64,000 bases of DNA from Acanthaster planci (taxonomy: Eukaryota). A model generated the notes under the pieces. The model ran no database searches. It saw only the letters and a program-made list of their open reading frames with translations, and was not told the DNA's origin. The stretch covers positions 3,715,159-3,779,158 of the forward strand of contig NW_019091359.1 of assembly GCF_001949145.1 (NCBI RefSeq), in the 5' to 3' direction. This document shows, piece after piece, positions 1 to 64,000 of the stretch (positions within the stretch are counted from its first letter, which is position 1; each line of letters starts with the position of its first letter). A program made the position numbers and the translations under genes.

Positions 1-1212
1 CTTGTTCAACGTTGAATGTCGAACGTCAAACGAGGAACGAGGAACTAACTTCACATCGGTGACATTTATTATGTTGCTGGAGTCTTTTTGTTTGTTTGTT
101 TTTCTTATTAGGTTCCTTGTTCATTTGTGTTAATTGTTCTGGGGACACACACTGACAAGCTTGGTTTTGTTGGCTCCCTGCATTTCTTGGTGATGTTTGT
201 ACACATACTAACTGTTTTATCCTAATCTTTACTACATGCGGAAAGTGTTCACAGTAATTTTATGTACTTACAACTGTATATACATTTCAGAGTTGTAGAG
301 ACCATGAGATGAAATCAAGTGAAATAAAAGTAAATATGATTTTTTGCACAAGTGTTTCCCCAATATGCCCCCAAATGTCAAAATCTAACTCGGGTTGGAT
401 GACAGTCTTCATTACATTACGTAATGTGATATGGTCAGGGAGTCTACCTGGTCTAGCCCCAAATCTCGAATTTTCAAATGTCATGGGTATATACTCACGA
501 CATTGGAAAATTCCAGAAATCGGGGGGGAGGGGGGGATGTGTCCCTGTCACATCTGACGTATGATTTTGTAAGTTCAGAACACATTTTCTAATTTCCAAG
601 AGTGATGAATTTGATGCAAATTACCTGCCAAACAAATAGTAATAGCTTGAAATCAATTCCGGTGATATTTCCATTTCAAATAGCAACGGTCAAATGTTAC
701 AGGGACACAAAAGTCACATTTTTGGACCCCTGATTTAATGAATTACCTATATGCCATAGTGCATTAGGGCAGGACTTAGTCAAGCTAGGATAGGAGGGGT
801 CAAAATGAGGAACACACCGTACACTCACTAACAGTGGCACTGTACAGTACAAGCTCAATATATACACACATCACTAATTTCCATTGAATTGGTTTATTAG
901 CCATCAGACAGTGAAAGCATGTCCTAGAAGTCCAATTTATCAATATCAAAGCAATAACTGGAAACATTTAGAATTTTTGAAACCAGTATCATCAGTCATA
1001 GTTACACAGGACACAGGATGTTGAGTGATGTCCGGGATATGGAGCTCTTTCCCACTGTGTTTTCCACTGTGGGCCCCCTACAGCTATTTTAAGAGGTTTG
1101 AAGTTTGTTGACATTTTTATCCGTCATTTGAAACTTATTAATTCAGACTGCTGTTTGAGGGTTAAGTTTTGCATGACACTCTAAGGTTTTATTAATCTCT
1201 TTCTTGGAACAG

Positions 1213-2605
1213 GAATCAAGACAACAGTAATATATCCAGCAACAGAGCGTCACATAGAGAAGTACACTGATCAGGATGTTGCCTTGATTGAAGAAACCTG
1301 CGATGATTACTGCAACATCACACTGCCTTATCTTGAGGAACAGACCTTCAAAATACAGGTACATGTAATAAAGAGAAAACAGATCCCTGTTTCACCAGAA
1401 CAACCAAGGTTTAAACTACACTGCTTATTTCAAGTATTTGTTTTCAAGGCATTCTTAAATATCGTTACAAGGAAAGAAAGTTTCTGTAGAAGAGAGAGAC
1501 CATAGTTTCTATCATGACATCAGTGCAATGTTGTACTTATGAAGACTAAAGTGTCGACCCGTTTTATAAATATTGATTGTTAGATTGTATTTTATTCAGG
1601 TGAATATCTTTTTCCCCTGTCCTTCTGTTATCAGTGGGTCTACAATATTTTGGAGAAGAAAGCAGAGGAGGTTGAGCGTATTGTCTACGAGGATCCAGAC
1701 CATCAGGATGGCTTTGTCTTACTCCCAGACATGAAATGGGACAGGAAACAAATGGAAAACCTGTACTTGGTTGCTATCTGTCATAGAAAGGGTATCAAAA
1801 GCCTGAGAGACTTAAATCATCAACACCTGCCATTGCTGAGAAATATTAGAGACAAGTGCCAGGTTGGCTATTAGTTTTGTCGTCGAACTTTTTTTTGGAG
1901 GGGGGGCAAGCTTTTATCATCATACCAGTAAATGTAATGAATAAAGTAAATTATGCTGCTTTTTCATAATCTGAACACAAAGTGAGAACTGTGTTTTTTT
2001 TTCATGAAAAACAGAGATTAGGCAAGTGGTTCAGAAACTGAAACTTGGATACCAAATCCACTAACTGTGAATATAGGTATACTACTAGAAAAAGATGAGA
2101 TCACCAATACCACTCCTGAGGGGAAATATCATAATAAAGATGAATGCATTAAAATGCACACAAAGAAATAACCTTCATATTGGTTTTAAAAACATCCACA
2201 TTCCTAATGCCCTGCAGTCTCAAAACAAATCCCTTTCATAGTTTGGGGCTTTGGCGGACAATTTTTTGAAAAGGCACACATTCTCTTTTTTGTAGAATTG
2301 TAATGATGCTCACATTATTTCTTCATTTGCAGAAAGAAGTTCAAGAGAAATATTGCATAGCATCAGACCAACTCAGATTATACCTACACTACCAGCCCTC
2401 ATACTACCACCTTCATGTCCATGTGACTCACGTGAAATTTGACGCTCCAGGGTCAGGGGTCACAAGAGCACACCTTCTGTCAGATGTCATTGAGAACATA
2501 GAGCTCATGCCTGATTATTACCAGCGGAAGACACTGACCTGCGTTCTCAGAGAGAAAGATGGACTTTTGGCAAGGTTTAGGGAAGTGAGAGGCCAGAAGA
2601 AGTGA
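1213..2605 (+). CDS. DCPS: m7GpppX diphosphatase (scavenger decapping enzyme), last three exons: 1213-1358, 1635-1862, 2333-2605; 5' part lies outside the window
   Basis: Spliced translation [17 protein letters not shown]...[11 protein letters not shown]...[11 protein letters not shown]...[16 protein letters not shown]...[17 protein letters not shown] with the HIT motif; GT-AG boundaries in compatible phase. Confidence 0.96.
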
Positions 2606-3101
2606 GACAACTTTATTTGATCTGACTTCTTATATGTTAGCGTTTCCAATGTTGAAGCTGAAAAGAGGTTTTGAGTCTTAGACATAAGCTGTACAAATGA
2701 TGTAAGCCACGCTGGATGTTATAAGCAAGCCATCTCTGGCAGTTGTGGAGTGAACTTAAAATAAAAACCCATTGTCTTTTGTTCCTATTCTGAGAGTGTT
2801 TTAATCCACTGTCACTGTTTAATATCTACTCCAGATTGCATCATCACTCATTTCCCAGAGTTTTGTGTCAGAAGATTACTGCTAGATTACAATATGCAGA
2901 CATATGATTATATTAATGTGAAGTCAAGGGAAATAGATTAACCCGTAGTTGGGCTGATCGTGGATAAATACCAGTAAACGTCTTGTGAGAACATTTCACC
3001 GACCAACTGACCGATCATCTCAAAGATAAACTGGTAGATTTGGAGGTTGAAATAAAGCTGATAATCTAATCTCATGTAACATTAAAATACGGTACATTTA
3101 A

Positions 3102-3163
3102 CCCTAACAGCCCTGAATCCTCCAATTTTAATATGATTTTGCACACACCCTAGGGAGTTAGGG
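3102..3163. mobile_element. 62-bp piggyBac-like MITE, copy 1
   Basis: TTAA|CCCTAAC...GTTAGGG|TTAA; near-identical copy at 59909-59969. Confidence 0.7.
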
Positions 3164-3378
3164 TTAATCTGCCCCACGCAGGTATTTCCAGTTTTAAAGC
3201 TCAGTTAAGATTTGAAGCCGCTAAAGTATGGCACAAATGCATGTGGTTCCTTGTTTGAGGTGGGCATGTACAGAGCTCCATGGTATTAAAGAGAACTAAA
3301 TTCTGTTAGTCAATTGCAGTTAGACTGATTTAGTGATTTTGAATAAATATACTTTTTTGTGTTCCACATCCTCTTTAC

Positions 3379-3538
3379 TAGTCTGGGAACGAAAGAATCC
3401 TTAGATGGATTGATTTATTTTATTGGTCTTCTGTCTCCATGAAAAGTACAGCAGGGGGCCAGACGAGGACTTAACATTCTTTGGTCCCTTTTCCAATACT
3501 CGACTTAGTCCCCGTCTCGGGATTCGTTCCCAAAACTA
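3379..3538. mobile_element. Small degenerate palindromic MITE-like element with TAG...CTA ends
   Basis: TAGTCTGGGAACGA at the left is an imperfect inverted repeat of TCGTTCCCAAAACTA at the right; internal GACGAGGACT / AGTCCCCGTC inversion. Confidence 0.4.
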
Positions 3539-6500
3539 ATCCCCGATTGTGGGCCTGAAGCGTTTAAATTAAATTGGATTACTGTAATTTCTGGCTCTCT
3601 TGCATCTTTTTTGATGTTTTGTGGCACTATTAAACTAATTACTGCGTTTACAGCTTCAACATCAGCTAGTTAAAAAACAGTTCAAGCCTTAGACGGAGCC
3701 GAATTTGAGTATTGGAAAACGGCCTTGGGTAGCAGTGTTTGTTTTCTGTCCACGTGAGTTGATATGAAATACACTGTCCCGTACCAAAACGTGAATTCTC
3801 GCCTGATCGACACGCTGTGGAAAAAAGGGAGTTTCAACAGGAGACAGTCTGTTTGATTCAGTGAAGCCACATTTAAACATCCGTGAAAAAGCCAATAAGG
3901 TTTAAGTTTGAGATCGACAGAAAATATTAATGCACGATTTTGGTGGATAATCGGATAATTCATCGAATTGATTACCCCCAAGCATGTGGCAAATAGTTTT
4001 CAAAAAGTTTGCAGTTTCCCTTTAAATTAGGGTCAGGCCCTGGAATCTCTGAGTTGGTTGCCGTGTTGACAACTTTGCTGTATCCCCAAGGGAGAGAGGT
4101 CAGATCTAATGGCCGGGGATTGTGGGTGTGGGTATCTGGAGGTCAAGAATGTGGCAGGCATTTGGGCGACTTTTCGACGTCCAGAGACCGATGTTGAAGA
4201 AAAGAGGAAATTTCAGTTGTCGCACCATACCTTTGGTTGTCGGGTGTTGAAGTTTCCTTAGTATTGTCGGTGCATAGGGAGTAACACGTTCGAGTTCAAG
4301 AAGTCGTTCGTGCATCTGTAGACAAGTTGTGAGATTTCATTCTTGGTAAGTCTTTCGAGTGAAATAGTGGTACGGAATGTTCGGTCGGATTCCTGTTGCT
4401 ATGGAATATCAAGATGGATTACATCTACATGTAATTGTAAACAAACACGTGTATACAAGGCCGTCTTTCCTCTCATTAAGCGCTTATTATTAATCACAGT
4501 GTCAACAAGGTTCGCCCCAGGAATAAATTTTTATAGTGTCATTTCTTAAATCTGAAATGCCGCCCAAAAATGCCACTACGTGGGTTAAAAGGATTGGATT
4601 TGGACTTCGTAATCAATATGATAATTTATACAATTCATTTTTGGGACTGTCTCAGTGCACTCACGGTGCACTTCAGCCTTGGCAAAAGGGACTAGGCGAG
4701 CAATATTATTACGGGCTTTGGGATGATTTGGCTAGAACTGATGTAATCAGTTGCCCTGCTATATACATTGTTCTTGTTTATCATGGAGTAAACTTTGCCT
4801 TTTAATGCTTGGGAGGAGCTCTGTGTACATTTATATCGAACTACAAAATAAGATTTTTTATATTCCCTAAATAATATGTTTTGCTGTCATTTTATAAAAG
4901 GAATTCACTGCATTGACGTTAAGAATATTAGACGTAGTATCCCACACGAGAAAACTCAAATCTTCTTAAGCATAATAGAAGTTCTTTAATAGACCGATTT
5001 TAGCAAGAGGGCCACCCACAATATTTATACCCCCATTAAGTCAAGCGTCTAGTACATACCCATAGAAACGGTGAATGGGCTACTGGTTGAATGAGCACAA
5101 TCTTTTGTTGGTAACTTCACACAGGCTGAACTATGTCGGTCCCTATGGTTTCGGTGTACCATAGAGTAAGGAAATACAACGTTGGTTCACTTTCCGTTTC
5201 TGGATTCTGGTTGTGTGGTGTACAGCTAGAAATTCATACGGATATTGTTTGGATGTTGTACTATTTGTACTGCAGATGGTAGAAATTACACTATAGTGGA
5301 AACCTACTACGAGGCTACCCATGCATAAGGACACTGACGAAGTGTCGTACTCATAGGCTGTGTTGACTTGTCGATGCATGTCGGCAGATTTACGTCCATC
5401 TCAATGGACCTTATGAGAAATTGTAACCGAGGAAATGAAGATTCTTTTTATCAAGTTGTCATTACGAATTCGGGTAAGTTCCATTTCATTTGCTGCGAAC
5501 TAGTGTGTTGTTTTGCTTTGAATTTTATTTCCCTTTATTCGTTTTTTAAAATTAAAAACTGTCTTTCAAATTGCAGCGAAAACAATCGACTACTTTTATT
5601 AAAAGTTGTAACTGCAAAGTCGTGTATTCGTCCCTAGCTCGCAAACTCTGAAAAAAGGCGACAAAACATGCGAAATCGAGATGAACTTTTCAGAACAATT
5701 TGGCTTGTTCAAATGTGTCTCTTTAAACCCGAATAACGCATAGAGTTGATGTTTTAACATTCATCACGTTCACCAGATAGTACTGAATAGGAAATATGGA
5801 AAGATGTCAAAATAATAGTGAGGTAAATTTCAAAACACTTCGAATAAAATACAGTTCTGAACAGATAGTTTCACAATAACTTTCCCACTTCCACTGAAAA
5901 TCGATTACACACCGATGAAAGAAATCACTAAATAGTTTTAATGGCTAGTAGATTGAATTCTATTCTTTGAACAATGACATTACAATAATTACATGAAGAT
6001 TTAAAATAATGTCTCCCGACAAATTTTATATCACGTGTTAAGCAGAAAACAATGTGCTGTAAAAAATATATATATTTGAAGCAATACTTTCCATTTTGGT
6101 TTACAGTGTTATTACGTGTTTACGTGTGTCAGACAGTATATGTTGCATAAAACACAATTGGACAGGTGAAATCAATATTTCAAAAAGCACTCTGCAGTCT
6201 CTCAATCAATAACCTGAATTATTTTCGCTGGGTCTCCTTGAAGAGACGAAGTTCTGTGTTAAAGGAATGGGCTGTGTTGGAGTAATCAATATTAGAAGAG
6301 TTCTCGCTCCCTGATCGATCTCTTACTGCAAGAAACTGTAGTTTAAGGAGCACCGTTGTGCGGTCACATCAGAATTTACGCGTAGCCTAACTCGACTTCT
6401 GTAAACAGTTGAAAAGAACCTGGTGCGTAGTATTCCATGACTTTTTATGTAGTGATTGCTCAAGCTAAAATGAAATCAAATGTTTGCCTATATTAGTATG

Positions 6501-6754
6501 TTGCAATACATTTTTAAGTCTGATGTTTCAGCTTGAATATAGGCCTACATGTAATATCACTGATCATGCTGCATATTTTGGGTTGTACTTGACCTGGAAC
6601 GCCTCAAATCATGTGAAACTTTGTGATACACGTATATTAAACTTAAATAATGAATAGGCTATTATGTTGTTTTGCTTTGATTTTTTCAGTCATGACTGCG
6701 AGGTTTGATCAGCCACACATCATGTTAATGAAATGAACATGTAATTTTCATTTC

Positions 6755-9700
6755 ATGAGGTTTGGAGAGACTTCATTTTTAAGTAACATTTCTGACATGG
6801 GGGAGGTCACAGAGAAACGCCAAAAAAGCGAGCGCCCTCTGGCGCCACTGATTCGCGCCCCCAAAGTAACCACTACATTGCCACACCCACTCGCGAAGGC
6901 GACTTCATCCGTAGATGGCACCTCCAAGTTGGGACAACTCAAGCGACGAGAGAAGTTAAGAACAGTTCTTGCTATGATGGGCCGAAGCAGCAAGAAGACC
7001 ACGCGGCTACGGAACAGAGACGGAGAGCCAAAGACGGACAAATCTACACCACGGTCGCTGCTTGCGGAGCATGTGCAAGGTAGTCTCGATGAAGATGGTT
7101 TGCAGTTGATGAGAAGCCCACACCGACGTGGAGCTATTGCTGACGGGAGGCTGCCGATCAAGAGCCCTCGGCTTGATACGGAGAAAAACAATAGCCGGCC
7201 AGAACCTCCTATCAGAGTAAATGTTACTATCTGCTCTTCTGAAATTCTGTGCCCTAATGGGTGGATCTTAGCGATAAGAATTAAATGATTTTAAAAGTGC
7301 AATAAATTGAGCCCCAACAGAGTAATGTGTGACTGTCCTGTCTGAGGATAGTGCATCATTTTGTACACTTTCGTTGAGTCCATGGATGTAGGCACTAGAT
7401 ACAATTTGAATGTCTGGAAACAAGACTTGTAATAACTCCCTTTTTCCTTCATGAGCTTTCACCAATGACATGTATACGTGCATTCTGACATGTTCACCAT
7501 TGGTCCTTGAATATTGTAGTACATAGCAGTTCGTAACACTGGAACTTTATTTCTTTGCACACAGTTAAGAAAATTTGGAAAACTACATACAATGGCAAAA
7601 ATCATTTTGCTTCTGCTACGCATGTGCAGGACATACATTCTGACGTAAGTAATTAGCCTCGGTACGTGGGTTGCAAAACAAATTCGTTTCTGTCATTTAT
7701 TGACAGTACATGTAGATGCCGGGTCTCCCTTAGTTATGAAGGATGGAAGAGGTATTTGTTTTTATTTTTAAATCGATCAATCCACATAGAAGGTTCTATT
7801 CGCCGTACGGAAATTTTCTCCAGGTATTCTTGTCAGTGCTTGAATTACTGAAAACACACTATGCTTGGAGTATAATTGGAAGTACACGTATCTCCTCACA
7901 AGCCATCTTCAATAGAGATCTACACATTTAGAGTGAAATCAGTTTGTTTAACATAGTTGTACAACCAGTTGAAATAGTTTCGATAAAGTGATGAAAATTG
8001 TGAATATTTTTTTCCTCTGAAATCCTGCTCCCTTTCTGCCTTTATACAGTGAAAATGACGCCAAGATGGTGAAGTTATTCAGTGCAATAGATGCAGCGCA
8101 GGCCGGAGACAAGTACAAAATTCGCGGGGATCTACTCTTCGATGTGACGATGTTCCGAGCCAAGAAACAGGTCTGCGTAGTTCGACAGTATTTGAATATT
8201 TTATTGACTGATAACTTTTAATGTACACTGCTCTTTTCAAAATGCAAATTTACATTCACAAGGCCAAACATGATAATCAATTTTAACAACAGAGTTGAAA
8301 TTGTTTTCTGTGCCAAATTCATCTGATTTTCTCAACATCAATTTGATCATGCCGTTTTAGAGTATTTTATACCTGTTTCGTGTGACTTGTCTTTAATTGT
8401 TTTCTTGACCCTTTTTCCTCAGAACAAAATTTCCAGCGAAACCAAGCGAGTTTTGAAAACATCACCACCTGTACGCACAGAAAAGGATGTCCATCACGTA
8501 AGGCAACTATGGACGACAAAGATATTTGTCCAACATGTCAAGATCTGCTACAAAGCAATTTGAAATCTCTATATGTCCACGGGATCCGCAGAATCAATGG
8601 GTCATAGGTCCCATTACTGAACAAAATGAATGCCTTAAAAAAGGTGTATTTAACTTCCCCTGCACTCGATACGAGACATGTCTGGAATACGTGTTTTTTC
8701 TTTTGTTTGTGAAGATTCTTTTGAATGTTTGATTGGCAATAATGATTGTATGATATTAATCAATTCAGTGTATGATATTAATCAATTCANNNNNNNNNNN
8801 NNNNNNNNNNNNNNNNNNNNNNNNNNNNNNNNNNNNNNNNNNNNNNNNNNNNNNNNNNNNNNNNNNNNNNNNNNNNNNNNNNNNNNNNNNNNNNNNNNNN
8901 NNNNNNNNNNNNNNNNNNNNNNNNNNNNNNNNNNNNNNNNNNNNNNNNNNNNNNNNNNNNNNNNNNNNNNNNNNNNNNNNNNNNNNNNNNNNNNNNNNNN
9001 NNNNNNNNNNNNNNNNNNNNNNNNNNNNNNNNNNNNNNNNNNNNNNNNNNNNNNNNNNNNNNNNNNNNNNNNNNNNNNNNNNNNNNNNNNNNNNNNNNNN
9101 NNNNNNNNNNNNNNNNNNNNNNNNNNNNNNNNNNNNNNNNNNNNNNNNNNNNNNNNNNNNNNNNNNNNNNNNNNNNNNNNNNNNNNNNNNNNNNNNNNNN
9201 NNNNNNNNNNNNNNNNNNNNNNNNNNNNNNNNNNNNNNNNNNNNNNNNNNNNNNNNNNNNNNNNNNNNNNNNNNNNNNNNNNNNNNNNNNNNNNNNNNNN
9301 NNNNNNNNNNNNNTGTGTGATATTAATCATTTCAGTGTGTGATATTAATCAATTCAGTGTGTCAACGTGTGTTAAAATTGATCTGGTTCTTCACTCTTAG
9401 GTCCAAGTTGAGCTTCAGCAAATGGAGTTTATAACCAAGTATCCAGTCCACATGCAACGGAGTTTGATCCGTGCTGGGGCGTTTGAGAGTTATGAAACGG
9501 GCCGAGTTATCATCCGACACGGTCGGCGACCTTATGCATTTTATCTCGTTCTGGGAGGCTCAGGTATAACCTCGATTCATTCCATGACGCAACGGAAATA
9601 CATGTACTTTTCCTGTCTACCCCAGGACTTAATTTCAAACTATCAAAGGGGCAATAAATGAGTACAAATTTTAAAGGAACATTTATGCACTTCAAGCCTG

Positions 9701-12700
9701 GATAAAATTATGCATGTGAAGTCCCCCTGGTGTTGGAATCAAATGTGATGTTTGGAAATGGATTCTATCTTACATTTATCATCGGTCTTGGATGTAGACA
9801 AACAAATTCCCAAACATAGAATTTTGTATCCACAATGATTTCGTATATTGTTAAACTGTTTATCGTCATGATACCATTTAATCGTTTAAATAATGTTTAT
9901 TTCTCGTTTTGATCCTTTGATTTATCACACAGCTCTTCTGCTTGAAGGAGATCCACAAAATAGCGGCAGGCCTGCCGCTGCCTTGCTAAAAGGACACGTA
10001 TTCGGGGTGCGTTTATCATGTTGAAAAATTCTTGGAACACCCTCGTGACCAGCATTCATCCAATCACAAGCGATGATCAGCTCTTCCCATGTCAAATTGT
10101 GGCCTATGCAAAATCAATTAAGCTGCGCCTTTTTAAAAATATACAGTGAAAATTGTAACCAAAGACTGTTGAGATATGCGTGTACTTTTTATTTGTGTTT
10201 GATCTATCTCTCTTTTTCAGCATGAAGCAATAATAAACAGAGGTCGTCACAATGTCACTGTCATATCAAAAGAGTACATTGAACTGTTAAGTCTCACAGC
10301 CGAGGTATGTTGATTTATGCGAATAGAATTACCTTTTACTAGGGCTTTGATTGCTATCTTTGTGGTCTACTTGACCTGTTTCAAATCGCTTGGTATAGTC
10401 AAAAGAATTATAGACAGAGATTATTGTTGGTCTAAACAGTGAATATGCGTAAACAGAATAATTTGTGCGAAGTTTTAGAACAAAATTTACCTTGGGTATA
10501 TGCCTGTCGGTAAACACATCGTATGGCATAGCGTCACTGGTGGTTCTGCATGTGTGGAAACATTTGAAACACTTATGCTTTTAGTATTTCCGAATAAATA
10601 ATCGCAATCAGTATGATAATTCCCCTAAAATCAGTCCAACGCTTTGCCAAACATCAAACAGAATTCTTGTTATACCTTTCCCACTTGAAGAATAAATGGA
10701 AATCCTTGATCGTATTTGCACTATTTGATCATGGACACAACTTATACTGCATGGTCCTGTGGCATATGAGCCTTACCTGAGCTTAAATATCTTATTCAAT
10801 TCATTTTTTCGATGTGAAATCAAAGGAATATTCCCGGATATTCTTGGCGGGTGGCGTGAGCAACATTAGCGGTATAGATGGCAGCTGTTTCATCGAATCA
10901 GTTAGCATCTTCAAAGGATGGCCCCTACATCTTCTTAAGAAACATCCCAAAAAGTGCAGGTTCAATTTCTTCACGTGAGTTTGGCTGATCAGACGAAATT
11001 TCCTTGAAGACTTGATTCTTGCTTGAACCCTCAAAAGAATGATTAAACTATTCTAGAGTAGTTTGTGACAATTTTAAGATAGAGGCGATACCAGTTAAGA
11101 TGATAACAATTCGTGGAGATGTGTTTTTATGTTCATCTGTTATCGAAATATAGGAAAGAAAGATAGACCAAGTTAAGTAATTTCCTATTCCCCATCGGCA
11201 CTTAAAGACGTTCCGGTAACTTGTCTTGCATGTTGCTATTTATCAAATAGGAGAGGCATAGTTATCGAACAGGATAGCAGCCGAAGTGATTGGATCTACA
11301 TCATCAAATCAGTGAGTAATTTGGCAGTTGGCCCCTACTTGTTTCTATGCCAAATAATTTAACTCTAACGAGGACTTGAGCGTGTGTTTTCAGTCTGAAA
11401 TATTTTATCACGGCGATGTTTATTATACCGATGTTCTCCAGCATTTTATGTCAATTTCTCAGACCTAATGGTTCAGTTCAGAGACAATATTGCAATCATC
11501 TGACTAGAAGTTTGGGATAAAATGCACTGTGAAAAGACTAGTTTTCCGGAGGAGTAATATTGCTTTGACTTTCTTCTTGAACAGGGTAGTTGTGCTGTCT
11601 TGAAGAAACTTCACTACGGGGAACCATTGTCAGCCAAAAGGAAACGAAATCTTCCAGGTAAGTGGACCATACCAGTGTAAATCACTCTAATTTTTAGCCA
11701 GAGAACTGGCCTGTCAAATTGTTGAGGAGAATGGGGATGACGTGTATTGTTACAAATATCGAAGTATAGTTGCATGTAATTTTTTCAATGTTTAGTTGAA
11801 ATTTCAACTATGCAGTAAAGCATCATGTAACAACACGAGCTTTTCAGTGACCTCACCATTTCGTCAGATTGAACTGGATTGATTTCCTCAACTACCCTGT
11901 GCATAGCGATTTCACTGCGAAGAGGAGCATCACTGTCATTGAGTCATGAAGAGCAGCTAGCCAACAGACTAAGAGATATGCAAAAAAAGCGCGCAAAAGC
12001 TCTCAAGGGTAAGTCACGACGTCTTAAAGATACACGACCTACGAATATCGTGAGGATACCCATGATGGAAGACTCACTGTCGACTGATCTCCTTGGTCAT
12101 GAACTATCCACTTTGGATCAAAAACCATCACTGCCGAATGTGAACCAGTGCGACATCCTGCCTGCTATCGTGATCTCCCACTCCAGTCGTCCTGCTAGCT
12201 CGTCGTCTCAAGTGCTTTATGATTCAATGGAGCACGGCCCGGAGTCACCGCATTCACCAGCAGATGGAGAGATCAAGCCGGTATTTTCTGGATTTTCACG
12301 GGTAGGGCTGATTCCACTCTCTTTTGTAAAATTTTTTCTTCAAGGCACTGCTTGTTGAATAAACTTTGTTTTGGAAATTGAGGCAATTAAGAGAACAACT
12401 CTTTCCAAATCTCTGCAAACATTTTTGAGACGATCTGTAGGCGTATTTGCAGAAATTTAGAGAATGCCCTGACAGGACTTTGTGACTTGTACCTGCTTTC
12501 ATGAAGGAGATCATCAGCCTGAAGAATATACTTGTTTTATCATGCCTGATGGCATCAGGCATGATAAAACAAGTATATTCTTCTTGTGTACTATATTGTG
12601 CAAAAAGTATGTGAATTAGAAATTTTCTGCTACTGATTATTATGTGACCACTTGCCAGGCGAAAAGAGAAAAGGCCTAGTATGCTTCACATGATGACATT

Positions 12701-15227
12701 TAAGCACAAGGGGCGAGTTTTTTCAAGGGACAGTAAAATTATTTTTCTGTGTTATCCTTGTGACCTTATGGCGGGTAATATGTTGCATGTTGGACTTTCT
12801 TCATGCTTTGCAGTAGAAGAGAATTGAAATAGTCGCTTCTCCGTCTTCACATTTACAAAAATGTCTTTTGAGGGAATGGGGACCATGTCCCTTGGTGGGG
12901 CGGGCGAATGGGGACCATGTTCCCTTTGGGGGAATGGGGACCATGTTCCTTCTTTGATTTGTCCATATTTCAGTAAACATTTCAGATTAAGTGTGGTCTA
13001 GTGGTGTGAGTAAAGTTAAGGTAGACTTGTCATAGCTAAGAGTGACAGATTGCCGAGTGCGAGATCACAGTTCTGTTTTTATGCCTTGACGTCATACAAA
13101 GATTAAAAAAAAGAGGAAAATACAGATATCTGATATAATACAAGTAAGATGTGTCAGTCTTACTGACATGTTTTTCGGAACATCCCGACTGCAAACTAAC
13201 AACCTGCTTTAACTTGTCTTTTGTGTTCCAGGGTCCGTTTTTAACTCACACGAAACACCTTCCTAAAATCAGCGAGGGAGGACAGTCTGGGGAGACGCCA
13301 CACCACGAAACCGATTCAATCACAGACCTCGAGAAAAGTAAGAGAAAACATCCTGAAGTATATCAGACATCAATACAGTACAATTTTAGAGTATTCACGT
13401 ATTGACTGTCCTTTGAATCAGGAAAAGAAAGAAGTTGGGCTTTTCCTCTGTTTTGATTGCAGGATCAGTTTGACATAGGGCAAAAGGGAATTTTGCATAA
13501 TCCTGCCAAAACGGTTCAATTTGTTTTTCCAAACTGATAACAAATGACTACGTCAGAAGGTTTCCGAGGAGGCTTTTGAATTTTGCTATGTTTATTTTAT
13601 TACAGATAGAGCGCCCTCAAGCCACTCCAGTGATTCAGTCCAGTCATATTCCCACCTTGAAACCCAAGCCCATCCCAATCCATCATATCAGCTGGATGAT
13701 GGGCTAACCAACGACGAACAGGTTATTATCATCATTGGCTATTAATACATATAATTTGTTTTTCATTTTAGGTAAAAAAGTTGCAATCTGGAGCTTTGTT
13801 GATGCTATGACCTCAACTACATCGCTAAATTGTATTTGATAGCAGTCAAGGAAATGGTTCATTCAACGGACATTTTCGTTGAATGGAAATTAGTTTCAAC
13901 GTAACTGGTGTGTTTGCAGTAATTTTTTAACATGTGGAATTTTTCTCTGTATATTGTCTACAGTTTGCAAAGACCACCAACATTGGGAGAGATACCTTTG
14001 TACAAATAGATGTATTGGAATCGGGAGCAATTTTCGTAAGTATAACAAATACCGCTTTCTATAGTTTGGGGGTACTGGTTGGAGATGCTTTCAAGTAAGA
14101 TGTATAGGCATTGGCTTCCTGTGGGAGATTCATGTAAGATCAAAACAAAAGAAATCACAATCAATTTTCCTGTGTTGTACCCTTGTATGTTTTGAAAAAG
14201 TTGAGCTTTCTTTAGGTTGAATATTTTGACTATACAAAAGCTTGATCAATAAGTAGGACAGTTCTACAAAAGTTTTGCTTAAATGTACGCTGCATGTACC
14301 TTCAGCAAAAGTTAGGGAATATAGTTTAAAACCTCTCTACAAATGTACTTTTAATTCATGTGTGCAGGGAGTCTCTGATTTGGTTTTTGGCAAGCAACCT
14401 GGTCTTTGCCTTGTCAGTAATGGAGCAGAATGTATCATGGTAGCCAAGAAGTTCTATGCTAAACATGCCACAGAGGCAAACTTAAAAGCCATCACAGATC
14501 ATGTAAGTGGCGTTTATTTAGTCTGCACCACTGGTTTGTACAGGCTTTTACTCATTGCTCTCTGTGTACAATAACAATAATGAAATAATATGTTGTGAAC
14601 GCTATGTGACGTTTTCCGAGTGAACAGATCACTGCTACATTCGTTTTAATTAAAGCCATTTTCCTCTTTTGACCTAGATTACTTTTATTTACATGATTAT
14701 GATTAGATTGTTCTAGTTAGGCGCATAATCTGAAATAGAAAATATTGTGGCCACCTCAAACTACATTAGAGTCCATTCAAAAAGCTTTTTTTGGCTGTGT
14801 GATAGAAAAAGGAGTTTTTTTCAGAACACCAACGGTGAAAGTTTTACTTAAAATAAAAAATAACTATGATTATCACGTTAACTAAGGTGTAGGGGCCTAC
14901 ATCAGACTTTAAAATTGGATGAAATATGGTCCAAGAAATGTAGTTGTGAGCAAATAACTAATAATTATCAAATCACAGTCATAATTAGGCTCACATAAGT
15001 CACTGTTATTAACATGGTTGTTTATCACTTTCCTCTCTCAGCTTCGCCCCTACCCTACTGAGGACACTCTCCTTCGAGACCTGCGGGAGAAGTTGACTTG
15101 GCAGGATCATCGGACTAAGACGCTATCTGACACAGCGCACAACTTGAGACGTCAAAGAAGAGAGAGCCTTGCTGGAGTTGGTCTACCGAGACCACAAGCT
15201 GCAATAAGCATGAACATCGGACCATAA
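6755..15227 (+). CDS. Cyclic nucleotide-binding domain protein, CNBD2-like paralog A. Approximate exons: 6755(or 6797)-7216, 7565-7644, 8050-8170, 8423-8497, 9401-9563, 9933-10006, 10221-10304, 10826-10974, 11251-11311, 11585-11657, 11907-12301, 13232-~13357, 13606-13721, 13964-14035, 14368-14502, 15042-15227
   Basis: Exons splice into LLFDVTMFRAKKQ, RVIIRHGRRPYAFYLVLGGS, KGHVFG, GWPLHLL, SDWIYIIKSGSCAVLK, LVSNGAECIMVAKKFY and RPYPTEDTL, as in CNBD2-like proteins; exon sizes match paralog B. The low-complexity middle exons are less certain. Confidence 0.85.
8746..9362. repeat. ~22-bp minisatellite (TGTATGATATTAATCAATTCAG) flanking the N gap at 8790-9313
   Basis: The same unit appears on both sides of the gap, so the gap is probably an unresolved array. 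Confidence 0.75.
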
Positions 15228-15699
15228 GCTGCTAAATTGCTTACAATCATACTGATTGGCCAAAATTGTCTGAAGTGGTTGTTTTGATTCAGCGATCTAT
15301 TGACCAGACAATTATTTTAGCAGAAATATCATGTGTCATATCCAAATTAAGACTTGACATTCAAACTTGCCCGAATTACTTATACATGTACAACAACCCG
15401 GAATGCTATGTGGCATTAATATTTTGAGTTGATCGTGATATAAAAATCATGAAGTTACATTGTACCTTACAAGACTTATCCAAAGTACGCTTTCCCAAAT
15501 TATCTCCAATAAGATTAAGTTTGGCATTGAGAATGGAAGAAGTAAACATGTTTACGACGTACGCGTAGTAAACGAATTGACTGCATAAGAAGTATACAAG
15601 GACTTTAACGAGAAATAATACAATTCCACTTTTGTCGCTATACCCTGAAAGTGACAGGGAACTGCATATAAAATTCATTACCGTGATAAGAAGAGAGGG

Positions 15700-16374
15700 T
15701 TATTTTCCGTAGATGTCAGAAAGTTCTGTCTCTATCTTTGTTGCCAATTCATCAATTTTGTAGAAAGGTACTTCTTCTCGAAGTTGTACAAGTGCTTCAG
15801 CGCGAGATTCATCATCATCGTCGGCGACATCAAAAGATCCATCCTGAATGAATTGCCACAGGTAACGAAAGCTCTCAGCATTTCTTCTATAAATCGTGAA
15901 CACATTACGACTTGGGTTTGACTCGGAACGATACTTAACCATTTGAGCCAAGAACGACTTGACAAACGTTTTGTTCCCCATCAGGGTTGAACGACTTTCT
16001 GAAAAACACTTTCCTTCAACTATGATGTAAATCCTTGCAGGATCAAAATCTGGCCGATTGTTTATCACAGCTTCGGAAAGGCGCCAGTTCTGGTAGAACG
16101 CAGCCTCTGATTCCAGCAGACCAATGTCTTTGAAACCCTTCGGCAGGTCTAGTCGATCATGACGCATAAAACCAAGCACGTAGCGGAAGAGTGGCCCATC
16201 TGCGTCAATTAAAAAGTTCCCCTCCTTGTCTTTTGCACATCTCTGATTGAAGTTGCCGCTGAACATACGTCCTAGTCTAGATTCCAAGTCGCTCCGCAGT
16301 GTACTCAAGGTGGTAAAGTAAACCTGCCCGCCTACATTCAGACCTATAAATGTAGATTGTTGGCAACTTTCCAT
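15700..16374 (-). CDS. KCTD-like BTB/POZ (T1-type) protein with two tandem BTB domains, intronless; likely start at MESCQQ
   Basis: IGLNVGGQVYFTTLSTL..DLESRLGRMFSG...DKEGNFLIDADGPLFRYVLGFMR...L.LP.GF...LLESEAAFYQ, followed by a second unit IYIIVEGKCF.ESRSTL...RNAESFRYLWQFIQ...LREEVPFYKI. Confidence 0.9.
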   Translation of the reverse strand: MESCQQSTFIGLNVGGQVYFTTLSTLRSDLESRLGRMFSGNFNQRCAKDKEGNFLIDADGPLFRYVLGFMRHDRLDLPKGFKDIGLLESEAAFYQNWRLSEAVINNRPDFDPARIYIIVEGKCFSESRSTLMGNKTFVKSFLAQMVKYRSESNPSRNVFTIYRRNAESFRYLWQFIQDGSFDVADDDDESRAEALVQLREEVPFYKIDELATKIETELSDIYGK

Positions 16375-17125
16375 GCTCAGAAATAGCAACTTGCAGATCA
16401 CAGATTCCAATATGCACGCGTACATACACCTGTGAAGTTTAGGTGATAAGCATAGAGGAAGTCGATTGTGAAAGCTGCCAACAAGGATGAGGTGTATAGC
16501 CTGTTGAACTTTGACCCTCCTGACCGGTATCGTCTGTTTTGGTTTCCTTGTTCAGACCAATTAAAATGCTTAACATTAAGAAAACAAACTCGACCCGAAT
16601 GGCTGTTATGTGCTCACTGTATATAACTCGCTATTTAAGTTCACATCCTCTTTTCAATTTGCCAAGGACATCGAAATTCCGGTTTTTTTTCCACTCTGTG
16701 ACGGGAGTTCTTGTGGAAGTTGAGCAGTACATGTACGTGTTTTCAATTTGAAACTTTTTATTTAATAAAAGTAGATAAAAAGCAAAAGTCATTGTTCTGA
16801 GAGTTCTTTGAATTTTATTTACTAGGCTCGTTCAAGAATGTCATTGGCATTTATAAGCCTAATACACCACAGAATATATCTGTGAATTAAACTTTTATAC
16901 TTTATTATTATTTTTAATTTTATTCTCGCCATCTTTGTGCATTTTGTCTTTGTATGATTAAAGTTTTTTTTGGAGTTAACTGTGAGAGTCCTGTAGCTTG
17001 TAAGGGGAATCAGCGGCATCCACTTTATAAAGAAATAAACTTTTTTAGCTACACAGATTTGAAGTGTATCAATATTTCTTATGAAAAAAAGAAATTGCAT
17101 TTCAGTATACATTTTCTTATCAAAT

Positions 17126-17908
17126 TCAATATGAACTCTCAAAACCAGTAAACCCGTCCTCAGTCAGGACCTGCTCTTCTTTTCCCGTCAGGGCGGGATA
17201 GAAGATAGAGATACAGTTAGAATATTCCTCGTGGTTTTCCAGTATGTGACGGTCATGATCATTTAAAAGGACGTTGGTGCCATTCCCTGCATCCACCTTA
17301 GAGCTATGGTTTACCCAGGTACCACTGGTATCCTGCCATTTGTAGGTGACTCGCCCAGAGGTGTAGTACACACTTTCTGTGTGGTGTTGATGGGCCAATT
17401 TAGAAGACGTTACAGGGTTTAATCGCGTTTTGCTGATACCCAGAGGAAGCCCGTCTGGTTTGAGGAGGTATTGCCAACTGTGGCCGTTTCCCCAGTCGAC
17501 ATCTCTTTCAGTACCATCAATTTCTGCTAAGCTTCGCACAACTGCCAAAGAGGTATAAACCAACTCATTGTCTGGATAGTAGACTACGAACACACGCATG
17601 GGGCCCTCTGCTGACACTGTCAATTCGTAGATCACATCGGAGGACAGTGCTATCACAGTATCAGGGCAAATATCCCGCTTTTCCCCACCAGCGCTAGCTT
17701 GAAACTTCCCCCTTCCGCTAATGCAGTAGTAGAAATGAAGGCTTCTCTTGTTGTCAGGTGATCTGAAGGGAACAGTGGAATTGGCCTGGACACGTGCCTC
17801 ATATATAGTGAAGTCACTGAAGTCTTTCTCAGTGGTCAGCTGGACTCCGCTGAGTGCGCTGTTTGGAAGGGTACTTTCGGGAAAATCGACAGAATGTGTA
17901 ATCAGCAT
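17126..17908 (-). CDS. ectC: Ectoine synthase (EctC)-like double-cupin protein, copy 1 (divergent active site), 260 aa
   Basis: C-terminal half VVRSLAEIDGTERDVDWGNG..YLLKPDG...HTESVYY...HDRHIL...PALTGKE follows the EctC pattern; intact ORF with an acceptor-like site just upstream of the ATG. Confidence 0.85.
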   Translation of the reverse strand: MLITHSVDFPESTLPNSALSGVQLTTEKDFSDFTIYEARVQANSTVPFRSPDNKRSLHFYYCISGRGKFQASAGGEKRDICPDTVIALSSDVIYELTVSAEGPMRVFVVYYPDNELVYTSLAVVRSLAEIDGTERDVDWGNGHSWQYLLKPDGLPLGISKTRLNPVTSSKLAHQHHTESVYYTSGRVTYKWQDTSGTWVNHSSKVDAGNGTNVLLNDHDRHILENHEEYSNCISIFYPALTGKEEQVLTEDGFTGFESSY

Positions 17909-18849
17909 GTTTAAAGATAAGCTGAAGGAAAAAAAAGGACAAAAAGTGAAAATAAGATAACTAATTCACAATCATGTCTGTGCATTTACTAAAAAAGAAT
18001 TGCCACGATGATACATGTATAGTGTCAATACCATATTTAAATTATACATCTCCATACTACAGAAAAAGTGTAGTATCAAATTGCTTCAGGTTAGTGATAT
18101 TTTGAATACCTTGAAATACAATTCTCCTTGTTAACTTACCTCTCTGACCTCAGCATACAAAATGTAAAAAGGAATCCTGCATTTATGTTGGTCAAAGGCA
18201 GTCTACGAGCCCAAAGCTAGCTGAATTTAATGCGTAGGTAAACCAATAATTATGGCAGACACCAAAATATGCCTCCGTACGAGGTCTATTCAGTTCAACT
18301 AATACTGACTTCGTACGTGAAAAGGGCCAAGGTTCAGTTTCATTGTAACAAAGGTCAAAACTCTGTTTGCCTAACTTAATATAGTTGGGTTTTATTCTTA
18401 TTTTTCGAGGCAAGGCATGCTAACAATGCCGTTCAAAACGTGTAGATTCTTTTATTTGAATAGGCGAGGACGCGAAGCGTCCAAGCCCAACGCCTCCTCG
18501 CCCATTGGAATCAAACAATTTCCACATTTTGAGTCGTTTCTCTGATTTACACCACGTTTCCCTTTACTATTGTTGCATGATAGAAGAACTTTTTTACTAT
18601 GCTTTGAGCCGAGATGAATTCCATCCATTATCCATCTTTGGACCCCTGTGTAAATCTGCGTGTACATAAAAGTCTCACTTTTGGCCCAAGTAGTTAAATT
18701 GTATAACTCTTCGCCTAGCTGCACAACTGTTTTTTTTTATTCTCTTGCAAGCAAGATGCGTGCTTACCAAGTCATACACATGCAGTCAGCAACCATCGGT
18801 GGATCGTAGGGCGCACAAGTTAAGTTATCAAATGCTACCGCTATGACTT

Positions 18850-20300
18850 GTGGACTTTTTATTTTATTTTCTAAGTAACAAAAACTCAAACTCCCTGTTT
18901 TTCACACTTTTTACCCAAAAGGAGGTTGCTGATTGTATAAGCAAATTTCCTTCTGGGAAGGTGCCTGGTTGTGATGATCTAAGTCCCTGTGTCATCAAGC
19001 AGGCAAGGAACGCACTTGCTAAGACCTTGGCTGATATCTTTATCAAGGTTCTCACAGCTAGAGTGTTTCCTGATTGTCTACGAAAAGCCAAAGTAATACC
19101 GATTTACAAAAAAGGTTGTAAGCACGATGTAACTAATTATAGACCTATTTCTGTCCTATCTACATTTTCAAAATTGTTTGAAAAGCTTATTTATCAGAGA
19201 TTATTATCTTTCTTCACACGACATTTTTTTCTGAATCACAAAATTGGCGATATTATATGTTCTTAGTAATGTAATGCGATTGACAAACAGAACTTCTCCA
19301 TTGGTGTATTTCTAGACTTATCAAAAGCTTCTGACACTGTCCATCATAACATTTACTAAAAAAAATTAGAGTATTACGGAATTTGTGGTACAGCTCTAGA
19401 CTTATTAAAAAGTTCTCTCTGTAACAGAGAGCAGTGCATATCGTTTAAATCTGTGAATTCCAGCAGTCGGGGAGTCAATGAACCCCACACAAGGCAGTCC
19501 TTGTGTGGGGTACCACAAGGTTCTAATTGAGGACCATTGCTATTTCTACTTTACATCAACGACAGATTATAAAGTACCTCAAACAGTACCTCAAACAGTG
19601 TTGTATACACACAATAATGTAAATGAAGCAATCCAAAAAAACTAATTTGGAACTTGCTAAAATTAATGAGTGGCTTTAGCAAACAAATTGTGTATTAATG
19701 CCCTCAAATCACATTACATAATATTTGGTTCACATCAATTTAAGTATTCACAAAATGTCCACTTGATCTTAAACAATTCGAGGTTGACCCAAGTACAAAA
19801 TTTCTGGGTGTAACACTGGATGAAAATCATACTTGTAAATGTCACATCGATGAGGTAGCTTTAAACAATACCCAAGAAAATAGGCATTATGAATCGCTTA
19901 AGGCTTTGTCTTCTGGATAAGGTTTCATTAAGATTGTATAATTCCTTAATTTACCATATTTGAATTATGCTATTATTACCCGGGGCAGCTCGCCATCTAG
20001 ATGTAACAGATTTCTTACTCAACAAAAGCGAGTGGTTCGTGTAATTACAAATGCCGGTTCCCGTGATCATTCTGCTCCATTGTTTTCTAAATTAAATCTT
20101 TTACAGTGTAATAACCTATATCACCTGAATCTAGCGAAGTTAAAAATTAAGGCATGACCTACTCCCTCCCTGTCATAAAGCCTGTTTTACCTTGACATCA
20201 ACCATCCATGATTTCAATACACGAAGTAGTTCAAAGGGAAACCTGTACGTCCAGTTTAGCAGGACGTCAATGTCTATCTTTACCCGTCTTTGTAAAGAAA
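18850..20300 (+). mobile_element. Decayed, 5'-truncated non-LTR retrotransposon (CR1/L2/jockey-like reverse transcriptase)
   Basis: FPDCLRKAKVIPIYKKG...NYRPISVLSTFSKLFEK, FLDLSKA.DTV, GVPQGS..GPLLFLLYIND and KFLGVTLDE motifs broken by stops and frameshifts. Confidence 0.9.
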
Positions 20301-21211
20301 CTAAAAACAAATTTTTTCAGAGAAATGTACATAAATTTTCCGAAGTGCTCTTTTAATTAAGCATCTTGTCCTTGTCTCACACTTGTCAGCCGTATGCTAT
20401 GTTTTGTTTGTCCCTTGACTGTACGTTTTTTGGTCTTCTTTTCTGATTGCCTCCTCGTTGTCTGTCTGTCCATAGGTTAGGGTACAAAAGCATTTGCATG
20501 CTTAACCTAACACCAAAATGTTGTCATTTTCTTCTTAATGTTATGTAACAATGATGATATTAATGATATTTATCTGTGACAAATGTACATTTGTGTATCT
20601 AATTTGTGTCCACAATGGCAACATTGAATAAATGTCCTCCTCTAAACATATCACCAACAAGCAAGTTTCGCGAGCGGCTAATTTCGAAACCCCAGTTCGC
20701 TATCTCCTTAAGAAGATCATGTTTACAACCTTGGAATTACATGCTTACTCATCCCGATCTCTCGGTCAGTGAAGTTTTTTTTAATATGATCCGGAAAGGA
20801 CTGCTATATATGTAAGTTTCTAAACGATTAATCGGTTTCGTTAAGTTACATATGAATTGTCGTCCTTGTAGTTATTGAGAAATGTTTACTCTAATAACAG
20901 AGGAAGAGTTAAACTGAGGTTACCCAGGCTAAATGCGAATGTTAAAAAGAAAAACACAAGGAAAATGATGAAAATTATACGTTACAATTAACATAAAACA
21001 TAATAAGTAAAAATGACGAAACAAAAAGACAAATAAAATGGGACAACACACATTATGCGTGAAATGAAAGGTGTGTTTCATTTTAGATGAAAATCTGTTT
21101 ACCGTCACCGAACATCAAACTAAAAATATCAGCGTGGTAAATTGCGAACATCTAAAATGGTTTACTTCACTAGCTGTTAAGAGAGTTTCTCATTGTGCTT
21201 GACGTTCTAAT

Positions 21212-21350
21212 ATAGACCTTAAGCATAATAATGTCACGCTATGTAATACATCTATTCTTCCTATGAGAACTCGATGAATCGGGTCCCACCTCACCGCCAT
21301 GGGAATGCGCACATGTAAACAAAAGTGACGTCATTATATGACAGGTCTAT
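21212..21350. mobile_element. Small palindromic MITE-like element (ATAGACCT...AGGTCTAT)
   Basis: 8-bp terminal inverted repeat with further imperfect internal symmetry; similar ends occur near 4990-5145. Confidence 0.35.
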
Positions 21351-21890
21351 CCAAAGTCACAACTGCGATTTCTGTGTCTAAAGTCAATTTTGATTTTTCC
21401 TTTTTTTGCAAGAATTACTGCACATTCTTGAAAAAAGAATGTATAGTTTACTGTAAATTCTTAAGTATAATCGACACTTTTCTGAATGACGTGACGTCAA
21501 AAAAGTGGTTTAATTTTATATCCTCTTCTTTTACTAGAAAAAGGTATGCAAGGTGCATAATTACTCTCACTTTCCATGACCAATGTTAATCAATCTATTT
21601 AATGTTGAAGATCTGTGTAAATGCATACTTTTTTAATTGAATGGAGTTAATACATTTTTATTAAAAACTTACATTTCTGAAAATAAACCATATCAGCAAA
21701 AGGGTAAGAATGGACTCAACAGAGGAAGTGACATCAGAAAAGATTAAATCATAACATCTAGGCCTACATAAGAATTAGGGTGCTGTATTATTTACTAAAG
21801 TAAATGATGTTCGCATCAGATATGATTGTAAATTAATGTATGAATTTCTGTAAAGAATATATATTGGCTATATTTGTATTCTGATAACAA

Positions 21891-22676
21891 TTAACAGTCC
21901 ATGCAAGCTTCGTACCCAGAGAACCCGCCTTCAGTAATCTTATGATTCTCCTTTCCAGTCAGAACAGGATCGAAGATACAGATACAGTAGGCGTCTTCGT
22001 CATGGTTCTGCAATACGTGACAGTCATGCATATTCATCAGGTAGTTGGTACCATTCTCAAGTTCTGTTTTCGAGGTCTCATGAACCCAATCACCGTTGGT
22101 ATCATACCACTGATACGTAACTGTCCCTGCAATGAAGTATACACTCTCAATGTGGTTTAAATAGCCTAGTCGGGTAGATGTCTTCGGGTAAACCCAGGTA
22201 TTGTGAACACCCAAAGGGAAGCCATCTTGTTTTATGAGATATCGCCGACTGTGCCCGTTTCCCCAGTCGGTATCCCTGTCCGTGCCAACTATCTCAGACA
22301 GACCTCTTACTACAGCCAGCGATCGGTAGCCCATCTTGGCGTCTGGATAGTAGACTACAAATAGACGCATACCGCTCTCCGCCGACACTGTCAACTCGTA
22401 GGTCATATCGAAAGACAGTGCCACCACAGTGTCCGGGCTGACATCTCGTTGATCTCCTCCAGGCTCCCCACACGTTCCTTTCCCACTGATACAGTAATAG
22501 ATGTGGACACTATTCTCACTCTCAGGTGATCGAAGAGGAACGGTAGACTTGGCTGGAATGCGTGCCTCATATGTCTTGAACTTATCGTAATCCTTGTCAT
22601 CGGTGAGTTGAACGCCGATGAGGGCGCTATTTGGTAGAGTTATTTCAGGTAGATTGGATGAATGACTCACTTTCAT
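21891..22676 (-). CDS. ectC: Ectoine synthase (EctC)-like double-cupin protein, copy 2 (most canonical), 261 aa from MKVSHS
   Basis: VVRGLSEIVGTDRDTDWGNGHSRRYLIKQDGFPLGVHNTWVYPKTSTRLGYLNHIESVYFIAG...GTNYLMNMHDCHVL...CIFDPVLTGKENH retains the EctC hallmarks SRR, YxNHxE, Y..H..H and PxLTGxExH. Confidence 0.92.
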   Translation of the reverse strand: MKVSHSSNLPEITLPNSALIGVQLTDDKDYDKFKTYEARIPAKSTVPLRSPESENSVHIYYCISGKGTCGEPGGDQRDVSPDTVVALSFDMTYELTVSAESGMRLFVVYYPDAKMGYRSLAVVRGLSEIVGTDRDTDWGNGHSRRYLIKQDGFPLGVHNTWVYPKTSTRLGYLNHIESVYFIAGTVTYQWYDTNGDWVHETSKTELENGTNYLMNMHDCHVLQNHDEDAYCICIFDPVLTGKENHKITEGGFSGYEACMDC

Positions 22677-22782
22677 GATGTGTCCTGTAGGAAGCAAAGC
22701 AAAATTGACGTGTAGCTCATATTGAATTGAGCGACAGAAATTCCTATGCTGAATCTGCTGTTCCTGACGGGAATTTTAAAAC

Positions 22783-24174
22783 TATGAAATTCCATACCTG
22801 CCGTCGCCCGTCGTGCGTCGCCTTTTGCTTTTTGTTGTGTCCCAATTCTGCCATTTCCAAACATGCCATTTTCCGTCGCCCGTCGTGCGTCGCCCGTCGC
22901 GCGTCGTGTGTCGCCCGTCGTGCGTCGCCCGTCAAATACGTTGCATAGGACGTGCAAAAGCCGGGGTTTAACAAATGACAATGTGATGATTCTATTCACC
23001 TCTAAGGATCTTTTCCCAATAAGGCAAGTATAAATCCCACATGCAAAGCATATACTAGTCCCATAATTTATGCCAATAATGCTAGCTTACCTCTGCCCCT
23101 TGACAAGAAAATGTCCCCTTTCTCAGAAACCAACCAAATGTTTTTGTGGGGAAAACACTTTCAACAAAAATGTTCAGACCAAATTATCCACAGTCTAATT
23201 CTAATTTGCATACTTTAAAAATGTGCCGACTTGTTTTAATCAAATTCTAGAAAGAAATGTGCCAACCAATACTGATATTTCACTTTGTCCTCTCAATTTC
23301 ACCTTGAAATCCAGAAATATTAGTCAGTGCTGTGGATAACAAACTGTTTACTAAATGTATTAGGGGGAAATTACCACTTGGTCTAATTTTCACAAAATAT
23401 GACGTGTTGGTTTTTGTGGGTGTGTATGCCATGGTGGATAGACTAACGAGAACAGGTTGTCCAGCATATCAGCATTAATTATGGGTCTAACTAGTAACGT
23501 TACTGTTCAAAAGACTTCTATAAGCCAACCTGCAACTCAGGTCATGTCTAATTTGGAGTATACAGCAGATTTCATCATAGGTATACCTGCCTTCAAAATA
23601 ATGTTGAATCAATTCGTCTCTTATTCAAAATATTAAGGAATAAAATATTGTAAATAATTTATTATTTACATTCAGTTAGGTGGGATATCGTGCAGGGACA
23701 GACAGATATATTACATAGACTATAGGCCTAACGTCAGGCCGTACACGAGTAACTAAATTATCAAGAAAAACAATCTACCCTAACAAAAGTCTATTTTGTT
23801 AATTTATTTATGGAACCAAAAATTGGATTTTTTCATATACACGTCACTTTACCGATGTCAGCCTTTAAAAATGAAAGGATATTATTTCTTCTTTCAAGTG
23901 GAGTTCGACGCAACTGCAAAAACGAATACATCTTCTAGTTCTACTGCTAAAATGAGTGTCGGGCATGGTGGATCGAACGAACAAGTACATGTGAAACGGT
24001 CAAGGGTCAAAGTTAAAAATAACAATGCGCAAGTGTGACCCCCCCCCAAAAAAAAACCCAAGGGCGACGGACGACGGGCGACGGAAAATGGCATGTTTGG
24101 AACTGGTAAATGGGAGAGTTAGGACACAACAAAAGGCAAAAGGCGACGGGCAACGGCAGATTTGGAATTCCATA
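22783..24174. mobile_element. Non-autonomous DNA transposon with ~110-bp GC-rich TIRs, IS3EU-like, inside the predicted 5'-UTR intron of ectC copy 2
   Basis: 22783-22895 is the inverted complement of ~24062-24174; ends TATGAAATTCC...GGAATTCCATA; flanks TAAAAC/GAAAAC (5/6 match); CGTCGCC subrepeats. Confidence 0.75.
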
Positions 24175-25961
24175 GAAAACAATGAGGCTTGTCATGGCCG
24201 AGGGGTCGTGAGTTGACTGGGACCCTGAAGGTTGTTAGGTTACAGATTTGAAAAATAAGTTGCTGAAGACAATAAAAACCCGACTTCAAAAAGATACACA
24301 TAAAAATAAAGCTCATATTTTCATCTCTCATTTTCTTTTCAGTTTTCGGTGGGTCAACCAATGACTTGTGGAAATATTTTCATAATCCAAGAGGAACACG
24401 CGAAAACATGTCTTCCGGTTAACCTCGTTGTAATTTTGAAATACTGACACCACTCCATAGCCATTTAGAGGGCTCTGTTTTGTCAAAATTTGTGAGAAAT
24501 ATTTCATAAACCGCTTCGTTGGGAAAACCCTTGCCACGTAACACATTCTGCAGCAAAGCTGGTCTTTGTAATATCATTCCATGAATCTGTCGATAGGTTG
24601 CAAAACTGTTGGGACAAGGGAAGGGATGCTTTCCATATCTGAAAATGCATTAATCTTGCTAACGATCATATGCACGTTTAATCGACGGCATCTCTATGAA
24701 AATTCTCCAACTTAAGTCTGTGTTAATTTCTTTTAGTGGGGTAGAAAGTGTAACATCCAACAGGCATCCCGGCCGATTTCCGTGTCCCCTTGAATCTTAA
24801 AATAAACACACTCTACACCCTATACACAAGCAGCATTTTATTTATTTTCAATGCCCCACATTTACTCTAGAATTTTTTTACCATAATTACGCCTCGTAAA
24901 TTTGATGCTTCAAATTTATTGTGAAGACTGAAGGCAGATATTTTGGTATCCTTTATTCTTTTGTCTTATATCTTAAAATAAAAACAAAATACCAATTGAC
25001 TCACCTGCATGATTTCACGCGGACCTACATGCAAGGCAAAAGTCCCTTTAGCCAGTTAGCCAGGTTAACAAGAATGAAGCAAATACTGTATTCTGAATAA
25101 CGTGTGATTCAAATGGAACTTACCAGTTGTGATGGGCCCGCTCTATACGTACATAGACCCTTATCAACTGGTGATGCGTGGATCAAACCACCTAAGGTCC
25201 AAGTCGCCTTTGCCTTATTTAGATATTGTTATAACGGTCACCATTTGAACTTTGTTCAAATGAGTCACCCCAATAACTGACCCTTTATCGTTAGTACAAG
25301 TACATGTTAATATTGAAATACACGAACAGACAGCCTGACGGCAGTTTTTCATAATTGTGGCGACGCGTCACCACGCCTGCCAGCAAGCTGTGCTGATCGA
25401 GCTATAAAATAGCTTCATGCTCTGACTAAACCTCGCTGACAGGATATGCACACTAAATTAAACTACGTCACGAACGAAGGACTTGAGTCCTAGGCCTCTC
25501 CGTTTGTTGCTGTGAAGGGCCACCCCCCTATTCCTGCCGTTAGGTCAGGGCCGAGGTGCAGTCCCCAAGTATCTGGGGACAAGGAAACCAGTCAGGACTC
25601 GTAGTTGCAGATTGATGGGCAATTATTTTATTTTTGACTGTTTGATGTATCCAAGTTTTCTTTGCGGAAGAATGGAATTCCTATACTATAAATTATAGAA
25701 TGAATAAAGTTGCAGTTGTTTAAACACAGACGAATTAAGAGTTGTTTATTTGGGGATATTAGCTAGACAATTAAATCTACTTTGGATGACCCTTGCCCAG
25801 ACACGCACGCCTCAATGTGTGTTCATCACGTACACCGCCGTCAGGATAGACTTGAAATCAAGTCGTTGGTCGGATGCGTTTGTCGTCCATGCATGAGCCA
25901 GCAGTGCTGAGCCCGTTCACCGGTACGTGCCTGCGATGCAACCAGCGTGACGTGCTGATTG

Positions 25962-27411
25962 TATGGTGTTCTATTCTATCGCCATTTTGGCGTCGCGTCG
26001 TACCGTTGCTCCGACGCCACGACGCGACGGCACGACGTCGTGCCGTCGGGTCGTGCCGTCGCCTCCTTTCTTATTGAGTTCATGCTAAGCTAATTTCGTC
26101 GCGTCGTGCCGTCGCGTCGTGCTATTTCATGTTAATGTCGCATCGTGCCGGCGCGTCGTGCCGTCGTATCGTGCCCTCGTGGCGTCGCGTCTTGCCGTCG
26201 TGGCGTCGCGTCGTGCCGTCGCGTCGCCCGCCATTGCAAGATTTTATACATTGTGGATTAGGCCGTCGCGTCGTGCCGTCGCGTCGTGCCGTCTCGTTTG
26301 TGCTGCTAGCAGCTTTGCATTCTGGGATTGTCAATAAAGGGCGGATGTCGATAGTGAGCTTGTTAATTGAACGATGCAAGATGTCGGGGATTTACACATT
26401 GCTCGATTCTCAATTGCCTCTTCTCGTCAATAATATCCTTTTCACAATGTTTAACTTTTTAAATGCATGTTTATAAAATAATTACCGTAATGACACAACT
26501 AGCTTCCATTATGTTTATTCGGGGCTTTTTCATGGGTNNNNNNNNNNNNNNNNNNNNNNNNNNNNNNNNNNNNNNNNNNNNNNNNNNNNNNNNNNNNNNN
26601 NNNNNNNNNNNNNNNNNNNNNNNNNNNNNNNNNNNNNNNNNNNNNNNNNNNNNNNNNNNNNNNNNNNNNNNNNNNNNNNNNNNNNNNNNNNNNNNNNNNN
26701 NNNNNNNNNNNNNNNNNNNNNNNNNNNNNNNNNNNNNNNNNNNNNNNNNNNNNNNNNNNNNNNNNNNNNNNNNNNNNNNNNNNNNNNNNNNNNNNNNNNN
26801 NNNNNNNNNNNNNNNNNNNNNNNNNNNNNNNNNNNNNNNNNNNNNNNNNNNNNNNNNNNNNNNNNNNNNNNNNNNNNNNNNNNNNNNNNNNNNNNNNNNN
26901 NNNNNNNNNNNNNNNNNNNNNNNNNNNNNNNNNNNNNNNNNNNNNNNNNNNNNNNNNNNNNNNNNNNNNNNNNNNNNNNNNNNNNNNNNNNNNNNNNNNN
27001 NNNNNNNNNNNNNNNNNNNNNNNNNNNNNNNNNNNNNNNNNNNNNNNNNNNNNNNNNNNNNNNNNNNNNNNNNNNNNNNNNNNNNNNNNNNNNNNNNNNN
27101 NNNNNNNNNNNNNNNNNNNNNNNNNNNNNNNNNNNNNNNNNNNNNNNNNNNNNNNNNNNNNNNNNNNNNNNNNNNNNNNNNNNNNNNNNNNNNNNNNNNN
27201 NNNNNNNNNNNNNNNNNNNNNNNNNNNNNNNNNNNNNNNNNNNGGTGAAAAGACGCGACGCGACGGGCCGACGGCACGATGCGACAGATCGACGGCACGA
27301 CGCGACGGCACGACGCGACGGAGCCGTCGTAGTGTCGCGTCGTGCCGTCGCGTCGTGCCGTCGGGGCGATGGCACGACGCGACGCTAATTTGGCGGGAAT
27401 AGAACACCATA
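25962..27411. mobile_element. Non-autonomous IS3EU-like DNA transposon spanning the N gap at 26538-27243
   Basis: Ends TATGGTGTTCTATTC...GAATAGAACACCATA; perfect 6-bp TSD TGATTG; arrays of CGTCGTGCCG/CGTCGCGTCG in inverted orientation. Confidence 0.8.
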
Positions 27412-27418
27412 TGATTGG

Positions 27419-27649
27419 TATGGTGTTCTATAGCCGCCAAATGTGCGTCGTCCCGTCGCTCCGACGCGACGCCACGTGACGGCACGACGCGACGCTTCGA
27501 CGCGACGACAGGACGGCACGACACAAACACAGCATAACAGTAATGAGGAAAGAGGTGACGCCACGACGCGACGGGACGACGCGACGGAGCTGTTGTAGTG
27601 TTGCAGCGCTAGGGCGACGGGACGACGCGACGCAACTTTGGCGGCCATA
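27419..27649. mobile_element. Short adjacent second copy of the same TATGG family
   Basis: Starts TATGGTGTTCTATAGCCGCCAAA and ends TTTGGCGGCCATA; same GC subrepeats; no clear TSD. Confidence 0.6.
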
Positions 27650-29858
27650 CCACTGACATTGTGCTCGGGCCCGCCTAACAACTTGATCAGCCTGATTCTT
27701 GTTCTAGTTCTGGTATTCGGAAGGACATCGTCATGCCGCAACAATTTTAATGCATATTCATATATTTCCATGGAAAGCGCCAATAGCAGCTCACGCTACA
27801 CAACAGACTCATCCATTTTATACATAGCGATGTCTCCATTTGATTAGTGCCAGTTTCTTTCAACTCTTGCCCCAATTTAATACCGTGGGTGATGCCTGAA
27901 CTAAGATTATTTGTCACCTGATTTAATTAAGAGTCGCCAGGGAATCTTTGGGCAGGGAACTAGACTAGTTGTTAAACTGCACGCGGAACGGCACCGCGTA
28001 CGCATATTGCAAGGAAGGTGGTCTACACCCAGTCAATTACCGACTTGATTTAAAGTCTACTGCGCCGTCAGGAAAGCTTCTTGCCACTAGCGGCACGTAT
28101 AAAGCGAGCACTAGTACAGAGCTAGAGAGAGAGCATGTACCTTATACGCGTACTTAGACTTGAACAGTAATACATAATGCTATACGATTTCTGCAAGGAG
28201 CCCTGTAGTGCATGTTATGTCACGTACGTACATGTACATGTACAGTGTATAAGTACTGTGTACATGTACACACACGTGAGTACATGTACATGTTCACAGC
28301 GTTTGCAAACCTGACAAAACTTTCTGACCGGGTTTGTATCACAAAATACGGTGCAAAGAATATCAAGAATATCACAAGAGCCATTTGCAACCCTCAAACA
28401 ATAAGAAAAGTAAAGCAAACGCCGAAACTTACAAGTTTTCAAGACATCAAGTCGGCCTAGCATAAGCTCCGCAAAACTTCTGGTGCTAATGGCAAAACGG
28501 CCAGGTCAGCACGTCAGTCTATGGGCTGTTCCGTTGTTCTAGTTTTACTCCCTTTGTGTAACTTTTAGGTAAGGCCTTGCTCACGCTAATCCCATTACCA
28601 GTCAGTAAAAAGAACGAATCACCCTAGTTCTAACCCAGGTTTTGTAGTTTAATTTCCTAAGCGGGTCCTCGGTACAATAAATGGGGTGAATTGACCAGAA
28701 GTTAGTCACCAGTGCTCTGAGATTGGAATGGCACAGCCGAAACTTTCGAGCAAAAGCACGTACCAAACATAAACTTGTCGCCAGTCGCTAGAGTACCCAG
28801 TTCACCCACATTGGAAAATATTATTCAAAATCGAAAGGAATGGCAATCAACTTAGTAACCAATCTACAGGGTCACGTAAACCTCAATAAACCTCTTACAG
28901 AACATTAATGACAAATATTTCATAAGTCCAATATTTCTAGCATGTCAACCACAACAGAATAGCAACCTGTGCATTTATGTACAAAGATTATAGCACCGTT
29001 TATAAAGTCTATGTGTAATTATTTCCCAAACCAACTGTTAGTTACATCTAGTATGATCAACGGTATAAACAGGCCATGCAACTGCACACACTGATTGAAA
29101 ATAATACCGGAGTGAAACCAAGACAGGTAAGCCTCGCTTATAGGTTACGGAGCGCGCGACGTCGGGGAATCAGGCATGCAAATAAACTTCCGCGCGTAAA
29201 ACACATTCGTAGGTGAACTAGGTGAAATTCAGTGTTTGTAAATTATCATCATTGGAAATTTGCATAATTGTCTGTGAAAATTGCATTACTTGTACGTCTG
29301 TGATGCACAGGCTACTGAAAGCTCCACACTCATATAGGCCTATATGTGTTTACAAGGATACCAAAACGATTGCATTTGCGCATGAATATCACATTGTTAA
29401 ATTTGGTTATTTATCATGCATTAAACATTGTGCTAATCAACTGACAGAATCTGCTGACAGCTCACCAATGAACAACTTGTTACGGGTTTATGGCCAATGG
29501 CTCCAACTAAAAGGGCAAATGCGATCAGTGACAAAGTCAATTTTGACTGGTAACCTGCGCATTGAACATATATTGGGCGTCATGGAAAATTGGCCAGTGG
29601 TTTACAAATTGCCGTTGACCAAACTTGGCCGAAGTTAATGTCCTGGTTGCATAAATTTTAAAGCATGTATTATAACTTAATTAGTCTTTCATAGGCATAC
29701 AAACTAATTACAGGAAAACAAGGCAAAAATGTTCGGTTCGAGTATATGGGTAGTTAAATTCTATAACAAAAACCAAATACGTTGAATTTGGCTCACTATG
29801 ATTGAACAACCTTTTATTTCAAGCTATTATTTTCCTATATTGATTTTAATTTCTCGGT

Positions 29859-30629
29859 TCATGTCTTGTATCCCAAGAATACGCCTTTTGTTGGCTGGTA
29901 CTCTTCTGCCCCAATAAGAACAGGGTCGAAGATACAGATGCAGTAAGCGTCTTCGTCGTGATTCTTCAGCACATGACAGTCATGCATATTCATTAGGTAG
30001 TTTGTGCCATTATTGCAATCCGTTTTTGCATTTGCATGAACCCACTCGCCGCTGGTATCTTGCCACTGGTATGTTAACTTCCCCGCAAGAAAGTACGCAC
30101 TCTCGATGTGGTTCTCATAGTGTAACCGGGTAGATGTCTTTGGGTAAACCCACGTGTTATAAATACTCACGGGGAAGCCATCTTGTTTAATGAGATATCG
30201 CCGGCTACGACCGCTTAACCAGTTTATATCCCTGTCCGTGCCAACTATCTCAGACAGACCTCTTACTACAGCCAGCGATCGGTAGCCCATCTTGGCGTCT
30301 GGATAGTAGACTACAAATAGACGCATATCGCTCTCCGCCGACACTGTTAACTCGAAGGTCATATCGAAAGACAATGCCACCACAGTGTCCGGGCTGACAT
30401 CTCGTTGATCTCCAGACTCCCCACACGTTCCTTTCCCACTGATACAGTAATAGATGTGGACACTATTCTCACTCTCAGGTGATCTAAGAGGAACGGTAGA
30501 CTTGGCTGGAATGCGTGCCTCATAAGTTGAGAACTTATCGTAATCCTTGTAATCAGTGAGTTGAACGCCGGTGAGGGCGCTATTTGGCAGGGTTACTTCG
30601 GGCAGATCGACCGAGTGGATAACTTTCAT
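29859..30629 (-). CDS. ectC: Ectoine synthase (EctC)-like double-cupin protein, copy 3, 256 aa
   Basis: VVRGLSEIVGTDRDINWLSGRSRRYLIKQDG...HYENHIESAYF...GTNYLMNMHDCHVL...CIFDPVLIGAEEY; clear paralog of copy 2. Confidence 0.9.
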   Translation of the reverse strand: MKVIHSVDLPEVTLPNSALTGVQLTDYKDYDKFSTYEARIPAKSTVPLRSPESENSVHIYYCISGKGTCGESGDQRDVSPDTVVALSFDMTFELTVSAESDMRLFVVYYPDAKMGYRSLAVVRGLSEIVGTDRDINWLSGRSRRYLIKQDGFPVSIYNTWVYPKTSTRLHYENHIESAYFLAGKLTYQWQDTSGEWVHANAKTDCNNGTNYLMNMHDCHVLKNHDEDAYCICIFDPVLIGAEEYQPTKGVFLGYKT

Positions 30630-31487
30630 GATGAAATGTTACTGCAGCTGAAAATTGAACCAACAGCACACTTTGCGAATTCCCGAATGCTTTTTCAAAC
30701 CTGAGTAACATATTAAAAGAAAACGCTAGACATTCACCATTGTGTCGACTGGGCCGAGTTAACCACTTAAAAATAATTGGGAATATCACAAATAAGTTTT
30801 AATTTCCGACAGCAGAATTTTAAAAACAGAAAATGACGTTGGAATTAGGTCGATCACTTTATAAATTTCTAATTATTGACAACAAAAGTAATGGTAACCT
30901 GTAGATGAAAAGCATTGAATTTCAATAATGAGATGGCTTTAAACCCACCTCACATCTGCAATTATGTGGCTTTCAACTAGTTACTGGCACTGCAGGTTGT
31001 CTTTTTAGCTAGACAAAAAAGGGGAAAACGGTCAACTTACCCCACACACGCAACTAGCTCTTGACAAAGCGTCTATCTGAGTATCTTCCTTGCTTCAGTG
31101 TATAGCAGCAATATTGGTGAAATGGTAAACTCATCACTACACATCGACCTAGGGTCGCTTAAATGTTAATAGCGTGGATTAGGGTTTAACTTCACAGTTG
31201 CTGTGATGGTATTTACATACTGCACACACGATCAGTTTTAAGTACTTAAATAAACAGGGACAGTCACCGACTGACCTAGGATACATCGCTTATAAAACTG
31301 GGTTGGGCTGTCCAAATTGAATTAAGGAAAACCAAAATTTGTATCAGAATGAAAGCTAGTTAACTGTGAAGCAATTTTTTTTGCTTACATGGAAAAAGAA
31401 CATAAAATTAAAGTTCTTATTTCAATTATTTTAAAAGGGTCATCTTGGATGGAACTTCTTGGTGCATTATTTGATGAGTTATTGATT

Positions 31488-31872
31488 CGGTGGTGTAGGA
31501 GGAGTTGGGTAAGAGGAAGAGGGGGAATAGAGGAATCATGAGTGACTTGCCGGGCCATGGAAATTTGAAAAAAGCTGAGAGGTCGAACCCATTATGACAA
31601 TATACATGGAGGCAATGTCCACGATACAGATGTATGCAAGTAATATGTATGACATTCCTAAGGACTCTTGGCTCAGAATGGCAAAGGCCTATTCATGCTT
31701 TTTTATTGTTTTCCCTTTTGGCGAGACTGATATTTGGTTGCAGGGAAGTCCGCGGAAAAAAGTTTTTAACAATCCCCTTTATTTTTTTCTCACCGCGAAA
31801 AAGGGATGGGATTATTCACCCCCCCGTTCAAAAATTTTGGGGATATATACCACCCCCGGATTTACACCCATG
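31488..31872. mobile_element. Degenerate copy of the CAGTGGCGTA...ACGCCCATG MITE family
   Basis: Shares TGACTTGCC.GGCCATGGAAATTTGAA and CCCCGGATTTAC.CCCATG with the copies at 62.2-62.9 kb and is similar to 55706-56073. Confidence 0.6.
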
Positions 31873-32625
31873 TACTCTTTATTGTAGTACGATTTGGGGT
31901 CAAGTCTGTGTTTTGAATGAACATTCAAAACAGGCGTTTCTTATCACTATAAATATGCCAAGCATCAAAGTTCCCTGAGATTTCTGAAATACTCCGTCTT
32001 CATCCAAAACCAATTTGTGAAGACCGTCTTTACACTTTAATCCCTAAACCAAAAAATTATGATATGAAACCGTTGTAAAATGTATGTTTCTGCAACTAAC
32101 TGCCACCGACATTATCCAGACCTCTCTGAAGGGGGGCACTAACTGAACTTTTCAAAAATGACTGCCCCATTTTTAATAATAATAATCCTTACCCCCCTTA
32201 AGAGCAGGTGGTAGCACCGTTTCCAAAATGCTGGTGCTTTCAGACTGTGCACTCGGTCCAAGTTACAATACTGCACAATTTGAGCATCATTTATGTTGGA
32301 ACAACGAGAACATTGTATCTGGTATCGAATGAAACTTTATTTTGAGCTCAACTCGCAAACAAAACAAGTTGATGCAGTTGATGATAAGTTTTCCTTTATA
32401 ACTTCGTTTGAGAGTAGTTATTCATAAAACTATCCTTTCACGCATCAGTTCTGCATCACTTAAAATTAACATATATCCCAAATGCTAAATAAGTACAAAG
32501 TGCCCCCAAATGGTAGTAACGCTAAGCTATATGTCGACAGTGCTGAATCCAATTCGATTTTCAATTTGATTTAGTCGGTCCTTTCGACCAAAACCCCTTC
32601 CTGTTATTTCGCGTCCTGGACATTG

Positions 32626-35600
32626 TCATCGTTGCAGATTGATTCGTTTCTTGCTTTGTTTTAGCGATGTGAACAGATGCGTCTTTTTAAACGACTCCCA
32701 CTGTAATTTGTTTTCTAACTTTCTCTGCAGTTCCTGATCGTCAGGGTAGCTCTGCTCCTGTGAGGTTATAAATAAGAGGTCAAATATCTTAACTTAGATT
32801 CCTTGGAAAGCAGTCATATCATCTTCAACCTACAGTGTGACGGAAACCTTCTCCATAAAACAGTAAAATGTCGCTTCCAATTTCCGTGGAATTAAATTGG
32901 CTGTGTGTTGTTCTTATCCTGTTACAAAATAGTCGATTTTCAAAATTTTATACTTTGAAAGGGAAAGCTACCTCTCTCCGTAACCGTGTCAGCATCTTGG
33001 GAGTTGCATGTTCCCGATAGAACTTCTTGGACATAAGGATACATTCTGCTCCATTACTTACTACGGAGAAACTTGGCTGAGCATCGAAAAGCATATCGGA
33101 GAGTCCCTTTTGAAAATACGAAAATCATATAATATCACTAATGTTGGAAAATCTTGAATGTGGTGTTTCATTTATGGGGCATGAAAGAAAATTTACATTT
33201 ACTTTGTCATTTTTTGCGAGGTACTGTTATGTAATGCAAGAAAGTTAAAAATAATTTCCGTGATAAACTATCTTATAAATGAGGCAATGAATCAATGAAC
33301 TTACAAAGTATGACCCCTTGGTCAGTGTTTGAACTCTGACCCATATTTGTTCAAAGCCGTCATCCTGATTAAAAAATAAAGAAGAAAACTTAAACTGTGA
33401 AACGTGAGGTACAACTGCCAATACTAATGTCATAGAAAAGCAATGCAAACCAAAGAAAATTCTATTTCATGAACAAATGTATTTGACAATTTTGTTAGAT
33501 TCACAATTTCACTTGAATTTGTGATATTCCATCATACCTCTTTCGTTACGATTTCGTCAACAATTTCGGTTGCCACTGTCTTTCTTTGTCCCACTTGCTC
33601 TGGATGTCTTTTCTCTTGTTGGGAATCTGTAGTAAAGGAGGAAATATGTTAATGTTCATTCAATGTAATAAATGCTATATCCAGACCAGAGAAAACAATA
33701 GGTCAGTCAAAACAAAAATTCTCTTGTTGATGAGTTAAATCATAACTAAGGTCTTTGGCGGGTTTTGGTGTTTTTGGTGAATTTCTAAAGTCACAAACTG
33801 ACTCAAAAATTCGTCTTCACTGCAGAAGGGATCTGGTTGATATGCCACGGTGTGTATTGTTTCATGTTTTCTTTTTCCTGTTGAGCAACAGAGACGCATT
33901 CACCTTGTGTCTGTTGATTCTCATTGATCACTCGTTGGCCTGATGTAGCCACGTACGATGGAAGCCTTGATAAATGAACCTGGACGAAAAAATCAAGAGA
34001 TCTGACTTCTGATGTCGTTCAATTATATACACGGAAAATATTAAGAAAAGAATGTAATCACAAGGGTAAACAAATCTATTGGTTATTTAAGCATTATTCC
34101 GAAGACTCTAGCTTTATTTGAAGAATGATGTCATTGCAGTGAAGACAAGCCTATAATGAAGGCTTCTTACTAATTCTTGATTTTATTCACTCTAACATTT
34201 TTATTTAAAATGCATGAAAATAATTAAAAGACAAAATGGGAGAACGAAGCAGTCACTGACATTTAAGTGCTGTGATGGAAACACGGGCCGATCTGGACGC
34301 CTCCCGTAGACTCTCTTGACGTCATTGTTTGTTTCTTCACTGTTAATTTGTGCAACCTGTTCTTTCGCTTCGTTTTGTGCGGTGACGTTTGACGCACTTG
34401 GATGTTCGTGATTATCCGGTTCTTCCTCGTGAATATTCAGATCTTTAAGAAAATGTTCTAACTCATCTCTGGTTTTGCGCTGTTGGTAGTTTTCCAGGGT
34501 GCCTTCGCGGATTGATAGGCGCTTCCCCTCCGTGGTTAAGTCCGGAGCCCCTGCATATAAATTACAGAAATAATCACTGATCACTATGCTAACCTTTTTA
34601 AAAACCACCGGTTAAGTTCCACGTCACGTGCACTGTAAATTCTCAGAAGAATGTCAAAAGTTGGGGAATATTTCCTTTATCTTTAGGTCAGAGCCTATCC
34701 CTCTATCAAAATTGTTGTCTACTTCTCCACTTTTCCATTTATGTCGAAGGAAGCCCCCTCAGCAACGTCTCCAAATTTTCAAAGATCCACAAACTTTCCC
34801 TGAATTTACCACTGACCGACGTCCTTGAGTTGTAAGCCTAGTCGACAGGAATGAGAAAGGTTTACCTGTTTTACTCTCTTTCCTCTTTTTCTGCTCCTTC
34901 GTTTTCTTCTTGTGCAAGAGCTTCATTACTGAGCAACTTCCCTGAAATGTAAATAAAAATTGAAATTAAAAAAAGTACAATTATTCTCAGCTTTGAGAGG
35001 AGCAAAATGTGTTTACTTTGTCAATTTGTTTTTAAAAGTCGTAAAACATAAAAGCTTTGTGACTGGACTAACCGATTTCACCATAAGAATCCAGTCTGAT
35101 TTCTTGCTGTTCTTCACCAAAACGTCTCCTCTCCTAGTGAATAAACATCATACACACATTTAGAATCCAGTGCAACGGTTTACGAACAGAATAGCATAAA
35201 CAATTCATTTTGATGTCTTAGTATTTTGATGTTGCCACTTTGAAATCTTAGCAACTCTTATTATGGCAATGCAATATTTATATTCATAAAATTAGGAAGG
35301 ATTACTCAGTGTCATGTAACAGTGTCATAAGAGGTTATAAAAATGTGAAATAAAATCTTTGCCAAAAGGTAAACAGGCTTTTATTTAAAAACCCGTCACT
35401 TACCCCTCTAAAATCAAACAAGGGTACATATCTTCTTTTAATGGCAGAGTTGTTAAAAGCGCAACGTTAACAAAGGACACTTTGTTGTACAAAGAGAACT
35501 CTTGAAGAAAGTGCATATAGGGCATCGATTACATAAAACTGGGGGTGCTAAATACCCCCTTTACGGCCCAAACCCAGTGTGCTAAATCACTGGCCAGCGG

Positions 35601-38600
35601 TACCACTGTACGTTGTTTTCAGCAGAGGTTTGTTAACCATTGACAGTTTCCATTAGGTAAACCAACTTACTTGAAATATGAAAAGACACATTTCTTTGGA
35701 TTTTCAGCGAGAAGATGTATCGGCCATCCCTCAAGAAATTTCAGATTTCTGAGGAAGAAAAAGGTAAAACAGTAAGTTGCTAAGATGGCACTGATGGTGA
35801 CTGATGAAACTAGCATTCGTCATCATCCAAGCTTCAGTTGTGTACTTAATCACAATTACTGTCGACGAACTTTTGGGAAAGAGAGAATCTGACTGAAATG
35901 GCTGTGACTCAAGGGTTGAAGTTGGACTGTCACCGTGGATGAACGAAATTAGGACACACTTTTGGGCGAAAATAAACACATACTCATATTTCTGAAAATA
36001 TAAAGGAATTTAGGATATTTTAGTGGTCACTGAAAGTTGAAATTCATAACACAGCAGTCTTTGCTTATCAAATTCATGTGCAAATGCTAAATTTGGATTA
36101 CTAAAATTTCCACAGTATCTTATCTTATTTTTCAGATGTCATCATCCTTTATCTCATCAATATTCTGTTTTCAGGATGTCGTCATCCTGTTAAGATTATC
36201 GTATAAAAGACGTTTTCATCCCATGATCAATTTAATCAGGATGTCGATATCTTGCCCGTAATATGACATCATCCTGTATGAGATAAAATATGTTAGAATT
36301 CCAACAGGTCGGACGGCACTTCCACAGCTTTCTATCTCGGATGGCACTTCCAGTAATTTTCTAGTGCAGCATCAATGATAATAATGATCATAGTATGTAT
36401 GCTTCAAGTTTTGAAAATCCTACTTTACCGAACAAAGTCACTTTGGTTGGGGTCCAGAAGCGTTTGAAGCCCGCCAGCCATGAAAATTCTTGTGTAATCC
36501 TATTGAGAAATACATAATACTTGTGTTTATTTTATATACAGATACAGCTGTACAGGTATACTTTACATCCTTGAGCGGGTGATGGCGCCCTGTATTTTAC
36601 CTCGCTTCACGGCTCGCAGTTTTATTCGTGGTTTATTATACTGGAGCATCATGAACATCCGACAAAGCAGCACGGACAAAATTGTGGCTACAAACTTGAA
36701 GGAATGTGTGAACTACCAATTTAACGGCCACAGTGACCTCATTGAAACTTAAATATTAGAAATAATAACAAAGTGACTAATGACTTCACTACAAAGCGTA
36801 AAGGAAAGACGTGTCACCATGTTCTAATAGCAACAGGTGAATACGCAAAACGCGCATGCTTAATGTTTCGCGTGCGTGCTGATAAAAACGATGATATTTA
36901 AAAGTTCCTCGACCAATAACGGTGACAGAAAAGTTCGGATTCTTTTTTGTTTTCATTTTATCTTATGTTGTGAAAAATACGTGAAATTATAAAGTGTTTA
37001 TACGGTAGATATAGGTATGCACAAAAAAACAACAGTCAAAGATATCATTTAGTAAATCAGATCAAGAAAATTTATTTTGTTACATTTTTACCTGTAATTC
37101 ATGATTGTGATTTTTTGATCACTAAACTTAACGCTTAATCACTAAACGTTTAGTTTAACTAAACTAAGTTAACGTTTAAATTTGATATCAACATTTTGAA
37201 AATTTATTTGTTGAAAATTTTGAAAGTACAGTGTAAAGACTAATTTAAGCAGAATCCATTTCTGCTGGACCACCCGACTCACGGGTTGAGCGCGCTCACG
37301 CTTTGGCTATCGCGAAACCCTATTGGTTGAAAAGAAATATAAGGTGCGCGCACTGCCTGTTTGTGGACATGATGACCCACAAAAATGACTTCTTATTCTG
37401 GTCGCCGGTTGATTCCATGTATTTTAGCACGTAAATGTTGCCTTATTACACGTTCTTACTAAATTCCTGACTACACTTTGTCTAAAAGGCCTTCCAATAA
37501 AAATTGGTTTTGACTCAATATTCAAGGGGTATTTTTCTGTGGAATGTGGATTTTAGTAAGCTTTTAGAGGCTTTTGGTATGGTTGCATGAACTTGAATGA
37601 TGATAGAAATTTTTCGGTTTGGCACCCATTTCTTGACTCAGATAATTTTATTCTTGTTTCGATCGCAAGCCATACCATGTAAACATTAAAATACATTTCG
37701 TTTCTGAATTTAGAATTTCACAAGTATCCTAAAAATAAAACAGATTTGTGAAAACGTCTGTCGGTGTTTGTACTACCTGTAATGGTACATTTTCATGACT
37801 GCCCTTTCGCTTGGGGACCAGGGTGTATTTTCCTACATTTAACATACGACGGTAATATTTTTGAATGACAGGCAACCTTTAGATCAACGACACCATTTTC
37901 TTCAACGGCTTTTTTCAACTCTTTACGAAAGAAACGTAAATTATTCCCCCCCCCCCCAACGAGCTGTAAAAAGAGTTCATACACACACGAAAGTAGGCCT
38001 TTTACAACTTCGGGCCAACCGTTTTTTTATTTTAATTATTCAGTGCGAGCTTGAAGATATTAGCTCACAGCCGAGTTGGGCCTTGATTGGATACCTGCCA
38101 AAATTATTATTAGACCAATGCAAACACGTGACCTATCCTTTCATTGTGCACACGCTCTGCCTAGTCTTATTTTGGAGTGTCATCTCTGATTAGGATATCT
38201 GTTTGTCATTACTTCACAGATGTAAAATGAAACTATTTTCATAGTCATTGACCACTCGCAGGGAAAGTTTCAGAAATCGTAATGCATTCAACTTTGTCGA
38301 AGGGCGATTCCCAATTGACATGCTACAAAGAAACTATTAACATGACATAAAACGAGGTGATGCCATTTGCTAACAAAGAGAGTTCATTTGCTCTTTTAAG
38401 TTTATAGGACGAGCATTTTAAGGTTCAAAATTTTACTGTGAACTTTGCAATCCCGTCTGCCAATGGACGTTCCCACTTGCTGCCATTAGATTTAACTTCC
38501 GTTCTTATTCCACGGATGATATTCTAAAAGCCAGGACACGTGTAGACACAGCGTTAACATTCGTTTAACGGCATGTTTCAATTTCAACCGGAGTAAAAAT

Positions 38601-41600
38601 GTAGATGAAAGTTTGCACAGGAAATTGATTTTGTCAAAGAGGCCCTTAGCCGACATGTTGAAACTGGTAGGGATCGACAAATAACGGCTGGCAAAATACA
38701 AATCAATGCAAGGTGCCGTATTGACACTTAAGATGTTTGTTTTGTTGGTTTGATCAACCAGGAAGGCAGGCTAGAGAACCCTCGAAAGACAGATTCACTC
38801 CAAGTTGTCAATTTGACCACAGCTGGCACAGCAATTTGAGGAATTTTATTTTTGAAGCATATTATTACAGCCATTTTACGTGTCGCCAAAACAAGCACAA
38901 AGGCATGTCAAGACAGCCTTGCCATGGTCCAAGAGACTGATGAGTTACTGCAGCCTGAAGGAAATAACTTCTCATGTTATCATGTTGAATCTTTATCTTG
39001 GCGTAATATCAAGGTTTACTCACAGCATCGGCAATGCACAGCAGCTCGACTTTGTCTCTGCTTATGACTGTGGATTTCCTCCGCTCTCGATTCACCAAAC
39101 CTAACTCCTGCAGGACCACATTCATCATTATTAGTACAGAAACATTGAATAAACCATCTGTTTGCCAATATTCTTCGCTTTGACGAGCAGCTCATCTCAA
39201 ATGTTATTGTAGCGCAGGCATTTAAAAGAGCGCATCTAACGTGGTTTGCACCATATATAGAGGGTTTCCACAGTAGTCATCTTAAAGGGCAGCAGTTCTC
39301 TTTGTTCCACAGGGAAACCTCCGTTGTGCATACCCTGTGGAACAAAAGCACTGTCCTGCAAGATGGCAGCCATGAAACCGTCTATAGGTCACCTTCAAGC
39401 GACGACCTCTTATCGACCACTGGTTAGTTTTTCCTGTTCACAAAATATTTCCTGGGCACCAAGCGAAAATATTCAGTTGTTGACAAATGCTCGTTGCTCT
39501 AAATTGCCAATACATGCAATGTGAACACATTTCTTTACCATCGATGCATTGGCCTTAGCTCATTTTATCACTCAAACTATAATCGATTGCTTTCAACTTA
39601 CCCCAAATGTCTCTCCTCTGTTGAGATAGACCACCGTTCGTGGGTTGTCGCTTCCTTCTTCAAGAACCCGCACAATTACTTAGAACAAAAAAGAGATGGG
39701 GAATCGGGATAAAAATAATACTTGTAGTTTAGTTGCTCTCCAGTGTCAACCTACGTAATGTATGAAAGATGAGTTCGATATCAATTTACGATGTTTCTTA
39801 AACACTTGTTGCACTATACACAAATAAAAGATCAATTTATAAACACAGATTGATACATGAACGTTATCAATTGTAATGTCAAACCACTTTGTGAAAATAA
39901 ACTTCTTGACAAAATATGGGGGAAATTATTTCACGTCCGAAGTGTTGAAGAACAAAACACAGTACCCGTCGTTTAGTACCAAAATAAATACAAATTACTT
40001 ATTTCAAAACACTCTTTTACACTGTCATAGTTAAAATCTATATTCAAGCCTACAGTACTATGCTAATGCAATTATAGTAGCGGGAAATGGTTCGTGACTC
40101 AAGACTTATTTGTACGGAAACAATCTTCATTATACGAAGTGACGAACATCTGCAGACAGCAAGTGGATCTTTCCTTGATTAAAGATTAGAATGTTAGTAT
40201 CTGCTTTCGAGTGGTTATAAGTGCAATTACAAACTGCCAGTTGAAGTCTCGGGTTACTCATATCATGCTGTTAACATTAAGAGACTAAGTGGCTATTTAA
40301 CAATGTCAGTTTGTTTATCTGGGACAAAAGGATTCAGACCTCCTTTTTCGTGTTACAAAACGATGCCGATGAAGTTGAAAAGATTACCATGCAAATTACC
40401 TTTTCTGACATAGTTAACCGCCGATTCCTGCCTTAATTGCATTAAATCTATCTTCATTACGCAGTGACAAAGATTATAAAGGTGGCAAGTGCTTCATTTT
40501 TTGATTGAAGTGTAACGAATGTTGGTTTTTGAAGAGACACAATTTTTCAAGAGGGAAGGATGTACCAGGAGATAATAAGCGGACTCGTTTTATCATTTGT
40601 GTCTTTTGAGTGGCTACAAATTCGATAATAAACTGCCCATTGGTTGTCTGTTTTATTTGTTGATAGTTGCTTAAAGTGTGCTGTAATCATTAAGTGATCA
40701 TTTGACAATATCAGTTGGTTTGTCCGAAAAAAAATGGATTTAGACCAGTATTTTGTATTACAGTATAAAAGAATTACACATGACTGCCTTTGCTTCACAA
40801 CAGTTAATGGCATCGATAGTTTCTAGGGTTACTTTTGAATTGTCTTATCTCAGAGAGGTAGCAATCTATTACATACCTCTTTCAATCTATTCATCACTAC
40901 AAATGTAATCAAACATGTTGGTTTATGTTCAACTGTTGGTAATGATTTCACGTTTCATATCTTTATTTTCTATAGGATTTTATAAAATTGTTGAAATGTT
41001 TCCTATGAACAGGTAAGCATACTCCATGTTCATCTGATCATGACAAACGGTGAATAAATGACCTGCTTTTATTTACGACTACTGTTGTATAGATTCATAA
41101 CTACCTGTTGACTCCACCTTGTTCAAGTCTTGTTCATACCTGAGCCTGTCATGATGAAATAGAAGTTAAGAGGCCTGTGTCCTTGTCTTAAGATAACCCT
41201 CTGAGCTTGGTACTTTTCATACCATCCAACCTTGACAATCTCTTGCTGCATCACAAGTGGAAACTCGGCAAAGGTTGGAAAGTTTCGCAAAGCAATCAGA
41301 GTCTGAAAAATCCATGCAATGATAGGAGCATTAACTCCAAACATGACGTCCACATGAAAGTCAGATTAATACTTCTTCATGGCCAGCCTACAACATACTA
41401 CAATAAAAAAGTGTTAAGACATTCGTTGTTTGTTCCCCATTTTTTATTGTAGACGCAGGGTTCACAGAAATTCTTCACCAGCCTTAGTGAGGCCAATAGA
41501 ACTAAGATTAAGACTAAACTAAAACATTAACTAAACCTTTCTATATTGGGAGCTGTGAAAGCGCGAAGGTGAACTCGTAAATAAATCAAGTCTGGAGACA

Positions 41601-44156
41601 TCATTATAATGGTTTACTATAGCGCTTTGGAAGCGTCGATATATGTCACGATCACCAGCACTGTTGAACACATATTCTTCAAAACTAACAGAAAAATTTC
41701 TTCTTACACGATACTTGTCTTTCTCTGTCCTTTGATTAAACGGTGAACTCAAAATCTTCCTGCATTCTGCGGATATTCCGGCCTTAACAATGAATGGAAA
41801 AGTAAGACTAAATGTATAGAACACAAAGCAAGCACAATGTTTAATACAGGCCCTTTATAATAAGATCTTTTTGTTTCATCTGGGTCCTTTACTGCTATTT
41901 GATGGAGTTATATCGCCTCCTGGAAATAACTCTCTTTTGACACCTACCATCTACCTGGAGTCTTCCTCATATTCTCTAAATACATTATTTTTGCATGTAA
42001 AATTTCATTTCATACTCCCCTGATACAACCAAATAAATGTTGTTCTATTATAAAGACGATTTTTTTTTCGTCAGGACATTTTACCTGTTTGTGTGCCTTG
42101 AAGTACCTAACATCAAACATCAATTCTTCCTCTTCTCCATCCTTGAAGTATTTGCCTCGATGAGAATGACCACTGTCGTCCACACTTCCAAGAAAAAGTC
42201 AAAACGACGAAAAATGATGAATAATTTCCGTGAACACAATGATCTTAACAAACGCTTCAACGGCAACAACGCCGGAAAACCCTGAATCTTGTCCATACTA
42301 CTCACCTGGATAGCAAGTTTTGAAACTGCCTGTCTTTTACAAAATCTTGACAGACCCAGAACCGAATTTATAATCTTAAAATTGTGATGCGAAAAATTTG
42401 GACACTTTGGAATGATGTTTCAAACCAAAGACGAAAAAACTGACCTTTGGGTGAGGTCTGTATAATGACCATTCTGTTTATTCAATTCCAGCATCGTGGT
42501 TGAACACTATTACATTTTACTAAGTATTTTCCTTGTCTCTATAAATGTCTTTCTGTCGTCTTCTGGGCTTCTTTAAGTAACTTCTAACGATGAAAATCGC
42601 TTTGACTTTAATTAACACAGTCATCATGAAGTACCTTCAAATTACATAATCACGTTAACTATTACCTCAGAAAATGATTTTTGCACAGCCTGCTTATAAA
42701 GATGATTAGACGAGAATAACTCTTGAACTTGAGGAGTAGCTTCTTCTGTAAAATCCAAGAATCAGGCAAAAATATAATAGCTGGGTGGACCAGTTTTCAC
42801 GAACAAATACGCATAAGTCCAGAGACAATTTTATTTTCAGGCAAAGAAACCTTTGTTGATTTCTCAAATACGAATGATTTGGTTAAATATTACTATATTC
42901 CACAAGTTGGTTCGTGTCAAATATTTTTCAATATTTCTATTTCTTTATTATGTGTTAGCTCGTGAAAACTAAAATTTTTTTAATCACACGTTAGTGTGCG
43001 AAGTGCGCGCATATATTTTCGTGTCAGTTCGTGAAACAGCAATATTGTTCATTGAAAAGTTGCACCAAATGTATCAAACCTGGACTTGTGTGAGGGATTA
43101 TTTCGTGATGTCGGTGATTTATTAGCTCAAGTTGCTAAAAAAATGCTTATGGCTAAAGTGTTTCGAATCCTACAAAAAGCAAAATGTTTGAGATTTTGGG
43201 GGATTATGACACAGTAATTTCCACAACTTCAGGTGTCCTTAAATTCTTGGCAGCCGGGTTTCTTATCTAAGACAAACAACTCGAGATTAACTACTGGGAA
43301 ATGTATGTCTTTCCACCCGATAGGGATCCATGTGCGATTTGGAGTAATACCATTATCAGTTATAGAGTGTGTAGGTTTAGATCGCTTTACCATGCATGCT
43401 CAATTTTTGTTTACAGTTGTGCTAATAAAGGCTCAATCTCTGTGTGGTCTTAAATAGACCAGCTACTAAAAAAAAAGATTTTCTGTTTGAAACTTATCAA
43501 GCTTTTACACTGTAAGCTTCGAAAATTGAAAGAACAAAGTGATTAGTTGTAGGCCTAGATAAAAGGTGACCTACTCGTCGAAGTTTCCTGGCTTGCTGAA
43601 GTCGATTTCTGAATGTATTTCCAACGTTGCCAGCTGTTAGTAAGCCTCCCCTGGTTTCCAAACCTGTGTGGTGAGATTCGACCCCTTCCTGGTGTAACGG
43701 ACCGCCCCTTCCACTGTAGGATGAGGCTCGTCGGCCGCTTCGCATGCCTATAGAACCTCTTGGTTCTGATTCACTTGTCCTATCTTCAAGAATGTCCGGT
43801 ACTGAAGGATTTTTCCTCTTGCAAGTTCTTTTCTCTAACGGAGCCACGTCTTCTACAAAGACTTGAAGACTTCCCCTCCGTGCACGACAACGGGTTCCTT
43901 TAACGTTATTGCCCCCGAATCGAGGGTCACTTTTCCGGCGGTCGTTGAATGCTTGACGCTCTCGGTGACGGGATTTGAACCTCTCGGATACAGTGCCGTT
44001 GGAGGTCAATAAGCGCAGCGAAGCTAGCATGCTATCACGACGGGACCGTGGCTCAAATCGGTCCAGACTCATAGTAGAGTTGGTAGATGTTAAGTCCCTG
44101 TTCTGATGTTGCTGCGTAAGGGTAGAGGTGACGTCCGATATTGACAACGAAGCCAT
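32626..44156 (-). CDS. CNBD2-like paralog B. Approximate exons: 44156-43575, 42745-42666, 42184-42085, 41782-41708, 41302-41140, 39678-39602, 39107-39024, 36499-36429, 35748-35671, 35133-35073, 34941-34866, 34551-~34260, ~33979-33740, 33627-33538, 33364-33305, 33106-32972, 32757-32626
   Basis: Spliced peptides LMFDVRYFKAHKQ, RVILRQGHRPLNFYFIMTGS, LNRGETFG|ELGLVNRERRKSTVISRDKVELL, GWPIHLL, SDWILMVKS|GSCSVMK, VVSNGAECILMSKKFY and SYPDDQELQRKL are collinear with paralog A. Confidence 0.87.
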
Positions 44157-46232
44157 TATGCCCTACGACTAAAGATTTGACATGGCTGCCACCCATGAGT
44201 TGGACAAAATGTAATAATGATGCGTCTTTGTGGGGTTTTGTTTCTCGCGCCGTTGTGAAATGATATCCGTTTTGGTTGCCAAGTTATACACACTTTATAC
44301 ACAGTGTACACAAAAGTACTTCAATCTAACAACACACCAGTCAGCGGTTCCCTTGACGGATCCATCCCAGTCAACTCAGGGCTGTATAAACACAGAATGT
44401 TGTTCTGAAGATTTCTTCGCTGGCTGTCCAGCGCAATTACCCTAGGGAAGTGTTTACGTAGGTAAGGGGAGGACAATAAGAGCGACGGAATGCATCCTGG
44501 GAGTGAAGAGAAAGTGGGTGAGGGGATTGTCGAGTGACCTCAGACAACAACTACAATTTCAACCACTGTGAAACCAGAGTACCTCTCCAAAGGACGTTGG
44601 AGCTCTGGCAACAATAGTCCTAAACTAAATGACAAAGATGTTTGTACATACTGTAGTAATTATTAAAGTGTGTTCAGAAAAGCTAGGGTAGTAGGTTACA
44701 TTCATCGAATCACCCAATGGTAGGGCCTACTGGTATTTTAGGGTTATGGCGAAGTCCCCCCCCCCCTCAAAAAATTGAGGGCAAACAACACTGGGAAACA
44801 ATCCCTGAGATTAGGTGGCGTCCAGGACAAAAACACATCGAATTTCAAAAAGTATGTGATTGTTATGTACAACAATAAATACATGACTGGGAAATGGGAA
44901 TCAAGGGGGATTTTGACAGGAAGCTTGAATCCGTTCGACTTGAAGTATGGTACATGTATATGAGTGACGCATATTTAACGCGATTGGCATAGTACAAAAC
45001 ATGAAATCAGTGTTTAAAAGGCACACGAATTGCAAATTTCGTCTTTCAGCAAATGTGCTGTTAATTCTAAAGGACGAAAATCACAGTTTCAAACTTGGAC
45101 TTCAACTTGGAGTTTGAGTTTTCTGGAATGATTTTAAAATGTCAGATCGCTCCATAAGTTCCATACAGTATGCAAAATTTGTCTCAAAAATCGATGTTAT
45201 TTCTTATAGACACCTGAATTCAATTCAACTATTTATCCCAACGGGGAAATTTCATGTGACCTTTGAACAAGTTATGTACTACAGACGTCAGGGAGAAAGT
45301 GTCTGTCCCGTAATCAAGTTTATCCTGACCTGTCGTCTTTGTTGAATTCTTCAGTGACAATAGGTCTTTTTCTTTGACAATGAATTTTACGGTGCATTTT
45401 ATTGTGGAGCGCATCCATCGCTTCCAGACGCTGCAAATGCAATTACACGTACCGTGTAAAAGCCTGTATAACAATCTCTTAAATGTTTGAATGCCAGTAA
45501 AAACTGTTTTATAAATGCTTTCCTCAGCCAAAACTGGGCATCTTCACAAATTATATAAAATTGTCTTTACACTCGTAGACCTACAATATTGCCAGGATGC
45601 CATGTAATCGAGATGTAATTTAGTTTAAGGAACCGATTTTTTTTAATGGTGGCTGAAGTTTGTTAGATACATTAATGTCAAGCTTTAAAAAACTGCTTTC
45701 GGATTGCATGAATTATATATAATGCTTCGTGAACTATGGCAACCCCCCTTTTAAAAAAATGGAGAGCTGTGAAATAGACACAGTTTTAAAACCTTCGTAT
45801 GGTTTCCAGAGGCCAAGAAAAAAATCTTGCTTCAAATTGTTATTTTGAGCCACCGTGGATTTTACATGCACGTCTTGTGCAAATCAGGAAATCAGGAAAT
45901 TAAATTTATGGTCTTCAGTTTGTCACAGCTTACAAAATTCCCCTCTTGTGCATGCCGTTCACATCTTTAGTTTATGCAACATTCTCAGCAAACATGATAT
46001 TATAACTGTTTTAAAATCCATTCATACTGTTGCAAAGTCAACCCCTTCCCCACAATTCAGCTGGTTTTCTGCCAGCATCTGCCCGTAAGCTTGGATTCAT
46101 CCGAGCACCAGTCACTTTACATGATTTGTGAGTTAAGAAGTCAAGTTGTGACCGAACAAGGTGCGTTTCCACTAAGCAGCGTCACGCGGCATGCAGTGCA
46201 CTGTGCAAATTCCCTGCGGAAAGACGTCTTAA

Positions 46233-46240
46233 TATAAATA
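46233..46240 (+). promoter_or_regulatory. TATA box of the SOD gene
   Basis: TATAAATA about 40 bp upstream of the signal-peptide ATG at 46272. Confidence 0.5.
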
Positions 46241-46271
46241 TACCCATCTGCACGGGTACAGCGTTTTCAGC

Positions 46272-49200
46272 ATGGCTGGTCGAAATGTAGCTGAGATTAC
46301 TGTGTTTCTCATTGCATTGCTCTCGTGCGGATTTACACGTAAGTAAGAAGTGGTTTCTGTACCTCTAGAGGACCATCAGTAAAATTTCTTCAACTGTACC
46401 GTCAGTTACTTTCTCTGCAATATGCCGCCAAGCCCTGCCCTAGGTCTTATTTTGATGTTTACACAAGGAACCATTCCATGTGCACGTCTCAAGACTCAGT
46501 CGCATACATGGATATGATGTCAAGTAGTTGTAAATGCAAAAGTAGTATGAATGTACTCATAAATTTTCGTATGTAGAATGATTATTGCCTGTTTTTATGT
46601 GAACGTGAGCCAGGAAACAATTATAGCCTAGTTAGGCCTACTAGTCATTATAGCAACGGCTACTCGGTACAGACAACTTAGGACTGTTGAGTGCATGCCA
46701 ATACTGTTCCGTGAAACGTGAACACCGCGTAAGACATGTAGAGCAGAACTCAAGTCTTCTGCTGCAAAAACTAAGCTGCATGAACTGTACTGCGAATAAT
46801 AAAGTGATAAATCCCACCTCGGCAATCCAAAGTGATCGACACGTGAACCATTTTCAGCTGTAGCTCTTTCTGTTGTTTTAAGTGATGTGAAGAGATCCAT
46901 TTTTCATGGTACAAAAACAATTAATTACAGCCTATTTTTGTTACAACGTGTGGAGCTCCCGTAGCGTATCACAAATGCATGGTTGCCTATTTTTTTATCG
47001 TTTAACATGAAAAACCGTTTGACATTGAAAAGCCAGGCTTACATCGGATTAATAACAAGGCATGGTCGTGGTACAGTGCTCTAAGTGGGGGAGTAAATCT
47101 GCTAGCATTTTGATAAGGTTACGCAAGAACATTCAGCTTTAATTTCGAACTGGTCAAGTCTGATTCCATGGAATTTACTGAAGATAGTGGGACAGTAGTC
47201 GGCAGTTTCCCGACTTATCGCATTTAAGCCGTGTCTACACACTTACTATTCCTCTGTAAATACCATATGAAACAAAACGAATTACTAAATATGGAGGGCC
47301 TGACGTTTCGATCCTAGCAAAATCTTTCTCAAAGGCAAAAGGGGTTAAAATTGTCTGTCAGTATTGAACATTCTCCTACCCTTTTTTCCAAATAGAATGA
47401 AACTTATTTTATTGGGAAATAAACGAGCGGTATTGGTTCAATGGAATGTAAAATGAAGCAGAATAAATGGCCAGAACCATGTTAATTTCTAGTTGGATAA
47501 AAAGTGGGTATATCCATATACAATTATTCATTCACAGTCGCGAGAGATATTATATTCTTATGGATAAAAATTACGTGGTTTTTAAATGTCACATTTGATT
47601 TCAGTTTACACGCAAATAGTGATTTTTTTGATTAGCGTGAATTCCCGCAGCTTGTTTTTATGAGTTCAACTCGTCACCTCTGACAAGCTTACATGTTCTC
47701 GCCAGATTAGTTGTCACATTTCTGTCTGTTTGTTGGGTGATTACATTTTTGCGTCTTTTATCACTGGTTTCCTACTGTATACATCCAACGCGAACTCTAA
47801 CCTCAAGTCGGTGAAGAGAGTAAAGACGGTGAAATTTAAAGGTGAGTAGGTTGACGCACGTGGGGCCGTTTGATCGTGCCTAACCTACCCGATTTTGATT
47901 TTCCTATTGAAACAATACGCACGAGCTATGATATATAACGGTCGCAATACCGAGATAACCTTGTGTATGTTCATTTTCTGCCAGAGTAGCTCTGGTATGG
48001 GTAATTTGAATCCACTGTTTCATTACTCCTCTATGACAATCACCTGGAGGTATTTTGATCACAGGCCAAACGCCGTTAATAGATTTTAGCGAGTCTGCGG
48101 TTGGTGACTGATGTAAGGTGTGCTGACATCTTTACGCCAATTTTACTGCAAGCTATTTGCTTTAGGGGACTTGGCGATGACAGCTCACCTCGAATTCCAA
48201 TTTACTCCCTGATAGACATATTCAGGTGAAAACTTTAAACGTTTTGCCGAGTCCCATTACTGTCCGCAGTTTATTTGTTTAGGCTACTCTGTGACTGTTG
48301 CAAAAAGATATGCAATGACTTCTGGCATGAATGTGGTCCAAGTTTGGTAGGAGGGGCATTTGATAAACTTCATTTTTTGGGTGTGGCGTTCTCTGGCTTT
48401 CGTACGGTTGCATTTTCACTTCAACAGTCCCCTCCACATTCTACGAGGGGAGGCGGGTTCGAGGACTTTGGGTGGAGGTGTGCTTCATGCCCCTTTGTTT
48501 ATAAACATGACACTCCTTTGAAGGATTAAAAGTCGGGTTGCGGGCTTTGGGCGGGGGTGTGCTCCATGCCCTCTTTGTTTATATACACGTACATGGCAAT
48601 GCCGTGTAGGCTGTATCACCGTATTAGAACTCCATTCTCGCCGAGCTACAGAATGCAAAATTTGAGTGTCATAAAAAGTGAGTGTGTTCTCGCGAATGCA
48701 CGAAATTTAAAAACGTACGCTTGACGATGTTTCCTAGTTATACGAGTTTTATGAGGTTTACAGACTGATCATTGACAGTAATAGTCTACAGCCTTCCAAT
48801 GAAACGGGTGAAGTCCAAACTTGTGTCCTTGCATGAATGAAGTTAATTTTGTTCGTCAGTTGTCTCAACCAACATTAGTCAGCTGGTTTGCAGTCCAAAC
48901 ATCGCCGATTTCGTGAAGGTTGAAGTGACACAATTTTTGGGGCGAGCTTGTTATCATCACACACCTGTCACTTTGACTCACCCAGCAACAGTATATGCCG
49001 GCCCTCGAATAAAATTAGTCATAATTGAAGCATAGGTCTGTGCTCTGTGATAAAGTCTGCACAGTTTCAGAATTCCACAAAATGTCTGTTGACAGTACCG
49101 ATGACTAACGAATGTAGAAAGTTCTTATTAGACCTTTTGTAAGTTCAAGGTTATCTATGTTAGCTGTTTCCTACATGTACTTAAAGGAAAAGTGCACGTG

Positions 49201-52200
49201 AGAGGTGTTTGTTGACTCTCAGCAGGAGTTTTCTATGTTTTATTCATCTTCACAAAATATTCAAAATGTTTCCACGAAAGAAGATACGTCTGAAAGACAT
49301 TCAGAATTGTGTCTTTACTAAATGTTCTTTTCGTTAAAAAAACCAGGCCTGTTGAAGACTTTTGACAGTATGCTGAACTGCATTCAACATGTGCAACTTC
49401 CTATGTCTATTGCTAACTCATGGGGTGAACCGGGGGGGGGTGGTCATGGGGCGGTACATATCCCTCACCTTTTTGTATTCTTCGTCATTTATTACAGCCC
49501 AACAGATAGATTTTCCAAAAGGTAATGAAAACGAAAAATAAACAGTATGAAATTTTAAAAAGCACTAGGTCCTCATCAGGTCAGAGCACACGAGCGCACA
49601 AGCAAGGTAAATCTTTATAAGGAACAGCGCCCTCTTTTAATGTGATCTTTTTCACTACCTTCCTTTTCAAATTTCTACGGCTGAGCAATTTTAAGATTTT
49701 GCCATCCCCAACCTCCACTCGTTGGCATTGTTTCTAGCCGTTGCTCACTACCACATTGTTTCTTCAAAATGACGATACTGTTAAGACAAGAACCAAACCA
49801 TTAAGACAGGGTGAGTTGGATGCCTGCTCTTATCAGGAAAAATAAGTGTTCATTAAATTATGAAAGACAATTTATTTTAAATAACCAAATTTTCTCCATC
49901 TGATTATAGGATGGGCAGTTGTGTGCCTATAACGAGATCGGTTGGAGGTGTGGGCTATAACCAAATTATTTTGTGGATCATGTGTATACGTTTTCAAAGG
50001 CAGCAGCGTCTGGGTGCCTCCTTTCTGAAGAAAAATCTCTTTATAGTTTCACAATAATTTGTTGAAAATGGCTCAATATTTACTTAACCCCCACCAAGCA
50101 AAAACCTCACCTTGACCAATGACTTGAGGCAAAAGTAACGATATCTGAAGAATTTCTTTTCAGGGGGCCTTAGCTGGTTTCGATTGCTGTCGTAGAAAGG
50201 TATGCCGACAAGACGAATGGGTGCTTTTATGAAATCTACTTCGTGAACGGAATTCTGTACTGTAACAAATCAGCCTTTTAAATTTTAATGAGCAGTGTTA
50301 GCCTTTTAAAACGAGATATTCGAGTTAGCATTTTACCAAAGCAATTAAATGTTTAATTATCTGTACGAGATGACCTTAAGATCTAACTCTGAAATCCTTT
50401 TGAAATAATTACTAGCTGTGCTTGTACATTTTTTGTTTTCAATGTGACGATCAGATGCCGCAGATAGACTTCCCATTTCTGCTCAGTTGACTCATATGCA
50501 GTCTCAAATTTATATACTTCGTCGGGATGTGGACCAACTGCTAGCGGAACTACATAGAACACGAGACCCGGAACCAGTTAATCCAGAAGGTAGGGAGAAG
50601 ATACCACTGAGTGTGGAGTGTTTATATTGGAGGAAATAGAGATAATTACCTATGCACAGATCCTACGACACGGGCATAAAATGCCCAGACAAATGAGACC
50701 AAAGGAGTTGTTTCTCTTTGTCATTATCAGCAAGGAAGGCCGGTCGGTACTTCGATAAAAACCTGCTGTCCATAGTTGCATCCCTTATTTCGCCGACCCA
50801 AAGCCCCCTTTTCCTGAATAACTAGGGTTAAATAGGACGGTGCTGAGTGAAACGACGGGTTTTGTTCTTAACTTTAGAAAATTCTGTTTCACTTACTTAT
50901 TAAAGTCTTTAAAAAATTCCTTTGGAAGAGCTTGAGTTAAAATATGAAAACACGGGAGAAAACGGGAAAGAATTCGACAATTAAAGGGGATAAATTCCAA
51001 AACTCATTTTTAACGATACTTAATATGGTAGAGGCTCGTTGTGATTGTTTGAATTCGTTACTTAAAGGTGTTAAATCAAAACGGTCAGCTCACACATTCC
51101 GACTGTGGATTCAAGATGTGCAATTTCTAATGAGATGTTGATAACATCAGGCTTTGAGACCCTGGTCTGACAAAGAGCAGAAAAGTCCATGATTGAGATT
51201 CCTCGGCTATGTAATTTTATCTCCATAGGTGATGGCAACGTGTATGCTCATTGTAGAATGGTTCCCAATGGCATCTATGACCCAGACACGTATGAGCCTA
51301 TCGTTGGAGACATCAACATGAGGCAAAGGGTGCGTACTATGGCAATCATTCGGCAATGGATATAATCAGCAAGATTAATTTGAATTGTTAGAACTTCACA
51401 AAGTTGTCTTAAACTATACGAATCATTGGTCAAAAAAATCTTAACACTTGTATGATTAATATAGTCCTGTGATTACAAAATGAACTGTTATAACCATTGG
51501 GAATCATTGTTTCGAAGTTAGTTAAGTTTTGAGTTAGCATTGATTATTTTAAGGTTTAAATGCCACTCATTTACAAGGCAAAATAGGTGCACCATTAATT
51601 TTCGTAAGCTGACTGAACCGAACTTTCAGATACAAGTCACTTTAATGCTCCAGGCAAACTAGTTAGTACCGTCGGAAACGTCTTACTCTTGGGGGTCGCT
51701 GCTATTCCTGGCATATACGTGAACTGTTTGACCGACGAAGTTTGCTCTGTGCACTTCCTCCAATTTGTCACATCCCGACGCCTGTACAGAGGAGGGCCCT
51801 TGCATCAAAATATTTGTCTAACAAGAAGTTGGCCAGGTTTCAACCCATGAGGGCGCGTCTGAAAATATTGCGGCAGGAACCAGTAGTAATGCAGAGGTGT
51901 ACATGTACATTCGTGACCTGTAAAACGCGTCGCAAAAATAAGCTATGGTTCATTGATTCTCAATTTTTGTGTGTTGCATTATCAACTGCACGTATACAGT
52001 GCAAGCCAATAATAATTCTGTTCAGTTAAAAACCACATTTCCTAGTTCAAAAGTTCGCAATCCATGGTCCTATATTCCAGAGTATCAGCTATGAGACCGA
52101 ACTTCACGCTACAATCTCGCATTAAACAGGCAACATTGGTAAAGCTTCCATTTTATTCCACCTAATGTAATCAAACACTGAAAAAATATCAATGACCAGA

Positions 52201-55200
52201 GACCGATGCACTCATGACAAAACTAACTTACTTGTGACTCATTTATCAAACCTTAAAATTTCAAAAAATCTTGAATACCGCGGATGATTCTAAATAGTGC
52301 GTATCGTTTACCAATCAAAGAACGTGAAATCTGTCGACCCTTTCCAAACACACATGGGGGTCGACAGATTTCGCGCAGTGTGATTGGTCAACGTGTTGCA
52401 AACTCTTGGTGGCGCACTTTTGTGGATCACCCGTATTATATTGTTTTCGGAAAACAAATTTTCAGCTTTCTTGTTTTAACATGACAAACCACAGTTTTTG
52501 GTTCTCGTTTGATCGACACATTGACTCATTTGGCCCATTTTGTTAAATTACTATACGAACTTTGAGTTTGTAAAAATAATACATTAAAGCTGAATTCCAA
52601 GATTGCCATCAACAACTTGGGTAAAATTAACTCAGAACAGATCCTTGAGCAATGTAAAAAGTATTAAAGGCCTCATTATTATCATAATCTGAGGTTATCA
52701 CTCACGATTTTCGGTTCAATATCCAGGCAGTTGGCGGTCAGATGGACGTCAAGGTCTTCCTATACGGGTTTATGACTCCTAAAAGCGTGCATGGCATACA
52801 TGTTCATACCTACGGCGACTTGGGAAACGGTTGTGGGTCAGCTGGCGGTCATTATAACCCGGGTGGAAACAATCACAGCGCCCCCTACGACAAAGATAGG
52901 TATGTTTGCACTCAACTGAAGGCAAGTTCTAGAACGGAAACATTGTAGAAGGGTTTTTCTGCCATTTCGGGGTATTTTAACATGTTGGCGGTATTTTTGT
53001 GCGGCATTGCGAAGGAATTACCCACTGGATATGTTTATGTTTATTCAAGATCATGGAAAATCCTAAAAATGGCTGATGGATAAGAATGACTGATAGTGGA
53101 TGTCGAAAATGCGTTTACTCAAAATGTTACGGTATGGCTATGGAGCGTCAAAAGTGCACAACCCCATTTTCTGCTGATAGATTTTCTGGATTTTAGACTT
53201 TTCGTAAAGCTTTTTCCAAAAACACAATTTTCCGCTAGCAAAAAATTGGATTTTACTTTAACAAGTCTTGTGGCGAGTGGACAACCAAAAACTTCAAATT
53301 CAAACTGGCAAAATTACTGTCATACTCCAAAAGTGGACAATTCCATTTTCTCATTTTCTGCCAGTAGATTTTTGGGTTTTTTTAAAGTTGCACCATACTT
53401 TTTCAAAAATCCCATTTTTTTACTGGCAGAAATTTGAATTTTACTCAGACGACGGCGAGGTGGTCCAAAAGTGGACAAGTTGAAAATTGAAAGGACACTT
53501 TTCTCCCTACGTTGAAATATAACAGTCTTAAGAAGATTGGCATCACCCGACCCAGGAAAAAAAATAATGTAATGTGGACGAAAGTTTGGAAGCGGCTGCC
53601 TGGGAAGTGGAAGAGTGACAGTCCTTCGTAGTACAGCAACTTGTAGAGCCAGTCCTATTGCATTAACCAACCGGTCGTTGACGGGCATCAGGCGTCATTT
53701 GGACACTCCCTTGTTATTGGCCTTTATCATGCAACTTGTATTTCCATCTCTGTATAGCCGATTTTGTGAAAAAGATTGGGCCCTTTTTTAAGATATTCAG
53801 ATATAAGATTTGTTATACAATCCACCACCCATGTATTTCACAGTTCATGCATCCGACGACTGCTCTGGGCCGTCACTTGCAAGTTTGTGTTTTCATTGCG
53901 TTAATATGTCACATTGACACTTTGAATCATTTGTATTAATAGTATGACCCAGGCCTCCACTATATAACCACCCACTTGTATTTGATGACTTGAACAAAGA
54001 TTTGAATGATAAATATTAAATTAAATCTTTGATGTCATATCAGTGACCGACTGGTGCACTGACTGAAAGATTTATTGGCTGAATACGTGCTTTGGAATTT
54101 GTGGGGTGTCAAAATTAATTCAGCAAGTTCACGTTGCATTTTAATGTTTATCATTTTACTTTCTCTATTTTCCCCTTTTTGAACCTCTTGGTTAACTTGA
54201 TTAAACAGCACTTAGCTTCTTCTCTTGACATGACATTTTTTCAATTCAGACCTTTTTTCGGTCCACAACAAATTCAATTATACAACTGGACAGGACATGG
54301 ACACGGTGGTTTATTACAGCTAGCATCTTTTAGGGGCATATCACCATGCGCTCAGTTATTAAAAATGTAATTGTTCGACGGAAAGCCGCCACTGTCATTC
54401 TAATTACACGGTGCACTGGGAAGCCGTAGCGTTAACATAGAGCCTAAAAGTAAAAGGTCACGCAGCGACCTTCCGGAACCCTTGCGCGATCTAATCTTTG
54501 GAAAAATAATTCCTTACTGGAACCACCCCCATGAAACACTCATGTTAGAATTTTACCTTTGTCTTCCTCAAGTAATATTTTGAAAGAGTCACCTGGAGAT
54601 GGGTAAAAACGAATTGAATAACGACCTTTCACGTCCAGCGATGTCGTATCTAGGTCACCGTTGCATGAACAACATGCACGTTTGTTTTCACTCGCCGTGC
54701 TGTCTTGAAAACGAGATTGCACAACCTTGCAAAGATTTTACCTACCTGCAGTCGATGTGTTCCAGATTCTGTTGTGCTGACATCATGCAGTTGTTGTCAG
54801 CAAAGGTTAGATAAAATATTAGAATCTTTCGTGAAAGTAGAATATTGCTTTATGTTTATTACCTTATAAATTATCAAAATGTGTAAAATATTTTAATCTG
54901 TTTTTATTTTGGTTTTCACCCACAGACTAATATTCATTTGCAAACGAGACTGTCGTATTGCGCTGTTCTTCATGTATTTTAGATTTTCGGAAGTGATGGG
55001 TCAATTTTTGGCAGGCTATTTCTCTTTTAGGTCAAGTAATTTTTCAGTTTCTATAAATTATATCAACAAATATTTTTCGATTTTTAAAGAAGAAACTGAA
55101 CAAAATATATTACAAATTCTAAAGTTCTGCACGTTATTTTTCCTATCTAAGGGTTCAGGAAGCGCGCCATCAGGCTCTATTGGCTGCCCATCTTCCCAAG

Positions 55201-56980
55201 ACCGTTCCATTCTGAGCGTAGGAAGCACTGCGGTCGTTTCAGTTTTCCACTTTTGGACCACCTCGCCGTCATCAAAGTAAAATCCAATTTCTGCCAGCAG
55301 AAAGTTGGGTTTTTATGAAAAGGGACGGTACAACTTCAAAAAACCTTAAAATCTACTGACAGAAAATGAGAAAATGGGGTTGTCCTCTTTTGGACCATCA
55401 AATAAAGTTTGCTAGTGGAAATCTGAAATTTTAGTTTTCCTTTTTAGACGCGCCACGAGTTGTTAAAGTAAAAGCCTTTTTTTTTGCTAGCTAAAAATTG
55501 CGTTTTTTGAAAATGCTTTACGCAAAGTCCAAAATCCCCAAAATCTTCTTGCCTTAAATGAGAAAATAGGGTTGTCCGGTTTTGACGCTCCATATTTGGC
55601 AGCTAATGAAGATAACAATGAATGATAATGGTGATGGATGACAGTGCATTAAGAGCAAACGGAGGTGATGAGGTGACAGTAGTGGTGATAGGTGAGAGTG
55701 TTGACCAGTGGCGTAAATCTGTGCCGGAAATTGGGGGGGGGGGATTGGGAAAGGTGGGTGGGGGATGACTTACCCAGCCATGAAACTTTGAAAATTGGGG
55801 GAGGGGATTACTATGTAAAGGTAAATGTTCATGATATTGATGAAAATCTGTCATGTATTTAGAAGGGCATAATCATTTATGGCGTTTTAAACTGTTTTCT
55901 TTTTTTGAGTGATATTGAACGCATTTTGGTCGATGGAGGTCTAAAAAATTCTTCACAATGCGCTTTCTTTTTTGCTCACATACAAAAAAGTGTGTGTCTC
56001 TGGGAGATGATTCAATAGCTTATCCCCTACCTCAGAAAGTGGGGGATATATACCCCCCCCCTTGACGCCCATGGTGGTGAAAAAGTGGCAATATTCCAGT
56101 GAAATATGAGATGCATTCTTCGAGACAAGACGGGTGAACGTTAGTGCATGAGACTACATGATAACCAATACATAATTTACGTACACCCTTTAGGTATCTT
56201 CATATATTCTGCCTAGGCACATGGGTGACTGGGGTAATATCCAGGTGGATGACTTCGGCATGGTTGAACATACTTTTTCTGACAAGGTAGCGACTCTCGT
56301 CGGGCCTAACTCTATTCTTGGACGAACAATTGTGGTGAGCACAAAGAAGACATAAATAGACATTATAAAAGTACATCTTCATGTACATGTATAACTTTCA
56401 CTGTGAAACTGTGGCTGGTTGGATTGATTGTGTATGTAATTTCCATGGAACCCTTGTTAGGATCTCTTTCTAAGAGGGAAACGATAGTTTACAATGACGT
56501 CATATATTCTTCCCACTAAGTCTTCCTTCCCACATATACCATGTCAGGCCAAGTCCAATAAAGGCGGTATTTCATGACTGTGCAAAGGATGCCCAATGAA
56601 ACTTAGTGAAAGCCGTAGCCAGAAACCTTCGTCAGCAATTTAAAAAATATACTCAGCCACTGTGGAGATGGCCCGACAGCAAAGATGATGAACGACAAGG
56701 GCTATAGGTGATAAGGGACTTTTCTCGTATCAAGAATTTTCAAGTAAATCTTTGTTAAATTTCTTCAGTGTGAAAGCACAGCTGCACAGCTTGAATGCGT
56801 TGATGAATGCCAAAGTGTTGAATGCGCATCATATTCTTGTAATTATTTTAGATCCACATTGGGGAGGATGACCTGGGTAAAGGAGGCACGGCAGATAGTA
56901 AGACGACTGGCAACGCTGGAGGGCGCCTCGGGTGTTGTGTTATCGGTCATTCGGACGGATCAGCGTGGGCAAATTTCTAA
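46272..56980 (+). CDS. Extracellular-type Cu/Zn superoxide dismutase (SOD3-like). Exons: 46272-46338, 50455-50589, 51229-51329, 52727-52899, 56217-56334, 56852-56980
   Basis: Signal peptide [22 protein letters not shown], then [61 protein letters not shown] and [13 protein letters not shown]; all Cu/Zn ligands and the catalytic Arg are present. The first two exons are less certain than the core. Confidence 0.93.
47298..47336 (-). ncRNA. Minimal type-I hammerhead-like motif (Penelope-associated variant) in SOD intron 1
   Basis: Minus strand reads GCCT-TTGAGAAA-GATTTT GCT AGGATC-GAAAC-GTC-AGGC: stem I GCCT/AGGC, stem II, GAAAC, palindromic ACGT stem III; the first core box deviates from CUGAUGA. 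Confidence 0.45.
52275..52436. mobile_element. ~160-bp palindromic MITE
   Basis: Nested inversion: AGTGCG..CCAATCA..GAAATCTGTCGACCC / GGGTCGACAGATTTC..TGATTGG..CGCACT. Confidence 0.6.
53139..55594. mobile_element. ~2.45-kb non-autonomous IS3EU-like DNA transposon with ~340-bp TIRs, in a SOD intron
   Basis: 53139-53475 is the imperfect inverted complement of 55247-55594; ends TATGGAGCGTCAAAA...TTTTGACGCTCCATA; flanks TATGGC/TTTGGC (5/6); no transposase ORF. Confidence 0.8.
55706..56073. mobile_element. hAT-like MITE (CAGTGGCGTA...ACGCCCATG)
   Basis: Imperfect TIR; 8-bp flanks GTGTTGAC/GTGGTGAA; homologous copies elsewhere in the window. Confidence 0.65.
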
Positions 56981-59908
56981 AAAACAGCGGCAAATTATCA
57001 CCAACTGTAGAATGAGCATTTCCTTTCTTTTCATTTCTTTTTTTCAGGTTTTATTCGGAAGGCCACGCTTTTGCAATTCAGTTTAAACTTATTGTTTGGA
57101 AAAGTCATCTTTACATCCACAGTTTAACTTTAGAACTTTAAAAAAACTTACCTTGAAAACTATGATTTCAATAGATGCATTCACTTGTGGTTATTACTTA
57201 AGACGAATATTAGGTTTGAAGTACGTTGATAGGCAACTAACTTTGTGATAAGCTGATTTTTTGTCCTTTCAGAAAACACTTCTTACGTCTCTCCAAAAGA
57301 AAATAAATTACGTCAGAAGGAAGGTTTTCGGGCGTATTTCTGTCTGTGGCTTTTCGGCCACACGCTCAAAGTCATAAATACCCCTACTTAAAAATATTAG
57401 GACATAGAAAGAAACCTCGCCAACGATCGCGCCAGACATTAAATTGTAGCTTGAATTGTTCTTTTGTCACCTCTTGTTTATTAATTTTTTTGGGGAGGGG
57501 GATGTGATGGCTTTCGCTGATGTAAACATTTTCTGCAAAGTATTTTCACCCCTGCAACCAGGCCTGTATGAAGAAACCGATCGTCATTTTTAAAAAGGAG
57601 ATACGTGTATATACCTCCACTCCACTGCAAAAAGAAGTAATCTAAGCTCTGATTGTTCCCGGTTATTACAGAAAAGAAAGCTCGTGTAGCTGCCCAAGGC
57701 TGGGACTCTTCATGTCGCAAACCTGCATCAAGTGCACCTACAGCGAAACCCGTCACGAAGAGCGAAACTAATGGCACGTATATCGTCATTTGGTCGATGT
57801 AAGCTTTCTTGGACCAATTTACAGCATTGCATCATCCATTCCGCATATCTTGCGTTACGAGATATTATTGTTATAATTCCTATATTTATTTTTCCATTTA
57901 CACTTAACACGTTTGCAAAACTTCATGGACCCTCTTATAACTTCCTAGACAGTATGAACTTGTCGATGTTGTCTCAGTGCATGTCCTATATTCATAATAC
58001 AACAGGCTTAAACAAAATAATGTAAACACATTATACTTTGCCAAAAACACAATGACGTATTGTAGTTATAAGTTTAATAATACAAAGCGAGCGTTGTGCT
58101 CGTCTACTCATGCTCAGTTAAGTAGTAACATTAACATTGTTTCGATTTATGTTCGATGTTTGAGAATGCACTGTTTCATGTACATGTAGTACCGCAGTGC
58201 GTAACAGCGGCATCAAAATATTGACAGGACAATATCATTCTTTTATAGTGTAGAAGGCTAACAGAGCGAATGTAAAATATATTTTTTCTTTTATGTTGAA
58301 CTTTTCAAGTAACCGTTGCGTGTTCACATTTATGAGCATGTCAAAACATTCTGCATAATTATTAAAATAAAGAGCGTTAATTGCTTAGTACTTACAGACT
58401 ACTTTCAAATGCCCAAAGTACGCCTACGTTCGTTACAAAACATCATTATGGTTATGGATATTTGACGCGTTATTTTCAGTGAAGGGCGTGTGAATGCATT
58501 TTTGTATACACTTTGGCTTGTTTCTTGACTGCCATTCACTGCAGAGATATCAACTGAACACATAAGAAGCTAAGTATCAAACTTAACTGTTTTGTTCGTT
58601 CTCCATCAAAGTTAATTTGCATATTTCATCTTGTTTAAATTGAGTTCTCTTTAAATATTGAGAATAGAATTGTGCAATCAAAACATTCTTTTAACCTAAT
58701 TGGAACATTTTCCGCAAACCTCCATACGTTTGTGGTTTCTTCAAACCCCAGACCGATGTTGTCAAACAGCGCCCTCGAACTAACACACGCACAAATCGCT
58801 GACTACCAATAAACTCTCCAAACATGCGAGATGTAAACGCGAGTAAATTCTGGCAAAACCTTCGTGTTAACTCTTTCATCTTACAACCTTGGCACCTTAC
58901 TTTAATTTCACTTTAATATGCTCCTTCCTCGTGTTAATAACAATCACACCCAGTAAAGGTTATACTGTCTCTAGACAAGGCTTAAAGTAGCACAGCAGCT
59001 ATGGAAAATGGTAGTTATTTCCAGCCGAGCAAAGGTAAAAAAAAAGTACAAAGACCTTCAGCCGACCGAAAGATAACAGTTTTTTCCAAATGTAAACGCA
59101 AGCTCATGAAGTCTACGCCGTTATAGTATAAATGCTGCATAAATTGTGGAAGATACTGTCACTCTTGAACCCTTTCAGTAAATAACATACTTGGTTGGTT
59201 AATAATGTCCAACTAAAGTCCCCAAAAGAAAATTATTATATTGGGCTGCACTATGTACACATTTCTACAATTGGGCTGCATATGTACAAATTTTCAAAAG
59301 TGCCGAGGCTTAGCCTATCTCAAAGACAAAGATCAAAAATTTGGAACAGACTTTAAAGGCACGTACGTGGTGGCTTCAGATGCTGCGACAATTTAACTCA
59401 CTCATGCAGAGGTTACTAATTTATTACATAGTTCATAGCTCGGTTTACCCCTTATTATATACTCGCACTTTGTAAGGCCTTCTTCGTCATACACGTCTCT
59501 CTCACCCCAGCCTCTCCAATTGGCGACAAAGCGTCTCATTTACTTCGTGCAAGACGTTTCTTCAAGCGCATTTCTCTGAATGTACAGCCATTCTGCAAGT
59601 AACGTCTTCAAAAAATGAGGTTTTAAGCATACATTAAAAAGCGGATTTTGGAATTAAATCACCAAGACAGATCATTAAGACTGTCTCGCCTCCTCTATAT
59701 CACCACCATCCATGGCTGAATCCAGCATAGTTATGCCACTTGCGTCAAAGATCCAAGGAGCTTGCGTGAACTCTTCCTGGGACAAAACTTTGTTTCCTAT
59801 ATCATTGAGAAATAAAGGAGAAAACTAAGTGTTACTGATATGTAGTCACGTGACTTGACGCCTGAAAAGGGTGACACTAATGACAGGATTGAGGAGTCAT
59901 TTGAAAAA

Positions 59909-59969
59909 CCCTAACAGTCCTGAATCCTCCAATTTTAATATGATTTTGCATACACCCAGGGAGTTAGGG
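59909..59969. mobile_element. piggyBac-like mini-MITE, copy 2
   Basis: Near-identical to 3102-3163; TTAA on the right flank only. Confidence 0.65.
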
Positions 59970-60075
59970 TTAATATCAAGTTGCTGAAACAGATTACGCA
60001 AATGTACTGGACTCAGTAAAACCGTTGTATTCGTTTTAACGCAATCTTCGAATATCAGAATATCAAAACCTTAAT

Positions 60076-60264
60076 AAAAGAACAGCAAACCATCAACAAA
60101 AGAACAACAAACTTTTACAACAAACCGTCAACAAAAGAACAGCAAACCATGAACAAAAAACAAGAAGCCATCAACAGAATAACAGCAAACTTTCACCAAA
60201 AGAACAACAAACCATTAACAAAAGAACAGCAAACCATTAACAAAAGAACCACAAACCATCAACA
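60076..60264. repeat. ~21-bp minisatellite (AACAAAAGAACAGCAAACCATC-like), about 9 degenerate units
   Basis: Direct tandem repetition. Confidence 0.85.
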
Positions 60265-60399
60265 ATCATTTTGGCTTTTATTGGCAATTTTATACAGCCC
60301 CCCAGACAGAGATACACCTACATCAACTGTATCATGTGTGCTACATCATGACTTTTTAATACGCAATTATATAAATACTGTCCACCAACTGAAAAAAAC

Positions 60400-60920
60400 A
60401 AGGTGAACATTGGAAAATCTACCGACAGTGACAGCAACAAATTTTCTGCCCAACAGGCATGCATGACCAAGCTATCCTGCTTTTTACTCTGGCGGAAGAT
60501 TAGGGCTTGGGTCTACTTCAACTCTCACATGTCTAGTCTAATCTGGATCACATTCTCTGATTGCTCTTCTCTTGTGTCCGCCTTCAACCCGTCATATGTT
60601 TGCCAGTCTGGACACAGCTTACAGTCTTCTGGTTTGCTGCCATCAGATAGTCACGGCAGCATTGTTCCCAGAGGATAGGGTATCTAAGAAAGTGTTGCAT
60701 AGTATTGGGGTACCCCCCTTACCTGTCCAATCCCCATACACACTCAAGACTATTATTACCTGACACATCCCCCTAGAAGTCTGTAAAGAATTCCTGAGAT
60801 TCTGATCAAACAATGACCAACACAAAGGCGGGGGGGTTCTCTCCGTCCCATATCTAGCTTCAAATGGATTGGGGTGATGTGCCACACTTACAGTTAATAT
60901 TCTCATCATCGGTGTACCCC
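60400..60920 (+). mobile_element. Possible highly decayed Penelope-like RT remnant
   Basis: Weak echoes in the expected order: CFLLWRKIR (cf. FYLLPKIHK), PVQSPYT (cf. DVxSLYT), CATLTVNIL (cf. APxxANIF); many stops and frameshifts. Confidence 0.25.
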
Positions 60921-62174
60921 CATCTTTTCACTCTTTGCTTTATTACGGAATATAAGACAGAAAGAAAAGAACAGGCCCACAAAACGAAGGTCTAAATGGA
61001 AAATGTAGGACATAAGGAAATTTCTTGCAGTATTTAAAGGAAATAGAAAATGTGAAGAGAAGAAAGACTGATGTTTTGACGAACTCACAAGAACACCATT
61101 TGAAAACCGACCAACGTGCACTCTCGATAAGACCATCACGTACATGTACGTCTACTGGGCCAAACGTGATGCTTCCATAAATGGAGATTAACGGAAATCT
61201 GCAGCGGATGGACCACACCTTTATCAGCTCCCACTGCGCACAAAACTCACTTCTAACTTCCAAACTCCTCCGAGAATTGATGAGCATTAAATCGAACCTC
61301 TTCGCATCTTAATACCTACAGCAAATAAGACACATTTAAGTGGTCCGCTAAGTGCAACCAAGGAGTAATTAAAAGACTACTGTGAGACCGCCTGGGTTGT
61401 ATTGTTCGAGAAGGGACCACACAGGTTGAGTTGCCGATCCAAGCAAAGCCGATTAGGCGGTATCGAGAGGCAGGCAGACATCCATTATGATGGAATCATC
61501 TCCCCTTTCATAATGGATCGGTCTTTCTGGACAAGTTACGGTTTCACTCTGATTAACTAACAGTGTAGACGCAATTCAATTGTATTTGGAACCAGACTTT
61601 CCTCTACAACATCCGTCAATGCCATCCGCATAAAAAACCACTCCGAAAATGGATCGCAAGCCCTTATTTATGTCCCACTTTCATCGGCCATAAATCGGAG
61701 AAAAAACTCACAGCCTTGGAAGGTGAACTGTCAGAAACTGTGTTTAAAAGGATTAAATTAAGACTGTTGAGATCAACTCCACGACAAGTGACCGAGATAT
61801 AAACAACAAAACAGAGACCGTTTAGAAAAACAAATACATGCCATGACCTATATGCACTTAGCATTTGGCACACACGTCGTGGAATTCACCAGTCGTCTTC
61901 CAAGCGATGACAAACATGACCAACATTGCCAAGTATGCATACCAGTCGCTGTCTCCTGCGAATATTCTAGAAAGATCCGAGAGGTAAATTAACACCAGAC
62001 CAATGAATCTATACCACGATGCAGTTTGTATCAGTGTTAAACATCTATTATAAAATAGAGCCATTCTGTTAAATCAGCTGAATGTGACTCCACTTACGTC
62101 ACTTAATTTCTGCAATTTCTATCATTTTTGTTCCCAGGGCCATAACTAAAGTACGTGTAATACCTATATATTTT

Positions 62175-62938
62175 TAATATTATGGCTTTTTAAATTGTTC
62201 TCCTTTTTGAGTAATACTAAATGCATTTTAGTCCTTGGAAGTCTGAAAACTACTTCACCAACCACTTTAATTTTTTTTTGCTCACCACAAAAAGTGGGGA
62301 GGGGATGATTAGCCCTTTCCCCAAAAAGTATGTGTGTGTGGGGGGGGGATTTATACTCCATTTCCCCGGATTTACGCCCATGAATTTCCTTCAGAATTAG
62401 GGGTCGGGTTTTTGGGGACAATAATGCAACATAAGCTAAACTGGTTAAACTATATTGAATGGCAAGTTGATTTTGAGGAATAAGCATCGACGACAAATAA
62501 TACATTGAAGGGATATTTCTAAGCCACACACTGTAGCAAAATGCCCTTATCCAGTGCATGCAGTGGCGTAAATCTGTGTTGGAAATTGGGGGGGTGGGGA
62601 AAGGTGGGGGGATGACTTGCCCGGCCATGGAAATTTGAAGGGGGGACCATATACACTCTATAGAGGGCGATGTTCATGATAAAGATGTACATCGGTGTTG
62701 TATATCAAATTCATGTAGAATCTTACATCAGAATGACATATTTATGGCTTTTTAAAATTGCCTTCCTCTTTTTAGTGACATTGCAAACATTTCAGTCTTT
62801 AAATTCTTCACAATAAGCATTAATTTTTTTGCTCATGAAAAAACGTGTGCGTGTGTGGGGGAGGGATGATTCGATAGCCCATCCCCAGCCCAAAGAGTGG
62901 AGGATGTATAACCAATCCCCCCGGGATTAACGCCCATG
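62175..62938. mobile_element. Two further copies of the hAT-like MITE (partial ~62175-62382; full 62561-62938)
   Basis: CAGTGGCGTAAATCTGTG start at 62561, ACGCCCATG ends at 62382 and 62938; similar to 55706-56073. Confidence 0.7.
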
Positions 62939-64000
62939 CCCTCATCGTTGGGAATGTGTACATGAAACACAATCTAGTGGCTTAATCAAAACTTTAAATC
63001 AATGCGGAAACTTGTTAGAAGGTCGGGAAGGGTTAGGGCGATACTCATAATTCTATTTAGAACATTTGCAAGTGACCTTCTAGCTGACTAAACTAGAAAT
63101 AAGAGTGACATTTCCTGCTTGAAAAGGAGGTTTCTACTGGAACCGTGAGCAGTCAAGGAGCCATTGCTGTTTATTAGATTGAGACTGGAAATGTTTTAGT
63201 TCGCATTGGGTCGTGGGAAAGGACTTAAACTGGGACTTGAAATCAACCTTTGGCTCCGATCGTTCAAATACAATGCCTTGAGTGGGTCCTCTTGAAAGCT
63301 TTTTGGCACTCTTCGTGTTTCTATAAATTTCAAGTATTCAAGAACCCATTATTTCTTATCAGACCTTAGAAATGCAGTTTATAAACTATTAGAAATCATT
63401 TCCAGTAAATGACGTCAGTTGATTGGCACAAATCACTTAATCGCTTTCTCGAGTGACATCTTCAAGTGTTTGTCAGAAGAAATGCATTATCGGATTATGG
63501 TGTACATGTAGTACCACAATGCAGGTTTGCAACGCGTGCAATTCGTGGGAATAAACCTTCCCTTAACTCTAATCGTGAAGAAATAACGTAAATTGAATTA
63601 AATTTAGTTTGCAAAAGCTCTTTAAAATTTCAAATAATAGACACATTAACATTTGACATCGCTTGTTTGTGATTGGGGGAGGTTTTTTTTCTTTCTTTTC
63701 TTGTGGATTTTAAACAAGAGAGAATCGACCTCGTCAAAACGGTGTATTCAGTGATGATTACATCACTTTGAAGAGAGGCAGTCTCAAAATACAATTACGT
63801 TCCGGCTAATGGTTGTAATTGTTTGCTGGCAATAGATACTTCGTGGATGCCCACTGTACCTGAACAAAAGTGCGTGGTTGTGGTTGAAAAGGTAGCATGA
63901 GTCGACCTCTGACCCTGTGGTGATGTATGGGGCAGGAGGTTACACAACAATGAGGGTGACAGAAGTCAGGTGAATAAACCTTCTTGGGGTGCCATCCTTC

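Follow-up and report, generated by a model that had tools for sequence, protein, structure and literature searches.

Background

Ectoine synthase (EctC; Pfam PF06339), for which structures are available from P. lautus (PlEctC; 5ONM, 5ONN and 5ONO) and S. alaskensis (SaEctC; 5BXX and 5BY5), is a protein of ~ 130 aa that forms a head-to-tail homodimer with two active sites, in which residues 1-5 of each subunit pair with beta-VIII of the partner (PMC6344544). Ten residues make up the core of the enzyme, among them Trp21, Glu57, Tyr84 and His92; the Trp21 residue was present in all of 437 cluster-encoded EctC proteins, and in some orphan (solitary) EctCs the Trp is shifted by two residues (PMC6344544). 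The orphan EctCs described in the passages cited here are single-domain proteins, and their function is stated there to be open (PMC5924519, PMC6344544). Genes resembling ectC are also in print for the animals Branchiostoma and Saccoglossus (the latter ALR88593; PMC4987115, PMC5924519), and the animal 'ectoine synthase-like' genes of Harding 2016 (PMC4987115) belong to the same gene family as the tandem genes described below. The sections of that paper on these genes make no mention of a doubling, a dead half, bacterial tandem relatives, or cnidarian and annelid members, and the corresponding passages of PMC5924519 do not speak of a tandem. The word 'ectoine' does not occur in the main text and two spreadsheets of PMC4729200, the rest of whose supplement may discuss these genes, and no description of a tandem EctC was found in the titles and abstract beginnings among the literature matches listed.

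Here we describe a starfish gene whose product resembles EctC: both halves share its fold and the order and register of its strands, and the C-half also has its iron ligands, most of its substrate residues and its lid. Unlike the homodimer, the product is a tandem in one chain with one predicted site. The C-half also differs from EctC in having Gly at the position of Trp21 with a Trp upstream, and an insertion, and no ectAB link was seen among the genes scanned.

Tandem genes in the Acanthaster planci window

The window, by which we mean the whole 64,000-nt stretch of Acanthaster planci DNA that was analysed (contig NW_019091359.1), carries the focal gene on the minus strand at 21891..22676 (ATG at 22676, stop codon at 21891-21893), as an intronless coding sequence for a 261-aa tandem EctC-like bicupin. 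The N-half (residues 1-111; 22344..22676, minus) is an EctC-derived cupin without iron ligands and without the lid, a linker of about residues 112-120 (22317..22343, minus) lies where EctC has its lid, and the C-half (residues 121-261; 21894..22316, minus) is an orphan-type, Trp-shifted EctC domain with the lid intact (PVLTGKENH). By the cut-off of the Pfam model Ectoine_synth (PF06339) the protein is a member of the EctC family, the match covering residues 122-246 only (94.2 bits vs a cut-off of 27, E 9.5e-27). A splice acceptor is predicted from sequence alone 8 nt 5' of the ATG (22685..22700, minus), with no spliced read seen; in eight RNA runs the gene had a low read depth, near that of the flanking background, and zero splice joints.

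Two paralogues are found on the same strand. One (17126..17908, minus; 260 aa, 58% identical to the focal protein) is 99.6% identical to LOC110983737, an NCBI model of Acanthaster planci, and is preceded by a GT-AG intron (17922..18139, minus) covered by RNA reads in two of four runs (1 and 6 reads). The other (29859..30629, minus) encodes 256 aa and is 82% identical to the focal protein, and tblastn with five queries detected no further full copy in the window. These lengths agree with a preliminary description of the locus, which had put the proteins at about twice the ~ 130 aa of bacterial EctC, and both paralogues also consist of two EctC-derived cupin halves. The C-site of the 17126-17908 paralogue is degenerate, with SWQ for SRR, His for Y52 and Val for Y84, the same SWQ and His being present in a Patiria protein (P0006); this paralogue may be doubly altered or non-catalytic, though it is spliced. 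Purifying selection acts on both halves: dN/dS between paralogues was 0.06-0.23 over both halves in the five of six comparisons that could be computed, with dS near saturation in some, and 0.12-0.23 for the N-halves. Between the two closest paralogues dS was 0.23 in the N-half vs 1.02 in the C-half (22344-22676 vs 30297-30629 for the N-half), and the lower value suggests that the N-half underwent gene conversion or unequal crossing-over.

The host DNA around the focal gene contains a BTB/POZ ORF and exons of DcpS and Sod_Cu, as identified with Pfam. Bacterial contamination is ruled out by these eukaryotic neighbours, by the spliced 17126 paralogue and by orthologues in other starfish. The BTB/POZ ORF, which is KCTD-like, adjoins the cluster at 15700-16425 (minus); the DcpS exons are at 1185-2602 (plus) and the exon with a Cu/Zn SOD domain is at 52688-52945 (plus). 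Interspersed GC-rich repeat copies occur on both sides of the focal gene (22790-22940, 24090-24160, 26080-26540 and 27243-27800), an ORF that by eye is LINE-fragment-like and has no Pfam match lies between the paralogues (18850-19266), and there are assembly gaps at 8790-9313 and 26538-27243. Among the 123 of 146 window ORFs with at least 72 aa there was no Pfam match to EctA or EctB, a size limit that short exons would escape.

Ancestry of the N-half

A profile of six N-halves, three from the window and three bacterial, was searched against 177,635 PDB sequences. It matched P. lautus EctC at E 1e-10 (45 bits), with the next cupin at E 0.027 (18 bits) among the 44 sequences listed; S. alaskensis EctC, which is only 15% identical, was absent among those 44. 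Aligned with canonical EctC in hhalign, 45 N-halves scored 99.3% (E 3.5e-20, over residues 1-111), 19 N-halves 95.3%, and 19 named animal N-halves alone 98.2%. A profile of animal N-halves only gave median scores of 21.4 bits on 41 canonical EctCs and 28.9 bits on 24 EctCs of the W-G type (see below), and the best non-EctC ORF in a control of 685 ORFs from 30 Cupin_2 loci reached 13.9 bits, the top three of the control ORFs being themselves EctC. With the first N profile the weakest EctC had 10.7 bits, which is under the 13.9 bits of that control, although the two profiles were slightly different.

When the N-half was folded alone (pLDDT 86.4), Foldseek placed PlEctC at ranks 1-3 for the model. 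In VIA-align SaEctC ranked first (Z 13.2, rmsd 2.5, 104 aligned), in a tie with TM1287 at 12.6, and the structure-based identity was 27% to PlEctC, none of the other 49 rows exceeding 19%. Fold similarity by itself does not separate EctC from other monocupins (Z 11.7 vs 12.7; 13.2 vs 12.6). The commonest N-terminus of the tandems is an EctC-like M-I-V-R start, with R4 in 19/46. The segments YYCISGKG, VSPDTVVAL and MRLFVVYYP, earlier read as remnants of the EctC scaffold, do occur in that order and in register with YCIxGxG, PG..YAL and MR..VFNP of EctC. Judged by these comparisons, both halves are EctC-derived, and the tandem likely arose when an orphan-type ectC was duplicated long ago. The internal duplication proposed in the preliminary description is supported by the PDB profile search, hhalign, Foldseek and VIA-align. 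The likeness between the N- and C-half is weak, with hhalign giving 5% in one comparison and 96% in another, and the two are less like each other than each is like EctC, so that a fusion of two different ectC genes would fit too.

Residues of the two sites

The residue counts that follow are taken from 46 tandems, some of them nearly identical to one another and two of them branching apart from the rest. In the focal N-half, S23 and R25 of EctC are replaced by G21 and Q23, E57 by H58, Y84 by V85 and H92 by Y93, confirming the earlier observation that this half is without SRR, NHxE and the Tyr/His ligands. Throughout the family, the N-halves have His for Glu57 in 35/46 (Glu in one), an aliphatic residue for Tyr84 and a mixture at His92 (His in two), and they retain YCxxGxG in 24/46 and R104 in 40/46. 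The C-terminal lid of EctC is missing from the N-half, where a short linker takes its place; 11-17 residues separate the equivalents of positions 109 and 124 in all 46 tandems.

The focal C-half retains S143, R145, T160, Y172, E177, Y212, H220 and F235, and with E177/Y212/H220 has the full predicted set of iron ligands, none of the three being present in the N-half. Among the 46 C-halves of the family the Glu is kept in 44, the His in 42, S23 in 45, R25 in 42, T40 and Y52 in 41 each, and F106 in 42. Retention is complementary, the N-half having YCxxGxG and R104, and the C-half the catalytic set and the lid; mean pairwise identity is 28% for N-halves and 38% for C-halves. At the equivalent of Tyr84, 16 of the C-halves have Tyr and 17 have Phe, and all six members of the bacterial type are among those with Phe. 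The Y85F variant of SaEctC has 29% activity and 9% iron (PMC4795551, Table 1), which, with Phe so often at this position, makes a 'live' site uncertain for part of the family. The residue pattern fits the proposal of one dead and one live site, but the Tyr iron ligand is present in 16/46 C-halves only.

The Trp21 position is Gly in 46/46 C-halves, and three residues upstream there is Trp (33) or Phe (8), together 41/46. Of the features that the preliminary description assigned to the C-half, the catalytic residues and the insertion hold up and the loss of YCIxGxG is only partial, Y180 being found in 40/46, G184 in 46/46 and the second Gly in 22/46 tandems. The insertion, near residues 190-201, gives 24 residues between G184 and G209 vs 16 in two family members, and the PDB alignments place 7-8 inserted residues in the focal C-half.

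Packing of the two halves

Bicupins with a dead half are common, and many of them mimic a monocupin dimer and retain one metal site. In the full-length AlphaFold model (pLDDT 91.4, pTM 0.90) the strand series of the two halves match, and the two cupin barrels are predicted to pack in one chain as an ordinary bicupin. The model aligns with the bicupin 1sfn end to end (Z 22.8, rmsd 2.9, 220 aligned); for the C-half aligned to 5ono the rmsd is 1.4. In the domain arrangement of the whole chain it is like AllE/ureidoglycine aminohydrolase (1SFN, 4E2Q and 1RC6), pirin and the vicilins (Z 17-23); unlike these bicupins, to which it is 7-15% identical, it has a separate origin and other metal ligands.

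Residues 2-5 form a strand in the full model (pLDDT 92 for the first block) and are unstructured in the N-half alone (below 50 for residues 1-3). An internal dimer would be expected to show just this dependence of strand 1 on the C-half. The beta-1 segment and the beta-VIII equivalent of each half are hydrophobic throughout the family, and the linker varies little in length. We envision that the first strand of each half would pair with the beta-VIII equivalent of the other half, as in the head-to-tail dimer of EctC, that the N-half would stand in for the second EctC subunit as a structural scaffold, and that the C-half would hold the sole predicted active site, binding Fe(II) through E177/Y212/H220.

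Distribution and phylogeny

The first homologue search returned 20 tandem relatives, the named ones being from three starfish, a brittle star and amphioxus. A profile search of 1.84 billion representatives gave 492 matches at E <= 0.001, with many full-length tandems among the best 150; among the 30 that were looked up, the named tandems were from Owenia, Glandiceps, Saccoglossus, Nematostella and Mesorhizobium (WP_210168689.1). The homologue query with the C-half gave only two matches; with an alignment as the query, a single Owenia paralogue was gained, besides bacterial EctCs. In one alphaproteobacterial order, 50 of 401 genomes had a match and three had a full tandem. What by its sequence is the same tandem is thus found in five animal groups (echinoderms, amphioxus, hemichordates, an annelid and a cnidarian) and in alphaproteobacteria, and did not originate in starfish. 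The cnidarian, annelid and bacterial tandems rule out a duplication confined to starfish or to deuterostomes, and the cnidarian and annelid members argue against an acquisition by deuterostomes only.

The C-half tree was built from 58 active-type domains (LG+G4), leaving out the N-halves and a further 18 rows that were long or redundant, and with a bootstrap that was not fully settled. In this tree 26/28 C-halves, bacterial and animal, formed one clade (100/98) among single-domain proteins of the W-G type, and together with these were separate from canonical EctC (100/95); hhalign of the C-halves likewise gave E 4e-50 with the W-G-type singles vs 1e-39 with canonical EctC. The C-halves in this respect are like the orphan EctCs (PMC6344544, PMC5924519), the single-domain W-G-x-G proteins being equated with the published orphans by the Trp shift and a remark on Ser104 rather than by a published sequence list. 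In a quick tree of 108 rows, with 13 ids left out, 30/32 N-halves were in one clade (SH-aLRT 99). The proteins P0041 and P0052 fell outside the main tandem clade in both trees and may have a separate origin; they are tandems of about 300 aa whose N-termini by eye are hydrophobic and signal-like. The bacterial tandem clade is in a polytomy with the animal tandems in the C-half tree, and the animals probably received an already fused gene from bacteria.

A second bacterial double EctC of 260-278 aa (P0073, P0057 and P0151) also has two EctC domains in tandem, but unlike the focal tandem it appears by eye to have E/Y/H and the lid in both halves. In the C-half tree it is an independent duplication, with a separate clade (100/100) on the side of canonical EctC. 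P0106, P0120, P0244-P0246 and P0249 are further members, mostly with both sites apparently intact, in clusters of up to 59 members. EctC appears to have doubled at least two times, perhaps three, with different outcomes. Other fusions were also noticed, with an arylmalonate-decarboxylase-like N-domain by Pfam (P0051) and, by eye, with C-domains that are formyltransferase-like (P0082 and P0110), EctD-like (P0112) and EctA-like (P0116).

Bacterial gene context

In 6/6 annotated loci, which are not independent lineages (L015, L016, L018 and L054-L056), the bacterial tandem gene is directly upstream of a Lys/Orn N-monooxygenase gene, and in all three of the long loci IucA/IucC and 2OG-Fe(II) oxygenase genes follow. 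The clusters span L015:5998-12658, L016:6001-11305 and L018:3242-8246, and consist of the tandem EctC, the Lys/Orn N-monooxygenase, an IucA/IucC synthetase, a WelO5-like 2OG oxygenase and an MFS protein. Neither an acyltransferase among the genes scanned in these clusters nor ectA or ectB among the scanned neighbours of the tandem genes was found. The single W-G-type EctCs (L057-L065) have other neighbours, with a LysR regulator adjoining in 7/9 loci and an amidase in 2/9, which hint at a catabolic role for these singles.

Discussion

The reading that we favour, with a probability of about 70%, is that the starfish protein is one chain of two EctC-derived halves descended from a tandem of orphan-type ectC, in which the ligand-less N-half is likely a pseudo-subunit and the C-half has the sole predicted site. 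It is very improbable, and largely refuted, that the N-half is instead an unrelated cupin joined to EctC, or that the whole is an AllE-like bicupin converged on EctC motifs. Pfam and the ESM Atlas do put generic cupins first for a single N-half, AraC_binding (E 0.0024) outranking Ectoine_synth (E 0.21) among weak cupin-clan matches in the former and no EctC cluster appearing among the 10 matches listed in the latter; the profile and structure searches, however, single out EctC, which is also the best fit in the separate profile check of the N-half that the preliminary description had called for, and the M-I-V-R start is the commonest. Similarly, the best matches of the whole model are bicupins of the AllE/UGlyAH type, but these are only 11-15% identical. 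An N-half of EctC descent could also have a function of its own beyond that of a scaffold, such as a ligand-binding or allosteric pocket, although we consider this improbable. Positions that line the active site are now polar aromatics, Y36 in 32/46, H58 in 35/46 and Y109 in 28/46, with Y36 and H58 invariant in 17 deuterostome rows, and the N-halves are under purifying selection. On the other hand, the six bacterial-type N-halves mostly have Phe/Gln or other residues at the positions of Y36, H58 and Y109, the N-halves are less conserved than the C-halves, the lid is lost, and a filled core explains the bulky aromatics equally well. A regulatory role, which the preliminary description had also considered for the dead half, is at present speculative.

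For the pseudo-subunit architecture we further propose that the C-half would catalyse an iron-dependent cyclo-condensation of the EctC type, in which an amidine ring is closed and water is lost, on an N-acyl derivative of a diamino acid or diamine, or on an N-hydroxy diamine. Because no ectAB linkage of the clade was seen among the neighbours scanned, a substrate related to N-gamma-ADABA is more likely than N-gamma-ADABA itself. It is possible, though in our view doubtful, that a protein of this same architecture is a true ectoine synthase, or else opens the ectoine ring, with N-gamma-ADABA or dietary ectoine as its substrate. The focal C-half has 8/10 of the PlEctC core residues, its His at Asn38 is as in SaEctC, the shifted Trp is known in some orphans, and an orphan EctC has complemented an ectC mutant (PMC5924519); ring opening would agree with the minor hydrolytic activity of EctC. 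Weighing against this reading are the bacterial loci, with the N-monooxygenase gene next to the tandem and no ectA or ectB among the scanned neighbours, the 100.6 bits of the focal protein, below the cut-off of 128 of the NCBIfam EctC model PRK13290, and the report of bona fide EctB in only three further protists (Harding 2016, PMC4987115).

Considered as a family, these proteins define an EctC subfamily in which each chain has a single predicted site and to which belong animal ectC-like genes that were previously noted without analysis. The structural principle is already familiar among cupins and to that extent less surprising, but the EctC doublings with their different outcomes are a neat case for the evolution of a dimer into a pseudodimer. 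The fixed bacterial context of N-monooxygenase, IucA/IucC synthetase, 2OG oxygenase and MFS genes points to candidate substrates, and by analogy might carry over to the animal proteins. We tentatively suggest that the subfamily, which marine invertebrates ranging from cnidarians to amphioxus share with siderophore-like clusters of alphaproteobacteria, may make a cyclic amidine other than ectoine, that in animals it might represent an ancient pathway derived from bacteria, and that the Tyr/His pocket of the dead half may tune it.
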